NCBI GenBank assembly: GCA_000091205.1 | Contig: AP006499.2 | Direction: 5' to 3' (one strand) | DNA: 64,000 nucleotides | DNA from: Cyanidioschyzon merolae | Lineage: Eukaryota | Shown: piece by piece, positions 1 through 64,000 of the stretch | Position numbering within the stretch: the first letter of the stretch is position 1 | How the letters are laid out: each line of letters opens with the position of its first letter | Notes under the pieces: model-generated | The model's database searches: none | Told to the model about the DNA's origin: nothing | What the model saw: the letters and a program-made list of their open reading frames with translations, nothing else | Made by a program: the position numbers and the translations under genes

Positions 1-513
1 TTCCTTGGACGTTGCGTCTCGATGATAACCGCTACAATGCTGGTGGAACGGAATCGAATGACGACTATGGAATCCAGCGCAAGCGTTTGCTTTACGAGTG
101 AATTTGATTTTCAGATAGAGCCGATGCTGCGCGCATTTGCGTGTGGTACGCTTTTTGCTGTACATCACCATCCAGCGGCTTTCTTTTCTTGGGACGCACA
201 TTGCGGTAACGAGCGCGCCAGTAAATTCGTCACTATTTTTTGTTGCTTGTGCCGCTGCTGTCCCCGATTTTGCTCGCTACCTCTGATTCTGCCATCATCG
301 TAAATCGGAGACGCTCGTCACAGATGCTTGGTAGAATGCGCGATCAACGCGCAGCCTCAAATCGTGAAGTTTAGCACCATTGCGAGGCGATGGCATGATG
401 GGCGATCGTGCCTAGGTGCATCTGTATGGTCCTTGAAAGACGGTTTCTCGCGCAGGCCACCCCAAGGGACATAACCAAAATACGCGACAGGTTTCCTTTC
501 ATGGCGATCTTCC

Positions 514-1239
514 TCAGACTCGTGCGCGACGACTATAATAGTCCCTCCCTTTGTAGTAATAGGTTGAGTCGTCAACAGGTCCGATGCAGCAGAGGAGGCC
601 GAGGTCGAACACTGCGAGCACCCCAGCCACGAGACTAATCACCGCGACTGGAATCGCCCACTGGCGGTAATCATTCATGATCGCCCTGTAGCAGCCGAGA
701 GGGGAATTGTTGTCCGACGAGCAACCGGTCGGGCATTCATCAGGCGTGCTCGAACAATTAGTATTCCTCAAAAATCCCGTACAATTGTACTGAGATTCGA
801 TACCACAAGCAACTGAGGGCTGGTTGCGAACCGTGCTCAACCACGCGTCATGGAAACCATTGCGTAACCAGCTCGGTCCATTGGGCCCAAGCGCCAGGAG
901 CACCGCGAAGACGCCAACAAATATCAGCACAGCCCCGAGAATGACCAGCGCAAGCCCGTATATTATCCGGAAGAACATACCCGAGCACTTGCCTGTGCGA
1001 CAGAGCAACATGAACCCGAGCAAGCAGATAAGAAATGTCACGCCGCCCACCACGATCGCCGCAACACCCGTACGCGTCAGCGCATGGTACCAGCCCTGGA
1101 AGTCGAGGTCGAGACCCTTGTGCTTGACCGTCGCCCAGATCCCAAGACCTACCAGCGCCAACCCCAGGCCGCTCAACAGCAGCAAGAAGAAAGCGTGGAA
1201 AACGTTCGCTCCGCGACTGTTAGAACAACCACAAGCCAT
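514..1239 (-). CDS. tetraspanin-like four-transmembrane protein
   Basis: 241-codon ORF with a genuine ATG (cat at 1237-1239 on the plus strand). Four hydrophobic helices: AFFLLLLSGLGLALVGLGIW, VAAIVVGGVTFLICLLGFMLLC, FFRIIYGLALVILGAVLIFVGVF and WAIPVAVISLVAGVLAVFDLGLLCC. The loop between TM1 and TM2 is short. The loop between TM3 and TM4 is about 75 aa and contains 7 Cys. This is tetraspanin topology, but the canonical CCG triplet is absent, so the family assignment is tentative. Confidence 0.5.
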   Translation of the reverse strand: MACGCSNSRGANVFHAFFLLLLSGLGLALVGLGIWATVKHKGLDLDFQGWYHALTRTGVAAIVVGGVTFLICLLGFMLLCRTGKCSGMFFRIIYGLALVILGAVLIFVGVFAVLLALGPNGPSWLRNGFHDAWLSTVRNQPSVACGIESQYNCTGFLRNTNCSSTPDECPTGCSSDNNSPLGCYRAIMNDYRQWAIPVAVISLVAGVLAVFDLGLLCCIGPVDDSTYYYKGRDYYSRRARV

Positions 1240-2525
1240 TTCGTTGATTTAAAAAAACAAGTTCGATGATTCGTGCGAGTAGGTCCCTTACCTTGTTGAA
1301 CGTGAACCCTTCAACCCGTTAGACCGACAAATAACGTCTTGCCTGTGGTGCGCGCCGCGCGATGGACACGAACAACACACAACGCTGAGCAGGCACGCGT
1401 GCGCAGCGACGGTGCTGTCTGCTGTGTGCTTACATGGACACGCGTACCGTTTCTGCGCAGCGCTGATTGACGAACATGCATCCGACGCTGCGCGTCAATC
1501 GAGCGTATCGACTTGAGGGGCGTGTCCGTTTCGGGAGGCGGTGCGCGCATCCAGGCATCGCCTGTCGCGGCAACATGGCGACGCGCGGGTGCCGCCTCTA
1601 CGCCACGTGGCGCAATTCCAGTGCGGTGTCGATGTTTTTACTTGACAGAACTTCTGCACAGGCCAGCGTTCTCCGACTGTGCGCTTCTTACCAGCGCGCG
1701 GTGAAGCATCCATCCATCCCCAACTTTCAAGTTCCATCACCCATACTTGTTGTCAGATATACTGGTCGTTTCATACGCTCGATCGTGTGCCGAGCCTGCC
1801 GAGAGCGTCCGCAACAGCGCTATAGCGCCGGTGCGGATGCATCACGGAGAGAGAACGGCGTTGCCGTACCACAGACGGCGTCGGCTCGAGGCGTGTTTTA
1901 TACGACATGGACTCGGGATTCACCATCATTCTAGGAGCAGGCAAGCTGTGCAGACAGACCTATTGCCTGCGACGGCGCGAAGCGATGTAGTAGGAGTCCA
2001 CCGCGACGCGGGCGACGCCCAGACGCAGCATCCCCGCCCCAAGTCCGAGAATAAACTACGTTGTGGACGAGTTGCTCAGGTCTCTTCGCAGCACTGGGCA
2101 CTGTGAAGAGCGAATAGCTATGGTCTGGTAGCCTCGTCCGGATCTGGGGGCCTTCCGCCTAGAAACTAAACTTTCGACAATTCGGAAACCTTTCCCCCCT
2201 TTTTAACGTTTACCGGAGAGTGGGAACGGAATTGTTATCGAGTTGCTAGTTAGAAGTTCATTTCCGTTCTTTATTCCCATCAGTGCATGACGCCATTCGA
2301 TGCCTTGACGTGCGCTGATGCCATCGCATGCGGCGAACTCTGTGAATAGCGATCATCCTAGACCTCTCGATTTTCTTGAACTCAATACCGGCCAGATGTG
2401 CGGCTGGAAACGAAATTCGATACAAGGGACGTTGCAGATAAACATAGCCCGGGGCGCTCATGCGTCCTTAAACGTATACCATCCTGTTGTTCATCCGGAA
2501 ACTGAATCCTACAGCGATACCCAGT

Positions 2526-3470
2526 TCACGTAGCGGTATTTTCCGCAGCCTTCTGCGCTGTATTGTAAACCTCTGGCCGACGCTGTTTGCGCACAGGGAT
2601 CGCATTTCGTACCTGTTCCAGACGATTCAAGTCGATATCCGCCACAACAAGCGACTCACGCTCATCCGTCCGCGCAATCACTTCACCCCATGGCGAAGCG
2701 ATCATGCTGTGCCCATACGCGGTATACGTCGCACTCAGGTCGCGTGCTGGCGAGCAGGCACCGACGAATACCTGGTTGTCGAGTGCCCTGGCCCGGATCA
2801 AGAGCTCCCAGTGCGCTGGACCCGTTGTCATGTTGAACGCGCCGGGATAGATGAGTAGCTTCGCATTGTGTGGTTCCCGGGCCATCGCGGTGGCCATCTC
2901 GGGGAAGCGGATATCGTAGCAGATGCCGACACCGACCCGCAAGCCAGCGTTGGCATTCGGCTCCGAATCGATACCGTCCCGAAGTGCGAAGCTTGTGAGG
3001 CTATCGCCTGCGCTCAAAACATCGGACTCGCGGAACCGAATGCCACCCGGCACATCCACATCGAACAAGTGTACCTTGCGATGGCGAGCGAGTAGTTCGC
3101 CCCCGGGGCCAAAGGTGAGCGAAGTATTGTAGATGCGCTGGTCATCGGGAGAACGCTCTGGAACGGAGCCTCCCACCAGGTAGATTCCATGAGCACGGGC
3201 AAGCTTCTGGAGCACGCCCGCTGTCTCACTGACACTGGTATCGCATGGTGCCGCAGTTGTTCCTGGACGGGGCAAGGGTTCCGCGTACTTTGGGAAACAA
3301 CTCGTGTCGTAGGGGCAATTGAAGCACTCGGGGAGAACAACCAGCTTGGCACCTTCCTGCACAGCACGTTCGACCCAGTGCTGTGCGTTTGCCAAGGCAA
3401 CACGCTTGTCGGGGTCGACTCGGACCTGGCAAAGCGCAATTCGCAAACTATTCCCTGCAGAAGTGGACAT
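2526..3470 (-). CDS. NIT2: omega-amidase, NIT2-like carbon-nitrogen hydrolase (nitrilase superfamily)
   Basis: Continuous ORF with the CN-hydrolase catalytic contexts LPECFN (Glu), HRKVHLFD (Lys) and GVGICYDIRFPE (Cys). It also has IALCQ and IYLVGGS blocks. The ORF-track start at 3581 lies upstream. I used the first in-frame ATG, MSTSAGN (cat at 3468-3470), giving 314 aa, typical for NIT2. Confidence 0.8.
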   Translation of the reverse strand: MSTSAGNSLRIALCQVRVDPDKRVALANAQHWVERAVQEGAKLVVLPECFNCPYDTSCFPKYAEPLPRPGTTAAPCDTSVSETAGVLQKLARAHGIYLVGGSVPERSPDDQRIYNTSLTFGPGGELLARHRKVHLFDVDVPGGIRFRESDVLSAGDSLTSFALRDGIDSEPNANAGLRVGVGICYDIRFPEMATAMAREPHNAKLLIYPGAFNMTTGPAHWELLIRARALDNQVFVGACSPARDLSATYTAYGHSMIASPWGEVIARTDERESLVVADIDLNRLEQVRNAIPVRKQRRPEVYNTAQKAAENTAT

Positions 3471-4512
3471 CCACACTAGGACCTGCGGCCTTTTCCGAGT
3501 CTTCCGTTGCCTGATGCCTGTCCGGGGGTGCGAGCCTGCCGCCAAGCGGGCCCGCAGCGTCGCTAACGTTTGCCACGCCAACTTTGACGCAACCGCTCTA
3601 AATAGAGCTCGAACGCGTCGCAGTGCGCCTTCTCGCGTCCAGCCACGGTAGACGCCAGCACTAGCGTCGTTGTTATCAGTAGCGAACTAGGGCACACTTG
3701 CAGCAAACAGGCAGAAAAGCCAGCCGCCAGAGAGCCTCGTTTTCCTTGCGAATACGGAAAAGCCTCTATTGCTGATTCTGGGATCGGGCGCCACGAACGC
3801 CCTGCCATACCGTACGCACGGACGGAAAACGCCTTCATCAGATAGGGCATGGTTGCATTCGCAAGGCTTCTCTCATGAACCATTTTCTGGTGGTGCGCGG
3901 TCCGTGATTCAGCCTGGACTGTGGTGTGCTCGACAACGGATGGGTCTTCTGAATGAACCAATAAACCAAGAGGAACATCTGGTTTGTAGCTCGTGGAACT
4001 TGCGGCTCTCCAACAGAATGGAGGTTGTTTCCTTGGCTGCCGATCTCTATCGCGCATCCGTGAGTATCCCTGGGAAAAAGCATCGATGCAATGCCATCGA
4101 GTAGTTCGGGGGACGCTGATCGAGCTCCTCGATCCTGTACGGTATAGAAATGTTTTCAGCGCCAATGGAACGCTCGAATGCTTCCGGTAGAGAGAAAAGG
4201 ATGCATCCCGTATCTCCATCAAATGAAGCTGTATTTTGTCGCACAGATGGCTTCAGAAATTGCGTCTTCTCGTTTACAGGTGAGGAAAGTGGTATGTGAC
4301 GGTACCCAGAAGACAAGTCTCTACTGCGTTCATGGGTACGAGCGTATGTGCATATCCGAACGGGACCGTCGCGAGCATCGCTTCGACACCAGGCGATAAC
4401 GAACGCTGCGACGCTTTCGCGTGAAACTTGCGCTCCAAACGTTTGCCGCTGAACCCCTTAACTGTCACTAGAACGTTCCTGATCAAGGCTTCGGGACGTG
4501 TAACGGTGGCTG

Positions 4513-5214
4513 ATGGAGAGCGAAAGGAACACGCACGACCTTGCCGAGAAAAAGCACGTAGCACTTTCGGGGTACGCGGCTCGCTCCCGAACGACCTGGT
4601 TCACGGAGGCAGTGGCTGTTGTCACTGCTGCCGCCACGTACGTTGCCGTGGCGTTCGCCTCTTGGGAGTGCACAAGTCCGTGGCTTTCGCGGTGGTTAGC
4701 TTCCGTGAAACCTCGTTTGGGAACGGAACAGGGGCGTCGTTTGGTTTCCCACGCAGCGTTTCGTCTTGCAGTCCTGGCGCCGCTCGTATCCATCACGTCC
4801 AGTGCAGTTGCCGGTGCGACGTATGGCCTCGTGCTAGGTTCACGAACAACACCGGAAACCGAACGAAGAACACCGAGAGCATTCGCTCGTCGCAGCATAG
4901 CGGTTTCCTCTGGCGCCCTCATTGCGCTAGCGACCATAGACCCGTGGCGGAAAGCGCTCTCCGAACACGCGCACTGTCTTCCTCGTATCCTGGCTGACAT
5001 CCGTCGACCAGTTGCAGTGGCTGCTGCAACCTCGTCTGGCATGCTTGGCGGCATCGGTGTTTCCCTGGTGTTCACGGCGAATGTGCTGCTCTTTCATCAG
5101 ACGTCGACGAAATGTGCTGGAGTACGAGCCGCATTGAGCATGCCGAGCCGCGAGCCATCACCGCCCAGCGCTGTCGCAAGTGCTGCCTTTCCTCCAGAAA
5201 GTTCAGTAGCCTGA
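4513..5214 (+). CDS. hypothetical small membrane protein (speculative)
   Basis: 233-codon ORF with an ATG start and four hydrophobic segments (AVAVVTAAATYVAVAF, LAVLAPLVSITSSAVAGATYGLVLG, IAVSSGALIALATI, VAVAAATSSGMLGGIGVSLVFTANVLLF). No recognisable domain. In GC-rich DNA ORFs of this length arise by chance on both strands; a 205-codon ORF overlaps it antisense. Confidence 0.15.
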   Translation: MESERNTHDLAEKKHVALSGYAARSRTTWFTEAVAVVTAAATYVAVAFASWECTSPWLSRWLASVKPRLGTEQGRRLVSHAAFRLAVLAPLVSITSSAVAGATYGLVLGSRTTPETERRTPRAFARRSIAVSSGALIALATIDPWRKALSEHAHCLPRILADIRRPVAVAAATSSGMLGGIGVSLVFTANVLLFHQTSTKCAGVRAALSMPSREPSPPSAVASAAFPPESSVA

Positions 5215-5837
5215 ACTCGACTGGAGTGTACGACAATATGCCTTGATAGGCACGCGACGCCGTCGAGCCAGTCATCCGTGGAAGCGTGCAGTCATGAGCG
5301 CTCGGTTGGTCAAGGAATCCTGCGATACGGCACAGATGCGAAATCCATGGATGCATTGGCTGTGACGAGCATTCAAAGCTCATCGACTGGGTTCCTGGTG
5401 CGCGCACCCCAGCAAACATTCCATCTTATCACCGACTGAGAGAGACCGTGACGGAGCGTGCAGGCACCGGCGGTTGTAAAAGTGAAGGTGTTCGCTGTGA
5501 GCATCCGATGAGAACCTGGCCTTGCGAACCGCTACCGGAAGACGGGACAGCGCTGCCTCCTCCGAGGTGCTTCTAGAATCGCTTCCTCTGCAGTGGCTCT
5601 GGAAAGTGCACTTGTTCTGCGAGGACTGCAGTACGGACTTGATTTGTGGTCGAGCGGAATGCACGGTCGTATTTTTGGATGGAACGGGCGCTGCTGCAGC
5701 GCTTTGCCCTACGAAGCAAGCTCCACTGCTGATGGCATCAGCAGGAGGAGCTACTGTCGCGACGGACGCTCTGGGAATCAACGTGTTTCTCCGGGAAATC
5801 CGCTGCTTATGCGCCGCTTACCAGAATATGCTTTAAT

Positions 5838-6671
5838 TTATGCAGGTGAAATAGGACCCGTGCCGATGGAGTCAGGTGCCTTCGATTCTTGGGAAGCCGT
5901 CGTTCCGCTCGCGTCAAGCGATGCATCCACGGCCTCCAGCTCGGCTTCTGCGGCTGCTGCTGCGGAGGCGACCTGCTCCAGGCGCGACGTCGAGTTGCCA
6001 CCTTGGTTGCGGTGCAATCGCTTGGCCGCCTGGTTACGCTCCGCTTGCGCTCGGCGAATGAAGGAGTTAAAGCGATTCTTCACCGCATTGTCGGTACGTC
6101 CCTGCAGCATCCGTGCTATCTCACTCCAGCGATTTCCTAGACGAGCATGGGCTGAGATAATAATCCTATCTTCCTCGGGGGTCCAAGGACGCTTGCAAAT
6201 CTGTGGCGAGAGCTGGTTCAACCAGCGTTCTCGCGCTTGCTTGCCGGTTCGGCCTGGGATGTGCTCAGCGATGAGCGACCATCTTCGAGGCCCCATCTTT
6301 TCGACCAGAGACCGCAGCAGTTCATCTTCTTCGGGACGCCACGGCCCTTTGACCTCTTTTCGCTCACTGACCCGGCGTGCTGACGGAGTGCTCTGCACCT
6401 GGGCGCGATTCGACGGTGTCGAGCTGACATCAGGGCTCGAACGCTTGCTCTCGGATGACACCCGCGACAAGGTGTCGGGCCAGACGCGCGGCTCCTCGCC
6501 TGGTGACCAGCACCGCCACATCGCCACCGGCTCAGGTTGTATAAGGGAACCCTGCGCCAAGTGTGCATTGGTTGTCGTGAAACTGTCCACTGGCGTGCCC
6601 GATGGAGCACTCTTCATCGCGCCCATCTTGGGGGTGTCCGTGTCCGAAACCGGCGAATGCCTTATCGGCAT
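5838..6671 (-). CDS. R2R3-Myb DNA-binding transcription factor
   Basis: Two canonical Myb repeats. R2 is [48 protein letters not shown]3 is [48 protein letters not shown]. Both have conserved Trp spacing. The reading frame stays open up to 7430, but that upstream part is Ser/Ala-rich low complexity and runs into a (GTTTGTGCGTGCGC)n microsatellite. Myb domains are normally N-terminal, so the start was placed at the ATG of MPIRHS (6669-6671). The true start is uncertain and could be anywhere from 6626 to 7430. Confidence 0.7.
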
Positions 6672-7289
6672 GCTAGCGCATCTGGCGAGCTGAGCGCCAG
6701 CAACGCGTTCATTTTCCAAACCAATGCAAAAGAGAGGCGCTTGTTTCTCAGAAATGGCGGCAAAGGTCCCATCTGACCCAGGGTTTCCCCAGACAAGGTC
6801 GCTCCCGGTAGTATTCGTGGGTATCGCTCGCCGGCCCGCTGCTGCGCCAGAGCCAGGGCGGGAAACCGCACCCGCATCCTCGAGCTTCGTCACGACTCCC
6901 TCCAAACGCCGCAAGCATACGCTGTTCTCTGGAGTTGCACTCGCGTTTACATAGTTCAAGTTCGGCGACGAACTCCGAGACTCTGACAGAGCCGCAGCCC
7001 AGAACAGAAGCTCCAACCCCGAAAACCGCGAGTTGGAACGCTCATTCCCAGCTACCGCCTCCGCGCGTTGCTCGTGCTCCTCTCCCAACGCCACGCTCTG
7101 CTCACACGAAACGTTCCACTCGTTCATAGCCTCAAGCATCAGAACACGTTCAAGCGTTACGAACAAGTGGCTGCGCTCGAGGTGCACGCGTCGTTCAGCG
7201 TCAGCTCGTGGAGCGCGAACGGCATCTACCGTTGCGCGGCCGCGGCCGCCGGCCGGCGGCCGGCGATGCGCGCACGTAGACGCTGTTGC

Positions 7290-7361
7290 GTTTGTGCGTG
7301 CGCGTTTGTGCGTGCGCGTTTGTGCGTGCGCGTTTGTGCGTGCGCGTTTGTGCGTGCATGA
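7290..7361. repeat. microsatellite (GTTTGTGCGTGCGC)x5, alternating purine-pyrimidine rich
   Basis: Five direct tandem copies of a 14-bp unit are visible at 7296-7361. The array translates as reiterated [10 protein letters not shown] or CVRVCACAF peptides in both strand ORFs and lies 5' of the Myb gene. Confidence 0.9.
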
Positions 7362-8637
7362 CGTGCAATGCGGGAGAGCGTGCGTGCGTGCGCGCGCGCG
7401 CCTTTCAAGACCGGCCCATGCGGATCGCATCGCCGTTCATCGACGCGCGCTCTGATCGATTGCCGCGCGGCATGGGCGCTGCTGGCGGTGCGTGACAAGG
7501 ACGTGCGATTGTCCAGGATTGACTCATTCGCTGGATCCGTGGTGATGGCGGCGCGCGGGTGATCCCCCAGGGCAAGCGTGCCGAGCCGGAACGGTTGTCG
7601 GCAGTGGTTGAAAGCGCTCGTTCAGGGGCACTGGGCGTCGTGCTGCTGCCTGGACGATGTTCGGGTGCGGTGCGGCTCGTTTGCGCAGGATCGTGCGAAT
7701 CGATTCATTTGATACAAATGGGTCAGTGCGGTATTCGATATCGCGGGAACGCTCGAAACAGCCGCTTCTGAATGAGGGTTTCTGCGTCTTGAGCGCCGGT
7801 GCTGTGCTGCAAATCGGCACATGACGGGATCTAGAATCGAATGTGTCTCCGTGTGTTGTGCAGGAGACTGGAGGGATTCGCAGGTAGTGTCCGCTGAGCT
7901 GTCGACACAGCGTAAGCTTCGGAGTGCCCTGGTCAATGCAATGCAAGAAACCAGAAGATTCTGGATGCTTCACATAAGGCCCACACCGGCGAAAGGCCGT
8001 GTCGACGATGTGCGATTAGCGCCAGCGACGACGCCGGATCGGACTCGCACGTCAGAGGCGCTGCCGCTTGCGATACCACAGGTCCGAAAGAGGTCTGCGT
8101 GTCGGGGTGTTACGCAGATTCTGGAGCATCTGGCTCGAGACTATTGTCAGAACGGTTTACGCTGCTTATGCTCTATGGGTAGGACGCGTTCATTCCACAT
8201 CCTGCTGTGTATCGCTCCTGAACGCGTGAACAGCAGACAAAATGCTGGCGGCTCTGCGCTGAACCCGCAACCAGTGCGCCAATGGATCGCCGCCCACGAA
8301 CGGCATTCTTTCGCGCGCTGGTCAACGCTGTACCGCCAATGACGTACCAAAGCGTCAAGTTACGGTGAGCTGTATTGCCTTCCAGGCACCATTGCTAATT
8401 AACTTGAACGTAAAACTGTCAACGTTGGTGTATGTGCTGAAACTAGTCCGTTCGGGTTTGGCACCGGTCTGTTTTCTTCATTGACGTTGAAAACGGACCG
8501 CTGCCCGGTGCCGCGCAGCTGCTGCACTGGTGCAGGTTCACCCAAGTCGCGCTTTTTCGACGCTCACCAGAACGAAAACCGTTCTGCGTTTCCCAAGGCA
8601 CCAGGCAGCGGACTGTGTTCACCAAAGGTGTAACTAG

Positions 8638-10869
8638 ATGCGCAGGCATGGCTCACCGACTCGGGCGAGCACACACCAGTCGAGCAGCGGCCTCGAAGCG
8701 CACGCGGAGCCGCTGCGATCAGCGTGGACCACCGACCCGGAGGAGCAGAACGATGCGACCTGCACCGCTGATACCAGCTCGATAAACTGGGCAGCGCTAC
8801 TATTCGGTTCAGAGGACTTGGCGCAGGTGCCAGCGATCACTGCACTTGACTGGCTCGACACGCTGCACGGCTCGGTGCCGCTGGGACGTTTACGACGCGC
8901 CTGCCTTCACCACGTCATTCCGAGTGCATTTCGGCCATGGGCGTGGCTTCTATTGCTGGGTGCCCTGCCACCCATGCGAGCGACGTGGCGCATTGGACTC
9001 GTGGTTCGTCGAGACATGTACAACGAGTGCGTGCGCTTCGCCACGCTCACTGGTCTACGGAAGCTTGCCCTGACGCACGGTGCCAAAGCGGACTCTGCAA
9101 TCGAAATTATCTTTTGGGCATATGTTGGATATCTTGCGGCAGCGCTCGAGACGCGTCATCTCACCCGGATGGACGAAGCGGCGGGCGCTGGTCTCGCTGC
9201 CGTGCGAACCCCGCACCTGCGGCCCTATCGCACCGACTGGGTGTCTCGCCTTGAGCGTACGCGGCATTGGATCCAAAACCCAGAGCAACGCAGTGAGCGA
9301 AGCGCGATTCTTGCTCAAATCCATGTTTTCGATGCTGTTTTTCGCGGAAAGCCGGAGCTCGCCTGGTGGTGCCTGGTACGCTTTCGGGAACAAGAGCGAC
9401 GTTTGGCCACGAATCGCCTGGGGCAAACGGTGGAGTCGTTCGATTCCGCGTATCGTGTGCGACTGGTGCTCCATCTGGTCGATGTCGCCGATCAGGAAGC
9501 TGCCCAGAGTCCGCCGGGCACGCCGCCTCAAACCGATGACTCGGAAGGCAGCACAATTCGACTACCGAAGCAGGCCAAACGGCTGGGCGGCTTCTCCGCA
9601 CTGGTAATGGCTATGCTGAAGCTCGCGAAACCCGGAGCTCCGCAGCATCAGGTGCTGCCCAGGGCCGAGGATGCGAAAGGTGCATCGGGGCGGCGCGATT
9701 CACCGAGATTCGCTCGGTCATCTGAAGAGACGTCGCTCACGGAGCACAGCGGTGCCCCAGCGACGGTGACGGTGCGCGCACTTTTCGAGCGGGCAGCAGC
9801 GGCTGGTAGCAGCGCGGGACAAGGCCGCAGCCAAAGCACCCAGGAGCTCGAGATGTACGCGCGGCATCTCTTGCAGTCAGCATTCGCTGAACGTTTATCG
9901 CTCGAATACTGCGTCTTGATGTGGGACCGCGTCTTCGCAGCGGGGCCGGATCTCATGGCCCATCTGGCGTTTCAGCTGCTGGTGCAGCTCGCTTTCCGAC
10001 ACCACGAGCACGGCGCACCGCCCGAGCGTGCCACACTGGATAAGGGATCACCGCACAGCGGGAAGCTTCAGGCTTTGCTCCAGCGTCCCAGCGCGTTCCT
10101 GTGTGCAGCGGACATCGAGGCAATCTGTGACCGGGCGAGCAACGCTGCCGACTACCTGCTGGGATACGATGGCGAACTCCTGGATGATTGGGATCCAATT
10201 TACGCGTTCGATGTCCAGTGGCCGGTGCTTGAGCGCGGTGATCAAGGCGCTCTCGTACGCATTCTTCAGCACCTTTTGCGCGCACGCGGCTACGGCAACT
10301 GGTTCACGATTGATGGGGTCTACGGCATACGCACTTGTACAGCTGTTGCACGCTTCCAACAGGACCTCGCAAAGCAATTTCGCCCTGATCGAGAGCTGCC
10401 GGCCCAGCGAGCCGTTCATGCGCTGGCAACGTCGCGCTTGGACACCGGCCGACCGCTTACGGTACGCCTCGAACGGTTATCGAGTGGCACTGCGGTGCAA
10501 GCAGCAGCACCAGCAGCAGCACATCGACCCCAAATGATGGGTGCGCTCACAGGGCGCCGTCCGCTCGGATCGCCCGAGTCAGCGACCGCCTCCAGGGAAT
10601 ACGAACGCTACCGAGGTGACCAGGTCAACGACCAGCTTTGGCCAGAGCTGGTTGTTCCGGTTTCAGCTGGCGATCGGGGTGATGCGGTCATGGCGCTTCA
10701 GGTAGCGTTGCGAGACCTGCACGGCTACGACGCAGTACGCATCGACGGATTCTTTGGTCGTCGCACTGAGGCGGCGGTGCGCGACTTTCAGCGCCGCGGT
10801 GCAGCGCGACTCATGCCCATTGACGGCCTCGTGGGCCCTGTCACTTGGCTGCACCTGCTCGGTAGCTAA
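8638..10869 (+). CDS. hypothetical 743-aa protein with two PG_binding_1-like (peptidoglycan-binding-like) repeats
   Basis: ATG verified at 8638. Two copies of the G-x2-V-x2-LQ-x2-L-x3-G-x7-DG-x-FG-x2-T-x2-AV-x2-FQ-x5-DG-x-VG-x2-T pattern. One is around aa 530-580 (GDQGALVRILQHLLRARGYGNWFTIDGVYGIRTCTAVARFQ). The other is at the C-terminus (GDRGDAVMALQVALRDLHGYDAVRIDGFFGRRTEAAVRDFQRRGAARLMPIDGLVGPVTWL). The N-terminal half has an IPSAFRPWAWLLLLG block reminiscent of a TBC/RabGAP motif A, but the arginine-finger and YxQ motifs were not found. Confidence 0.6.
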   Translation: MRRHGSPTRASTHQSSSGLEAHAEPLRSAWTTDPEEQNDATCTADTSSINWAALLFGSEDLAQVPAITALDWLDTLHGSVPLGRLRRACLHHVIPSAFRPWAWLLLLGALPPMRATWRIGLVVRRDMYNECVRFATLTGLRKLALTHGAKADSAIEIIFWAYVGYLAAALETRHLTRMDEAAGAGLAAVRTPHLRPYRTDWVSRLERTRHWIQNPEQRSERSAILAQIHVFDAVFRGKPELAWWCLVRFREQERRLATNRLGQTVESFDSAYRVRLVLHLVDVADQEAAQSPPGTPPQTDDSEGSTIRLPKQAKRLGGFSALVMAMLKLAKPGAPQHQVLPRAEDAKGASGRRDSPRFARSSEETSLTEHSGAPATVTVRALFERAAAAGSSAGQGRSQSTQELEMYARHLLQSAFAERLSLEYCVLMWDRVFAAGPDLMAHLAFQLLVQLAFRHHEHGAPPERATLDKGSPHSGKLQALLQRPSAFLCAADIEAICDRASNAADYLLGYDGELLDDWDPIYAFDVQWPVLERGDQGALVRILQHLLRARGYGNWFTIDGVYGIRTCTAVARFQQDLAKQFRPDRELPAQRAVHALATSRLDTGRPLTVRLERLSSGTAVQAAAPAAAHRPQMMGALTGRRPLGSPESATASREYERYRGDQVNDQLWPELVVPVSAGDRGDAVMALQVALRDLHGYDAVRIDGFFGRRTEAAVRDFQRRGAARLMPIDGLVGPVTWLHLLGS

Positions 10870-11104
10870 ATTGCCGTTGCTGTTTCTCGGTGATGCGGAT
10901 TCGATCCATTGAATCTAGACAGCGCAACATGACGAGCGCGCACAACCAAGACGCATGATAAAGCAGCCGTGGCAACGACGGTCTTGTCATAGAGCACGAT
11001 CCCCGTACCAATCGGATGATGCAGCCTAGCATCCTGCGAAATTCGTTGCCCTAGAGCATCAAGGCTCAGTCGATGTTCCAGGGGAAACGCATTCGTTCAC
11101 GGTG

Positions 11105-11230
11105 GATATCGGATGTTTATGGTGCACGCACGCACGCACGCACGCATGCATCTCTAGACAGCACCGCGTGGCGATGCGTGCGTGTCCAGACACGCATACA
11201 GCGATGCGTGCGTGCGTGCGTGTACAATGG
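11105..11230. repeat. inverted (GCAC)n / (GTGC)n alternating purine-pyrimidine microsatellite pair
   Basis: gcacgcacgcacgcacgcacgcatgc sits at about 11121-11150. Its reverse complement, gatgcgtgcgtgcgtgcgtgtac, sits at about 11196-11225, roughly 50 bp away. The pair lies in the 3' intergenic region between two convergent genes and could form Z-DNA or a cruciform. Confidence 0.8.
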
Positions 11231-11273
11231 ACACGCACGGCACGTATCGCACTTTTTTTTCAACCATTTGCGT

Positions 11274-14200
11274 TCAAGAGCGTCCCAGTACCATGGAGAG
11301 CAACGCCATACGTACGTACATACCGTACTCCATCTGACGAAAGTAAACAGCCCGAGGATCTGAATCGACTTCAGGTGCGATTTCATTGACTCGTGGCAGC
11401 GGGTGCATGACAATCATGGTGTCCTTGGCACGAGTCAGCGTCCGCGGAGTGATCACGTAGAAGGCGTTGAAACGCTCGTAATCACCGGGGTCTGCAAATC
11501 GTTCACGTTGCAGGCGGGTCATGTACAGCACATCCGTTTCCGCAAGGCAGTCTTCGAGGTTCGTGTACTCCCGCTGTTCGATGCCTCGCGTGGCGACTTC
11601 TTCGAGAACCTGGCTCGGCATGCGCAGTTCGCGCGGTGACACATAGTTAATGCGTACTTGATAGAGGGCTAACAGGCGCGCCAGGGAGTGCACCGTGCGC
11701 CCGTTCCGCAAATCACCGACAAATGTAATCACGAGGCCGTTCACGGTACCGAGCTCCTCGCGAATGGTGAACACGTCCAGCAAAGCCTGGGTCGGGTGCT
11801 CGCCGGTCCCGTCGCCGGCATTGATGAGGGGCGTTTTCGGAAGCGCCTGGGCTGCTCGCTCCGCAGCACCCGCTTCGGGATGTCGCAGCACGACAGCGTC
11901 GGCGTAGGATGCCATGGTCCGCACCGTATCCAAGAGCGATTCGCCCTTGGCCACCGATGATGACTGCAAGTCGTTCATTTGGATGACGGTTCCGCCGAGT
12001 CGCTGCATGGCAGCGGCGAAAGAACACGAGGTGCGCGTGCTCGGCTCATAAAAGACGAGTGCGAGAACGCGACCACGCAACAAATCCAGCATGCCCATGC
12101 GATTCACCATCTGGCGCATCTCCTGTGCAACACCGAAAAGCGCATGCAACTCCGCCCGGCTGAACTGCGACACCGATAGAATGCTCTGGTGACGCAGGAG
12201 ATCGCGTTGGGCAGACGAGCCGGCTGGCACCGATACTGGTGCCGGTAATGATGTCTGGTAATGGGGCCAGCCAGGTTGCGGCGAAGCTGCCTGCCAGCTG
12301 CGTCGAACAAGCGGCACATCTACGGGAGCGCAGCTAAAGGAATCGAGCGGACGCGGTTCTAGAAGCGTCGATCGATTCGCCTTGGTTGATGGCATCCATG
12401 AGCGATTTGCAACCGAAACACGCGGAAAATTGACCATGTCGAGCTGGCGAGCACGCTGCTCGACGGCCGCCCGGGCACGGTCGATATCAGCGGTCGAGTC
12501 GTCCGTGGTCACAGCTGCAACAGCGCTTTCCACCGGAAGCGTTGCAGGTCTGAAGCTTGGGCGCACGCTCGACGCCGCGCGTGCGTTGCGTACGTCGGGC
12601 GCTGAAGGGAGAGCAGGCTGAGCAGGCACTGCGCCAACCACGGTATCCTCTGCAGTCGCGGTCGCAGTCTCCGTCGCGGATTCCAGGAGATCGTGACCAG
12701 CGCCCGCTTCTAGCAAAACCTTGTCATCAAGGTACGCGATGCGCTTGCGAACGACAACGCGCAACACTCGGCCTCGCAGTTGGTACGCCTTCTCGTTGGA
12801 ATCACCGTCCGCCGGTACGAAGCGCTCCGTCTGATCAATATCGACCTCGACATAGGTATCCGCATGAGCGGAGCTACCCGCTGGCGCAAGACCGAGGAAG
12901 CTGCGCGGAAACTCCACGAGTCGACTCAGGAGCCAGGTCATGGTCAGACGTCCGCGGTGCACCGCCTCGAGTAAGAGGCCAAGCACCAGACGTGGTGATC
13001 CCGTCACCGTGTCAATCGCATCCAGAGCGTCCCAGAGCGCGTCGACATCGCGCTGTTCCAGCTCGTGCTGCAGTGCATCGCCGCAGAGATCCTCGACGCG
13101 CACATCGCAGGTCACTGGAATGCCGCGCTCTTTTGCACTACGGATGAGGGCGATGTCCTCGCGGCGACGAACGGCATGGATGTGAATCGGCCGCGCATAC
13201 AGCACTGCACCGAACAGCATCGCCGAGAGCGCTTGGGTGCTGCTGGTGTGTAAAATCACCGGCTTGTGCCGAGGCCAGAGCTCCAAATGACGCAACCATG
13301 GCGTAAGGTTCTCACGGAGTGGCGCCTGATCGGCGCTCACGGCATTTGTTGCTGCTGCCGATGCTGCTGCTCGTCGATGGATCATGGGTTCCGTATTGTC
13401 TAGCGCGATGAAGAGACCGGCCACCTCGTTTGCCAAACTGGGCAAAGTCGCTGCGTTCGCCGCTGTTGCGTAGGCATAGATTGCATGGTCACAGCGTCCC
13501 CAGCGCGCAAGCTGCTCGCGCACAGTGCGCAAGGTTTCCGATTCAGCGACCAGGAAATCGGGTGCAACAGCGGCACCGACCCAGGCAACGTAGCCTCCGC
13601 GCAGCAGCTGTCGATCGAAATCGTCCAGTAGTGCACACAGCCTCGCATCCGCGGCTGCGTTCCGCTTTGGATGTTGGTCGCCGTTCATCAGCGGCGACTC
13701 GGGGTCGCACCGATCACCATTCGGAGCTGCGAAAGGCTCATGCTCAAGTCGCGATGTGCACATGTTCACCAGGCCCGGTAGAGTGATCACTCGGGCACTG
13801 AAACGAACATCGTACGGCTGCAGAGGCAACGAGACGCCACGTCCGTAGCGCGCAAGCGCACGAACCAACAGTTTCGCGCACTTGATATTCGTGAGCAGAG
13901 GAATACTGAAATCTACGGCTGTCCGTCGGCTAATGTAGCCGTTGCTCATGAATGTGGCTACCCGTCGAAGCTTGTTCTGCGAAGGTAAGTTGATGAAAAA
14001 ATCAATCATCTTGTCCTGAATCAAGCGCGTAACGTCGAGCGTGCCCTGTTGGTACTCGTCTGAGGGCCAGACGACCAGCGTGCACGGCACGTTGTGCTCC
14101 ACCAAAAAATCTGCTGTTCCCGGCGTTGCGTACAGACGATAGCCAATGGCAGCGAGTTTCTTCGCAGACTCGAGAAATTCCAGTTTCTCTTTGTACGAGC

Positions 14201-17200
14201 CGATGCTCAGACAAATATTCCGCTGTGGTAAGCGAATGCCGGCTGCTCGTAGTCCCTTGAGATACGCTTCTTCGCGGCTCTCTCCAAAACAGGCAACCTC
14301 ACCGGTGCTGGCCATTTCGACGCCGAGAATCGGATCTGCACCCAGCAGCCGCGCAAAAGAGAACATGGCCACTTTGACGCCAACGTGCGGTACGGTGGAA
14401 ATATCGACAGGATACGGCTGCACAGTCAGACCGAGCATGACTTTGGTGGCCATTTTTGCGAGGTCCAGGCCTATGGTTTTGCTTACAAATGGAAAACTGC
14501 GGCTTGCACGAATATTGCATTCAATAACCTTGATTTCGTTGTTCTTGGCAATGAACTGCAGATTCATCGGCCCTGAAACGTTCAGGGCGTTGGCTATCTT
14601 TCGCGTCGCATCCTCTAGTTTGCGAACGGTCTCAGGTTCCAGGTCCTGTGCCGGTAACACCAACGTCGCATCGCCCGAGTGCACGCCAGCGTTCTCGACA
14701 TGCTCGCTAATGAAATGGACGACCAGCTCCCCGTTGCGTGCCACTGCATCCACATCGATTTCTTTGGCCTCTAGAATGAATTTGGAAATGACCACGGGAT
14801 GCTCACGAGACACCCGCGCAGCCTCGGAGAGATAGCGCTCCAGGTCCTCCTCTTTGTAGGCTACATTCATCGCTGCACCAGAGAGCACATAACTCGGACG
14901 CACTAGACAGGGATAGCCCACGGAATCGCAAAAGGCCGCAGCGTCAGCGATGGAGGTCAACTCCTTCCAGCGGGGCTGATCAACCCCAATGCGATCCAGC
15001 ATGCGACTGAATTTGTAGCGATTCTCCGCGGAATCGATCATCTCTGGAGAGGTGCCCAGCACGTGTACACCTTGGCGATGCAACGACATGGCAATGTTGT
15101 TCGGGATCTGACCCCCCATTGAGACGATCACCCCATCGACTGCCTCTCGCTCACAAATATCCAGCACCCGCTCGAAAGAGAGCTCTTCAAAGTACAAGCG
15201 ATCGCATTCGTCGTAGTCAGTGCTGACGGTTTCCGGATTGTAATTCATCATGATGGTACGCGTGCCTTTTGCACGCAGCGCTCGAACTGCTGCGACCGCG
15301 CACCAGTCGAATTCAACCGAGGAACCGATGCGATAGGCGCCACTGCCAAGTACAATGATGCCACCGAATCGCGCACTGACGTCATGAGCACCTTGACTGC
15401 CTGCGTAGGTCGCATAGAGGTAATTCGTTTTGGCGGGAAACTCCGCGGCCACTGTATCAATCTGTTTGATATTCGGGACAATGCCGTACTCCTTGCGGAG
15501 CTTGCGAATCTCCAGTTCCGTATTGCCAACGAGTCGCCCGATCTGTCGGTCGGAAAACCCGAGTTGTTTTGCCGCACAGAGCAGATCCGCAGTGAGCCAG
15601 TTTTCCGAACCAGTGTTCATGGCATTCGCCGCTAATCTCTCCAGCGTCTGTTCGAAGCGGGTAATGCGCGCGAGCCGCATGAGAAACCACCGATCAATCT
15701 GGGATTTCTCGTGAATCTCTTCGACGCTGTGGCCACTGGCTAGCCCAGAGGCGATGGCGAGAATGCGGGCTTCGGTGGGCGTCTGCATCTCTTCGTCACT
15801 GTAGGGTTCCACGTCGCGTTCGAAACCGTTCACGTAATAATCACGCACCATGCGAATGGCTTTCTGGATCGTCTCCTCAAAATTCCGCCCAATGGCCATA
15901 GCCTCCCCGACGCTCTTCATCGAGGAGCCCAGTTGTCGATTCACGCGCTCGAATTTTTTCAAATCCCAGCGCGGCATCTTCACCACGATATAGTCGAGAC
16001 TTGGTTCAAAACATGCTGTCGTCTCTTGGGTGATGGAGTTCCGGATGGCCGGCAGGGCGCGGCCCAAGGCCAGTTTCGCGGCAACGAACGCTAGCGGATA
16101 GCCAGTTGCCTTGCTCGCCAGCGCCGATGAACGCGACAAGCGTGCATTCACCTCTATGATGCAGTATTCGCGCGAGTTCGGATTCAACGCGAACTGGATA
16201 TTGCACTCGCCAACGACGCCAAGATGGCGGACGGTCTTGATTGCGGAGTTGCGTAGCATCTGATATTCCGCATCGGACAGAGTCTGCGACGGTGCCACCA
16301 CGATCGATTCGCCGGTGTGGACACCCAACGGATCGAAGTTCTCCATGTTGCAAACGGTAATGCAGTTGTCGTACGCATCTCGCACCACCTCGTACTCGAT
16401 TTCTTTCCAGCCCTTCATCGAGCGCTCTACCAGGAGTTGCGGTGAACATGACAAGGCTTTGCTGGCGAGCTGCCTCAGTTCCTGGGCGTTATTGGCGAAA
16501 CCGGAGCCGAGACCCCCCAGGGCGAATGCCGCTCGAACGATGACTGGGTATCCGATGCGCTCGGCCTCAGTGATGGCCTGTTCCACAGAGGCGGCCGTAG
16601 CAGAACGGGCGAACGGCTCTCCGATCTCTGCGAGACGCTTGTTGAAAAGCTCTCGATCCTCTGTATCCATGATCGTTTCCACGGGGGTGCCCAGGACTCG
16701 GATTCCATTTTCCTGGAAAAAGTTGCGTTTTTGCAGCTCAATACCACAGTTCAAGGCGGTCTGGCCTCCAAATTGTAAGAAAATACCGTCTGGCCGTTCG
16801 TTCTCCGCAATGCGCATCACCGATTCTGGATCGATCGGCAAGAAGTAGACCTTGTCGGCGAGTCCTCCCGTGGTTTGCACCGTGGCAATATTCGGATTGA
16901 TAAGAACTGAATAGATGCCCTCCTGTTTCAGGGCCTTAATAGCCTGCGAACCTGAATAATCAAACTCTCCGGCTTGGCCGATGGACAGGCCTCCCGAGCC
17001 CAGCACCAGTACTTTGCGGATCGATTTATCCGACGCTGGGCATGCGCCCGTTGCGGCTAAACGCTGTGGCGCTGGCGGGGGTTGTTTCGTTCGCATCATC
17101 TCGACAAAGAGGTCGAAAAGAAACTCGGTATCACAGGGTCCAGCGCGCGCTTCCGGGTGAAACTGCACCGAGAACGCAGGTTTCTTTCGGTGAATAATGC

Positions 17201-18260
17201 CTTCATTGGATCCGTCATTCGCATTCGTGAAGTAGGGTTCCCAGCCTGGTGCCAAGCTGTTCGTGTCCACCGCATAGCCGTGATTCTGGGAGGTGATATA
17301 ACAACGACCGGTGCGCTCATCGATGCACGGTTGATTGTGGCCACGGTTGCCGTACTTGAGTTTGTAGGTCTGTGCTCCCGCCGCCAGGGCCAGCAATTGA
17401 TGACCGAGGCAAATGCCGAAAACAGGTCGCTCCTCAGATAGCCATTGCTGAATATTGCGAATGGTCTCCAGCACCATCGTAGGATCACCCGGACCGTTCG
17501 AGATAAAAAGACCATCACAAGAGCGATATTTGTCGGCGTTAATGTCTTCATCCCAGGGTACTACGGTCATGCGACAGTGCCGACGCGCCAGGCACCGCAA
17601 CTGGTTGTACTTCAGACCGCAGTCCACAGCTAGCACATGATACCGGGCATCGGGCGCTCCGTACTCGTACGGCTGCTTGCAAGAAACCTGTGCAACGAGG
17701 TTAAGGCGATTCGGGTCTATAAATGCTTGGTCTTCATTACGATCGTCTTCAAGTACGATCCGTCCAAGCATAGAGCCATGCTCCCGAATCTTTTGCGTAA
17801 CAAGTCGGGTATCGATCCCACATATGCCTGGAACTTGCTGTTCCTGAAGCCATTCTCCAAGCGATTGCTTCGCCAGCCAGTGCGAGTATTCCTGCTCGTA
17901 GTTTAGAACGACGAGACCGGCAGCGTGAATGCGCGCAGCCTCAAAGTGCAACGGAAGGCCGTACGCGTCGCGCTCCGACATGGACGGAACTCCGTAGTTT
18001 CCCACCAGAGGATACGTGAAGACGATGATCTGTTGACAGTAGGATGGATCGCTTAGGGTTTGCTCATAACCGACCATACCGGTTTGGAAAACAACTTCAC
18101 CAGCAACAGAACGAGCAGCTCCGAAACTCCAACCCTCGAAAACGCTTCCGTCTGCAAGTTCCAGCCTTGAACGACGCTTTCCTGCGTCGGTCAAGAGGCC
18201 CGGCACCTGCAGCTCAAGATCCTGCGCTCCATAGGAAGCATCACCCTGAATTGTGGTCAT
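11274..18260 (-). CDS. CAD: CAD-like multifunctional pyrimidine biosynthesis protein: glutamine amidotransferase, carbamoyl-phosphate synthase, degenerate dihydroorotase-like domain, aspartate transcarbamylase (fungal URA2 architecture)
   Basis: Single uninterrupted ORF of about 2328 aa. N-terminal CPSase small-subunit and GATase motifs (ICLGHQLLALAAG). Duplicated ATP-grasp CPSase large subunit (KVLVLGSGGLSIGQAGEFDYSGSQA; GVHSGDATLVLP). MGS-like domain (ICLSIGSYKEKLEFLESAKKLAAIGYRLYATPGTADFL). A DHOase-homologous region lacks the metal-binding His and Asp residues. C-terminal ATCase has STRTR, HPTQ and HPLP motifs. The ORF-track start at 18284 is a TTG; the first ATG is MTTIQGD (cat at 18258-18260). 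Confidence 0.95.
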   Translation of the reverse strand: MTTIQGDASYGAQDLELQVPGLLTDAGKRRSRLELADGSVFEGWSFGAARSVAGEVVFQTGMVGYEQTLSDPSYCQQIIVFTYPLVGNYGVPSMSERDAYGLPLHFEAARIHAAGLVVLNYEQEYSHWLAKQSLGEWLQEQQVPGICGIDTRLVTQKIREHGSMLGRIVLEDDRNEDQAFIDPNRLNLVAQVSCKQPYEYGAPDARYHVLAVDCGLKYNQLRCLARRHCRMTVVPWDEDINADKYRSCDGLFISNGPGDPTMVLETIRNIQQWLSEERPVFGICLGHQLLALAAGAQTYKLKYGNRGHNQPCIDERTGRCYITSQNHGYAVDTNSLAPGWEPYFTNANDGSNEGIIHRKKPAFSVQFHPEARAGPCDTEFLFDLFVEMMRTKQPPPAPQRLAATGACPASDKSIRKVLVLGSGGLSIGQAGEFDYSGSQAIKALKQEGIYSVLINPNIATVQTTGGLADKVYFLPIDPESVMRIAENERPDGIFLQFGGQTALNCGIELQKRNFFQENGIRVLGTPVETIMDTEDRELFNKRLAEIGEPFARSATAASVEQAITEAERIGYPVIVRAAFALGGLGSGFANNAQELRQLASKALSCSPQLLVERSMKGWKEIEYEVVRDAYDNCITVCNMENFDPLGVHTGESIVVAPSQTLSDAEYQMLRNSAIKTVRHLGVVGECNIQFALNPNSREYCIIEVNARLSRSSALASKATGYPLAFVAAKLALGRALPAIRNSITQETTACFEPSLDYIVVKMPRWDLKKFERVNRQLGSSMKSVGEAMAIGRNFEETIQKAIRMVRDYYVNGFERDVEPYSDEEMQTPTEARILAIASGLASGHSVEEIHEKSQIDRWFLMRLARITRFEQTLERLAANAMNTGSENWLTADLLCAAKQLGFSDRQIGRLVGNTELEIRKLRKEYGIVPNIKQIDTVAAEFPAKTNYLYATYAGSQGAHDVSARFGGIIVLGSGAYRIGSSVEFDWCAVAAVRALRAKGTRTIMMNYNPETVSTDYDECDRLYFEELSFERVLDICEREAVDGVIVSMGGQIPNNIAMSLHRQGVHVLGTSPEMIDSAENRYKFSRMLDRIGVDQPRWKELTSIADAAAFCDSVGYPCLVRPSYVLSGAAMNVAYKEEDLERYLSEAARVSREHPVVISKFILEAKEIDVDAVARNGELVVHFISEHVENAGVHSGDATLVLPAQDLEPETVRKLEDATRKIANALNVSGPMNLQFIAKNNEIKVIECNIRASRSFPFVSKTIGLDLAKMATKVMLGLTVQPYPVDISTVPHVGVKVAMFSFARLLGADPILGVEMASTGEVACFGESREEAYLKGLRAAGIRLPQRNICLSIGSYKEKLEFLESAKKLAAIGYRLYATPGTADFLVEHNVPCTLVVWPSDEYQQGTLDVTRLIQDKMIDFFINLPSQNKLRRVATFMSNGYISRRTAVDFSIPLLTNIKCAKLLVRALARYGRGVSLPLQPYDVRFSARVITLPGLVNMCTSRLEHEPFAAPNGDRCDPESPLMNGDQHPKRNAAADARLCALLDDFDRQLLRGGYVAWVGAAVAPDFLVAESETLRTVREQLARWGRCDHAIYAYATAANAATLPSLANEVAGLFIALDNTEPMIHRRAAASAAATNAVSADQAPLRENLTPWLRHLELWPRHKPVILHTSSTQALSAMLFGAVLYARPIHIHAVRRREDIALIRSAKERGIPVTCDVRVEDLCGDALQHELEQRDVDALWDALDAIDTVTGSPRLVLGLLLEAVHRGRLTMTWLLSRLVEFPRSFLGLAPAGSSAHADTYVEVDIDQTERFVPADGDSNEKAYQLRGRVLRVVVRKRIAYLDDKVLLEAGAGHDLLESATETATATAEDTVVGAVPAQPALPSAPDVRNARAASSVRPSFRPATLPVESAVAAVTTDDSTADIDRARAAVEQRARQLDMVNFPRVSVANRSWMPSTKANRSTLLEPRPLDSFSCAPVDVPLVRRSWQAASPQPGWPHYQTSLPAPVSVPAGSSAQRDLLRHQSILSVSQFSRAELHALFGVAQEMRQMVNRMGMLDLLRGRVLALVFYEPSTRTSCSFAAAMQRLGGTVIQMNDLQSSSVAKGESLLDTVRTMASYADAVVLRHPEAGAAERAAQALPKTPLINAGDGTGEHPTQALLDVFTIREELGTVNGLVITFVGDLRNGRTVHSLARLLALYQVRINYVSPRELRMPSQVLEEVATRGIEQREYTNLEDCLAETDVLYMTRLQRERFADPGDYERFNAFYVITPRTLTRAKDTMIVMHPLPRVNEIAPEVDSDPRAVYFRQMEYGMYVRMALLSMVLGRS

Positions 18261-18482
18261 GGTGCAGCCCTCAAGACAAGACAAGACAAGACAGAAACGT
18301 GCTCCAGGGACGAACGCGCCCCCAGCGTAGTACAGTGGAGACGCAGCTACCGTATGGCGGTATCGATGCTTCCGCCGCCGCTGCCGGCAACAACGACGGC
18401 GTCGACGACGATCGCATCCTCACAGCGGTGCGGAAGCGGTCATGGCGGGAAACGATGCGTGCGTTTGCGCGCGATTGCGGAC

Positions 18483-19095
18483 ATGCTTCTAGACCATGGT
18501 GAAATGCAGATATCATTAGATACAGGTATATAGGTGTATATATGCAATTGTGGATATGCTTCTAGACCATAGTGAAATGCAGATATCATTAGATACAGGT
18601 ATATAGGTGTATATATGCAATTGCGGATATGCTTCTATACAATGGTGAAATGCAGATATCATTAGATACAGGTATATAGGTGTATATATGCAATTGCGGA
18701 TATGCTCCAGAGACAATGGTGAAATGCAGATATCATTAGATACAGGTATATAGGTGTATATATGCAATTGCGGATATGCTTCTATACAATGGTGAAATGC
18801 AGATATCATTAGATACAGGTATATAGGTGTATATATGCAATTGCGGATATGCTTCTATACAATGGTGAAATGCAGATATCATTAGATACAGGTATATAGG
18901 TGTATATATGCAATTGTGGATATGCTTCTAGACCATGGTGAAATGCAGATATCATTAGATACAGGTATATAGGTGTATATATGCAATTGTGGATATGCTT
19001 CTAGACCATAGTGAAATGCAGATATCATTAGATACAGGTATATAGGTGTATATATGCAATTGTGGATATGCTTCTATACTCATGGAGCTGAAATG
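18483..19095. repeat. AT-rich minisatellite, about 8 copies of a 73-74 bp unit
   Basis: The unit atgcttctagaccatggtgaaatgcagatatcattagatacaggtatataggtgtatatatgcaattgtggat repeats head to tail with point variants (ctatacaatggtg, ctccagagacaatggtg). It starts about 200 bp upstream of the CAD start codon. Confidence 0.95.
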
Positions 19096-19754
19096 GGTAT
19101 GTAGACTATTTCGGTGTACTCATGCCGCGCAATGTCTGATCTACCTAAAATTCCCATCGGGGATCCAGTTCATGTGATCAGTATGCATCCGTGCACTGAA
19201 CGTTGCCATTCGGGTGATGCATCGGTCGCTGAAACGGGGATACGTTGTGCGATGACCTGCACAAGCGCCGGTACCAGCCTACCCAGATGCATCCCGCGAA
19301 TCCGCCGTCATTCACTTAAGTTGCAATGTGCGGCTGGCACTGGAGGCATTCCGGGACGCACCAGATATGCGATGGAGTGTGACCATGGTGAGCGGTTCGC
19401 CCCCAAGCTCTGCATCCGCAGCGAGTCCGTACGCCAATAGGTGCATGTATCGATGCCTTGACGCAGCGCCGGTCTCTCGATTGATCCTAAACCATGGATA
19501 CCCACTTGTTCATGGTCCATCATCGATCAATTTCTTCAGTGTGACTGGAAGCCGCGGATGCTGCCACGGACGGTGGAATACGGCATGGATGCATGCTTGT
19601 TCATGGCTCATAATCTATCAATTGATGAAAAGCCAGTCCCTTGTATCGCTCCAGCTCTGTTGTCAGCAGTTGGGGGTATTGATGACAGTCCAAGTCCCGA
19701 TGGCGCTGCTTCCTGCTGTTGTCGACACTTTGGAAGCAAAGGCGCAAGCTAGGA

Positions 19755-20830
19755 TCCATGCTTCGCTTGTCAATTTGATTTTCTTTCCAGAAAGCCTTGG
19801 TGCGCACTTTGTACCGCTGACACTTGGCAATGACAGGGCGCTCCTTCGTATCCATCACATCATTGCTCTCCGAGCGCTGCCCTGTGGCACATGAACACTC
19901 GCTTCATCGCTCGGTACATGTCGTTGGCGAATACAGAAGGCGCCCTTCGATGCTCTCTGCTGTTTCCGCGCCTGCTGCCGTACACTACGATCATGGGCTT
20001 GATCTGGGCGATCCCGACGGTGAGCAGGTTCTCCACTGGCACTTGCAAACGCCTGCGATTCCATTGGATACAGGATTTGTGGAGCGCAATTCTGTCCATG
20101 TTGAAAGCAAGACCACAAGGAAAACCCACGCTGGTGAACAAGTCGAGAAAATCATAGAGCTGTCAGCGCTCCCTTCATGCAAAGCGGTGACGCATGCCAC
20201 ATTCGAAGCATTTGCTGCGACCACAGGAATCCGAGAAGAGTACCCTTTTCCGTGAAAACAGAAGGTACCTGAGCTACAGACAGCACATGCCCCGAAAAGT
20301 ATGATGCTTCTGGGGAACCCCGTCGCGTCGATGGCCACAAACGAAAGAAGATTTGTCTCTCCAACAGAATCGATTCCTTGACGAGAGAAATTCAGTGAAT
20401 GATCAGCATAAGCATGTGAACAAGTCATCAGGCGACAAGGTCGATACGGTTTCCCGATCAGTCCACTGGCGCGAATGGCTGCGCTCATCCGTTGCCATGA
20501 ACCAGACAGAACGTATGCTTCGAGAAGGCCGATTTCGGCTAAATTTCATACGAAAAAAAGGAGTAGAGTGGGCCCTCGTACGCTTGAACCGGATGATGGA
20601 ATCTGTTCTTTTTCGAACCCCTGTTGGAGGGCATCCCGAATTACCTGGATTCTGATGAATCAAAGGTTCCCAGTGGTAAAGCGTCGAAGAAGCCTCTCCG
20701 AAAAGACTGCTGGCAATCCCAGGAAACCGTATGAGCCCCTATTGCTCCTCTTCGAATATCGACGCTGCATATCTAAAAAAGCTGGGAGAAAAAATCGAAA
20801 AGCAGGGACAGAGCGCACGTCGCAGTGTGT
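19755..20830 (+). repeat. dispersed ~1-kb non-coding repeat family, copy A
   Basis: About 65-75% nucleotide identity to 46500-47560 (copy B) across roughly 1 kb. Shared blocks include gccctgtggc, tcatcgctcggtac, cgatcatgggcttgatctgggcga, aggatttgtggagcgc..atgttgaaa and tcgatggccacaaacgaaag. No reading frame is conserved across copies. Confidence 0.75.
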
Positions 20831-20937
20831 TCCATTTTAGGCCACCGTGGGTGTCGCGTCAACCTGGAAGCGCAGAAAACGTGCGACCAGCAACCAAGTG
20901 CACATCAAGTCAACACTGCCGAAGGAGCGCTCTGATT

Positions 20938-22416
20938 ATGACGGATGGAGGCTGTGGGCTTGGCATTGCCTACCAGCAGGGTATACCTGGCAAAGTTTGG
21001 CGACAACAGGGTGCTGACGCTGCACTGGCCTGCGAGTTGGCTGCGGGTACCGTAGGCGTCCGAAGACGGACGCAACGTCGTCTCAACACGTACCGAGTCT
21101 TCCGTGCAACTCGCCGAAAAGCGCGCACAAGCTTTCATACGACAGGTACCAGCTCTGATTCGTCCGGGGGAACGCTCAAACCGAGCGTCTCTGCAACAGC
21201 GCTCGGTCCGATCCTCGGAAAGTGTGCGCTGCCTCAAAGCGCCCGCGTGCTCATAACTGGCGGCACTGGCTGCATCGGCAGCTACGTTATCGCGGAGTTA
21301 CTTCTCCACACGAATTACACGCTCGAGTTGATCGTTCGAGGTGGTGCACAGCGTTTCCTCTCCGTGTCTGATGAGCGTTTTCGGTTCAGTTTTCAACAGA
21401 GGCGCATACGCGTGCACGACGTCGACCTGGCAAGCGCTGCGGACCTGCAGAGCGAACGGATGCAGCAACTCGTCGGTACCTGTGATGCTCTTGTCCTCTG
21501 TGCGGCATCCTGGGGCGGGGATACCGCCAAAGCTGTGAATGTGGACGCCGTGCTCTCCCTGCTGCACGCTTCGAGTCGCCAGCACCGATGCCGCCATGTC
21601 GTCTATTTCGCTACAGCGTCAGTCGTTTCTCCGCAGGGCAAAGTGCTTCTGGAAGAAGCTTTACAATGGGGCACCGAATACATTCAGAGCAAGGCTATTG
21701 CAGTCATCAGACTCCTCGACACCTTGCAATGCATGGATAAACCGGTCCCGACCACGATTCTGTTCCCGACTCTGGTGCTTGGGCCCACGAGTCATCTGGG
21801 CACAGCGTTCCGTGCAAGCTCCCCAGCAGCATTACGTGATTCACCGTTGTATCGTGCAGGGAAGCATGTGCTTCGTTTCCTCAGTGTCGACTCCAGGGTG
21901 CGTGCACACTTTATCCATGCTGCGGACTGCGCCCAGATCGTACGACTGGTCCTCCAAGGAGCCTCGTCCACGACGCGTGCTCTGTCGATAGCGCATGACA
22001 CCGGCGGGAATGTTTTCAAGCCAGTCCAGCGAAATGGATACGCGCTTCCTCTTCAGTGTTTTGTGGTGGGCCAGGAACCACCCTTCTCCTTTGACGACGC
22101 TGTGCACGCTCTGTGTCGACTCTATGGACTCGTGATTCCCATGCGATGGCTACGCATTCCGGCTGATCCGCTGTTGTGGCTCATGGCTCATGGGTGGATA
22201 CCAGTCGATGCGTGGACGCGCTTCTGCTTGCGTCGACGTCGAGAGCTCTTCCTGTTCCCGCAGGCAGTTCGACCGGAGGATTTGGGCGGCACATCTGTCG
22301 CACCGGATCTGTATACAGCGTTACAGCGTTGCATGATTCCGTCGAGGGAGGCAGTGGGTTGGATGGAGCGCGATCCCGAAAAGCGCACCACGAGCCAAGT
22401 CATGCGTTTTGGGTGA
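20938..22416 (+). CDS. NAD(P)-binding Rossmann-fold epimerase/dehydratase-like (extended SDR / 3-beta-HSD family) protein
   Basis: VLITGGTGCIGSYV glycine-rich dinucleotide-binding motif followed by a YxxxK motif (YIQSK). The ORF-track start at 20731 overlaps repeat copy A and is preceded by low-complexity sequence. The ATG at 20938 (MTDGG) was chosen; the true start is uncertain. Confidence 0.55.
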   Translation: MTDGGCGLGIAYQQGIPGKVWRQQGADAALACELAAGTVGVRRRTQRRLNTYRVFRATRRKARTSFHTTGTSSDSSGGTLKPSVSATALGPILGKCALPQSARVLITGGTGCIGSYVIAELLLHTNYTLELIVRGGAQRFLSVSDERFRFSFQQRRIRVHDVDLASAADLQSERMQQLVGTCDALVLCAASWGGDTAKAVNVDAVLSLLHASSRQHRCRHVVYFATASVVSPQGKVLLEEALQWGTEYIQSKAIAVIRLLDTLQCMDKPVPTTILFPTLVLGPTSHLGTAFRASSPAALRDSPLYRAGKHVLRFLSVDSRVRAHFIHAADCAQIVRLVLQGASSTTRALSIAHDTGGNVFKPVQRNGYALPLQCFVVGQEPPFSFDDAVHALCRLYGLVIPMRWLRIPADPLLWLMAHGWIPVDAWTRFCLRRRRELFLFPQAVRPEDLGGTSVAPDLYTALQRCMIPSREAVGWMERDPEKRTTSQVMRFG

Positions 22417-22820
22417 CGGCGAGCCGCGTACCCGAACGTGAATGCCGGAGCGCTGCCGCCTACCAGTCCTTGTCGCTAAAGTGTCCGCGCTGGCGACTCA
22501 GGAGTGCCCCGTTTCGTTCACACTTTCCCTGGAAATCCCATACATTCCCCAAGGAGACGCTACGACCTGCATGGGGAAATCTATGCATCAGGCAACCTCA
22601 TGCAACACGATAAGGGAGTCGGGAAAGCGGTTGCCAGCTTTCGGGAAGCGACCTGCTATGCAATATATTGATGTATGCCGGGATTTACGCAGTCCAGCGT
22701 CCATGACCGCATCCATGGAGCTCCGTGCCGCACACGTAGCGTTCACGCTCCTTTGAGTTGGCGGCAATCATGGACTGCTCTGGGCTCGCCACAAGTACTT
22801 TTGTGAGCTCGGGTCGCCTG

Positions 22821-24293
22821 TCAGGTGAAGAGCACCCAAACGCGCAGGCGCCCGTCGTCACCCGTGGAAGCGAGCAGGTAACTGCGCTGCAGCGTTTCCG
22901 TACTCATATCCTGGAAGCGCTTTCCCAGGTGAATGCTCCAGTCGCCGCAAGCATCGCGCCTTTTCTGAAACTGCACGTAATTGACCTCGGCACCGCTGTG
23001 TGCAGCTGGTATATCCAATAGAATGCGGAGCTCTGTCGCCTCGTACACCCGGATGTGCCCGTCAGCACAGGCAGTAGCTAAAAGTCTTCCATCATGGGAC
23101 CAGTCTACGCAGTACACTGATTCATCCTCTTCGTCGGCGAATCCAGCGTCGCCTGCGTTCACGCGGACTTGCTTAATGACCAACCATCGCTGTTTGCCGC
23201 TCATTACGGACGATACCAACGGAGGATCCAGGTTTCTAGGAGTCGAGCTGTCCACCTGCGTAGCTTCCGCGAACCTGGCATGCTCTTCTGGATCTTTCTC
23301 GATCGGTGCTGAGGCTAACGCGTCCCTAGTCGAGCTCAAGTCAAGTGACCAGGACCCTGATTCTCGACGCGCACTGGACGGTGCTTCCGCCATGACGCCT
23401 TCGTCTGTTGGTTGGGGCGTCCCTGCACCGACACCTTTCTCGCTGTGGGGTTGCGTTGGCGTCCGCACGGATACAGTGTCCTCAACAAGCGCATCATGGC
23501 GGATGGTTTCGGGCCTTGTACCGTCCTCGCATCGTTGCCACAGGAGCAGACGACCATCGGCACCAGCGCTCGCCAACAGGTGCTCGTAACCCGCATCGGC
23601 TGTTGGTGCAAATGCCACCGACCAAACCGTTGACTCGTGGCCCGAAAGTACCGCGCAGCAGTACCATTCACCATCGTAGACGTCCTCGCACCACAAACGA
23701 ATCGTGTTGTCATAGCTTGCCGAGGCGATCAGTTCAGTGCGCGGGTGCCAGACGAGGCTCTTCACGTCCTGTGTATGCCCGGCGAGCACCGCCACACACT
23801 CAAAGTCTAGGTCGCTGAAGGCACCAGGGCCGCACTCCCATATCCAAACCGTTTTATCGCGTGCACAAGTCGCTAGCAAAGTTCCAGAAGCGTTGAACAC
23901 CGCCGCCTTGACTTCGGACTCGTGGCCCTCGAGCGTGGCAACCAGTTCCAGCCGCAGGTACGCTGCCAGCACTGCGTTCGCGGGTTCGCGCTCCAAGCTC
24001 AGACCGTTCCCGCCTGACACACCCTCCACTAACCGATAAACTCGAACTTTACTGTCGAAACACGCCAGCGCTAGCTGCAAACCGCAGGGAGACCAGTCTA
24101 TGCGTCGAACCGAGCGGGCAAACGTGTCGCCCCCTAGACCACCCAACAGGAGACCCGTTCGAGCGTCCCAGATCCTCACGGCTTTGTCGGTGCCACATGT
24201 CGCGATGAGTTGGCCATTGGGGCTCCAGGTGGCACACCATAGCGTTTCGTGCTCCCTCTGAACATCAACTCGAAGCCACTCCCGCCACTGCAT
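22821..24293 (-). CDS. CIAO1: WD40-repeat protein, CIAO1-like (cytosolic Fe-S cluster assembly)
   Basis: ATG verified (cat at 24291-24293). Seven WD repeats with CIAO1-like blocks: CATWSPNGQLIATCGTDKAVRIWD, LEGHESEVKAAVFNASGTLLATCARDKTVWIWE, VLAGHTQDVKSLVWHPRTELIASASYDNTIRLW and VLSGHESTVWSVAF. It is longer than typical CIAO1 because of an acidic or Ser-rich insertion. Confidence 0.75.
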   Translation of the reverse strand: MQWREWLRVDVQREHETLWCATWSPNGQLIATCGTDKAVRIWDARTGLLLGGLGGDTFARSVRRIDWSPCGLQLALACFDSKVRVYRLVEGVSGGNGLSLEREPANAVLAAYLRLELVATLEGHESEVKAAVFNASGTLLATCARDKTVWIWECGPGAFSDLDFECVAVLAGHTQDVKSLVWHPRTELIASASYDNTIRLWCEDVYDGEWYCCAVLSGHESTVWSVAFAPTADAGYEHLLASAGADGRLLLWQRCEDGTRPETIRHDALVEDTVSVRTPTQPHSEKGVGAGTPQPTDEGVMAEAPSSARRESGSWSLDLSSTRDALASAPIEKDPEEHARFAEATQVDSSTPRNLDPPLVSSVMSGKQRWLVIKQVRVNAGDAGFADEEDESVYCVDWSHDGRLLATACADGHIRVYEATELRILLDIPAAHSGAEVNYVQFQKRRDACGDWSIHLGKRFQDMSTETLQRSYLLASTGDDGRLRVWVLFT

Positions 24294-24438
24294 GGAAGCG
24301 AAGGCCGGAGTTGCGACTGCGGACGCCGCAATGCCGGCACTGGTGCTGACGCGTTCTACGCATAGCGGTTTCGTGTTACTCTCAAGCTGCGTTGAGAATG
24401 CAAAGAGGTTGTACTTTTGGGGCGTTCTTTGCGGGGAT

Positions 24439-25371
24439 ATGGTTGTTTCAGGTCATAATGAGGATGCAAAGCTTATAGACTTTGCAACTGGCGGCGTAGC
24501 AGGCTTTCTGGCGGACCTGGTCACGTACCCTTTTGATCGACTGCGCACCATCTTCATCGTTTCCTCTAGGCATACAAACAATTGGGATACTTTTATTCAA
24601 GCGGGCGGGTTTAGAACCCTCTACCAGGGTTTCTCAACTGTTGCACTGTTCACGCTTCCGGTTCATGGGGTTTACTTCGGGCTATACGAGTGGACGCTGC
24701 GCAGGTTTCGAGGAAGTGAGCAGCGTTCCGGCGCCGCCGACACGCTAGCCGTACCTGTCGCTGGACTCGTCGCCGAACTGGGCACCGCACCTATCTGGAA
24801 CGTGCAAGAGGTCATCAAGCAGCGCATTCAAGCCCAGTCGTTGCAGAGACTTGTGCCAGGAAACGGCACCTTTCAGTCGCCATGGCAGATGTTTCGCCAC
24901 ATTGTGCAGCAGGAAGGCCCGAGGGGTCTCTTTAGGGGCTTTTCCGCCGGCCTGCTTGTCTACGCTCCCTTTGCCTGCGTATATTTTTGGATTTTTGAGC
25001 ACGGACGAGAGCGTGGACGTGCGCCGCTCGTCAACGGAGTGTTATCGGGAACCTGTGCAACAATTGTTACACATCCGCTAGAGGTACTTCGTACGCATAT
25101 GGTTGTGAGCAAGTATCCGCGATCAGCGTGGTCGGTAGCTCTCGACATTCATCGCAGATATGGGATTCGCGGCTTCTTGAAGGGTCTGGGTGCGCGTACG
25201 CTCTGGCTGGCACCCTCGGCAGCGCTTAGCCTCGCATTTTACCAGCACCTGCAAGAAGTTTGGAAGGGTAACCCCCGTCCCATGCTTAGTCGTGCGATTT
25301 CTGAGCCAAAACTGCCCGGCTGTGAAAATGCTAGAATACGCCGGGGGCTCTCGTCGAATCGGAACGGCTGA
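24439..25371 (+). CDS. mitochondrial carrier family (SLC25) protein
   Basis: Threefold repeat structure with the carrier signatures PFDRLRT and PLEVLRTHMVV, six hydrophobic helices, and a length of about 310 aa from the ATG at 24439. The ORF-track start at 24292 would overlap the CIAO1 start codon. Confidence 0.8.
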   Translation: MVVSGHNEDAKLIDFATGGVAGFLADLVTYPFDRLRTIFIVSSRHTNNWDTFIQAGGFRTLYQGFSTVALFTLPVHGVYFGLYEWTLRRFRGSEQRSGAADTLAVPVAGLVAELGTAPIWNVQEVIKQRIQAQSLQRLVPGNGTFQSPWQMFRHIVQQEGPRGLFRGFSAGLLVYAPFACVYFWIFEHGRERGRAPLVNGVLSGTCATIVTHPLEVLRTHMVVSKYPRSAWSVALDIHRRYGIRGFLKGLGARTLWLAPSAALSLAFYQHLQEVWKGNPRPMLSRAISEPKLPGCENARIRRGLSSNRNG

Positions 25372-27061
25372 GGATGCAGAGATGCAGCTGTTGGAAATGG
25401 CGGAGCACGAGAGCGCAACGCACCATCGAGCACATATCGTCGTTTCGGACCATGTGTATCCAGCATGCGATAGCTTCGCATACAATAGGATAGAGAGCCT
25501 TAAAGCTTCGATGATACGCACACCATGTGCGTAGAATCTTGCGACTCAATCACGTTTCATCCCCGGGGCGGTGTTGAGCGAGAGATCGAAATCACGATGC
25601 AATGAGGTGTATTGATCAAGGACGAAGTGCCTGTGGGATATATTTTCTTTACTGAGCAGTGCAAGGAGCAATGCATTCCTCCTTCAGCGCAGCTATAGGA
25701 CAGTGTTCAGATAATTAAGGAACAGTGAAAGAAAGAAGCATAGGCGCGGTGTGCCATAAACCGAGATTCTCAGAGCGTTCTTTCGGTCCATCGTAAAAAA
25801 CGACCTGCTGATCATCTTCCGATAAGCAAAAGCGTCGATCGTAGCCACAAAAGGCATCCCTGCTTCTCAAAGATTGTTCATGTGGTCCTGAAAATACTCG
25901 GATACAGTTGCAAAAAAAGTGCGATTTCAATCACGGTAACCGTCTACCGAAATCGCAACGAATGCGTTCCTGGAACGTCATAATCGGTAAGAAGTAAAAG
26001 GACGTTGGTTTGTTTCTTCAGTCGATTCGACTTGCTTCGGACGATATGGTCGGAGCGTATATGGGTGTTCGCGGAGCAGGGAGCCCGGTGTACGTACAAT
26101 CGAACTCGAAAAAGGGACGACATCATCTATGCTAACTGCAGTGGACTCATTTGGCGGTCTCAGTTTCGCTGACAGACAACGCTCATAGAACAGCACCGAC
26201 AGCTTTGTCGAATCACTTAAGACTTTTCTCCTGACGCATGGCGATGTCCTTCAGTTGGACGACGTAGCATTTCACCATTCCCCTTGCGTTCGAGCTTTTG
26301 CCGAATCTATTCGGGTAGAGCTGCTTCTCATACCAGTGTACGCTCCGTGGCTCCAACCGATCGAGGAAGCGCTTTCTTTCCTAAGACGTAATGATCGCTC
26401 CACTTGGGGACTCGCTGAAGCGTTCAGCACACGGTGACACTCTGGGGAAAATGTTATCTTTCTTCCGCAATATCTTCTCCCTCCGAAATGGTCCTCATCT
26501 AAGTGCAAAATCCAATCCGTTCATTTGAAGAAATAAAAAAATCCAAGGGAAAGATATAGACGCGAGAGGCGAGCATCCTGGAGACCCAGTGTCTCCGGAT
26601 GCCCGAACGAAACGGAAAAAGCTCTTACTCTTGCCAATCATCGAGCGAAGAAGAGCAAGTGACGAAGAAGAGGATGGGAAAGAAAATACGTTTGCCCGAC
26701 GGAACGATGACGACACTGTGGTGCCACAGAGGACACGACTTCTAGCAATCCTTGCACTGATGAGTTCCACCAAATGCACTGAACGCATGGAAATCGTGAG
26801 TCGAGTCTTCAACCCCGCCATCAATTTCAGACGATTTGCGGTGCTCAGGACGAGACCCGATGCACTGACGCAGCCTAACTCATGGGCCAGCCTCTCAAGC
26901 TCGAAGCGTGCCTCGATGAACTGACGCCGATAACAAGGGGCCCGTCAACAAAGCCGAGAGGCGTCAGCGCGTCGGCGTATGTATGCATACATTCTGTGGT
27001 CGTAGAACGTTTTCGTTTCATTGCGCGTTCGTCAGCGCCTCCGAGCACAGCACCACTCGTT

Positions 27062-27493
27062 TTATGTTTCTGAATCTTCAGCTTGCTTGGTGGTGCTCCT
27101 TACTGGACTCGGGCTTGAGGTTCTTCCCGGGGCTTTAAGCAGCCTCTCACACGCTTGGTAGACTTCGCTAGGCACTTTGGTTCGTAAAGCGCCACCAAGT
27201 CGCTTTCGGTTGCGTACGTAGCTAAAGCATTCCAGTGAGTCCCGACAAATGTATGCGGATCGACCGTGAACTCGCCGTGAAGCCTCATTCTCTAAAGCTT
27301 CGGCAAAAACCCGGATGCCGGTGCCATCAGCTGCGCGGCAAACTCGGATAAACGCTGGCTTTGGGCGAGACCGGCGACACGCAACGCACACTCGTTGGTG
27401 CGGCTGTTTTCCACGCTTGCTTTCGGTATTGTTGACATCGCCTGGAGTTCCACTTTGTGCAAACACCGTAATAAAGGCTGATTGTGCCAGCAT
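27062..27493 (-). CDS. YlxR/DUF448-like small protein, possibly organelle-targeted
   Basis: The block RVCVACRRSRPKPAFIRVCRAADGTGIRVF...GRSAYICRDSLECFSYVRNRKRLGGALRTKV matches the bacterial YlxR (DUF448) consensus R-x-C-x-GC-R...ELIR...D-x-GRGAY-x-C-x3-C...KK-x-L-x-RAL. The ORF-track start is a TTG; the first ATG is MLAQ (cat at 27491-27493). It lies next to repeat copy E. Confidence is modest. Confidence 0.4.
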   Translation of the reverse strand: MLAQSAFITVFAQSGTPGDVNNTESKRGKQPHQRVCVACRRSRPKPAFIRVCRAADGTGIRVFAEALENEASRRVHGRSAYICRDSLECFSYVRNRKRLGGALRTKVPSEVYQACERLLKAPGRTSSPSPVRSTTKQAEDSET

Positions 27494-27699
27494 TGCAGCT
27501 ATGACTCTCACGCTCGTGGGCAAAGACAACCCCCGTCCACTGGGTGGTGCTTCTGGCACTGCGGCGAACCGGATGGGCGACGTCGGGCAACGTGTGCTCA
27601 ATTCCCCTGTCGGATTCAAATGGAACCCTGAACTGCGCACTCTGTTCTTTTTCAATTTTTTCTTCGGGACTCGTTTACTTATGCAGCAGCGACATTCGA

Positions 27700-28450
27700 A
27701 GTGCGACGAGAAGGGTTTACGGATTCATACCGAGTTTTAGGTTTCTTGATGGTCTATCCGGAACGGGTCTATCGACTGCCTGCCGCTGAATTTCGTCAAG
27801 TCGCCGTAATCAAGATGATTCGCGAAGTTGTAAAACAAGAGCTCGTAAAATAATTTGTATGAATATTCAATAGACATGTACACAACTCCAATCTTCTCAG
27901 TTCCTTATGTGATGCATGCTCAAATCATGCGTGCTTCTAATTTTCGTTGTTTCTGTTCCAAAGCAACTCGTGTGCGAGGCGGTGCGCGCCGCAGGATTTG
28001 CAAGGAAACAAACTCGACTGCGTCCTGTGACAGCTTTGCACAAGCTCTTTCTGATTTTTCATCGAACATCTCAGACCGGTTAGTCGATTCCATTTGAAAG
28101 ACCAATCCTCCTCGCCTGTTGGAAAGCGATGAAACTGGATTCGGCAGCAGCATGATACCGGTCCCGCGGTACGCTCCCGGAGGCTCCCGCCTTCAGTTTC
28201 AATGGAAAGGGGTTAAGTGCTCGGACTTCAAACATCACGTGGATCGCTTTGGATAAAGGCAGCGTCACAGTTTCCCACGAGGGGTGCCTGGAAGGATCCA
28301 AGTCTCTCGACTTGGTCTCCAGCCTAAGTTTTCATTCCCTTACTCGTACAGTCATGGAAAATATCGTCTTCGAAACAACATACGCTATCGAATGAGACAG
28401 CGAGCGCTTAAGCGAGCAGCGGGCATCGTCATCTACGAGTCGCCGCCCAG
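27700..28450 (-). repeat. dispersed ~1-kb non-coding repeat family, copy E (inverted relative to A and B; right boundary approximate)
   Basis: 27740-27960 aligns with 52870-53100 (gacatttttgcccatggaattcttcgcgtcaccggaatccatgtgatttgc versus gaatttcgtcaagtcgccgtaatcaagatgattcgc; ctcaattccttacgtagagcacgctcaaatcccatatgcttc versus ctcagttccttatgtgatgcatgctcaaatcatgcgtgcttc). 28030-28110 aligns with 53200-53280 (ttcatgaacatttcagatcgaggagtcgattgctctcgaaagg versus ttcatcgaacatctcagaccggttagtcgattccatttgaaag). Similarity decays beyond about 28300. Confidence 0.6.
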
Positions 28451-28990
28451 AAGAATCCTAAAATCGCAGGGTACGGAATCCCGCACGGAAACGGAGGAGG
28501 GCATGGTGCGTAGGCTTCCGCAGCCCCCAGTGGCATGCACCGAGCGAGAATGCTTGCTCACGCTGCCATCAACACCCTTCGATAGCTGACAATAGAGCAG
28601 GAGCGAAAGGAGAGACCCACGAAATTAACGCTGTACATGAGAGGGAGGAATAGGAAGCATTTACAGAAAGCGCTCGCAAAGACTGGCGTTGATGACACTC
28701 GATGGAAACGAAAATATTTGCGTCCACGCCCGTGATTGAGGACCTTTCCATTTCACGCTGATATCGGTGTACCAACACTGCGGCTGGGGGCCGGGTCCGT
28801 ACTCGCAGCTGCACGTCGGCGCCGCATCGAGGCATCCACATAAGAGAATTCCCTTAACGGAAAAAGGGAAATTCACCGCAATGCGCGCGCCTCTGGAGCG
28901 TTTCGTACCAGTGGCTGTTCAAGCTGCTGTTAGTGGTCAGGCCGGTATAGGGGCGTCGCTATGCCTTAAACCGACGTGGAAGCTGCGCGG

Positions 28991-31900
28991 ATGGTCGACC
29001 CTATAAGACGTTGTCATTTGCAGCTCACAGTATCTTTATTTTATGTGACTGCAGGGGCTAGAGTGGGTGTCCTGCGCCAGCTCCGAGGAGCTGCTTGGTC
29101 TTCGTGGCGGCACTCGAGGACACACGGGCGAGCGGAGCAAACAATCCACGCTAAGCGCCCAGCACCGTCTACTCGAGTGTTGCGGGTGCGCCAGAAAGAC
29201 AAACGTTCGGTGTCACGAAGCGCAAGATGGCTCATCGCTAACGCGTCCGCGGAAGCTGGTTTCTGCGCAGCGCTCTGGGTGGCGTACCGTCAACTGCAGC
29301 GCAGCCGCAAACATGCGCAGTTGACGGCGGCCCGATGGCTATGGAAACGTCGCCTACGTCTTGTACCTGCTGCGTTTCCGACGTTGAATAGGCCTGGTCG
29401 TCCGGAAAGCAACCCTACACTAACAGGACATGAAGAAGAAGAAGAAGCTTGCCAGTTGGATTCAGTCCCTGACAACTCACACCGACCGCGTTCCGGTGAT
29501 GCAAGGGTACAGCATGGCTCTCTCTTCCAAACCGCAAAAGAATATGTCACTTTGGCGTTCTTGCTCGCCATTGTCAGCCCCCCTTCTGTAGAGGCAATTG
29601 GGCTTGTGCCAGCCAACGCACCTGATTGCATGCCAATGGTACCAATTGCATTTGCGGAAGGCGGTGAGTTGACCCATCGGTCGATATACCCAGATACAGT
29701 GCTTGAGTTGAATCCACCGTGGCAACAGCAGCGATACAGGCGCTGGTATGAGACCGATAGGGTCTTGCTTGAGGAGGCGCGGCGAATGCATGATCGCGAT
29801 GCAGCTGAAGCGGAGGCCATTCAGGCAATGCTCGAGCATGACGTCTGGATACCGAACGAATCGAACGCATATTCAGAGGATTCCAACACGTATTCAGGCT
29901 CTGGCGGGCAGTCACCTGCCCTAGTTGCTGCGCATATTGCCAAAGATGAAAATTCTGCACAACCCGAAAGCCGCGATGTATTCTATTGGCGTCGTCTGGG
30001 TGTCGGCGCTTTTGTGGGCACTTTTCTATGGTGGAGTCACATTATGAATGTTCGGAACTCGAACCGGGTGCGTTTGCCCAGCACCTACGACCCAGGCGCT
30101 ATCGCACAGTACTTCGCACTGAGACCTGAGCAGGTCGCCCTGCGAACAGTCTCTATTATTTCCGAAGCGATATGGTATATTGCTGGTATTCAAAGAGATC
30201 AGTTGGAGTATCGGATCTTCGGCATGAAGCAACACCCAGGCGGCGAGTCGGGGCAGCGCGCGGCCGGCGCTGACGCCCCAGAGACAATAGCGACACCATC
30301 GCTGGCAAATGCGACGCTTTCTCCTGGTGAGCCTGGTATGGCATCCTGGACGAAGGCGTTTCGTCGGCGGCTTGTGCAGATTCCAGAAACACTCATCTCC
30401 TCGCTGCGAAAGGATGAGACGTTTTGGGTTTGGCGTCGCCAGCGGCGAGCCGTGCTACTGCGGCAAACACTCGAACGTCTAGGTCCGGCGTTTGTGAAGC
30501 TGGGCCAAGCGCTCGCGACTCGCCCGGATATTGTCGGTGAAGCAGCTGCCCGCGAACTGCAGCGCCTACAAGATGATCTACCTCACTTTCCGAACGAGGA
30601 GGCGTTCCGCTTCATCCGGGCTGAATTGGGAGCTCCTCCAAACCGGGTCTTTGACTGGATCAGTGATAGCCCAGTAGCGTCGGCAAGCTTGGGTCAAGTG
30701 TACAAAGCACGACTCGATGGAGTCGAACTTGCCGTGAAAGTACAGCGACCGGGCATCGTAGAACGAATCGCCCTGGATATCCACGTCGTCCGTCTGCTGG
30801 GGCAATTATACATGCGCAGTCCCTGGGCGCCGCGTACGAATCTTGTTGAAGCAATAGATGAGTATGCCAGTAGGCTCTTTGAGGAGCTGGACTACGATCA
30901 CGAAGCGAAGAACATGCATCGCTTCCGTCAACTATATGGCTCTTTGCCCGGTATTTACGTGCCGGAGGTTTATCCAGAGTACTCCTCGGCGCATGTGCTC
31001 ACCATGGAGTGGGTCAATGGTCGACGCCTGATCGACGACACGGCAACGGTGCGTCGAGAGGATATTCCGCTAATCAAGCTAGGCATTCTCTGCTCGTTGA
31101 TGCAGCTGATGGAGGCTGGCTTTCTGCACGCTGACCCACACACAGGGAACTTGCTCGTTACCGAGGATGGAACGCGCTTGGCTTACCTTGACTATGGCCT
31201 CATGAGTGAAGTACCGCAATCGGTGCAGCTCTCGATAATTTGTGCGGTTGTACACCTTATTAATCGCGAGTACGAACAATTAGCAACGGACTTTTTCGGT
31301 CTGACACTCATGCGTCGAGACGATCTAGACACGGTGCTTCCAGAATTTGCAGATGCTCTTCGTGAAACCTTTGAAAGCGAGGCGAACGCGACGAATCCCG
31401 GTGATTTCACGCTGCAAGGCGTTGCCGAAAAGCTTCTGCGAATGACTGTTCGCTTTCCGTTTGTGATGCCACCTTACTTTTTGAATAACTTGCGCGCCTT
31501 GGCCATCCTCGAGGGTTTGGCGCTCAACGCTGACCCCTGCTTCCGCATTATGGACATTATCTATCCGTACGTGGTTCGCCGCCTCCTGACGGACTCGTCA
31601 CCGCAACTGCAGCGAGCACTGCATGAGCTCGTTTTGACGCCCTTTGGCGAGCCTCGCTGGGATCGCGTCGAGAAGCTCCTCGAGGATGCCGCACGAACTG
31701 TGCCAAACATGGGACTTGTGTCACTGGACCCGCGTCCGGTTGCCGTGCTCGAGTTGGCAGCTCGAGAGGCTGCGGAAGCAGCCCGCTCGCGACTGAACGG
31801 TACTGTAGAAGGCCAAATGCGTGCAACCACCAGCGCATACTTTCGACTGTCGTCACCAGAGTTGGTACTCGGAAGCGGCGCGCCTCGCTCGAGTTCTCCG

Positions 31901-32944
31901 GGCGAGTGGTCTGACGAACAGCGTACACCCGATGCATCGCTCGAGTGTCCGAATACGGCCGTCGTCCTCGATGATGAACGCCGCATGCAGCTTCTTGTGT
32001 CGTTCATTACATCGCCTGCAGGTGGCTTTTTACGGCGCGCTCTCGAACGTCAACTAGCGGACGACTGGAATGATTACATGCAATCGATGCTGGACGCTGT
32101 GGAGAGGCGCCTCTGGCCTGCGGTATTCCGAGAGAAGGATCAGGCCGTTGCACCTACGGGGCAAGCTGAAACCAGTGGGATTCGTCATACGACGGTAGAG
32201 ACGACAGCGACGCCCGAAGCGTCATGCGTATGCGAGAAGACGTCGGCCGCGGAAACTGGACCTCCTGAAGAAGTATTGGACACAACTGATGTAGTAGTAG
32301 TGAAGACGAAGAACGGTTCGGCAAGTCGTCGGCATCGTTCGGGACCGCGTTTGACGGCAGCAACTGAAGAGAATCGACGTCGCCTGTCGCAGATTATGAC
32401 CCATCTGCGTCTGCGGCACTGGCGAGCGATCCTTGGACTCGTACCTGTTTTAGCGCTCTTTTACGCTCGAGTTGTCCTGGCGGTCGCTTGGCGAGTCCTC
32501 GAACGACTTGGATTTGATCTGGGAATGCTTTTGATGCTGGGATGGCGGGCACTTGGAAACCTGCGACCACTAGCGTTAGTTAGCAGGGATCGCTCTGCTC
32601 AGGAAACGTCCCCATTGATGGACGGTTCTGCAGCAGACACCGACAATGGTCTACGTGCTGCAGCAAAGCGATCACACATCACGAATGCTGCTGGCAACGG
32701 CGCTGCAGAAGCGCAGACGCTCGGTAGCGATATCGTTCCCAGCACCTTGAACGGACGCGTTGCCGAGGATCGCCAAGTCACCGATACTGCGCGGAGCCGG
32801 TCCAATGGGGTAGCCAACTCCACGAAATACGCACCAAACGGCGTGCAGCTGCAGCGTGCCTCAACAAGAGGCCGCCGCCGCAGCGGCGCTGTGCCGGACA
32901 CCAGCACCGCGGACGACAACGACAACGAGCGCAAGCGGTCATGA
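28991..32944 (+). CDS. ABC1/UbiB-family atypical protein kinase (ADCK / ABC1K-like) with long N- and C-terminal extensions
   Basis: ABC1 domain signature [37 protein letters not shown]. It has the ATP-binding Lys context [10 protein letters not shown], the catalytic loop [11 protein letters not shown] and the DYG-type LDYGLMSEV motif. The ORF-track start at 28976 is a GTG; the first ATG is at 28991. The real start may lie further downstream. Confidence 0.8.
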   Translation: [1317 protein letters not shown]

Positions 32945-33474
32945 CATACGCGGTCGATGCATGTCGCCGCTGATGTTCCAGCTACATCTTCATCGTGTAG
33001 CTGAGGGCAAATCTTGTACTCCATAAAGCGAAGGGGTATCGAGCTCGCCCTAGACTTGTTTTATGTGGACCGAGAACAGCACGGCCACGTACAAGTTGTG
33101 TCTGTTGGCAGCGTGCCGCAGCAGCGTACGACGCTGCCTGGCCATTTTTTGCATCGCTGGACGAGTTCCGCGGCTGGGTAGCTGACGGCCTCCGTTCCTA
33201 TTGCGGCCGCAGGAAACAGCGAACACGCCTATGCCGCGAATAGCATTGCTTCGCGGATTTCGTGGTCGACACGGTGATTCAGCGTATTGCTTAACTAGGA
33301 ACAGATGACTCGTTGAACTGCAAGCGCTCGAATGCTGAACATGTAGAGACGGTTGCCTGTGCAAGCTGCCTGATCTAGTGTGCAACCACGAGCAGTACGC
33401 ATTAGGCGGTTTGAGTCGGTGTTCCGGACCTACAATATCGGTTGCTGTCAGCTGCACTGAGAACACGCTTCCAA

Positions 33475-33832
33475 CTGCATCCTTACATGATCAGAGGATG
33501 CTGGCGATAGAGCGCTTGCGATTGTGCATGCTTCCCGCCAAATGTGCTGCACGCATCGATCCAACAGACAGCACATACGCCGAACGCTTCCAACTGCATC
33601 CTTACATGATCAGAGGATGCTGGCGATAGAGCGCTTGCGATTGTGCATGCTTCCCGCCAAATGTGCTGCACGCATCGATCCAACAGACAGCACATACGCC
33701 GAACGCTTCCAACTGCATCCTTACATGATCAGAGGATGCTGGCGATAGAGCGCTTGCGATTGTGCATGCTTCCCGCCAAATGTGCTGCACGCATCGATCC
33801 AACAGACAGCACATACGCCGAAAGCGCTGCGT
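33475..33832. repeat. tandem repeat, 3 copies of a 119-bp unit
   Basis: ctgcatccttacatgatcagaggatgctggcgatagagcgcttgcgattgtgcatgcttcccgccaaatgtgctgcacgcatcgatccaacagacagcacatacgccgaacgcttccaa repeats almost perfectly, starting at 33475, 33594 and 33713. It lies just 3' of the helicase stop codon, between two convergent genes. Confidence 0.95.
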
Positions 33833-33847
33833 CGATCCGTGTACGTT

Positions 33848-36800
33848 TCACGTAGATGAGCGCATCGCAGGTGCGCCCTCACCTAGAAGTAGACGGAGCT
33901 GCTCAAAGTCGCTTGGATCGTTGACAAGCCTTTGCAGCTCCGTCTGAATTTGTTGGAGTTCTACGGAATGCTGCGGTTGGCGGGCAATCAGAGCAAGACG
34001 GTAGTATCGTTTCATCTGTTGGAAAATTAGCGAAAAGGTACGATCACCGACTCGAGCACGAATGCGTTCCATGATCGTTTTGCTGATCATTTGAGAGCCA
34101 CGTGCAAGAGCTGCATCCTTGTGCACAGCGGATACAGCTCGACGCTCGGCTTTCGCCTTCCAGACCAAGCCTGGTTCAGCGGTCGACGTCGACGAGACGG
34201 CCGTGGCGGCCACGTTGGTCTCGCGGAGTCTTTTCGACGACTGCGATGACAACGATAGCGAGCGCGCTCGCCGTGCATCGCATGTTCCCGTTTTTCCTGC
34301 CTGATCATACTCTTGGGACTGTCGCCCGATCATAGCTGCATGTTGCGCCATCGACTGGAGACGCGGTTGCTCGTCCTTGCTCGCCTGAAACGGATCAACA
34401 GGTGTGCGAACTGGCGGTACCGAGGTTGCGAGTTCCAACTGCGCCGCTGAGAGTTGGCGAATTCGCTCCGAGTGCCAGAAGCCGCACAGATTCGACATGA
34501 AGGTTCCAAAGCGCTCAAAAACTTGGATATTGTGCGTTGCTCGCGGATCCGCATCCGATGAAGCTGCACTCAGCCAGCGCGGGAGGTCTCTCAGATGAGC
34601 TCGAAACCGCTCGTCACAGAGGAGAATCGCTCCAAAGTCCTGCGCGTGACGAATCACCCGACCCATGGCCTGGTTTGCTGCTCGTAGGCATTGCTGCACG
34701 TACCAGAGGCGACCAGTGATCGTCTTGCCGTGATCCCTGAGGTGAAGCGCCTGACGTTCCAGATAATCGCGTTTCAGGATGATGCGCGGATCTGTTGTCG
34801 AAGGAAACGGAAGACCGACTAGAATCACCGTTCGTCCAAAGTCGTCAGCGAAATCGATCCCCTCGCCGGTGCGTCCTCGACAAACCGCGAAGAGGCATGC
34901 GTCGCGGCCGCTGGAAATCCATTGGCGGTAGGCGTCCACGGTTTGCCGAGAGGCGTCAGCGTCGCGAGGCTCCATAAAGATGCGCTTCACGGCATTGAGA
35001 CGATCCCAGACAGTCGCCTGGGTAGGCTGACGGCCACGATGAGCGGGATTCAACGGGTTGTTGTGATGAAAGGCGCCCGTCTGCCAGATTTCTACGAACC
35101 GAGCGAGCAGCACATAGGACGGAAAGAAGACGAGCATGCCACGCGGTGAGACGCGAGCGATATTGACCAGCGCGCTACCGAGATCCGAGATATACTCGCG
35201 ATTGTGTCGATTCGCATACGAGCTGTTCAGTTGAATATCCCGCGGCCCTTTGGTAAGGATCCCCGCGAATACCTGAGTTGCTGGATCGACGACATGGGAG
35301 TTCTGGAGACGAACTGGAAACGAAGCACCCATCTCCGATGCAACGGATTCTAGGGGGCTCAGCGTCCCTGAGGTCAACAGCACTGCATGTGCATTCGAGG
35401 TGGCTCGACGGAGCGCGAGACCCGGCCAAAGGCACCAGAATGAGAGCGTGTATCCTGTAGAGGAGCGATGTTCACGTGCGGATTGGTGTACGTACTTGCC
35501 AGAGGCAGCCTCTGCCGCTGCGGTGCCGCTCAAGGGTGGGCGCTGCTGCGACGGTGTTTGCCTCGGCCATCCGACACCATCGTACGCGGAGGGCGTCTTC
35601 AGACGACTGGGATTCATCGCCTGGTGGGTAGTACCAGCGGTGCCCTTCGCCGGCTCGTGCACACAGATCGCGAACGTGGACGCCGTCTCTGGTTTCCCGA
35701 ACAGACGAGATAGCTCCAGCACCTGACTGAGCTGCTCTAGCGCGTGCACCTGAGCGGCCCATGCTGCCGCTGACGTGCGCTGTGTAGTCCGTACTTGTCG
35801 GTGAAGCAGCCCCGTATAAGGATCACCCTGATCCCGTGTCTCTATGGCATCTGCTTCCGGCGCCTGTGAATGATCGAGCGCAGCAGCGGTCCCGTCAGGG
35901 AATTGTTGCCGCAATTGTGTGAGTGCACGGATCGCCGCTTCTACGCCGCGGAGCAGACGCTCATACGCTTCCTCGGTGAGCGTTGCGTCTTTCGAAGAGC
36001 ACTGCAAAAATGATTCAATAGCATGACCAGGAAGCACCACGCCATCAATCCCTTCAATCCGACGCCGCTGCCCAAAACACACCGTGCCTCCATTCTCTGC
36101 ACCAGGGCGCGCATGAGACGCCTTGGCGTCCGCCTGGGAAACCAGCGATATGCGCTCTTCAAGTGCGACCATGATTTCGAGCAGAGCGTGGAGATCAGAC
36201 GCGTGTAGCGCGGGCTCCGTGTTGGATCCTTCGCGCCCGTCGCGGTTCAGAAGACCCGAGGATAGCGCACTTGCCAATTGCTGAATAGCGCTGACGCACC
36301 TTTGACGCTCCGCAGCGGTAAAATCGAAGCTGAGACTATCACAGCAGATGCTCTCCAGATTGTGTGCCTCGTCGCCGATGATGATATCGCCTTCGACGCT
36401 GAGCCCCAGCGAACGCCGACACTTGCCATCGAACAAATAATTGTAGGGCATGAAGATGATTTCGGCCTCGGCAGATGCCTCACGACTGAGAAAATAAGGG
36501 CACATCGCATGCTGATGCCCGTACGCTGCCAAGTCCTCGAGGTCTCGTGGGCGCCGTCCCGGAAGCGCTAGCGTCGAGGTGCTGTCGACGGCGATGAAGA
36601 AAAAGTCATCGCCAACCTCCTTGAACTTTTGTTCGGCATTCAGATAAAAGCTGCAGCGTCGCTCTTTAGTCAACTGGGTACAACGAACGTTCTGCATTGT
36701 GGCGTTTTCGAGTCGAGATACAACCGGGTGGACGCAGAGGTGCTGGCGGGAGCCGAGGACCACGGTCCGAACGCTCGCACCATATGCGGTTCTGCTGAGC

Positions 36801-37276
36801 TCTCGCACTGCCTGCTTGATCTGACTATGCGTTCGCGTCAGGTAGATGATTCTGGGAACCGACTGCAGGGGCGTTGGGCCCGGCCCGTTTTCAGAGCTGG
36901 CCGCAGGTACGAGGCCACGAAGGCTGGCCTCCGGTGCCACGACTGCACCGGCTGCACCCTGCACCCCCTGGAGCAAGCGCTCACCATAATCGTTCTTCGG
37001 GCTGTCATCGGCTAGTGATTTGGATATGCGCTGAGTGCTAGCCTGACCTTGAACTTGGGCAACGAGCAACGAGCGCCAGGCTAGTGCCGCACACAAGAGT
37101 CCGAGTGTTTTGCCCGTGCCCGTCGGAGACTCCAAGAGCGCGTTTTGTCCGGTTTGCAGCGCTTCGATCACATGTTCCATATACCGAACTTGACATGGAT
37201 ATGGCTCGAAGGGAAATTCTACGGGGACTTGGCGAATAAACAGCGTTCGGCCCGGAGCGGGGCTACTGGAAGCCAT
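33848..37276 (-). CDS. Rad3/XPD-family Fe-S DNA helicase (RTEL1/FANCJ-like, DEAH box) with C-terminal extension
   Basis: FPFEPYPCQVRYMEHVIEALQTGQNALLESPTGTGKTLGLLCAALAW (Walker A), IIYLTRTHSQIKQAVRELSRTAY, the Fe-S Cys contexts (LCVHP, CPYF), DEAHNL (helicase motif II) and C-terminal helicase motifs. The start was taken at MASSSPAPGRTLF (cat at 37274-37276) rather than the upstream ORF-track start. Confidence 0.85.
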   Translation of the reverse strand: MASSSPAPGRTLFIRQVPVEFPFEPYPCQVRYMEHVIEALQTGQNALLESPTGTGKTLGLLCAALAWRSLLVAQVQGQASTQRISKSLADDSPKNDYGERLLQGVQGAAGAVVAPEASLRGLVPAASSENGPGPTPLQSVPRIIYLTRTHSQIKQAVRELSRTAYGASVRTVVLGSRQHLCVHPVVSRLENATMQNVRCTQLTKERRCSFYLNAEQKFKEVGDDFFFIAVDSTSTLALPGRRPRDLEDLAAYGHQHAMCPYFLSREASAEAEIIFMPYNYLFDGKCRRSLGLSVEGDIIIGDEAHNLESICCDSLSFDFTAAERQRCVSAIQQLASALSSGLLNRDGREGSNTEPALHASDLHALLEIMVALEERISLVSQADAKASHARPGAENGGTVCFGQRRRIEGIDGVVLPGHAIESFLQCSSKDATLTEEAYERLLRGVEAAIRALTQLRQQFPDGTAAALDHSQAPEADAIETRDQGDPYTGLLHRQVRTTQRTSAAAWAAQVHALEQLSQVLELSRLFGKPETASTFAICVHEPAKGTAGTTHQAMNPSRLKTPSAYDGVGWPRQTPSQQRPPLSGTAAAEAASGKYVHQSAREHRSSTGYTLSFWCLWPGLALRRATSNAHAVLLTSGTLSPLESVASEMGASFPVRLQNSHVVDPATQVFAGILTKGPRDIQLNSSYANRHNREYISDLGSALVNIARVSPRGMLVFFPSYVLLARFVEIWQTGAFHHNNPLNPAHRGRQPTQATVWDRLNAVKRIFMEPRDADASRQTVDAYRQWISSGRDACLFAVCRGRTGEGIDFADDFGRTVILVGLPFPSTTDPRIILKRDYLERQALHLRDHGKTITGRLWYVQQCLRAANQAMGRVIRHAQDFGAILLCDERFRAHLRDLPRWLSAASSDADPRATHNIQVFERFGTFMSNLCGFWHSERIRQLSAAQLELATSVPPVRTPVDPFQASKDEQPRLQSMAQHAAMIGRQSQEYDQAGKTGTCDARRARSLSLSSQSSKRLRETNVAATAVSSTSTAEPGLVWKAKAERRAVSAVHKDAALARGSQMISKTIMERIRARVGDRTFSLIFQQMKRYYRLALIARQPQHSVELQQIQTELQRLVNDPSDFEQLRLLLGEGAPAMRSST

Positions 37277-37699
37277 CCAAGCGAAACGCCCCGCTCGAGG
37301 ACAGACGTATACGTCCGTCTGAGCGCTGCATGCTGAATGGCGCCAAGTCACTGCACTGCGACTGGTATCGGTACCCTGGGGCCTTGCAAGCACCCTGGTG
37401 CTGAGTTTGAAGGCTTGTTTTCGGGGCTTTTATAGCAAAGGAACATGCTATGGGAAATGTGACGATCGTCCATAGAATAGTTTGGGAGCGTTCTCTTTCA
37501 GTCGGGAAACTGCTGGCGTCTTCCCGCACCCGTGTGTGCGGTGAGTGGACCGCTGGTGGCGCTTTGTAGACGTCGCTACGCCTATGCGAGGGCGTTTCGG
37601 GGTGACTCGAGGATCGCTTCTCTTCGACGCGTTTTCCTCATGGAGCAGAGGCATGGTAATGTGTCCGTTTTTAAGGTTCAGCGCACCGTTGGAAAGACA

Positions 37700-39376
37700 T
37701 CACCAGCACCACCACCGCCTATCACACGGACGATGCCGCCCGTGTACAGTAGTGGCGAGAAACCCGCCCTGGACAAAACGTCTCCAACCGAGGTGCAGAC
37801 GTCTCCTAGTCCTTTTGGACCGGCCATCTACTACTGCTTCCAACGTTGTCTCATATAGTTCGACTTTGAGAGGTTGTCCCAAAAAATTCTCTCTTGTCGA
37901 CTCTGGAGGTCTCGTCTCCAGCACCGCACATTTCCTTGTATTGATTGCGGCGTTAAAGTCTCGGTTCACGAATTCCATACGTTTCTCCCCGTTGGTAGTT
38001 GTGCTTACTAGTGCGCCTAGTCCTCGAACTTTCGCCCTCCTTTCCGTTTGCTCCTCCGTCAGCGCTCCGTACTTTTTTATATCCTCAGGGGTCCGTTGGC
38101 ACTTTTCCATCTCCACGCTCTGAAGTGTACACCCCAGTTCATGGTGTGTATGCAATGCTCGGAACTCATCTACAGGTATTGTAACAAAACACCTCGCGCA
38201 CTCCTTGGATGTTCTTGTCGTTGGAGCTGGCGTAGTTCCTTTTTGTATCTTCCGGCGCCCTGCTCCATATGCCACTACGAGCCTCTGATTTTCATCCTCT
38301 TTCAGGGCACTCAACTCATTGAAAAAGTCCGCGAACGCCCGCTGCCTCCCACCGTACAGATTCATCCGCAAACGAGCCCGCCGGGGCTTGGTATACTCCT
38401 CCCACAGCGCATCCCAATGGGCAACACGAACTTCCATGAATTTCCGAAAAGCTTCAAAGTCGGCTCTTCGGCTGGTCACCTCGCTCAAAGCCTCCAGGTG
38501 ATCCTTCATTCCTGCGTTCCACTTCTCAGTTTTCTTCCTCGCATTCATCATTCCCGATTCTCGACAGTATCTCGCTCTCGAGAACCTCAAAAGACGCATG
38601 TCTTTCTGACGGAAGTTGCCGTCAGCACCATCTTCCGCACGCTTCGGTGCTGCGATGGTGATGATATTTGTGTTTCGGGGGTCCGCGCCAACGACAAGGT
38701 CGTTATCCTGCACTTTCTGCGTCTCAAGACTCGCCTCCTTCTTTTCTTCATGCTTCATCGCGTCAACGACAAGCACGTTATCCTGCACTTTCTGCGTCGC
38801 ATGTTCCGCCTCCTTCTCATCTTCATACTTCGTCACGCCAACGACAAGGTCGTTATCCTCCATCTCCTGCATCGCAGGATCCCCCTCTTTGTTTTCTTCA
38901 TCCTTCGTCACGGGCGCAGCCGAGGGCCGAACTGGACGATCTTTCTTCAACCGCCGATAGTGTATACACAAGGCTACTCCATCGGTTTCGATCAACCCAG
39001 TGAACCACTTTTGCTCGCTCACTCTCAGACGTTTGAAATTGAAGATATTCTTCCAGTACGTCTCCCGGTTTTCGCCGGTGAAGTCCTCCCTGCTAACATT
39101 GAACTCCGGACTGATCTCCTTCATGATGCCGTAGAGGACGCCGGAATCGATAGTCACGAAATGTGACTTGATATTGCACATTGGAACGATGTTGAAGCGC
39201 TTCCCCATTAGGAAAGCCTTCCGTCTCTCCCACTCTTCATTTTTGTCCTCACTTAGCTCCACCTCTGCCTTGCGTTCGAGTTCTCGGTCCAGAAACACAA
39301 AATAGCGCAGGATGAGGCGATAGTATCTTTCCTTATCTTTTTTATCTCTGATATCTTGTCTGCTGGATTCGCCCAC
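37700..39376 (-). CDS. TnpB/Fanzor-family (OMEGA) RNA-guided endonuclease-like ORF; likely an incomplete gene model missing spliced N-terminal exons
   Basis: C-terminal region has a zinc-ribbon, [38 protein letters not shown], followed about 40 aa later by [20 protein letters not shown]. The latter is the RuvC-III RDxNAAxNI signature of IS605/IS607 TnpB and eukaryotic Fanzor, encoded at 37939-37965. Upstream, [17 protein letters not shown] matches the RuvC-I G-x-D-P-G/R strand, and [20 protein letters not shown] resembles a WED/REC strand. The annotated start codon is GTG, not ATG. Upstream minus-strand ORFs in other frames (39253-39633, 39618-39812, 39870-40181) could be further exons. The last 50-60 codons are probably read-through into host sequence. 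Confidence 0.6.
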
Positions 39377-40480
39377 CCGAGTACCGCACGGTGCTCTTGT
39401 ATAACCGCACGGATTACAGAAGCTTCATTCGTGCTGCCGTTTGATATCCTCATGTCCACAAATTCGACCTCATCTTCATATCTGCGATCGTTCGTGATGC
39501 CATTGATAATCGCCCATATCCCCTTGCAAGAGATACCCCCGTACAGCGCAAACACGGCGCGTATCATGAAACGTTCGAGGTTCATTGTCAAAAGGTTCTT
39601 CAGGTTCGTGATATACTTCATCGCTCCGTACATGTAAATACCCCGGTCACCCTTGTATCGAGTACCCTCGAACCCGTAAAAGGGATGTCGTTCGTGGAGC
39701 GCGTGAACCCGCCCATTTTACCCCGCGTTTCCTCTGCACCAAACACCAGGTGCCGAATAAAGGTCTTGTCAAAGAACTCGTCTGGAATCTCGACTGTTTC
39801 CACGTGCGCCACGTCTTCTTACATCTCGCGCACCAAATTCATCAGTCTTGACGACACCTTTATAATACTCTAGGAGTACAGATCGACATGCTGTCTGATG
39901 TCGTCTTGCAACTTTTGCTCATCCGAATCCTCGAGGTGTCCATGAGGGCGGGTTACCACTACCGTCCCGTCATAGTCTCGTGTTTCGTGCAGCTTCTGAC
40001 GCCGGGCCTCCCCTTTTGCTTCCGTGTCTTTTCCTGTTCCTCTGCACTTGGCAGTGTTTCTCTTTTTTTTCTGGCAGCCGGCGACACTGCGCCTCCAGGA
40101 TCCTTCATTTCTATGTCCATAACTTTCCTTTGCTATGTTTTTGAAAAAGAACGCATTTTGAACGCTTCCGTTATAAACCACGTAAAATCACTTGAATACA
40201 CTCATGTGAAGATTGAAACACAATTGAATTTAAAGATTATATTATGCTACGACTTGAACGCAAATACAACTTGTGCGTTAGAGCAATACGCTATTGATAA
40301 GGATCGCGTTTCCCTTCAACGGCGAGGTACGCGTCGTATCTCATACCTGCCTGATCTGAAAGTGGGCTTATCGACTGCGCTATTGAAAAAAAGAACAGAG
40401 ACTAGCCCCTATATAGCAACGAAATAACATTTTCTTCTCCCTTCAACGATAAACGTTAAAAGGCGGGAAAGGTTTCCATT
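37860..40480 (-). mobile_element. candidate Fanzor-bearing insertion: lower-GC island of about 2.6 kb between the helicase and transporter genes (ends not defined)
   Basis: Base composition drops visibly between about 37860 and 40480 compared with the flanks: AT-rich runs, a poly-T at about 40060 and no host-like GC-rich ORFs. The island contains the TnpB/Fanzor-like ORF. No terminal inverted repeats and no second transposase were found. The boundaries are from composition only. Confidence 0.3.
38687..38911 (-). repeat. in-frame triplication of a 75-bp (25-codon) unit inside the Fanzor-like ORF
   Basis: Three head-to-tail units: gccaacgacaaggtcgttatcctgcactttctgcgtc..., gtcaacgacaagcacgttatcctgcactttctgcgtc... 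and gccaacgacaaggtcgttatcctccatctcctgcatc.... They encode [50 protein letters not shown] and [25 protein letters not shown]. The last copy runs directly into the RuvC-I motif ADPRNT. Confidence 0.9.
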
Positions 40481-41346
40481 TTGTCGAAACTTTACCTTCT
40501 TGGCGGAAGATCTCGCGAGCCGGACGAGTATGCCTGGCGGGTGCTTCATGCTCCCGCACTAGCGGGTGCCGTAGTGAGATCTTGGCAGCTCGTCCGAAAC
40601 CCAATTTTTATTGGAATAGGACTAGAAGTGGACAGCTCTCATCCAAGTGTCGCCTTGGTCGCAGTGATCGCTTATAGTGACCCTTTGCGCGGCCGCACGC
40701 AGAAGCTCTGTCTGCGATAATTGCTGGCTCCCAGATTGATAACGAAACCTGATCCCGTGTCGCGCAAACCACGCCTCTAGTCGACGCCCCCAGTGGTATG
40801 GCAAAACCTTTCTGTCCCCGTGATGCATCCACACAAGCGGTTTAGGCGCTGTAGCGGGTGCTCAGCGCCGGCACTCGGCACACAATAGATCGTAAAAAAA
40901 CTACCCGTACATCCGAGAGACATTATAAATAATGGAACATGGGAGTAGGGTTCTCCAGCATGATGAACGCTCTCTCGATTACCAGTACCCATCCATCCCG
41001 CGATTTTAGATCCACGGTCAACGAAAACGTCTTGTGAGCGGAGAGCGGAGCGCCGCGCGGTACGCGCTCCACCGCGCGCCCGTTGATGATCGCGAGCGCG
41101 CCGGTGCGCCGCGCACTGCACCAACGACCGCACAATGCTCACGTCCGCGTTGGATTGTCTGGGTGTTTGTTTTCTTTGCAGTGACGAGGAGGCATACGGG
41201 TTTGCGCTTACAAGTCTAGCGCTCACCGCAAGCACTGGTGGCTGCGTGAGGGCGCAGACGAAATCGGGTGGTTTTTTACCGACAGAAGCGCATTTGATCG
41301 GGGCTGGAACGCTGCGCTGCTTGCGTGTGCTCGTGCCGCTCGTACG

Positions 41347-43611
41347 ATGGCGGCAGTTCGGACGGCAGGGGAACAGTTTGCTCTAGCATCCTGGGTTGCT
41401 GGCGTCCGGGCATTGTCGAGCACGAGCATCGCTTGCGGAGAGGGAGCTACTGGTGGCAATGGGGCCCAGCGCAATCCGCTACAGCGCTGCAGCGCCTCAA
41501 CCGCAGCACGGATGCGATTTGCAGGCACGTTGGACGCCACGAGTGATACATGCAACTCAGATAAGGTCCGTTTGGGAGTAGCTGATGCCAGGCACCTTGA
41601 GCTTGCGTTCGGAGTGCACGTTATGGAGACGAAAACTCTGGTCCGTTCAGCAGCTGCTGCAGGCTCAAGGTGCCCGCTGCAGCCCCTACTGCTGCAGACG
41701 CACTCTACGCGGTTCGAGCATAGATCTATGGCCCTAAATCCGCGCTGGATGATGCCGTTCACTGCGCCACGGAGTCGTAGTCGAAGCCTAGGATGCGCGC
41801 CTAGCCGTCGCTGTAGACTCGTTTGTGCAGGCGTGGATGACCCGATCGGGAAGAGAGCGCGTCAAGAGGACGCATTTAGTGCATCTATCCCGGGTTCACG
41901 ACTTGATGGCGAAAGGCAGCAATCAAGTTCGAATGTGTCGTCAGACGGCTCAGCGCTAGCATATACTGGCGCTTCGTCGGCAGTGGTGCTCGAAGGCGCG
42001 AATCCGCAGTTAGATGCGAAATATCGGCACTGGCGGGTGCGCGTCTTCTACTCCATCTTTCTCGGTTACGCTTTCTTCTACTTTACGCGTAACTCCTTCA
42101 CGTACACGGCACCGGCGCTACGAGCAGCACTGGGGCTTTCACTCGAACAGCTTGGCGTCATCATGTCCGTGTTCCCGTTAGCATACGGCTTCTCTAAGCT
42201 GTTTCTGGGTATCGCAGCGGATCGATTTTCCAGCCGTGTCTTCATGGCGCTTGGGATCTCGCTCACCGGTCTGGTGAATATTTTCTTTGGATTGCAGTCG
42301 AATGTATACGCGATGACAGCGCTCTGGTTCTTAAATGGGATTTTTCAAGGCAGTGGCGCAGCGCCATGTGCGAAGCTGCTCACTCGCTGGTACAGCAAAA
42401 ATGAGCGAGGAACCTGGTGGGGCCTCTGGAATACCTCCCACAATACTGGCGGATTCTTCATTCCATTGATTGTGGGGTACAGCGTCAAGAGGTTTGGGTG
42501 GCGGTATGGCATGATTGTGCCAGGTGTCTTGGGAATCCTCATGGGCATTTTCCTACTGAACAGGCTGCGTGATTGCCCTGAGGAGGTCGGCCTGCCGCCC
42601 ATTGAAATCTACCGCGATGATCACGCCGAAGATGTTCAGCGAAGGAGCACCGCTGCAACCCGTTCAACGAGTCCCAACGGTGCAGCACCGGGCTCGTCGT
42701 CGTCGCCTGCGAATGCGGAAACCCCAAAGACCGCGGGCAAATCAGCATCCGCACGGGAGCAGGCCGCAACGAACAAGTTCTTAGAAGTCATCGGTAATCC
42801 GTATGTGCTGCTGCTAGCGATCAGTTACTTTTTCATCTACTTTTGTCGCCAGGGCATCAGTTCATGGACCGTTATTTACCTGACGAGCATGGGCGTGCCG
42901 CCACAAGAAGCGGCTTTACGTGTCGGTAGCATGGAGATTGGCGGACTCTGTGGCTCCCTGGTCAGTGGTGCAGTCAGTGATCGGCTTGCTCGCGGCCGCC
43001 GCATTCCCGTCATTCTCTTCTGGATGCTGGGTGTGGTGGCGGCGCTCGTGGCCATGTGGCTCTCGCCCGCCTCTCGGCGCTACTTGTCCATGCTCTGCAT
43101 CTTCACGTTCGGCTTTTTCATTTACGGCCCACAGATGCTCGTCGGCCTGGCCGCAAGCGAAATGGTCAGCCCGGACTCGGTGTCGTCGACCATCGGGTTT
43201 CTCGGTTGGATCGCTTACATAGGCGCAGCAACCAGTGGATACCCGCTGACGCGCATTGTATCTGCGTTGGGCTGGGATGCGTATTTCGCAGCGCTTATCT
43301 GTTGTGCCTGTATTGCTATTCTCCTGCTTTTGCCGATGTGGCGAATTGGTGAACGTCAGGCCAAAGCGATCGCTCGCAAATGGCGAGCGCTTGTCGCGGG
43401 TGCAGCGGCGAACTTTCAAGCACTGCATGTGCAAGACGATGGCCAGTACGTCGACTGTGAAGCGTGTGCGGGAGCAGGCACACGCCTCCGCATGGAATGT
43501 GGCCCTGCAACACCCGCTCAAACAGTTTCCTGTAAGCTCGTGGAAACGCCGTGTGAAAAGTGCTTCGGTACCGGAAGCATTCGGCTTCCTGCGGAAGATG
43601 CAACCCGTTGA
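41347..43611 (+). CDS. MFS organophosphate:phosphate antiporter family transporter (GlpT / UhpC / SLC37-like sugar-phosphate or glycerol-3-phosphate transporter) with N-terminal extension and Cys-rich C-terminal tail
   Basis: ATG verified at 41347. Core WRVRVFYSIFLGYAFFYFTRNSFTYTAPAL...GVIMSVFPLAYGFSKLFLGIAADRFSSRVF...WFLNGIFQGSGAAPCAKLLTRWYSKNERGTWWGLWNTSHNTGG is the classic OPA-family signature. There are twelve hydrophobic helices. About 200 N-terminal residues are hydrophilic and may be a transit peptide or not coding. The C-terminus carries two CxxCxGxG motifs. Confidence 0.8.
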   Translation: MAAVRTAGEQFALASWVAGVRALSSTSIACGEGATGGNGAQRNPLQRCSASTAARMRFAGTLDATSDTCNSDKVRLGVADARHLELAFGVHVMETKTLVRSAAAAGSRCPLQPLLLQTHSTRFEHRSMALNPRWMMPFTAPRSRSRSLGCAPSRRCRLVCAGVDDPIGKRARQEDAFSASIPGSRLDGERQQSSSNVSSDGSALAYTGASSAVVLEGANPQLDAKYRHWRVRVFYSIFLGYAFFYFTRNSFTYTAPALRAALGLSLEQLGVIMSVFPLAYGFSKLFLGIAADRFSSRVFMALGISLTGLVNIFFGLQSNVYAMTALWFLNGIFQGSGAAPCAKLLTRWYSKNERGTWWGLWNTSHNTGGFFIPLIVGYSVKRFGWRYGMIVPGVLGILMGIFLLNRLRDCPEEVGLPPIEIYRDDHAEDVQRRSTAATRSTSPNGAAPGSSSSPANAETPKTAGKSASAREQAATNKFLEVIGNPYVLLLAISYFFIYFCRQGISSWTVIYLTSMGVPPQEAALRVGSMEIGGLCGSLVSGAVSDRLARGRRIPVILFWMLGVVAALVAMWLSPASRRYLSMLCIFTFGFFIYGPQMLVGLAASEMVSPDSVSSTIGFLGWIAYIGAATSGYPLTRIVSALGWDAYFAALICCACIAILLLLPMWRIGERQAKAIARKWRALVAGAAANFQALHVQDDGQYVDCEACAGAGTRLRMECGPATPAQTVSCKLVETPCEKCFGTGSIRLPAEDATR

Positions 43612-44989
43612 ACCTCGTAATCAAATCGAGTACATGAATGATAGCCCGATGGTACCGCATGGCGATCTACCTGCGACCGCATTGCAGAGAACCAGGTGAT
43701 TCACAGGCTCCCGGTGCGCTCATATGTACTATAAGTGAAAGGCTTGCAGGCAGCATGTCCCGAAATATGAATGCGTTCTCTATCTCGCTACCGTCACCCT
43801 CATGAAAACAGCGAAGAACCCGTAAAGCAGTTTCGAACGGATAGCGACGCTTCACTCGCAATCGGTCCACAGGTCCAGTGTCCATAGCAACATACCTGGA
43901 GCGCGTTTCTGGAGACGATATCATACCTGCGCTTATCCGTGCTGTTGCAGACCGGCATGTGAAGCGCCAGCCCGTCACTCGTTCGACGCAAGTCACGCTG
44001 GGATACGGTGCCGTACTCTAGCGAACCGACGCAAAAGCAGTATGCTGTCGTGTGTCGATGGCGCTTGGGACTTGCACTGCTGCGGTTTGGCGTCTCTGGG
44101 GCGCCACGTCCATCGTGACTCCCGGTCCAGTAACCACCTGGACTGGTCTGGGTTCTGAACTACGCAACTTGGTCACCTTGAACAAACGACATCGGAAGCT
44201 CGGCGGTGATCGCGGTGCTCTCGGACAAGAGACTGCAGCGGAACTGTTTAGCGCAGTGGCGCAGCAGCGAGCGTCTGGAGTTTGATCACTTTATCCCCTT
44301 GGTAGCGTCGTCGCATCCCACAGATAAAGACAACACGATCCAGGAAGAATCTCGGTGCCCAGCGTTTCTCGACGAAGAATTGCGCTTTCGGGGTATCGGA
44401 CGATACCTTCAGCCGCTTGAATCATGCACGTGTACACGGTACCGCTCTTGCGACAAGGCCACTGAGGGCAAGTGCGACCACAGGGCGAGCACGACGCAGG
44501 CAGTAAGCACAGATCAGGTGTCTGGAGTCTCGATCACATGCCGCGGCTCCTTTTGCAAGTCTTCAAGCTTGACTCGGTGCAATTGCCTTCATAGATGCAT
44601 TGCTTGTCGTTTCGGTTGTGTGCACTGGCATCGCTCATGTCGCTCAGGATCGCGTTACCAGCGAGTGCGCACCCTGGACCGGATACTTTTGTACATCCGA
44701 AACACGTACACGGGTGCTTGAGCTCGCCAGTCATACCATCGTATGCTAGAGGAAAGGCGTTTCAGACTCGCTCTTTTTCTGCTCGTTCGCCGAAGCTTCG
44801 CTGTGTCCCAGGCACCAAAAGCGCCTTGTGTAAAACGTGCGAAAAACAGATTCACATACGGGGATTTCTATCTGTCGAAAAGTCTCTGTCACACACGGAA
44901 ACTAGGAGTCATCCGCAAACCGAACGATACGCACCCGAAAGCAACAATTAGGGCCAGAATTTCTGCTGTGATGATGCTCTCGAATCATC

Positions 44990-45799
44990 CTAGTCGGGGC
45001 ACATGAGACTCTCCCGGGTGTCTGTATTGGTGAGCGTGTTCATTCCCTTTGCGTCTGAACGCGAGCAGAGCTTCATCTGCCAGGTGGGTTCCAGCAGCGC
45101 ATCTGTCCAGTCGGTATTCTCAATATTCGCTATGGTCAGGACACTCTCGGTCCAGTAGGTGGAACGCAAGACAGCATTTTGGAAGTTGCTGCCTCGCAAA
45201 ACGGTTTGTTCAAGGGACGCTCCGATAAGCTGAGCATTCTCGAAGTTCGCTTCCGTGAGATCCGCTTTGAAAAATCGAGCCCCAGATAGGTCTGACCCAG
45301 AAAAGTTTGTCTTGCGGCAAGTCGATCCTGAAAAGTCCTTCTGCGACAGTTTCCGATGCGAAAGGTCCTGTTCCGAGAGCTGTTGCCCCGCGTAGTCCAA
45401 GCCGCCCCCTGATATGGCCACAGCGTCCTTCGGGAGACCGCACATCAGACACAGGCCGACGAAGAGCGCAGCCAAGGCTCTCTTCTGACTCTCGCCCGAC
45501 TCTGGCTGGGGCCCAGGACCTACGACTCCTCGCAACAACGCTGTTGCCTGTGCACGGCTGCGCACAGCGAAAGCGCAAGTCTTTCGTTGTTTTTCACATA
45601 CAAGTGCCTGCTGCTTTCCAAAACAATACCTGCAACTCGGCGTTGGCTTCTTCGTCTGCGAACTTGGTGAGCAAGCGTTCACAAAACCTGTTTGTAGGGG
45701 TATCGTTGCCAGCTGTCGAGCAGCCGTTTCTGACCAGGAAGTGTAAGTGGCCCTATTGAGTTCCCTAACTGTCCCAGACATGGTGCTGCAGTTAGACAT
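44990..45799 (-). CDS. pentapeptide-repeat protein with N-terminal hydrophobic (signal or transit-like) segment
   Basis: ATG verified (cat at 45797-45799). The C-terminal half is a run of A(D/N)LxG-type pentapeptides: SQKDFSGSTCRKTNFSGSDLSGARFFKADLTEANFENAQLIGASLEQTVLRGSNFQNAVLRSTYWTESVLTIANIENTDWTDALL. A hydrophobic ALAALFVGLCLMCGL segment lies upstream. It resembles thylakoid-lumen or periplasmic pentapeptide proteins. Confidence 0.7.
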   Translation of the reverse strand: MSNCSTMSGTVRELNRATYTSWSETAARQLATIPLQTGFVNACSPSSQTKKPTPSCRYCFGKQQALVCEKQRKTCAFAVRSRAQATALLRGVVGPGPQPESGESQKRALAALFVGLCLMCGLPKDAVAISGGGLDYAGQQLSEQDLSHRKLSQKDFSGSTCRKTNFSGSDLSGARFFKADLTEANFENAQLIGASLEQTVLRGSNFQNAVLRSTYWTESVLTIANIENTDWTDALLEPTWQMKLCSRSDAKGMNTLTNTDTRESLMCPD

Positions 45800-46499
45800 G
45801 CATGAGTGTTTTGCTCGAACCTAAACTCTATCAGGCTTTGAGGTACCAACTTTAAGCGCCGAAGTGCTCGTCCAGCGGCACCTGACGCGTTGTCCCAGTG
45901 CCAAGCCAACGAGTTCTCCATTCGAGATGCAGCTGCGCGATGCACTCCAAGCACAGAGGTGTTCGGGATGAGGCTAGTGGAAGCACTTCACACCGTATCG
46001 TCGTGCAAGTTTGGTAGCTTTCATCTCGGGAACAATTTCAATGTCGCTTTTTGGGAATTTGCATCTTAATGAGTCGGGTAGGTGGTTTTGGTGTCCGTAG
46101 CAACATCAGAGACAGCAAAGCTTATGCGAAAAGCTGCTGTGCGTGTAGGCTACGATTCAATGCAGGAGGTGTTCGAGGCTGCATTTGTTTATCGGGTAGT
46201 CGGATACCATTGATGTATGTGAGAATAAAATGAAACGGGTCCACTTATGTGATATGGGTGCACCTGCTGAAGTTTGGGTGGCTTCCCACAGTCATCAACA
46301 CCAGCCTCGGAGTGCCTTCTCTACGACTGCTTCCTCGTTCCTCTCTGTTATCTCGCGCTTTAAAAACGCCGGACTCTCTGTTCTATCCAGTTCCGTTGTC
46401 AGTAGTTGAACGATGTTGATAGCGGTTTCAAGTCACGATTTCGCGGCTTCCAGCTGTTGTCGCGGTATTTGACGCATAGGCGGACCTCGAGATCTAACG

Positions 46500-47560
46500 C
46501 TCGCATCCCATTTTCATCTTCTTTGAATACATTTCCATTGAGGTCCTCGTAGCGGTGACACTTGTCAGGTTTTCCTGTATACCCACAGTAGCTCCTTATG
46601 CTTCGAGGCCGCCCTGTGGCGTATGAAGCCCTGCGTCATCGCTCGGTACTTAACCTTGAAGGGTACCGAAGACTCTCCTCGACGTCATCCTGCGTTACCG
46701 CGCCCGATAGCGTACAATACGATCAGGGGCTTCCTCTGGGCGAGCCCTTCAGCTATCACACTGTCTGCTTCACGAGCAAGCGAACGCTGTTCGATTCAAC
46801 GGAGGATTTCTGGAACGCGATGCTCTCCTTGATGAAACGAGAACCAGAAGGAACATCCAGGCTGGGGAACAGTTCGAGAAACGTCGAGCCGTCTAGACTC
46901 GCTTGCTGCGAAGCGACGATGCACGCCCCATTAGAAGAGAGCCTCGGGATGGTTCGAGTTCGAGTCCAAGACACTTGGATCGAAACCGAAGAGACGAAAG
47001 CCCCCCAAAGCATATCCCGCGACATGTATCGCGCTGCCTTCGGATTGCGTTCCTTCGATGGCCACAACGAAAGCAGGATATACCTTTCGAGCGAAATCGA
47101 TTGCTTGACGTGAAAAGTTCTGGGATGCATCAGCACGAGCGTATGTGCAAATCGTGAAGAGACGGCGTGGAGTCTCTCTCTGTATATGCAGCGTCGCGCA
47201 GCGCTGCGCCCATGCTTTTTCTTAAAACCGAAAGATCGAAAACTTGAAGCAATCTGTATGTAAGGAAAGGAGAACCGTGGATGCTTTTTTCTACGGACTG
47301 GATAATCATATCGGTTCTGGTACAAACTTCTATTCGAGGGTGTCTCGAAACATCGTGATTCCGGTGACTTGGCGAATTCCAGCGGCAAAATGTCGAAGAA
47401 TCCACTACATAACGACGACCGGGAACCCAAAAACACCATATGAACCCTTAGTCCCTCATTGCTACACCATAACGATCATGGCAGTGGATCTAAAATGGTT
47501 CATAAATGAATGGAAAGCTACGAACCGAGCGCGGAGTTCAATGTTCCGATTTTTATCTGA
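46500..47560 (+). repeat. dispersed ~1-kb non-coding repeat family, copy B
   Basis: Aligns along its length with copy A (19755-20830). Aligns in reverse complement with 52790-53810 (copy C): ctggatgttccttctggttctcgtttcatcaaggagagcatcgcgttccagaaatcctc versus ctcgatttgatttccagctcggatttgccttccggtactcgtttcatcaaggccaagatcgctttccgcaaaacctc; ggattcttcgacattttgccgctggaattcgccaagtcaccggaatcacgatg versus gagaatctgctttgacatttttgcccatggaattcttcgcgtcaccggaatccatgtg. Confidence 0.75.
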
Positions 47561-48141
47561 CACTGGAGTATCGAGATGCGGAAGGTTTTGCTTAACAACA
47601 CAGTACGCGCTGTCTTGTAATTTCAACGTGCTTGGGCATGCCTCTTTGACGCATTCGAGCACCAACGAAAGACGCATTTCATTCCTTCTTGATGAAGAAT
47701 ATCGTACCGAAACGATCTGTATCAAAATGACCGATAACGTATCCTGAGGCCGTGTCCAGTTGCGAACGGGCGCTGTCATGGCCCCGAGCCTGTGCACTTC
47801 GTGCTGCTGCGAATACGCAGCTTCTAGAGCACGCCGTGCCTATGCCCGAAGCACCATTCAAAGACGCTCTATTGAGTGGACCCAAGTCCGTGTGAAGGAC
47901 CTGCCGATGATCAGGGAACGCGCCTGACTGGTAGCACAAGGGCTCCTGGCACACGGCTTGGCTGTTGCGGTTTGGCGAGCTTTTCCCAGTTCGAACAGTG
48001 CGTCTGTGAATAGGTCGCTCAAGCGTCGATCACGTTGAATTTCTGTTGCTGACCCCAAACGAAAGCTTTGTAAAGGAGAGGAGCGCGAAAGGTGCCGCTC
48101 GGGAGCTTGTCTTGCGAACAAACACGAGAACCTTTCCAAAC

Positions 48142-51100
48142 ATGTTCATCTTTCACCCGAACGTCGTTCGCGCAGCGCTAGCTGCGAAACTCACCCTGGG
48201 CTTCTTTCTAACTAGCCTGCTGGTCACCGTCAATGATTTCCGGGAGCAACTATCGTGCTGGGCTCCTCTTTTGTACACGATTCTTGTGGGTCCTCTGAGC
48301 GAGTTCAGCTACACGGGTGCCATTCAACGCACAGTATCGGGGTTGTTGTACGGTTCGCTTCTGGGTACGGCTTGTGCTGCTGTGGTGTTTTTCTTGGCAC
48401 GCTATTATGTATGGCTGCGCGTTATCTGCATCTTTGTTATTTTCATACCTATAAGTATACTTCGTCTGAGCGATCAGCATGCGCTGTTCTCAATCTTCAC
48501 CGCAGTCGCGCTTGGTCTCGTGCTCAATGCTGCCCTGGTGTCGCAAGCACTCGAATCCGACACGTCTACAGCGAGCAACATTGGGCGCTCTCTCGCGGAG
48601 ACAACTTCCTCGGTGCAGTCGCTTATGCGACAGTTTTGCATTTCTGCCTCAGTGGCATATGTTGTTGGCGTTTTTATTGGCGTCGTTGTGTTACCAGTGC
48701 CGGCTTCAGCTGCTTTGCGGGATAGACTTGAACGCGTCCTCCAGGAGCTGGGTAAGCAAGCGAGCGCGCTAGCTAGCGAGCTCTTTGGATTGGTAGCACA
48801 GGCCGAGGGCGCATGGCGAGAGATCCAGCGGCATAGCAAGAAAACATCTGGAGAAGCCGCCTCCACAGAAGAGTTGCAGGATTCTGACGGCATGTTATCG
48901 GCAACGACGACGACGATGGCAACCAGCGCGCAGTCGCCGCTGTCCGGCCTGAGGGGGAATGGGAAGCGCGTTGAACAATGTTTCAGCGTTGACTTTACTT
49001 TTTTAGACGAAGAAGACTATGCGGCACTTCACGAGGAGGGCGCTCTCTTCCTACAAGAGCAGGTTTGGGAACTGCAGTCACTTGTCGGATTCGCTTATCG
49101 AGAATGGACCTTTCCGGAAGTTACATGCGATCTTTCGATCACGGCATGGGCACGGATGATTCTTGCTGTTCGAGAGATCGTCTCGCGTCTTGCGGGTGTT
49201 GAATGCATCCTCAGCGAAAGACGCCGACGATCTGGGTACAGTATGGGTCTGGCGCTGGATCAGCTCTTTCGGCAGTCACTCGTTGATGTGATGCGCATGT
49301 GGGCCATCATCTCTGCGAGCTGTTATCAGTTATCGGGAATGCTTGCAGACTCACATTGGCGATGGTATCGTTGGACCGCGCAACGGCACCTGGGGAAGCG
49401 CTCCCGCCATCGAGCATTCTCTGTGTTGAAAACGCTGCTCGAAACGAAGAGCCTTATGCGTATTCGACAAAGCGCGCTCGCTAGTGGGCTTGTCGGCTAC
49501 GAAAAGTACTGGCAGCAAATGATGATGCTTTACCAGCAACAGCAGCAACACGATCATTGCAATGACCGTAATGCGTATAAGCTTGACCGCAACGGATCGC
49601 GCTGCACTGCGCTATTTGCTGAAGACGTTAGCGCTGCCTGGTTCAGCGCCATCATGATGCATCGCATTTTGGATGCAGTGCTAGAAGCGTATCACGCTGC
49701 AGAGGCGTTTGCGCCTCCACCAGAGACTAGTGCACTGCCTCTGTCCGGTCGGCTCCGTTCCGGTGCTGATCGTGTTCGAACACTCTTGTTCAACCTCGTG
49801 AGCGAGTTTTTCGCATTGCCCATCCAGATCGGAACGGATGTTCTACAGCTTGGCCTTCGATTGCGTGTTTTGCGCTGGAACGATGTTCGGGAAATGCTGC
49901 GCACCCATCACTGGCAGGTTGTTTTCTTCTGGAAATTTTTCCTGCTTTCAGCGACAACGCTCTCGGTGGTTACGAGCATTCCAAACAAAACAGCGCTGCG
50001 GAGCGACTGGAACATTATTTGGCTGTACTACTCGGTAATAATCACAGCGAGACCCACAACGGAATCCGCAGTAAGCATTGGTCTCATGCGCGTGAGCGGG
50101 ACCATCATCGGGGCTGCTTTGGGCTTTCTGGTCATGTTTCGACCGGTCATTGGGACCAACGCCTACGCCGTCACCGCTCTAAGCGTTTTTGTCCTCTACA
50201 TTCTCTTCTACCTGGCGCATTTGAATCGCCACAAGTGGTTGCAGTACGCATCGCGAGTCGGAGTTCTAACGTACACGCTGGTGGTGATGTGCCAGTACCA
50301 AGGCGTCAATTACGTCGCCCAATGGCAGTACGCCTTGAGTCGCTGCGTCATGACCTGTGCGGGTGTGCTGCTCGCCGTGCTTGTCGTTGCCGCCTTGTCT
50401 CCACGAATGGCAGTGCGTGAATCGCGCCAAACCCTGGGACAGGTCTTCCGTGCCGCGGCGGAGGCAGCACGCTCCTTTCATGCCGTTTACGTGACCCGCG
50501 ATACTTCGACACAGTTACCCGCTAGATTAGACCCTGCGTTTCTACTGGAACACTATTCGAACTTTAGTTCACTGATGCGTTCACCATCATTAGTGACGCT
50601 GTTGAGAGAACACGACGCTGCGGATGAAACACGACAGCGTCGTGCTGCGCGAGCGACTACCGCCAATGCAGCAGCAGACGCAGAAGCTACGTCCACGCAG
50701 GCACTGAATTCTTTCAGTGACCGGGCAGCGTCGCTATTACTCCAAAGGATAACAACAGATCTTATGGTGGCACGTGCCGCTGTCCGTCCAGCGTTCGGTG
50801 GTAACACACAGTTCACAATGTGGCGCTCAGGATTATTCAGTGCGCCGCAATACATCTTGCGCGGTATAGACAGTTCGTGGCTGCTGTTGCTGCGTTTGGA
50901 AGTTATTGAGGGTGTTCTCGAGCGTCCTCCGATTTATACGAACCGCTACACGGGAGCAGCGATACGTTTATTTATTCAACCGCTCGAGTCGGAGTGGCGC
51001 GCTCTTTTCGATGCACTGCACGCGCTCAGCGAAGCAATTCATGCGTACCTATCAGCGTTTTCGCTTTGGCATGATCTCGGGCTCGAGCGGGCATGCCGAT

Positions 51101-52410
51101 GCGGTTCCTGTTGGCGTCACGACGCAGAAGAGGTGCATGTTGCCTCGACAGCACGTGCAGATGCGCTTTCGGACAGGTCGTTGCCGGCGTCGCAGCAGAC
51201 AACGGAGCTGGACGCAAAGGATGTTCAGTATGGAGGCGAGCGTCTGCGACGTGCAATTGTGGATGCGAGGGGCCATGAGGAGTGGCTGGATGCACACGTC
51301 GCCGATGCTTTGCTGCTCTTTCGGAAGCGACGTGCACGCCTCTGGTCGAGCTTGACAAAGCGTCGCAATCGAGTGCGACGAGTGGCGCTCTCCCGCTCCC
51401 TGAATAAACAGGAACGCCAGGTAGTGGATTTCGTTGGAGCCTTATTTCTTGCGCAGGAGGAAGCTGAGCGTATGAACTTCCCCGGCATGGTGCCTGAGCA
51501 GGATTCAGATCCTGCTATATCCAAGCCAGCAGATGTTGCTTCGGCAATAGCCCGGTTAGATTCAGCGACGGGTAGAATGCGTGCAGTGGAATTGCCTCCG
51601 GGCGAGCCGTCTCCATCGAGCACCACTGCGCGATTGGAGGCAGGCTCGCAGTTGCCAGGCCGACAGTTGCTTGAAATGGAGGACACGGGTACTGCGTCGA
51701 AAATCCAATCGCTTGCGGAATCGACGAGGCGATCAGAAGCGCATACATCTGGAGGCTATGCACCGCAGCAACGCGACGAGCGACAACGACACGACAGTGC
51801 CGTGTCGCCCATGGAGGAAATCGCACCACGGTATAACAGCTCCGCAACAGCAGTAGCTGCTGCTGCTGTTGCTGTTGCAGATGATGATGATGATGCACTC
51901 GACCAAACGACGGGGATCGTAGAGCGCGTGCCTCGTCACGTACCGGGCGGAGAGCATGAAGCGTTGCCGCTCTACCCATCCACGCATTCGGAAATGAAAC
52001 TGCGCATATCAAGCCTGGCGGGTTCGCGGGCAGCTGCCACCGCGGACGCTGGCCTTGGTGTTGCTGCCGAGCATCCAACTGATACCTCGCCCAACGCAAT
52101 CGAACAAGCAGCACAGCCGGTAAGGGAGAAGGGCGGCCGCCGTCGCCATCGGCGCGTCCACCATCGCATACCCCCTGATGAGGAGGAGTCGATCGTGCGG
52201 GAGCTTTCACAGCTGGCGACGTACACAGAGGCGCATCCGCTTTTCGCGTCCTCTATTCAGAAACCAATCCACACCTCCCATGCGATCGGATTGCCGATAG
52301 ATGATTTTGTGCATTTCTCGAGTTACCTTTTCGCTTTACGCGAGACACTGAATGTGTTCGACTTTGCTGCGCGCATGATCGCTCGCCAGCCTGCGATGTC
52401 GTCGCCCTGA
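48142..52410 (+). CDS. duplicated ArAE/FUSC/ALMT-family membrane protein (aromatic-acid exporter / aluminium-activated malate transporter-like) with long hydrophilic C-terminal region
   Basis: Two internally repeated multi-helix modules. Each is followed by the family hallmark R-x2-GT-x2-G: AIQRTVSGLLYGSLLGTACAAVVFFLAR in the first half and LMRVSGTIIGAALGFLVMF in the second. About 12 predicted helices in total, and a roughly 600-aa acidic, Ala/Arg-rich tail. The ORF-track start at 48046 is a TTG; the first ATG is MFIFHP at 48142. Confidence 0.7.
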   Translation: MFIFHPNVVRAALAAKLTLGFFLTSLLVTVNDFREQLSCWAPLLYTILVGPLSEFSYTGAIQRTVSGLLYGSLLGTACAAVVFFLARYYVWLRVICIFVIFIPISILRLSDQHALFSIFTAVALGLVLNAALVSQALESDTSTASNIGRSLAETTSSVQSLMRQFCISASVAYVVGVFIGVVVLPVPASAALRDRLERVLQELGKQASALASELFGLVAQAEGAWREIQRHSKKTSGEAASTEELQDSDGMLSATTTTMATSAQSPLSGLRGNGKRVEQCFSVDFTFLDEEDYAALHEEGALFLQEQVWELQSLVGFAYREWTFPEVTCDLSITAWARMILAVREIVSRLAGVECILSERRRRSGYSMGLALDQLFRQSLVDVMRMWAIISASCYQLSGMLADSHWRWYRWTAQRHLGKRSRHRAFSVLKTLLETKSLMRIRQSALASGLVGYEKYWQQMMMLYQQQQQHDHCNDRNAYKLDRNGSRCTALFAEDVSAAWFSAIMMHRILDAVLEAYHAAEAFAPPPETSALPLSGRLRSGADRVRTLLFNLVSEFFALPIQIGTDVLQLGLRLRVLRWNDVREMLRTHHWQVVFFWKFFLLSATTLSVVTSIPNKTALRSDWNIIWLYYSVIITARPTTESAVSIGLMRVSGTIIGAALGFLVMFRPVIGTNAYAVTALSVFVLYILFYLAHLNRHKWLQYASRVGVLTYTLVVMCQYQGVNYVAQWQYALSRCVMTCAGVLLAVLVVAALSPRMAVRESRQTLGQVFRAAAEAARSFHAVYVTRDTSTQLPARLDPAFLLEHYSNFSSLMRSPSLVTLLREHDAADETRQRRAARATTANAAADAEATSTQALNSFSDRAASLLLQRITTDLMVARAAVRPAFGGNTQFTMWRSGLFSAPQYILRGIDSSWLLLLRLEVIEGVLERPPIYTNRYTGAAIRLFIQPLESEWRALFDALHALSEAIHAYLSAFSLWHDLGLERACRCGSCWRHDAEEVHVASTARADALSDRSLPASQQTTELDAKDVQYGGERLRRAIVDARGHEEWLDAHVADALLLFRKRRARLWSSLTKRRNRVRRVALSRSLNKQERQVVDFVGALFLAQEEAERMNFPGMVPEQDSDPAISKPADVASAIARLDSATGRMRAVELPPGEPSPSSTTARLEAGSQLPGRQLLEMEDTGTASKIQSLAESTRRSEAHTSGGYAPQQRDERQRHDSAVSPMEEIAPRYNSSATAVAAAAVAVADDDDDALDQTTGIVERVPRHVPGGEHEALPLYPSTHSEMKLRISSLAGSRAAATADAGLGVAAEHPTDTSPNAIEQAAQPVREKGGRRRHRRVHHRIPPDEEESIVRELSQLATYTEAHPLFASSIQKPIHTSHAIGLPIDDFVHFSSYLFALRETLNVFDFAARMIARQPAMSSP

Positions 52411-52789
52411 TCGCCTCTCTGCTTTGCTATGTCAGGTACCCGTGACCTGTTGAGGTCAGCGGTTTGCATCAGATCCTGAGCCGGCGATTGTTTGGTAGGT
52501 TTCTCGTCGTCGTTGGCGCTGCCGCACAATGGGCGCGGCTCTCGAAGCGGCGCGTGCGCACTCACCGCTCATCAGGTATTGCTTCGGGTGCCATAGAGGG
52601 CGCAGCAAATGCGCAGAAAACGCCCAGCTTGCGCTTGGTACCCGCCTGTTTGCCGGGTCGATTGCATCCCGACCCTCGATGGGAACACCGGTCCGAGAGT
52701 AGACCCGTCTGGTGTTATCGGTGGAGGTGCGTTTCTCTCGCTACACTAGTATGGAACTAAAATGGAATACCGAATGACTGGCTCTCTTC

Positions 52790-53810
52790 CTGCTAGTTCA
52801 AATTTTTACGAACATGGGTAGATATACAGAAAGTCCAAGTCACGCAGTAATGGCTTACGAATTCCTAAGCGGGTGTAGGAATCTCACTCGTGGTTCCGGA
52901 GAATCTGCTTTGACATTTTTGCCCATGGAATTCTTCGCGTCACCGGAATCCATGTGATTTGCAATGTCCTCGAGCACGCGTTCGTAAAATAACCAATAGT
53001 ATGACCCAAATCATATGTGCAAGCGTGCACGCTACTCAATTCCTTACGTAGAGCACGCTCAAATCCCATATGCTTCAATGCTGCGAGTGCTCCATCTTAT
53101 TGCAACGCGGGAGTTCAGCGATTCACGTTGCCAGATTGACGAGGAAGAGTACTCAATGACGTCCCCGGACGATACGATTATAGGCTCACGCTGAAAGATT
53201 CATGAACATTTCAGATCGAGGAGTCGATTGCTCTCGAAAGGCGAATCCTCATCTGTTTGACGCCATCGATGATACGGTACTCTAAAGCAACATGCTACCT
53301 GTAATGGTATAGGTTCCCAAGCACTTGCACATCTTTTGCATGCACGAAACCGGATACTGGACACGGATTTAAGGCATCGCTGGAATCGCATCCACTGGAG
53401 AGCGCGTTACCGCTTTGCCGGATGCGAGCGTAGAGGCATCGAAATTGCTCGATTTGATTTCCAGCTCGGATTTGCCTTCCGGTACTCGTTTCATCAAGGC
53501 CAAGATCGCTTTCCGCAAAACCTCTATCGAAGGACTTGCGTGCTCTTGCGTGTGCAGCGTACAGAGTACTCACGTTGTGCATCGCCCAGAACAAGTCTAT
53601 GATCGTAGGATACGTCACCGGGTAAAGAAATAGAGACGGACTTTGAAGCGATCCTTTTGTGCGCGTCAAGAGCAAGTGCCGGGCGACGAAACAAGGGTTC
53701 ACACCTCCAGCAAGGCGCACAGAGGCCGAGGCACAGTGAACGTACGAGAACACGTGTCTGTTTTCAAGCGTCACCGTACCGAAGGTCGTATCGAGGCTCC
53801 AAATAAAAAT
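52790..53810 (-). repeat. dispersed ~1-kb non-coding repeat family, copy C (inverted relative to A and B)
   Basis: Reverse-complement alignment to copy B over its whole length (see copy B). The left part (52870-53100) also aligns directly with copy E (27740-27960). Confidence 0.7.
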
Positions 53811-54331
53811 TGATGCAAATATCTGGTGAAGCGTAGATTGCAACTACCGTCCGTGCATTCAATCCGTAGAAATCAACCGGGAGGTGCGAAATCCGGATTT
53901 TGACGCTGCCAACGACGTTTTTCGAGTGCGAACAACAGATGTAGAGGGAAAGGAGACACGGATACGTCCCAAGTCGGGAGTAAACGATTTGGAAAGGACG
54001 CAGCCCCCGAACAATCGACCAAATTCTGGTATCCATGACATAACGAAGAGATCATAGCTTAAGCGTCAACGCTCGTGTTCGGTAAGCAGTCCTTTCCGAT
54101 TTGATGCCGACTCGGGTAAAGGCGTCACAAAATCCGAGCATCTGCGTCTGCGGAGCAATCGGCCCAAGATCAGTCGATCGATCGATCGATCGATCATTCC
54201 AGGTCGATGTCATGGCATTTCTAGATATGTATCTCTTATTCCCAAAAATACATTTATGTACGGAATTTAGCTCAGCATGATGGGTCCCGCTGCCGGGAGC
54301 GCCATCACCGTTCATCTTTGAATGGACGGCT

Positions 54332-55861
54332 ATGAAAGACATCCGCAACCCATGCGGTTTGCTCACCGTCGGACGTGATCCTGCCCCGGGCATATCCACA
54401 ATAACCTCGTTCCTCAAGCCACCGCGCTCCTGTTTTAAGTCAAGTGCGGCACCCTGGCACAAAAACATGGAGAGAGGCGCCTTCGCATTCACGTCCTCGT
54501 CTCCAATGAACCCGGGTGGTCGATTACTTTCATCTGGCTTGGGATCAGAATCACACGCAACGGAACCTGCTGTTCACTACGACGATAGTTTGCGACTCTC
54601 CGCAGTTGGTCTCGACGCTGTGTATCACGTGCGCACTACAAGCGCGTCTGCTGGCCAAAGTGAAAACTCAGCGGACTCGAGATTCATAGGGCCAGCGTCC
54701 GCCATACTACGAGCACGAAGGACGGGAGTCTCTGCCTGGAATAACGGCTCGTCCGTGTACGAAAAGTCTTCGTTCACCCAATCCGGTTGGCTGGGTCGGA
54801 CGGCGCCCTCGGAGGAGAGCGCCGAGCCGGACTCGTCCTCGGTGTCGTCGCTTGCTGTAGCGAACACGGTACGCGCTTTGGTGCACCCGCTGTACGTCTC
54901 GGCGCTGTCGGGACTGCGTTGGTTGGGCACTTTCCGCGGCGTACAAGCGTTCCGCTCGCGCTTGCTTTCCTATAATATGCTGAACAGTGATGAGGCTGTT
55001 GAGCGGGCGGTTACAACCTGCTGTGCGCAAGCTGGTTGCGAGCCGGTCACGCCCACGCTGAAATCAACAACCTCTGTGGATCGCGAGCTGCGCGCACTCA
55101 TCAACAAACTGTTTGTGCGCCACCTGTCTAACGACGGGCGCTGGGTAGACTATCAAGCACTAATGCTGGACAAGGACTTTGTCAATTTTGTGAGTCTGAC
55201 GCGTGGCCTCCGAGACCTGGACGTTCTCGAGATGAGCCGAGCGCGCCGCCTCGCGTTTTTCCTCAATATATATAATGCGCTCCTTATCCATGCGATAACG
55301 ATCCTGGGCCGACCACGTAGCTTCGTTGCACGCTTCCGATTCTTCCAGACTGCTTCGTACTGTATAGGCGGTCATTTGTACAGCTTGAATGATATCGAGA
55401 ATGGCGTTTTACGAGGGAATCGGGCACCTCCGTATCCTTTTGCTTCGAAACCTTTCGGCGAGCTTGGCTCTGGCGACATTAGAGCACAAGCGATGATCAC
55501 TGGCGGCGATCCGCGCATCCATTTTGGCCTCAATTGTGGGGCGCGCTCGTGTCCGCCCATTCGGGCTTACGACGAGTCTAACGTGGACCAGGCGCTGGAG
55601 GCTGCCACCGCGAACTTTATACGGGACAACGTGAAAATAGTCTCCGAGAATCATGTTGAACTCAGTCGAATTTTCTTATGGTACGCATCAGACTTTGGAT
55701 CAAACGTGATCTGGTGGATTCTCAAACACTGGCCCCTGAAAACCGAAGAGGATATGCAGAACTACCGACGAATTGTACAATGGGTAGAGAGCGGCCAACT
55801 CCGTATCACGTATTCAAAGTATGATTGGGCTTTGAACGAGGTCACCGAGAATGAGCGCTGA
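54332..55861 (+). CDS. DUF547-domain protein
   Basis: ATG verified at 54332. The block RRLAFFLNIYNALLIHAITILGRP...YCIGGHLYSLNDIENGVLRGN...IHFGLNCGARSCPPIRAY is the DUF547 hallmark (AFW(I/L)N-x-YNAL, conserved CP-x-I). The N-terminal half is Ser-rich and low in complexity. Confidence 0.7.
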   Translation: MKDIRNPCGLLTVGRDPAPGISTITSFLKPPRSCFKSSAAPWHKNMERGAFAFTSSSPMNPGGRLLSSGLGSESHATEPAVHYDDSLRLSAVGLDAVYHVRTTSASAGQSENSADSRFIGPASAILRARRTGVSAWNNGSSVYEKSSFTQSGWLGRTAPSEESAEPDSSSVSSLAVANTVRALVHPLYVSALSGLRWLGTFRGVQAFRSRLLSYNMLNSDEAVERAVTTCCAQAGCEPVTPTLKSTTSVDRELRALINKLFVRHLSNDGRWVDYQALMLDKDFVNFVSLTRGLRDLDVLEMSRARRLAFFLNIYNALLIHAITILGRPRSFVARFRFFQTASYCIGGHLYSLNDIENGVLRGNRAPPYPFASKPFGELGSGDIRAQAMITGGDPRIHFGLNCGARSCPPIRAYDESNVDQALEAATANFIRDNVKIVSENHVELSRIFLWYASDFGSNVIWWILKHWPLKTEEDMQNYRRIVQWVESGQLRITYSKYDWALNEVTENER

Positions 55862-58793
55862 GCTCATGGCGTACTCGAAATATTGCACTGTTTGGAGCCG
55901 AGGCAGGATCGCTCCGTTTGAAGAGAACGCTCATGGAGCATCCCTTTCGGATAGCAGTGGAAGAGTTGTTGGACAAGAAAGCAGGTGCGGCCGCTTTTAC
56001 ATGAGTGTATGCGTGCGTGTCTGTGTAATTTAGCTGAAAACAGCATACCAATGCCAAGTAGTCGAGTGGGGAAATCGCTTCCCTGTCCAATACGACGCTC
56101 GACAGGTTCGTATTCCCGTAGACGCGGTACGTGATGTGGATTCTTGGTGGCAGGCGACGCGCTCACCTTGAGAAAAAGCATGCGGCACGATCTTGCAGTG
56201 CGCTAGCGACAAGCCGCATATGCCGTAAATGAGTTCTCTTCCCAGTATACAAGAAAATGCAACAGAAACTGCACTAGCAAGTGCGCATCGGTCACCGAAG
56301 AGCCCCCATCAAACGCAAAGCGCCGTTCGCTGGTGCGCTTGCACCCGCTTGGTGCCCCCAGGAGACTCGCGACGCTGTGTTGAGAGCGCAGCCTCACATC
56401 GGTACTTGGTACCCGAAATCTGCATGTGTACTGCCGCCTCGTTCTCATGCGTCAGTGAAATCACTGATGCCACTGAGCGCAGGTCGAGCCCGCAACGCTT
56501 CACGCTGCCCAAGCAATTCCGAATGTCGAGTTCGTCTGCGTCGATTCGTCTGATCGCACTGGATACCTGCCGTCGCTGCAAACACGTATTCAGGGATGCG
56601 CACTGCCGTCATCGGAAGGCCACCGAACGGTAAAAACTTTAGCTGGCGTACGGCTTTCTATTGCTCATACGGAGACTAGACAAAACTATCAGAGATATCC
56701 GCTCGGCGCTAACGAGTTCGAGGCATTGGCTGATCTCGAGACTCGTTTCCGTACAATGCAGATGGAATCGAGTGCGCACAAAAATACATTTACACGACAT
56801 GCAGTCATTCGGAATGAAGCCGGTGACGTTTTCATTACAAATAACCGAATGTTACAGCCAGTTTGCGGCATGAGCTGGTGTCGTGAGCGCGCACAGAGAC
56901 TCCATCTGGTGCACGTCGCACCAAAGCAGTGCATGTGACAGCTGAGAAGATGCTTCAGGGCGCACTTTATGCGCTTCATGAGGACGATCTCCGAACCGCA
57001 AACACACGCAACGTCTCCTCCTGCCGCCGCTGTCGATCGATGCTTTGGACCCAATCAAAAATCATCGCTCAAAGTAGCGACCAGGAGCATCTTATGCATT
57101 CGCTTTCCAACCAGAGGATATCGGAAACATGGCCTGTTGGCCTAGAGCGTCGCTATGCTCTTTCGAGGAAAGCGATGCAAACACGAGACCAGACCCGCAC
57201 GCTCGGAGCGTACCAACAGATCACAGGGACGGATCACGCCAACGCAGCAAGTCTTGATGTCGAGCGATTGCATTGCCGGTCTGCAGTGACATCGCATCCA
57301 GGCAGACATCTCTTCTGTAGACGCCTTGTTACCGTCCAGCGAGGCACGATCCAAGCACAGTCCGCTGCATTCACATCGAATGATCGCCCATGCTGTCCTT
57401 GTTATCGAACGCTCACAGCGTACTGTTCTGTGCCTCCTCCAGCAGGCCTATATGCGCATAGCGCGTATCGACCCGGAGCCTGATGTTCTACATCTGGAGC
57501 CAACGCACGCAAAGGCAACAAAAAGCAGTCCTGTTTGCGCACTGCGTCATTGGTGACGTAACTAGTACGTGAGCATGCACGTGCAGTACACGTCACCGCC
57601 ACAGCGTTGCACGAGCAATGCAACCTTAGTACCCAAGGAGTGCATTGCTCGGGAGGACGTGCAACGTGAAAAGGTTTGCGGTGCAGTTGTACAATAATAC
57701 CGTGTCCACCAACGATAAAAGCGGCTCCGGAGAAACTCCAACATATTCACGGTTCGTTCACCAGGAGAAATCTCATCAGTAATGGAGCCATCGATGGCGT
57801 TTCTCGAAACGTGACGTTCTCGGGCCTTCACGCGCGCCCTGAGGCGTTTCAAGAAGCTGAACTCGAGCGTCACTTAGTGTTGAAAAAGGTCTTGTTCTCC
57901 GGCTTGCTTCCCGTATACAGCGCGCGTCGTTCCTGAGCGCTGGAATCAGCCGGAGCAAATTGCAGTGCAATAGCCAACGAGTCTACCGGATACAAATTCC
58001 TGTTTTTCAGGTAGACAGCGGCAGCGGTACCAGTCTGCTCAAGTAGCCGGAATAGCCAGCTCGCACTGTCACTAGACAGGGCAAAAATAAATTTTCCGTT
58101 CCATACTCTGCGGTGTCAGTCTTCGAAATCCGTGAGGGTGCTACCGGCAGCAAGGGGTGCAATTCACGTACGCACGAAGCGTGCCGCTGTTATCACTGAC
58201 ACACGGTGCCGGGAACAACCAGGAGTCCGGCCCGTGCCGTACCCAAAAATCTGCTCCAACTGCTGACCCGCGCACTAAATTTCTTGTCATATGGTTCTTC
58301 AGCTTCATCAAACTCGAGTCGCACTTCCACAAAGGAGTCCACTTTGCCCATATGCTATTTCCTGCACGGGTACACTGCAGAACTTCATCGCGAAGTGCAC
58401 AAGCGTCCAACCTGAGCAAGAGGTCTCCGGCGGGAAACTGCAGCCAGACACCCTTATCTTTATGGTGCACAAATCCTTTTTCGAACCAGGTTCCCACGAG
58501 ATCCGTCAACGCCTCTAGTCCCCGAAAACATGCAAGGCGCGACGCTGGTATGCGTCACCGCTCCGCACGTGGCTACAAACCCGCACGCGCTACGGAAGCC
58601 TGCACAGTGCGTTGGACATGATTTGTCCATGTTGAAACATTTGATATCGTATTAAGACGAATCCACCAGACATGAACAGTTATCTGTCCGTTTCGTATCA
58701 TCATTTTCAGTATTTTCCGATATCAAACTTCTCCGCTGGTGGCGGCCTCCAGGGCGAGACTGCAGCTGGCATCGCGCGGCTCATCGGGGCAGC

Positions 58794-58813
58794 GGAATCT
58801 TCGACGGGTTTCC
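58794..58813 (+). promoter_or_regulatory. heat-shock-element-like motif upstream of HSP60
   Basis: ggaatcttcgacgggtttcc contains inverted nGAAnnTTCn units (GAAtcTTC) plus a nearby TTTCC. It sits about 170 bp upstream of the HSP60 ATG. A second, imperfect GAAgcaTTC lies at about 58848. This is a motif-level observation only. Confidence 0.25.
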
Positions 58814-58981
58814 GCGGACGCACGCCGCTGGGACGCCATCCTAGACGGAAGCATTCTAGGTACCGCTGGCCCCAGCACGACCCGGGTGTGTGCGTAGGTG
58901 CATTCGACGTGTGTCGTACGAGGGTACAGAGCTTCAAGTATTTTGCTCGTTGAAGGATCTTTGTTCAGGGTACACAAAACG

Positions 58982-59518
58982 ATGCAAAGCATTGCCTGCT
59001 CTGGTACAGTGCAGTCACTGAGACGCCTGGTCTCCGTCGGTACGCTGGGGTGCGCACAGGCTTCATCACGACGCTGGCTCGCTAGCGGCAAGGACCTTCG
59101 CTTCGGCTCAGAGGCAAGAAACCTGATGCTTCGCGGTGTAGATCTGTTGGCAGACGCCGTCCAGACGACCCTGGGTCCCAAGGGAAGGAACGTGGTCATC
59201 GACATGAGCTACGGATCCCCGAAGATCACCAAGGACGGTGTCACCGTTGCACGAAACATCGAGTTCCGCGACAAGCACCTGAATTTGGGCGCACAGCTCG
59301 TGCGGGCGGTGGCCTCGGCAACGAATGATGCAGCAGGTGACGGAACTACGACGGCGACTGTACTGACACGAGCTATTTTCACGGAAGGTGTGAAAGCGGT
59401 AGCAGCGGGCCTAAATCCTATGGATCTCAAACGTGGCATTGATCTGGCCGTAGAGAAGGTGCTCGAAAAGCTCAAGGAATATTCGAAGGAGATCGGCGGC
59501 AAGAATGAAATCAAACAA
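58982..59518 (+). CDS. HSP60: mitochondrial chaperonin HSP60, exon 1 (presequence plus N-terminal equatorial domain)
   Basis: [24 protein letters not shown] is a basic, hydroxylated presequence. It is followed by the conserved [37 protein letters not shown]...[11 protein letters not shown] block. The exon ends ...KNEIKQ, immediately followed by gtaagt (donor at 59519). Confidence 0.9.
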
Positions 59519-59783
59519 GTAAGTTTACGATGATGCAGCGGGCAACGACTCGACACGAACGATAGGATGGCCGGGGGGCGGCAGCCGTGCTGGGCCCCGC
59601 CGCCTCCCTCCGATGAAATCCTGAAGCGGCTCACTTGACCGCTCATGCAGTTTTGTCATAGTTACGCTGATCGTTCACGTCGACGCGCTGTCTACATGTG
59701 GGATACAAGGCCTTGTAGGGCCTGTACAGAGCAATCGAATCAGAACAAGCAAACTAACCGTGCGTGGGAGAAACGCCTTGTAG

Positions 59784-61007
59784 GTCGCAACAATCAGTGC
59801 AAATGGTGATGAGAAGATTGGCGAACTCATTGCAGAGGCTATGGACAAGGTTGGTCGCGAAGGAACCATTACGGTTGCGGACGGCAAGACCCTTACCGAT
59901 GAACTGGAAGTCGTCGAAGGCATGCGTTTTGATCGTGGCTACATCTCGCCGTACTTCATCACGGATGCCAAAAGTCAGAAATGCGAACTCGAGGATGTTC
60001 TGATTTTAACAGCGGAAAAGAAGGTGAGCAGCTTACAGTCCATTCTGCCGCTGCTGGAGCAGGTCGTCAAGGCACGACGTCCACTGCTCATCATTGCGGA
60101 AGACGTGGACTCCGAGGCGCTCGCTACCCTCGTTGTGAACAAGCTGCGCGGTGGCATTCAGGTCTGTGCAGTGAAGGCGCCAGGTTTTGGTGATAATCGC
60201 AAAGCGAACCTCATGGACATCGCTACGCTCACCGGTGGTGAAATGGTCTCCGATGAGCTCGATGTCAAGTTAGAGGACATGACCATTCATCGCCTCGGCA
60301 CCGCGAAGAAAGTCACTGTTAGCAAGGATGATACCATCATTCTTGACGGCGGCGGCGACAAGATGCAGGTCCAGAATCGCTGTGAGCAGATCCGTGCGGC
60401 AATCGAGAATGCGACCTCCGAGTATGAGAAAGAGAAACTTCAAGAGCGTTTAGCGAAACTTACCGGTGGCGTCGCCGTCATCAAGGTAGGTGGCGCTAGC
60501 GAAGTCGAGGTCGCTGAAAAGAAGGACCGCATTACGGACGCGCTGAATGCAACGCGTGCTGCCGTCGAGGAAGGTATCGTAGCTGGTGGCGGCACTGCGC
60601 TCCTGCGGGCAGGCAAAGATGCACTCGAGAACCTCCAAGGAAAAACCTTTGACCAGAACGTAGGTATCGATATTGTCCGCAAGGCGTTGCGAGTGCCCTG
60701 TATGGCGATCGCTCAAAACGCTGGCCATGAAGGCTCTGTCGTCGTCGAGAAAGTCCTCACGAGTTCCGATAAGAACCTCGGCTTCGACGCCGCTACCGGC
60801 AAGTATTGTGACCTCATCGCATCGGGTATCATTGATCCAACCAAGGTCGTGCGCACGGCGCTAGAGCGAGCGAGCAGTGTGGCAGGGCTCATGACCACCA
60901 CCGAGTGCATGGTTGTGGAACTCCCCAAGGAGGAAGCGAAAGCGTTTGGAGGTGCTGGCGGCGGCGGTGGCGGCATGGGTGGTATGGACAATATGGATAT
61001 GTATTGA
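59784..61007 (+). CDS. HSP60: mitochondrial chaperonin HSP60, exon 2
   Basis: Acceptor ttgtag at 59778-59783. The exon resumes in phase 0 with [31 protein letters not shown], contiguous with exon 1 by homology (..[13 protein letters not shown]..). It ends with the GGM repeat tail [19 protein letters not shown]. The intron at 59519-59783 is 265 bp. Confidence 0.9.
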
Positions 61008-61892
61008 AGATGCGAATGCATACGATGTTTTACACGTTGTTGATTCTCCGCTAGAAACCCTAGACAGCGCGTAAACTTAGGTACCGGACGCTGTGCGCGG
61101 GTTGCTTTTGTTTCGGCGTCGCTCAGGCCACACGTCTCGATCAGTGTCCATCAGACGGCACTTCCTATTCGTCGGTGGCTCTTGGCATCGTTGAGGCGAT
61201 GACGCGAGCCACTGATATATGTGTGTGTGTACGAAGGTATCCATCATTGCGACTCGGGAGGACGGACCCTGCTGCATGAGCGTGTCTCGGTTGCTGTTGC
61301 TGCCGCGGCGGGGCAGTCGTACGAACGACATACCGCATCCTCTGTTTTTCATTTGTGTGTCGACTGGATCACCCCGCTGTTTCCAGGAATAAGCCAGCGA
61401 CGAATGCGTCGACAGAATTCCACGGTATTCGCTGTCTCCCGCTAACCAGGACGCTACGCCTCGTAACGAGTATCGCCAGAACAAGGTCCACAGATGGAAG
61501 AAAATCCTCAAGATTGCTTGCGTTTGAGGATGCTCTCTCCCGGTGCCTCCAGCAATGCAGAAACCAGCGATGATGGTAGCCATCGTACAATTGTCGATGG
61601 CAATGCATCATGCACCGGCGATGCAGCGACGTTCCGTCTGTAACATATCCTTGGCGACGCATCTGTATCGATTGATACCCATATCGTCTCTAAACAGTGA
61701 CCTGACCTAGTAGCGTGCTGTTGCTCCCGATGTGACTCGAGCTAGAAACTCGCCTCATAACGTCACATCATCTGTAATTGGGACGTTTCACGAACCCTAT
61801 ACGAACCTTGGGTATCGAGTCCAGCAGCAGCGCTCTGCATCCTCGAGAAGCACCGCGCGTTCGATCGCTCGCCACCACAAGCCAGGTCATAC

Positions 61893-62888
61893 TCAACTCG
61901 AGTACGATTCATCAGGTGATCGCTGCCTTTGAGCGTGCGGGTTTCCTTCCAGATACCAAAAGCTTGAGGATATCTCTAGCTTTGGCGGCTGCGAGCTTGC
62001 CTCGCTGGATGCAAGTGTTCCCCTGGCAAGCTGATCCGCCATGCGCAGCGGCTCCGGCAGTCGATGCTCCCTCGCAGCCGCATACACGAGCGCCACTGCT
62101 CTACTGAGGTCTATCCCGTGCCCAATGGACACATAGATGGGGTTCACTGCCCGTTTCCCAGTACGCACCGCCGCCCCTAATACCTCATCCACATAAAGCG
62201 ACGATTCGCCGGGATTCCCGTTCCCGAGTCGCTGCGAAAGCGCGTCTCTGGCTTTGGCATCGCATGGTCGCCAGCGCATACACAACGGTAGCACGGTCAA
62301 CTGTTCCACTTGCATGACATGCCGGATATCTCGCTCGCTCGGGTAGAGCATTCGTCCTTGCCAGGTGCCAGTTACTGGGGAGTTTTGCGACGCCACCAGA
62401 GCCGCCAACGCCGGTATACATGGTGCCCTGTGCCCCTGCAGGGTATTCGCAAACCAGTGATAGGTTTTAGCGACGCCAATGGTGCGAACACCGCACTCAA
62501 CGCCGATAGCGCTCGCTAGTCCAAAGCGACGCGGGTGCAGGATCCCGTTCCCGTCCACGAGCAACACATCCAGGTCCTGTCTGTGCCTCAGCACCAGCGA
62601 CCGCACAAGAGGTGCTTCCCTGTAAGCCAGAAACGCCGGTACGTACGGAGGCACCTGTGCTGGGTTCTGGTGTTCCACGGCACCCAAGCGGCCCGGTATG
62701 ACGAGTGCTGCGGTGCAGGGCACGCGGTCCCAGGCGACGTCCACACCGGCGAGGCGCAGCTGCTCCAGGTCGCTCTTAGTCGTTGCCGGGGCGCTTCCCG
62801 TTGTCTGGATCCAAGATCGTTGCACAAGGTAGCTTTTCTCGATCTGTTCAAGTTCCCAGCCGGTCAAATTGAGTGACGAATCTGCCAT
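61893..62888 (-). CDS. ENDOV: endonuclease V (deoxyinosine 3' endonuclease)
   Basis: GVDVAWDR...VPAFLAYREAPL...LLVDGNGILHPRRFGLASAIGVECGVRTIGVAKTYH...PIYVSIGHGIDL...HRLPEPLRMADQLAR matches the EndoV catalytic core (Y-x-PG-x-L-x-FRE, VDG-x-G-x-HPR, GVAK, S-x-GH, R-x-PEP-x-R-x-AD). The ORF-track start at 62960 is a TTG; the first ATG is MADSSLN (cat at 62886-62888). Confidence 0.75.
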   Translation of the reverse strand: MADSSLNLTGWELEQIEKSYLVQRSWIQTTGSAPATTKSDLEQLRLAGVDVAWDRVPCTAALVIPGRLGAVEHQNPAQVPPYVPAFLAYREAPLVRSLVLRHRQDLDVLLVDGNGILHPRRFGLASAIGVECGVRTIGVAKTYHWFANTLQGHRAPCIPALAALVASQNSPVTGTWQGRMLYPSERDIRHVMQVEQLTVLPLCMRWRPCDAKARDALSQRLGNGNPGESSLYVDEVLGAAVRTGKRAVNPIYVSIGHGIDLSRAVALVYAAAREHRLPEPLRMADQLARGTLASSEASSQPPKLEISSSFWYLEGNPHAQRQRSPDESYSS

Positions 62889-63611
62889 AAGTCTCCGAAC
62901 GAATGGAGTAGCGACGGCAGCAGCGCTTCCGTCGGCGCTCGCGCAGGCTTCACCGGACAAGTCGTCTGGTCACCAGCACTGTGTTTGTTGGTATGCTCAT
63001 ACAAGCGACGTTCCATACGAAGCCCATTTGGCTACCAGAAATGAATACAACTGAAACATGGAACGCGCAGTCGTAGCTAGACGCAAGTGGAGCGTCAAGA
63101 ACAAGTTCTTTCAATCGTAGTAGTGAACGCGGGTGCTTTGGTTTGTGCGCATATGTTAGGCTGTTTTTGTTTTCGTGGCGGAAGCGTTTTCGGGAGGAAG
63201 CAGCTTGCTCCATCGACAACATCGAGTCGAAAGTCACGATGAATGAAAGACCGCAGGTGCGGTCATCAGGATGACGTCTCAGCGTCCTTCGCGCACGCCT
63301 CCGAGAACAATGTGTCTGGCATAGCATCGCAGCACTGAAGCAGTTTGATGGGCACCCATGTAAGAAGGTAATGGAACGGATCCATTTCTCTAACTCGGAC
63401 GTGCACGCTGAAATTTGTGTCTCTTCCAAGGATCAGCAGCACCAGACGATGCGGACTTTTTTTTCTGCGACTGCATCGTTTTCTACTCCCATATCTCGAG
63501 ATGAGAAAACGCCGGTTATTCCTTTCGCTAACAGCTGCGCTGTCAGCAATGGAAGCGTGTTGACGGCAGTGTTCAAGTCCCAACTTTGCTACGATCGGCT
63601 GTTTTCCATGT

Positions 63612-63900
63612 CATTCCCGCACAGGTACAAGTTGCGATCTACGCTGTGCTCGATACACTCATCTGTTTCGTATACAGGCTCGTCATTCCCGCACAGGTAC
63701 AAGTTGCGATCTACGCTGTACTCGATACACTCATCTGTTTCGTATACAGGCTCGTCATTCCCGCACAGGTACAAGTTGCGATCTACGCTGTACTCGATAC
63801 ACTCATCTGTTTCGTATACAGGCTCGTCATTCCCGCACAGGTACAAGTTGCGATCTACGCTGTACTCGATACACTCATCTGTTTCGTATACAGCCTCAGC
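63612..63900. repeat. tandem repeat, 4 copies of a 72-bp unit (window-edge)
   Basis: cattcccgcacaggtacaagttgcgatctacgctgtactcgatacactcatctgtttcgtatacaggctcgt repeats with period 72, starting at 63612, 63684, 63756 and 63828. On the minus strand it reads as 24-aa repeats EPVYETDECIEYSVDRNLYLCGND inside a 122-codon ORF. Confidence 0.9.
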
Positions 63901-64000
63901 GCGCGCTTTGCACTGTCGACCCTTGGCTGCGGTCAGGTGTTTCCGCGTGTCCATCACAGCATCTCCTCGTTCTACGAGCGCCTCGGTATACCACGTGAAC

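Follow-up and report, generated by a model that had tools for sequence, protein, structure and literature searches.

The Fanzor1 element and its pseudogene

The window analysed here, a 64-kb stretch of DNA, belongs to Cyanidioschyzon merolae 10D, five of its proteins matching RefSeq entries exactly. Its minus strand carries a Fanzor1 element, the features of which are collected in Table 1. Compared by blastn with 78 non-syntenic loci, positions 40370-37730 of the element are covered in 55-78 loci and positions 41045-40387 in 20-26. On the published description of the family, the element is almost certainly a decayed copy of CMe-1A. CMe-1A is a non-autonomous transposon family that carries Fanzor1, reported in 2013 as a Fanzor1 element of ~150 copies without TIRs, for which TSDs could not be determined and of which some copies have intact ORFs although a transposase is absent (Bao & Jurka, Mobile DNA 4:12; PMC3627910). 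The element agrees with this family in its host, its length of ~3 kb, its Fanzor1 ORF, its many diverged copies, its lack of TIRs and in the ~650 bp at the 5' end that are common with a separate repeat, i.e., TE-N2_CMe, a repeat of ~635 bp that makes up the 5' part of CMe-1A (PMC3627910). The family description predates the discovery of omega-RNA and gives neither a 3' RNA structure nor an exact right end (PMC3627910). The copies are ~85-90% identical to their consensus and show a nucleotide identity of 75-85% over the 3' 550 nt; hot-spring-type metagenomes contain 237 confirmed matches.

Table 1. Positions of the element, its coding remnants, its 3' structure and the neighbouring host DNA (window coordinates)
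Feature	Position	Strand	Evidence or remark
Fanzor1 element, almost certainly one copy of CMe-1A, ~3.35 kb	37699..41045	-	blastn against other loci, conservation drop, published family description
5' module, fits description of TE-N2_CMe	40387..41045	-	recurs at other loci in both orientations, apart from Fanzor
Fanzor1 pseudogene	37700..40016	-	N-terminal ~240 residues spread over two further frames; remaining ORF 37700-39376, 558 codons
RuvC-I Asp codon	38681-38683	-	read from sequence
RuvC-II Glu codon	38165-38167	-	read from sequence
RuvC-III N-R-D codons	37958..37966	-	read from sequence
Conserved structured 3' module, candidate omega-RNA scaffold	37709..37831	-	covariance model R1 match, 102 bits, E = 2.6e-30
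Helix H1 (CCGGUC ... GACUAG)	37806..37823	-	R1 alignment row; both-sided change in 5 of 6 pairs, 48 copies
Helix H2 (GAGACGUCU ... AGACGUUUU), 9 bp	37775..37805	-	all paired in this copy; both-sided change in 6 of 9 pairs, 48 copies
Helix H4 (GGCGGG UUU CUCGCC)	37754..37768	-	directly after the family's usual stop codon
Unpaired conserved motif ACUACUGUAC	37744..37753	-	mostly kept across alignments A2 and A4, several positions nearly invariant
Terminal hairpin region H5	37709..37743	-	remodelled: ACACGGGCG/CGUCCGUGU here, GGCGUCGUUCGA/UCGAACGGCG in the family
G/T-rich right-end tail, final element bases	37699..37708	-	loosely conserved (..GCUGGUGAU), tail comparison
Putative guide position, host DNA GTCTTTCCAACGGTGCGCTG	37679..37698	-	expected as the first ~20 nt past the right end
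Host flank upstream of RTEL1-like helicase, with small inverted repeat 37525-37540	37400..37698	.	no non-syntenic copy matches

The Fanzor-like ORF with RuvC-III codons that the initial annotation had placed on the minus strand was borne out as a Fanzor1-type ORF, in which the D/E/N-R-D codons could be located. This ORF is the remnant of a longer gene: tblastn with P0003, an intact paralog of 752 aa that is 75% identical to the ORF, gave one HSP in each of three frames (40016-39723, 39717-39337 and 39343-37877), and relative to P0003 an intact full-length frame is absent and at least two frameshifts are present. The best protein matches show 63-80% identity to the ORF. Profile A6, built from 56 relatives with P0003 at their head, matches the solved Fanzor1 structures of PpFz1 (9cf0, 1.1e-25), SpuFz1 (8gkh, 5.2e-18) and GtFz1 (9cer, 9.7e-15), whereas the ORF alone reached only E = 0.15 against 8gkh, and a profile of close copies only (A1) gave no match in the PDB, so that the wider profile was required. 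The ORF retains the split RuvC triad as ADPRN, VDEFR and NRDFNAAIN, compared to the canonical DPG, VDEFRTS and NRDxNAA, and the D/E/D positions are invariant or near-invariant columns of the 56-member alignment. The residues flanking these motifs are degraded, with DPRN in place of DPGN and RALH in place of RTSY. A Pfam scan returned no match for either the ORF or P0003; the zinc-ribbon/TNB domain PF07282, expected between RuvC-II and RuvC-III, was matched in 16 of the 56 wider relatives, and CxxC pairs are missing from the consensus of the CMe-1A Fanzor family. A second, word-indexed protein search was dominated by close copies and gained no more distant relatives, and the AlphaFold2 model of P0003 (pLDDT 49, pTM 0.29) was judged too poor for a fold search.

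The nearest outgroup found is formed by Tc1/mariner-type carriers of Fanzor1 (P0075, P0076, P0082 and P0093), which belong to the same Fanzor1 clade at 37-48% identity and have Fanzor as their last gene. These carriers have a DDE_3 transposase, TIRs of 28-32 nt ending in TA and a TA duplication, whereas the CMe-1A copy is without these: no DDE_3 sequence was found within 41045-37699, a search for TIRs between the left-end and right-end consensus scored 13, which is what shuffles give on average (12.8), and the bases flanking the element, as read from the sequence, are not TA. The 5' module occurs again at 1719-2275 of the window, and upstream of one common 5' boundary the copies have one of at least four alternative 5' modules. 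Because the 5' ends are heterogeneous, the TE-N2-type left end being without an evident conserved motif upstream, no TAM can be derived.

The right end and the host DNA beyond it

A comparison with ~80 other copies locates the right end of the element at 37699: precisely between 37699 and 37698, column conservation falls from 0.68 to 0.34, a background level. Homology with more than 70 other copies reaches 37699-37745, and past the right end the flanks are unrelated from copy to copy. Position 37860, near which the initial annotation expected a structured transcript to end, is not the element end, as homology to ~75 copies continues to 37699-37745, and neither is 37400. The change of composition noted at ~37860 is found as a drift across this zone, with a GC content of 0.48-0.52 above 37800 and 0.54-0.58 below it, and a GC skew that, from 37900 to 37600, rises from about -0.2 to +0.15/+0.22. 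Position 37860 itself lies near two landmarks, i.e., ~37840, where similarity to distant Fanzor proteins stops, and 37831, where the structured module begins.

The stretch 37400-37698, previously included in the possible scaffold region, is host flank upstream of the RTEL1-like helicase gene, and only its first ~20 nt past 37699 would be guide. The helicase ORF extends over 33848-37393 with a probable ATG, read from the sequence, near 37277; in a syntenic metagenome locus the helicase gene call begins near 37180. A GC-rich hairpin cgcacccgtgtgtgcg, which had been assigned to the scaffold at ~37515-37535, really lies at 37525-37540, has a stem of 5 bp and occurs in no other copy. It was rejected as a scaffold part, since it falls outside the repeat and the surrounding stretch is no more stable than chance (folding of 37400-37700 gave z = -0.59, with 28 of 100 shuffles as good).

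A conserved sense-strand structure at the element's 3' end

The final ~130 nt of the element (37831-37699, minus strand) consist of a module with four helices, found family-wide, and a tail; the match to covariance model R1 stops 10 nt short of the right end. The module starts within the Fanzor ORF, in its extended 3' part, and about half of it overlaps coding sequence. Among 42 copies the commonest stop is the consensus TAG (GTCTAGGG, in nine copies); in the present copy this TAG is replaced by CAG, so that the ORF continues to a TGA at 37700-37702. The family form of the terminal hairpin is 91% paired in alignment A4. We rejected the idea that this hairpin is merely degenerate in the present copy, because a different stable hairpin forms instead; for the remodelled form, the copies available for comparison are identical syntenic ones. 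A hairpin of AGAC/GUCU that competes with H2 is 90% paired and shows no covariation, and is neither supported nor excluded.

Folding and covariation across other genomic copies, the check proposed in the initial annotation, revealed a conserved sense-strand structure with compensatory changes. RNAalifold on a MAFFT alignment of 37 right ends returned no pairs, and only fragments per subfamily. Because hairpin registers differ between subfamilies, the helices were defined by hand from single-sequence folds and then tested. In an unfitted MAFFT alignment of 20 copies, both sides changed in 11 of 33 pairs, compared to 4.8 +/- 1.6 in shuffles (reached in 1 of 500), and in 48 copies aligned by, and hence fitted to, model R1 this was the case for 24 of 33 pairs, compared to 11.5 +/- 2.1 (reached in 0 of 500); as the copies are related by descent, such counts overstate the number of independent events, and only a few compensations at the level of subfamilies are clear-cut. 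In the 48 copies 82.6% of cells are paired, as against 43-52% when the partners are slid. In a control with the same copies, the module had 13 double-change pairs and a consensus MFE of -53 kcal/mol, whereas three adjacent coding windows had 2-4 such pairs and MFEs of -21 to -31 kcal/mol.

Folding of individual sequences points in the same direction. The sense strand of the present copy folds at -63.4 kcal/mol (z = -4.18), compared to -35.4 kcal/mol (z = -0.82) for the antisense strand, and G-U cells outnumber A-C cells by 254 to 51 in the module alignment. Over 37 copies, the module averaged -36.7 kcal/mol per 100 nt (z = -1.47), whereas coding windows averaged from -19 to -25 (z from -0.1 to -0.9); the z-scores of individual copies are weak, from -0.8 to -3.8.

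The apparent structure could also be inherited sequence combined with chance, without function and inflated by the relatedness of the copies, on which the method documentation cautions. At ~85-90% identity to the consensus, any structure derived from that consensus appears 84-89% paired; since the coding-window controls reach these same values, we rejected the percentage of paired cells as evidence. Several copies also have z-scores above -1.2. We nevertheless regard a lack of function as very unlikely, given that compensatory pair changes in the module are 3-6 times as frequent as in the neighbouring windows of the same copies, where the folding energy is about half, that the observed counts were matched by at most one shuffle in 500, and that the strand asymmetry is strong.

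A scan of 37000-41200 against Rfam 15 at E <= 1 gave only a chance match to the L20 leader, far below the threshold of that family, and we know of no Rfam family for Fanzor omega-RNA. R1 gave nothing above noise in the 3' regions of distant relatives (four loci), the outgroup carriers included. By eye, a hairpin followed by ..ACUGUA.. can be seen in distant relatives, a resemblance that is anecdotal.

Possible roles of the 3' module

Since its position, strand and architecture match those of known Fanzor1 omega-RNA scaffolds, we propose a scaffold role for the module. At the level of the family, a guide-RNA scaffold that is encoded where the Fanzor ORF ends and that reaches the element end is plausible, and in active CMe-1A copies we consider it reasonably likely, with real room for doubt, that the module is the Fanzor omega-RNA scaffold. 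The initial annotation had suggested a guide-RNA scaffold at the 3' end of the ORF; the conserved, covarying sense-strand structure and the variable host DNA beyond it speak for that suggestion, but the candidate scaffold is 37831-37699 and not 38050-37850 with the stretch below. By analogy with known Fanzor1 and TnpB biology, we infer that the module would be transcribed in sense orientation, together with the 3' end of the Fanzor message or derived from it and with a short extension into the flank, and that Fanzor would bind the RNA. The adjoining ~15-20 bases of the flank, here ~37698-37679, would then act as guide, directing cleavage to a matching site that lacks the element.

The scaffold of SpuFz1 from Spizellomyces punctatus, a protein homologue by profile (5e-18), is likewise encoded on the sense strand between ORF end and right end with a variable flank beyond (Saito et al., 2023; PMC10432273). 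SpuFz1 differs in having 30-nt inverted repeats and a scaffold of ~75 nt with two stem-loops (PMC10432273), whereas the CMe-1A copy has no TIR and a predicted four-helix module of ~130 nt that overlaps the ORF. GtFz1 from Guillardia theta (9cer), a homologue at 1e-14, has a longer omega-RNA with four stem-loops, and Fz1 omega-RNAs in general carry 2-4 stem-loops (Xu et al., 2024; PMC11423790). Known Fanzor1 omega-RNAs run 14-15 nt beyond the conserved region (PMC10432273). In CMe-1A, the terminal hairpin is separated from the flank by a semi-conserved tail of 10-20 nt, which counts against the omega-RNA reading and has no clear explanation. Further points against this reading are the weak z-scores of individual copies, the RNAalifold result without pairs, the failure of R1 with distant relatives, the heterogeneous 5' ends that yield no TAM, and the pseudogene state of the present copy. 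The tails of two other copies, L058 and L043, have ..GCTGG(C/T)GA(T/C) in common and diverge thereafter.

The module lies on the sense strand, at and past the stop codon usual in the family, and might instead have no guide function and belong to the 3' UTR of the Fanzor mRNA as an ordinary element for forming the 3' end, for mRNA stability or for the control of translation. We think this quite unlikely, as the module comes within ~10 nt of the transposon end, half of it overlaps coding sequence, and related Fanzor1 systems place their omega-RNA at the same position (PMC10432273).

The TnpB omega-RNA of IS200/IS605 elements (e.g., ISDra2) follows the logic proposed for the module, its scaffold deriving from the 3' end of the nuclease gene and the right end, and its guide from the flank. 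These TnpB systems are bacterial, come with a Y1 transposase and have a defined left-end TAM, and their right-end hairpin serves both transposition and RNA roles. As at Helitron, IS91 and IS200/IS605 ends, the terminal hairpins of CMe-1A could be cis-acting right-end transposition signals, in single- or double-stranded DNA, read by an unidentified transposase. The structure sits exactly at the end of an element whose family lacks TIRs and for which TSDs could not be determined (PMC3627910), several alternative 5' modules share one conserved right end, and the tolerance of G-T on one strand would also fit a single-stranded DNA intermediate. However, an HUH or Y1 transposase was not observed in the vicinity of any copy, DDE_3 (Tc1/mariner-like) enzymes are the sole transposases connected with the CMe-1A Fanzor clade, and a module of ~130 nt with four helices that extends into the ORF is larger than a typical end signal. 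We therefore take a role as transposition signal alone to be unlikely; the guide and signal roles are not exclusive.

In the present copy the system is probably dead, given the frameshifts in its protein, the loss of the usual stop codon and the altered terminal hairpin; any omega-RNA made here would probably be a relic. For the locus itself, a dead copy just upstream of the RTEL1-like helicase gene, the practical message is modest. For CMe-1A as an old and abundant Fanzor1 family, the predicted scaffold supplies a covariance model, a helix map, an exact right end and a guide position, and makes it possible to address whether CMe-1A is an active RNA-guided nuclease system and what Fanzor does for an element that has no transposase. 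To our knowledge, no more than a handful of elements have an experimentally defined Fanzor omega-RNA, and none of the papers searched reports RNA from CMe-1A. The host alga is thermoacidophilic, amenable to genetics and efficient in homologous recombination.

A family with no transposase, TIRs or determined TSD that has nevertheless reached ~150 copies, with a single structured right end and interchangeable 5' modules, makes it conceivable that CMe-1A spreads by a route dependent on Fanzor and omega-RNA, i.e., by RNA-guided cleavage and a subsequent copying step that is homology-directed or involves a template switch. We rate this reading as very unlikely. If it were true, Fanzor would be the sole mobility protein of CMe-1A instead of a mere maintenance factor.

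Decay of the Fanzor gene in the window copy

Five window ORFs translate to exact RefSeq matches (XP_005538176, 178, 179, 184 and 185; 1.23-Mb chromosome), which identifies the host as Cyanidioschyzon merolae 10D. As a single query, the Fanzor ORF matched only SpuFz1, weakly (E = 0.15), and had no Pfam match. An exhaustive family-profile search with HMMER retrieved 3,202 cluster representatives (E <= 1e-3); the 56 of them that made up the structure-search profile were headed by P0003, an intact 752-aa paralog. This profile matched the solved Fanzor1 structures PpFz1 (1e-25), SpuFz1 (5e-18) and GtFz1 (1e-14), and 16 of its 56 members matched PF07282. Since the window copy also retains the RuvC D/E/D residues, the description of the ORF as Fanzor-like in the initial annotation is borne out. 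Relative to P0003, however, its reading is split across three frames, and its motifs have degraded residues (DPRN in place of DPGN, RALH in place of RTSY); it is a Fanzor pseudogene. The commonest family stop is the TAG in GTCTAGGG (9 of 42 copies); the window copy has CAG, so that the ORF extends as far as a TGA one base before the end of the element. Because the exact 558-aa product was absent from the protein collection, where the best match was a 98% environmental allele, the pseudogene between the helicase and transporter genes seems to have been left unannotated in C. merolae 10D. Inside the ORF, a 75-bp tandem repeat encodes a K/E-rich linker immediately ahead of the RuvC-I motif; its unit number varies among near-identical environmental alleles (more in the allele P0002), and it is absent from other copies. 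A perfect 119-bp repeat beside the helicase gene yields serial repeated mechanical ORFs on both strands.

CMe-1A of C. merolae has been described as ~150 copies, each ~80% identical to a ~3 kb consensus without TIRs and with TSDs that could not be determined, the 5' 635 bp being the separate repeat TE-N2_CMe (Bao and Jurka, 2013; PMC3627910). Our comparison of 80 loci from environmental metagenomes with Cyanidioschyzon-like populations agrees with this picture: a ~2.7 kb core is common to 55-78 of the loci and a ~650-bp upstream module to 20-26, the latter found also standalone and in either orientation, and no TIR was detectable in the window element. A syntenic metagenome contig has 98% protein identity to the window ORF and is 100% identical across the compared 551-nt 3' region.

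Features of the window, of the right-end module and of compared loci (L-numbers)
Feature	Position	Strand	Details
Second ~650-bp 5' module (TE-N2_CMe-like)	1719-2275	+	67% identical; no Fanzor ORF attached
DDE_3 remnant, then short Fanzor fragments	25619-26392; 26535-26879	+	degraded, Tc1/mariner-like; same strand
119-bp tandem repeat	33465-33822		3.0 copies, 100% match; helicase gene 3' end/ABC1 gene interval
RTEL1/XPD-type helicase ORF	33848-37393		DEAD_2 + Helicase_C_2
R1 (covariance model) match	37709-37831	-	single match in window, 102 bits
Fanzor ORF	37700-39376	minus	558 codons; between transporter and helicase genes
CMe-1A core	40370-37700
75-bp tandem repeat	38686-38912		3.0 copies, 80% match
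CMe-1A upstream module	41045-40387
Glycerol-3-phosphate transporter gene	41347-43611
Helix H1			CCGGUC..GACUGG; recurrent in folds of 37 right ends
Helix H2			GAGGCGUCU..AGACGUCUC; recurrent in folds of 37 right ends
Helix H4			GGCGNG..CNCGCC; directly 3' of usual stop codon; recurrent in folds
Unpaired motif			ACUACUGUAC; recurrent in folds of 37 right ends
Terminal hairpin H5			10-12 bp; two or more sequence versions, GGCGUCGUUCGA/UCGAACGGCG and AACGUUUUUC/GAAAGACGUU
Short tail			G/U-rich; recurrent in folds of 37 right ends
Extra right-end-like modules	L024:1497-1622; L041:409-518; L030:2174-2278; L077:1022-1124		R1 matches

The element right end and its structured module

Homology among copies ends at 37699-37745, varying by copy. 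The fraction of copies agreeing with the consensus declines from 0.9 in the coding region through 0.82 and 0.75 to 0.68, then falls sharply to 0.34 between 37699 and 37698, past which the flanks are unrelated from copy to copy. The right end is therefore 37699, and 37400-37698 lies outside the element. It is not at 37860, where the initial annotation placed a change in composition, although that position is close to a real landmark: the structured module starts at 37831, and protein similarity to distant Fanzors ends at ~37840. The hairpin given there as an example is a 5-bp stem at 37525-37540, outside the element, and the surrounding 301 nt were no more stably folded than shuffled sequence (z = -0.59).

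When 37 non-redundant right ends were folded one at a time, the helices and motifs listed in the table recurred. With 20 copies in an unfitted MAFFT alignment, double-sided changes were present at 11 of the 33 pairs, compared to 4.8 +/- 1.6 in shuffles (1/500). The covariance model R1, derived from this alignment, located the module at the 3' end in every copy searched, and with 48 copies aligned to the model the count was 24 of 33 pairs against 11.5 +/- 2.1 (0/500). Because kinship of the copies inflates such counts, the consensus MFE structure was also computed for three adjacent coding windows of the same copies. The percentage of paired cells was uninformative, since the coding windows (84-89%) equalled the module; double-changed pairs, in contrast, numbered 13 in the module and 2-4 in the coding windows, and consensus MFE was -53 kcal/mol as opposed to -21 to -31 kcal/mol. 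Over 37 copies, folding energy per 100 nt averaged -36.7 kcal/mol for the module, with a mean z of -1.47, and -19 to -25 kcal/mol for the coding windows (z = -0.1 to -0.9).

The structure is that of the Fanzor sense strand. G-U cells numbered 254 and A-C cells 51; the 134 nt of the window copy folded at -63.4 kcal/mol in sense (z = -4.18, 0/200 shuffles as good) and at -35.4 kcal/mol in antisense (z = -0.82), and ten other copies differed in the same direction. This asymmetry favours a single-stranded sense molecule, either RNA or one DNA strand, over a double-stranded DNA palindrome.

A predicted omega-RNA scaffold

In Fz1 omega-RNAs the number of stem-loops ranges from two to four (PMC11423790). 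The module resembles known Fanzor1 omega-RNAs in running from the ORF end to the right end, in its strand and size and in being built of several hairpins, and these likenesses argue, on balance, for its being the probable omega-RNA scaffold of CMe-1A. The main rival reading, a less probable one, is a purely cis-acting transposition signal, a role that is compatible with an omega-RNA function too. If the module is a scaffold, the guide of the window copy would lie at ~37698-37679; transcription, binding and cleavage are inferred. The initial observation is partly confirmed, and the proposal of a scaffold at the 3' end of the Fanzor ORF is partly supported as a prediction, with its coordinates corrected to 37831 through the right end at 37699. 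The window copy carries a different stable hairpin in place of the family terminal hairpin, and pairing is possible between its CCACUAC segment and the (GGU)n tail; with this remodelling and the broken ORF, it is best regarded as a relic. A CMe-1A omega-RNA scaffold is apparently without prior description in the searchable literature, so what appears to be new here is the computationally predicted scaffold, the element itself being already known.

Upstream variants, outgroup elements and remnants

In loci L005-L081, the ~300 nt upstream of the equivalent of window position 40380 comprise at least four unrelated sequences, each common to several copies, which meet the Fanzor core at one point (..ATCGCGCTCGGTGAGCGC..); one group carries the TE-N2-like module inverted relative to the copy in the window. 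One 5'-variant group of CMe-1A copies has an extra right-end-like module upstream of the Fanzor gene (R1 38-80 bits), ~900-1,500 nt away from the shared 5' boundary. This points to arrangements in tandem or as composites, or to 'ghost' elements with the RNA module alone.

The nearest outgroup Fanzors (P0075, P0076, P0082 and P0093; 37-48% identity) reside at L082-L092 in compact 3.0-3.6 kb Tc1/mariner-type elements with TIRs of 28-32 nt ending in TA, a DDE_3 transposase and, as last gene, Fanzor1, followed by 180-200 nt of non-coding sequence ahead of the right TIR. R1 detected nothing in their 3' regions. Compared to these elements, CMe-1A has lost the transposase and TIRs. Identical L082-L092 elements with differing flanks occur in several metagenomes, and so look recently active. 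The window itself holds a DDE_3 remnant with 33% identity to the outgroup-element transposase (E = 1e-31), directly followed by short fragments of Fanzor 5' and RuvC-III sequence; the transposase-then-Fanzor order is that of the outgroup elements, but the remnant is heavily deleted.

Follow-up and report, generated by a model that had tools for sequence, protein, structure and literature searches.

Fanzors have a rearranged RuvC domain with the glutamate at a relocated RuvC-II position: the residue at the canonical position is inert, and a conserved glutamate lies some 35-45 residues downstream, before a [TS][TS]/finger region (PMC10530073, PMC10711439). A Fanzor family has been described in the genome of Cyanidioschyzon merolae and placed under Fanzor1; its element, CMe-1A, is present in about 150 copies of about 3 kb that are about 80% identical to their consensus, some of them intact, has no inverted terminal repeats, and shares its 5' 635 bp with TE-N2_CMe (Bao and Jurka, 2013, Mob DNA 4:12, PMC3627910). 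With the cataloguing of Fanzor1 in C. merolae in 2013 and Fanzor biochemistry in 2023-2024, the element treated here is already known, and the copy described below is a fossil. Its use is that of a positive control, in that reading of the raw sequence found a Fanzor missed by the models of Pfam and NCBIfam, which indicates that RuvC nucleases can be picked up from their motifs even when highly diverged.

The closest systems of known structure and biochemistry are the Fanzor1 RNA-guided endonucleases SpuFz1, PpFz, and GtFz1 (PDB 8GKH, 9CEU-9CEZ, 9CF0/1, 9CER), which match the C. merolae lineage over the full-length predicted fold (Foldseek E down to 1e-16, TM 0.6-0.7) and share with it a RuvC-I motif of the DPG type, a RuvC-II glutamate at the relocated position, an RD-type RuvC-III motif, a basic N-terminus predicted to be disordered, and a gene carried on a transposon that occurs in multiple copies and has a conserved 3' end. 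However, sequence identity to these proteins is only 12-17%, the C. merolae lineage has a 75-bp coding minisatellite before RuvC-I, and Spu-1 elements end in 30-nt inverted repeats, whereas CMe-1A has none. Prokaryotic TnpB of the IS200/IS605 and IS607 type (ISDra2 TnpB, PDB 8H1J) and Cas12f have the RuvC core and the general OMEGA logic in common with the C. merolae element, but they match far less well in structure (E 5e-3 to 1e-2), and the element differs from them by a larger REC domain, the relocated glutamate, the lack of TnpA, and its eukaryotic host. Fanzor2 (ApmFz2, PDB 9B0L), likewise a eukaryotic/viral TnpB homologue with a rearranged RuvC, gives a weak fold match (E = 4e-3, 284 aligned columns), and the C. 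merolae family was put under Fanzor1 by Bao and Jurka (PMC3627910).

Extent and Genomic Setting of the Element

The DNA analyzed here is a 64,000-nucleotide stretch of the C. merolae genome (the window), in which a Fanzor-like element had been predicted from the letters of the sequence. Five neighboring ORFs of the window are identical to BAM82140, 82142, 82143, 82144, and 82148 of C. merolae 10D, whereas the 558-aa ORF of the element has no exact entry in the protein collection. The neighbors of the element are a DEAD_2/Helicase_C_2 helicase and an MFS glycerol-3-phosphate transporter (BAM82148.1), in agreement with the predicted insertion between a helicase and a sugar-phosphate transporter gene. 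The region is also the low-GC island that had been noticed, with a GC content of 0.42-0.53 over about 37750-40750 compared to 0.55-0.62 in the flanking genes. The island had been put at about 2.6 kb; the repeat unit proved larger, reaching about 570 bp further out on the 5' side:

37709..41051, minus strand: whole CMe-1A-type Fanzor1 element copy, about 3.34 kb, delimited by homology with 12 paralogous copies; no inverted terminal repeats

In alignments to these 12 copies, homology begins near 41037-41045 and stops near 37709-37742, and column identity in the paralogue alignment is 0.6-0.9 within the element vs. 0.3-0.45 beyond it. At least 12 paralogous copies, 58-85% identical, occur in related metagenome contigs. 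Identity of the window copy to a crude consensus is 81.6% over the 5' 2.2 kb and 89.9% over the 3' 1 kb. As had been noted before, the element has neither terminal inverted repeats (none found, with three relatives checked) nor a partner transposase: there is no TnpA and no second ORF with homologues in 37709-41051.

The element, which had been left without a family and called possibly unclassified, fits CMe-1A/TE-N2_CMe (Bao and Jurka, 2013, PMC3627910) in species, length, divergence between copies, lack of terminal inverted repeats, and 5' module, the match being to the published description of the family. Common to both are the host species, a length of about 3 kb, the absence of inverted terminal repeats and of a transposase, a single Fanzor1 ORF, and a separable 5' module; the window copy is a frameshifted pseudogene whereas some copies in the paper are intact, and nothing contradicts membership. 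The region between the helicase and glycerol-3-phosphate transporter genes of C. merolae 10D is thus very probably one decayed copy of CMe-1A.

Identity of the Encoded Protein

The largest open frame of the element was found where it had been predicted, on the minus strand with a GTG start:

37700..39376, minus strand: 558-aa ORF, the C-terminal two thirds of the protein (part of REC, WED, RuvC, and TNB-like region) plus a 22-codon read-through tail

Homologues of this ORF at E<=1e-3 number 95, a second and more diverse homologue set was also found, the profile search reached 7170 cluster representatives, and 28 related metagenome loci were recovered; with this many homologues the feature is not a product of chance. 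Neither the ORF nor seven relatives had a significant match in Pfam (including Cas12f1-like_TNB and OrfB_Zn_ribbon) or NCBIfam, so that the profile match over the RuvC and zinc-ribbon segment that had been anticipated did not appear. Precomputed Pfam labels on the relatives amount to a weak DUF8286 (PF26935) alone. Searches of the PDB with phmmer (the ORF and the relatives P0093 and P0076) gave nothing significant, and a 10-sequence profile gave 0 matches; SpuFz1 was the top match of the single-sequence PDB search, with a non-significant E of 0.15. Since sequence and profile searches gave nothing significant, Fanzor identity rests on structure prediction and motifs.

The AlphaFold2 model of the 702-aa relative P0076 (pLDDT 86.4, pTM 0.84) matches PpFz at 1.9e-16, SpuFz1 at about 1e-16 to 1e-15 (2.4e-16), and GtFz at 1e-13 in Foldseek, with Cas12o/i/f at 1e-5 or weaker; its TM scores to Fanzor1 structures are 0.58-0.70, and 0.68-0.70 for SpuFz1 when target-normalized. 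The model of the window ORF has a mean pLDDT of 72, with values >85 over most of residues 220-500 and low confidence in residues 148-209, the minisatellite. Its best matches are SpuFz1 (2e-10), PpFz (1e-8), and GtFz (8e-6). For both models the solved Fanzor1 structures rank above Cas12, TnpB, and Fanzor2, as expected for a Fanzor-type TnpB-like nuclease gene, and the RNase-H-like RuvC core on which the prediction depended is present in the predicted fold and matches the solved Fanzor1 structures. Judged by these models, the 37700-39376 ORF is the remnant of a Fanzor1-type TnpB-like gene in a transposable element.

Catalytic Residues, Finger Region, and N-Terminus

The RuvC positions, numbered in the 558-aa ORF and all on the minus strand, are:

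38675..38683, minus strand: RuvC-I, D232-P233-R234, with the Asp kept and the invariant Gly of DPG changed to Arg
38264-38266, minus strand: G371 in VVAYGAG, the canonical RuvC-II position, G in 43/43 relatives
38165..38167, minus strand: E404 in PVDEFR, the relocated RuvC-II glutamate, E in 43/43 relatives
37958..37960, minus strand: D473 in NRDFNAA, the RuvC-III aspartate, D in 43/43 relatives

The RuvC-I columns of the relatives hold D in 43/44, P in 41/44, and G in 44/44, and the RuvC-III RD motif holds R in 41/43 and D in 43/43; D232 and D473 are 241 residues apart. Conservation and the RuvC core of the predicted fold bear out the earlier assignment of the GADP and NRDFN segments to RuvC-I and RuvC-III, whereas E315, proposed as a guess for RuvC-II, gives way to E404. 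The glutamates of a WEEY motif were also considered for RuvC-II and dropped for E404 on the basis of the conserved column and the published Fanzor arrangement (PMC10530073, PMC10711439). The TS/TT that follows this glutamate is changed to AL in the window copy. Neither the TnpA partner nor the canonical RuvC-II glutamate that mark IS200/IS605/IS607 TnpB is found here, the canonical position being Gly.

The C4 zinc finger that Fanzor1 proteins carry between RuvC-II and RuvC-III is absent, and the CCCC zinc finger in the NUC/TNB of SpuFz1 has no counterpart: a CxxC pair is missing from the finger segment of 43/44 aligned clade members and of the window ORF, and PF07282 (OrfB_Zn_ribbon) scores 12-16 bits, under its cut-off of 26.3. 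The Cys/His zinc ribbon of the original prediction therefore falls away, and with it the CARC thought to be part of it, as the family consensus reads CARRF and the second Cys is a copy-specific R396C substitution. The Lys-rich peptide resembling a nuclear localization signal is indeed encoded in ORF 39870-40181 but not in the frame of the protein, whose actual N-terminus, MDIEMKDPGGAVSPAARKKRETLPSAEEQEKTRKQKGRPG, is likewise basic. The relatives have a Lys/Arg-rich N-terminus that is modeled as disordered (residues 1-41, pLDDT <50), and the window retains ...ARKKRET...EKTRKQKGR... in a separate frame as a putative nuclear localization signal.

Decay of the Coding Region

The coding remnant, its lesions, and its minisatellite are as follows:

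37769..40120, minus strand: Fanzor1 coding remnant in four reading-frame segments, from the ATG at 40118-40120 to the ancestral stop position
40017 (approximate), minus strand: frameshift 1, a 1-nt deletion, from alignment to the near-intact L002 copy and the tblastn frame change
39870-39872, minus strand: in-frame premature stop, where ORF 39870-40181 ends and homology to P0003 runs on in that frame
39722 (approximate), minus strand: frameshift 2, a 1-nt deletion, same evidence as frameshift 1
39343 (approximate), minus strand: frameshift 3, a 1-nt deletion, same evidence
38686..38912, minus strand: coding minisatellite of three 75-bp (25-aa) units just upstream of RuvC-I, found with TRF
37769..37771, minus strand: lost ancestral stop with read-through to 37700, from the aligned 3' ends of 13 copies

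The relatives P0003, P0081, and P0076 give collinear tblastn matches in frames 1, 3, 2, and 1 with contiguous junctions, and the upstream ORFs in other frames that had been predicted exist (39253-39633, 39618-39812, and 39870-40181). The consensus ORF starts with MKKQVDDPGG... and ends with ...WRRFV*; its stop codon is TAG in most copies and has become CAG in the window copy. Eight highly conserved positions are substituted in the window copy, including the DPG to DPR change (G234R); this and G304R, W333R, R396C, and others affect near-invariant positions of the ORF. The minisatellite has five units at the orthologous locus L004 and is absent from distant relatives. P0003 is uninterrupted in L002, and a fully intact coding copy was found in 0 of the 12 paralogous copies. 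The window copy is a pseudogene that cannot make the Fanzor1 protein, which upholds the earlier suspicion that the enzyme may be inactive.

The orthologous contig L001 aligns across the element without gaps, and hence both copies share the frameshifts; since this independent metagenome contig has the same deletions, assembly errors are an unlikely cause. The ORF part of the element differs from L001 by 1.37%, compared to 0.22-0.40% for three host coding sequences and 0.6-1.3% for intergenic DNA, and the orthologous ORF product P0001 is 98% identical to the window ORF at the protein level. Differences from the consensus are more frequent at third codon positions (0.162) than at second positions (0.080), indicating that much of the divergence arose while the lineage was under selection. 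The copy is a fixed molecular fossil, common to at least two strains and drifting at the intergenic rate. A point against this reading is the length, for a fossil, of an open frame that spans 558 codons and retains the three catalytic residues.

Candidate ωRNA and Terminal Motifs

The non-coding parts of the element comprise a 5' module, two terminal motifs, and the region of a candidate ωRNA:

40390..41051, minus strand: 5' non-coding module of about 660 bp, the TE-N2_CMe equivalent, from column identity, a solo copy, and absence from some copies
41016..41051, minus strand: 5' terminal motif, family consensus GTTTTTTTCTTTTCGATGACAAAACGTTTACATTGACC, degenerate in the window copy
37709..37731, minus strand: 3' terminal motif, family consensus GTTTTTCTTTTGAA[AC]G[AG]CGTTTG, degenerate in the window copy
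37709..37880, minus strand: candidate ωRNA scaffold, the ORF 3' end plus a conserved non-coding tail of about 60 nt

Column identity in the 5' module is only about 0.6-0.7. A solo module, 79% identical to consensus positions 101-658, lies at about 1632-2276 of the window, and the copies L002, L011, L015, and L026 are without it. A gapped test is no more than suggestive of a direct repeat formed by the 5' and 3' terminal motifs (local alignment score of 12, p = 0.0012 by shuffling); an ungapped repeat finder did not pick this repeat up.

Conservation extends about 40-60 nt beyond the ancestral stop and then falls, and this conserved 3' tail is plausibly an ωRNA scaffold. In the RNAalifold structure of a trimmed alignment, 86.7% of cells are paired vs. 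33-58% with slid partners, and four pairs are changed on both sides; the covariation is modest and comes largely from the lineage L010/L024. The whole 3' alignment yields a weak consensus of -14 kcal/mol with no covariation term. The fold z-score of the window sequence is -3.27 and that of the consensus -0.52, no better than shuffles. Rfam has nothing relevant in 37300-41300. The flank below 37709 would supply the putative guide.

Proposed Activity and Alternative Explanations

An intact element would begin with the 5' module (about 0.65 kb) and continue with a short leader rich in A/T, a single gene without introns, and the conserved 3' tail. Its Fanzor1 protein of about 750-800 aa would combine REC and WED domains with a RuvC domain that has its glutamate at the relocated Fanzor position; the N-terminus would be basic and disordered, and the TNB-like region would be without the usual zinc ligands. 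By analogy with SpuFz1 and GtFz1, such an element may give rise to an ωRNA that is transcribed from the end of the ORF (3') together with the element's right end, with the guide continuing into the flanking DNA, and the protein-RNA complex would cut DNA that has a transposon-adjacent motif followed by a guide-matched sequence. Cleavage would presumably aid the persistence or spread of the element. In the window copy, the N-terminal third of this protein is broken by the three 1-nt deletions and the premature stop.

Cyanidioschyzon merolae has very few introns, which counts against the idea that introns divide the N-terminal exons of a Fanzor gene that is still functional. The N-terminal part that the ORF lacks is indeed encoded upstream, by the segments in other frames, and Fanzor genes of other eukaryotes have acquired introns (PMC10530073), but the homologous segments abut within 0-6 nt, leaving no space for an intron, and each junction corresponds to a one-base deletion relative to L002. 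The in-frame stop at 39870-39872, the uninterrupted P0003 in L002, the mutated invariant residues, and the neutral rate of divergence add to this, and introns in the coding region were rejected and a functional spliced gene judged highly improbable. The original prediction had left the split N-terminus to introns or frameshifts: the frameshifts hold, with an in-frame stop besides, and the introns do not, the segments being contiguous in the DNA. Barely more credible is a retained, possibly domesticated RuvC protein made from the truncated ORF (558 aa, or 502 aa from the first ATG), for which speak the 558 codons that are open in both strains, the retention of D232, E404, and D473, and the confidently modeled RuvC core. 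The first ATG of that ORF is at residue 57, however, so that the product would have neither the N-terminal REC domain nor a nuclear localization signal, the near-invariant positions listed above are substituted, the ancestral stop codon is lost, and fully intact copies are absent among the 12 paralogues. The strains further differ by 20 of 1677 nt at 98% protein identity (about 11 of 558 residues), and changes between them are thus mostly non-synonymous.

The least probable origin is a prokaryotic TnpB/IS605 insertion through contamination or recent horizontal transfer. The RuvC fold is common to TnpB and Cas12f, but the element sits between host genes of a finished C. merolae chromosome, with synteny kept in a second strain, full-length Fanzor1 structures are its best matches while ISDra2 TnpB reaches only E = 5e-3, no TnpA is present, and many diverged copies of the family occur in the same lineage; synteny and fold ranking refute this origin. 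A dead protein gene whose 3' end still yields an ωRNA, loaded in trans by intact CMe-1A Fanzors, is compatible with the decayed CMe-1A copy that we favor, and is unlikely, although clearly less so than the readings above. In its favor are the 3' tail conserved past the stop codon, the predicted structure mostly kept in the window copy (z = -3.27), and the report of intact CMe-1A copies (Bao and Jurka, 2013, PMC3627910); against it stand the modest covariation from largely one lineage, the consensus that folds no better than shuffles, and the degeneration of the terminal 23 nt in the window copy.

A broader proposal, tentative and likewise unlikely, is that the CMe-1A lineage and the large metagenomic clade around it form a Fanzor1 variant without TNB zinc ligands, residing in an element of separable modules (TE-N2 plus Fanzor core) whose borders are marked not by inverted repeats but by a T-rich motif of about 25 nt that resembles a direct repeat, with dead copies perhaps giving ωRNAs in trans. 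Such a zinc-less modular Fanzor1 element, if real, would hint at a site-specific or recombination-based movement undescribed for Fanzor elements. Its host being a thermoacidophile, intact members from C. merolae could, if the proposal is true, be heat-tolerant editors.

As the transposition mechanism of CMe-1A is unclassified, three features may be of interest to specialists: the clade without the zinc-finger cysteines, the separable modules, and the similar end motifs in direct orientation.

Identity of the Encoded Protein

The reading of the raw sequence correctly recognised a Fanzor element, but the family is a known one, already described in the C. merolae genome itself, and the copy in the window is, judged by its sequence, a pseudogene. 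The minus-strand ORF on which that reading was based exists (558 aa, GTG start), as do its two RuvC-type motif peptides, 241 residues apart, and the upstream ORFs in other frames. The noted island of lower GC content is also found (0.42-0.53 over ~37750-40750 vs. 0.55-0.62 in the flanking genes). It is bordered by a transporter gene and, on the other flank, by a DEAD_2/Helicase_C_2 helicase gene.

Features of the element and its surroundings (window positions)
37700-39376 (-): Fanzor-type ORF (window ORF)
39253-39633, 39618-39812, 39870-40181: upstream ORFs in other frames
39870-39872 (-): in-frame stop, ending an ORF while homology continues
37709-37731 and 41016-41051: T-rich terminal motif, direct orientation; also at the 3' ends of metagenome loci L005, L007, L010 and L024
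41347-43611: glycerol-3-phosphate transporter BAM82148, exact protein match

Five neighbouring ORFs are exact C. merolae 10D proteins (BAM82140, 82142, 82143, 82144, and BAM82148; 1,232,258-bp chromosome); since these are in the protein collection and the exact sequence of the window ORF is missing from it, the latter is apparently unannotated. Between the ABC1-kinase and helicase genes, the intergenic DNA holds a perfect 119-bp tandem repeat of three units (33465-33822, 100% matches), which is found in the orthologous contig of another strain (L001) too.

Pfam and NCBIfam gave nothing significant for the window ORF or seven relatives; the Cas12f1-like_TNB (OrfB_Zn_ribbon) model reached only 12-16 bits vs. 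a cut-off of 26.3. Sequence and profile searches of the PDB likewise returned no significant match, SpuFz1 being top for the window ORF at E = 0.15. By sequence similarity the homologues form a large family: the ORF itself had 95 hits, a profile of distant members gave a more diverse set, and an exhaustive search reached 7170 cluster representatives at E<=1e-3, full-length relatives being 600-750 aa long. Decisive for the Fanzor assignment are the predicted structures, in which the RNase-H-like RuvC core is present, and the assignment therefore stands. The model of the relative P0076 (702 aa, 37% identity to the window ORF over 87% of that ORF; pLDDT 86.4, pTM 0.84) has as its best PDB matches the three solved Fanzor1 proteins over their full length, namely PpFz (E 1.9e-16), SpuFz1 (E 2.4e-16 to 1e-15, TM 0.60-0.70), and GtFz (1.2e-13), followed by Cas12o, Cas12i, and Cas12f at 3e-5 or worse. 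The model of the window ORF (mean pLDDT 72, >85 for most of residues 220-500) likewise ranks the Fanzor1 structures first (SpuFz1 2e-10, PpFz 1e-8, GtFz 8e-6), with Cas12o, Fanzor2, Cas12p, and ISDra2 TnpB below them in that order.

Catalytic Residues and Zinc Finger

In an alignment of 45 sequences, D232 (GADP), E404 (PVDEFR), and D473 (NRDFN) occupy invariant or near-invariant columns, and the canonical RuvC-II position of the window ORF holds a glycine (VVAYG371AG). Fanzors have replaced the canonical RuvC-II glutamate by Gly or Pro and use instead a conserved glutamate further downstream, directly ahead of the finger region (PMC10530073, PMC10711439); the triad of SpuFz1 is D383/E541/D606 (PMC10432273, PMC11423790). 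Because E404 fits this known relocation, the original prediction was right to suspect a rearranged RuvC site and wrong in its guess of E315. The proposed Cys/His zinc ribbon did not hold up either: CxxC is absent between E404 and D473 in the window ORF and in 43 of 44 relatives. SpuFz1 has kept a CCCC finger that this clade has apparently lost. 'CARC' stems from the copy-specific substitution R396C. A single CxxC in the finger segment (aligned to residues 400-478) is kept only by P0135, the most distant member of the clade.

Extent of the Element and Match to CMe-1A

One metagenome scan yielded 28 loci. Five loci (L003, L004, L009, and L017 from the scan, L001 separately) are orthologous, stem from closely related strains, and are 98-99.8% identical, L001 aligning ungapped; the remaining loci collapse to ~12 independent paralogous copies. 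Paralogue homology spans ~41037-41045 to ~37709-37742, and column identity is 0.85-0.9 in the coding part, 0.6-0.7 in the 5' 650 bp, and ~0.3-0.45 outside; because of these limits, the element is given a length of ~3.34 kb (37709-41051) instead of the ~2.6 kb first proposed. In line with what was originally noted, neither a second gene within 37709-41051 nor terminal inverted repeats were found.

The family had been left undetermined and possibly unclassified, but in length, ends, and 5' module the element fits the published description of CMe-1A, a ~3-kb repeat classed under Fanzor1 with ~150 copies in C. merolae, each ~80% identical to the consensus, which lacks inverted terminal repeats, whose target-site duplication the authors left undetermined, and whose first 635 bp at the 5' end share 95% identity with a separate repeat, TE-N2_CMe (Bao and Jurka, 2013, PMC3627910). 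Against a crude consensus made here, the window copy is 81.6% identical over the 5' 2.2 kb and 89.9% over the 3' 1 kb.

The 5' module is missing in four copies. In two of them, an inverted fragment of the module adjoins the Fanzor core head-to-head (L011, 969-1271; L015, 177-492), which suggests either two mobile modules, TE-N2 and the core, that can be separated, or repeated rearrangement of the region. A solo, TE-N2_CMe-like 5' module (~640 bp) lies at ~1632-2276 (+); it shares 79% identity with consensus positions 101-658 and 67% with the module inside the element (40387-40950). Ahead of RuvC-I there is a 75-bp coding minisatellite (25-aa units; 38686-38912), with three units in the window and L001, five at the orthologous locus in L004/L009 (L004 4471-4840), and none in distant relatives.

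Decay of the Window Copy

Matches to intact relatives pass through frames 1, 3, 2, and 1 with contiguous junctions, and alignment to the near-intact copy in locus L002 places 1-base deletions at ~40017, ~39722, and ~39343. Of the introns or frameshifts suggested to split the N-terminus, the frameshifts are therefore retained and the introns rejected. In its correct frame, this DNA gives the N-terminus MDIEMKDPGGAVSPAARKKRETLPSAEEQEKTRKQKGRPG (ORF 39959-40120); the supposed Lys-rich, NLS-like peptide results from reading it in a wrong one. Where most copies have the ancestral stop codon TAG (consensus ...WRRFV*), the window copy has CAG (37769-37771) and reads through for another 22 residues. 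Of ~68 highly conserved positions, 8 carry substitutions (G234R in DPG, Y271C, G304R, W333R, K344R, R396C, L454G, and I480T). No fully intact copy is among the 12 paralogues retrieved; the longest related ORF recovered, P0003 (752 aa, L002 6001-8259), is shortened by a CAA-to-TAA change 37 codons ahead of the consensus stop.

Compared with L001, whose protein is 98% identical to the window ORF, 1.37% of sites differ in the ORF part and 0.98% in the 5' module, vs. 0.6-1.3% in intergenic DNA and only 0.22-0.40% in three flanking host coding sequences. This divergence, near intergenic and above host coding levels, indicates that the window copy drifts neutrally. Third codon positions still hold an excess of the differences from the consensus, which fits selection at an earlier stage of the family, as argued by Bao and Jurka (2013, PMC3627910). 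Within the element, differences from L001 form tight clusters of 6-8 substitutions (38515-38529, 39245-39266, and 39887-39912), a pattern suggestive of gene conversion with other copies as donors.

The 3' End and Terminal Motifs

Characterised Fanzor1 systems transcribe the right end of the transposon, together with the ORF's 3' end, into ωRNA and read the guide from the flank of the element (PMC10432273, PMC10530073). By analogy, the 3' end of this element would be the ωRNA source and its flank the guide, DNA cleavage, a TAM, and any role in transposition being hypothetical here. Beyond the ancestral stop, the sequence stays conserved for another ~40-60 nt but no further. RNAalifold predicts a long-range helix (CAGUAGU/ACUACUG) around three hairpins, with four pairs changed on both sides. 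The region 37709-37880 is put forward only as a candidate ωRNA scaffold, since covariation comes mostly from one lineage, the paired fraction (86.7% vs. 33-58% in slid controls) refers to a structure derived from these same sequences, the fold z-score of -3.27 for the window's 176 nt falls to -0.52 for the consensus, and Rfam has no match for the region.

The family-consensus ends are alike in direct orientation (5' GTTTTTTTCTTTTCGATGACAAAACGTTT, 3' GTTTTTCTTTTGAAAGACGTTTG; gapped alignment score 12, shuffle p = 0.0012, internal windows being nearly as good), and their T-rich motif may represent a terminal direct repeat or a site-specific target, or may be a chance resemblance. Among the fetched loci, the exact 12-mer TTTTCTTTTGAA occurs only at 3' ends.
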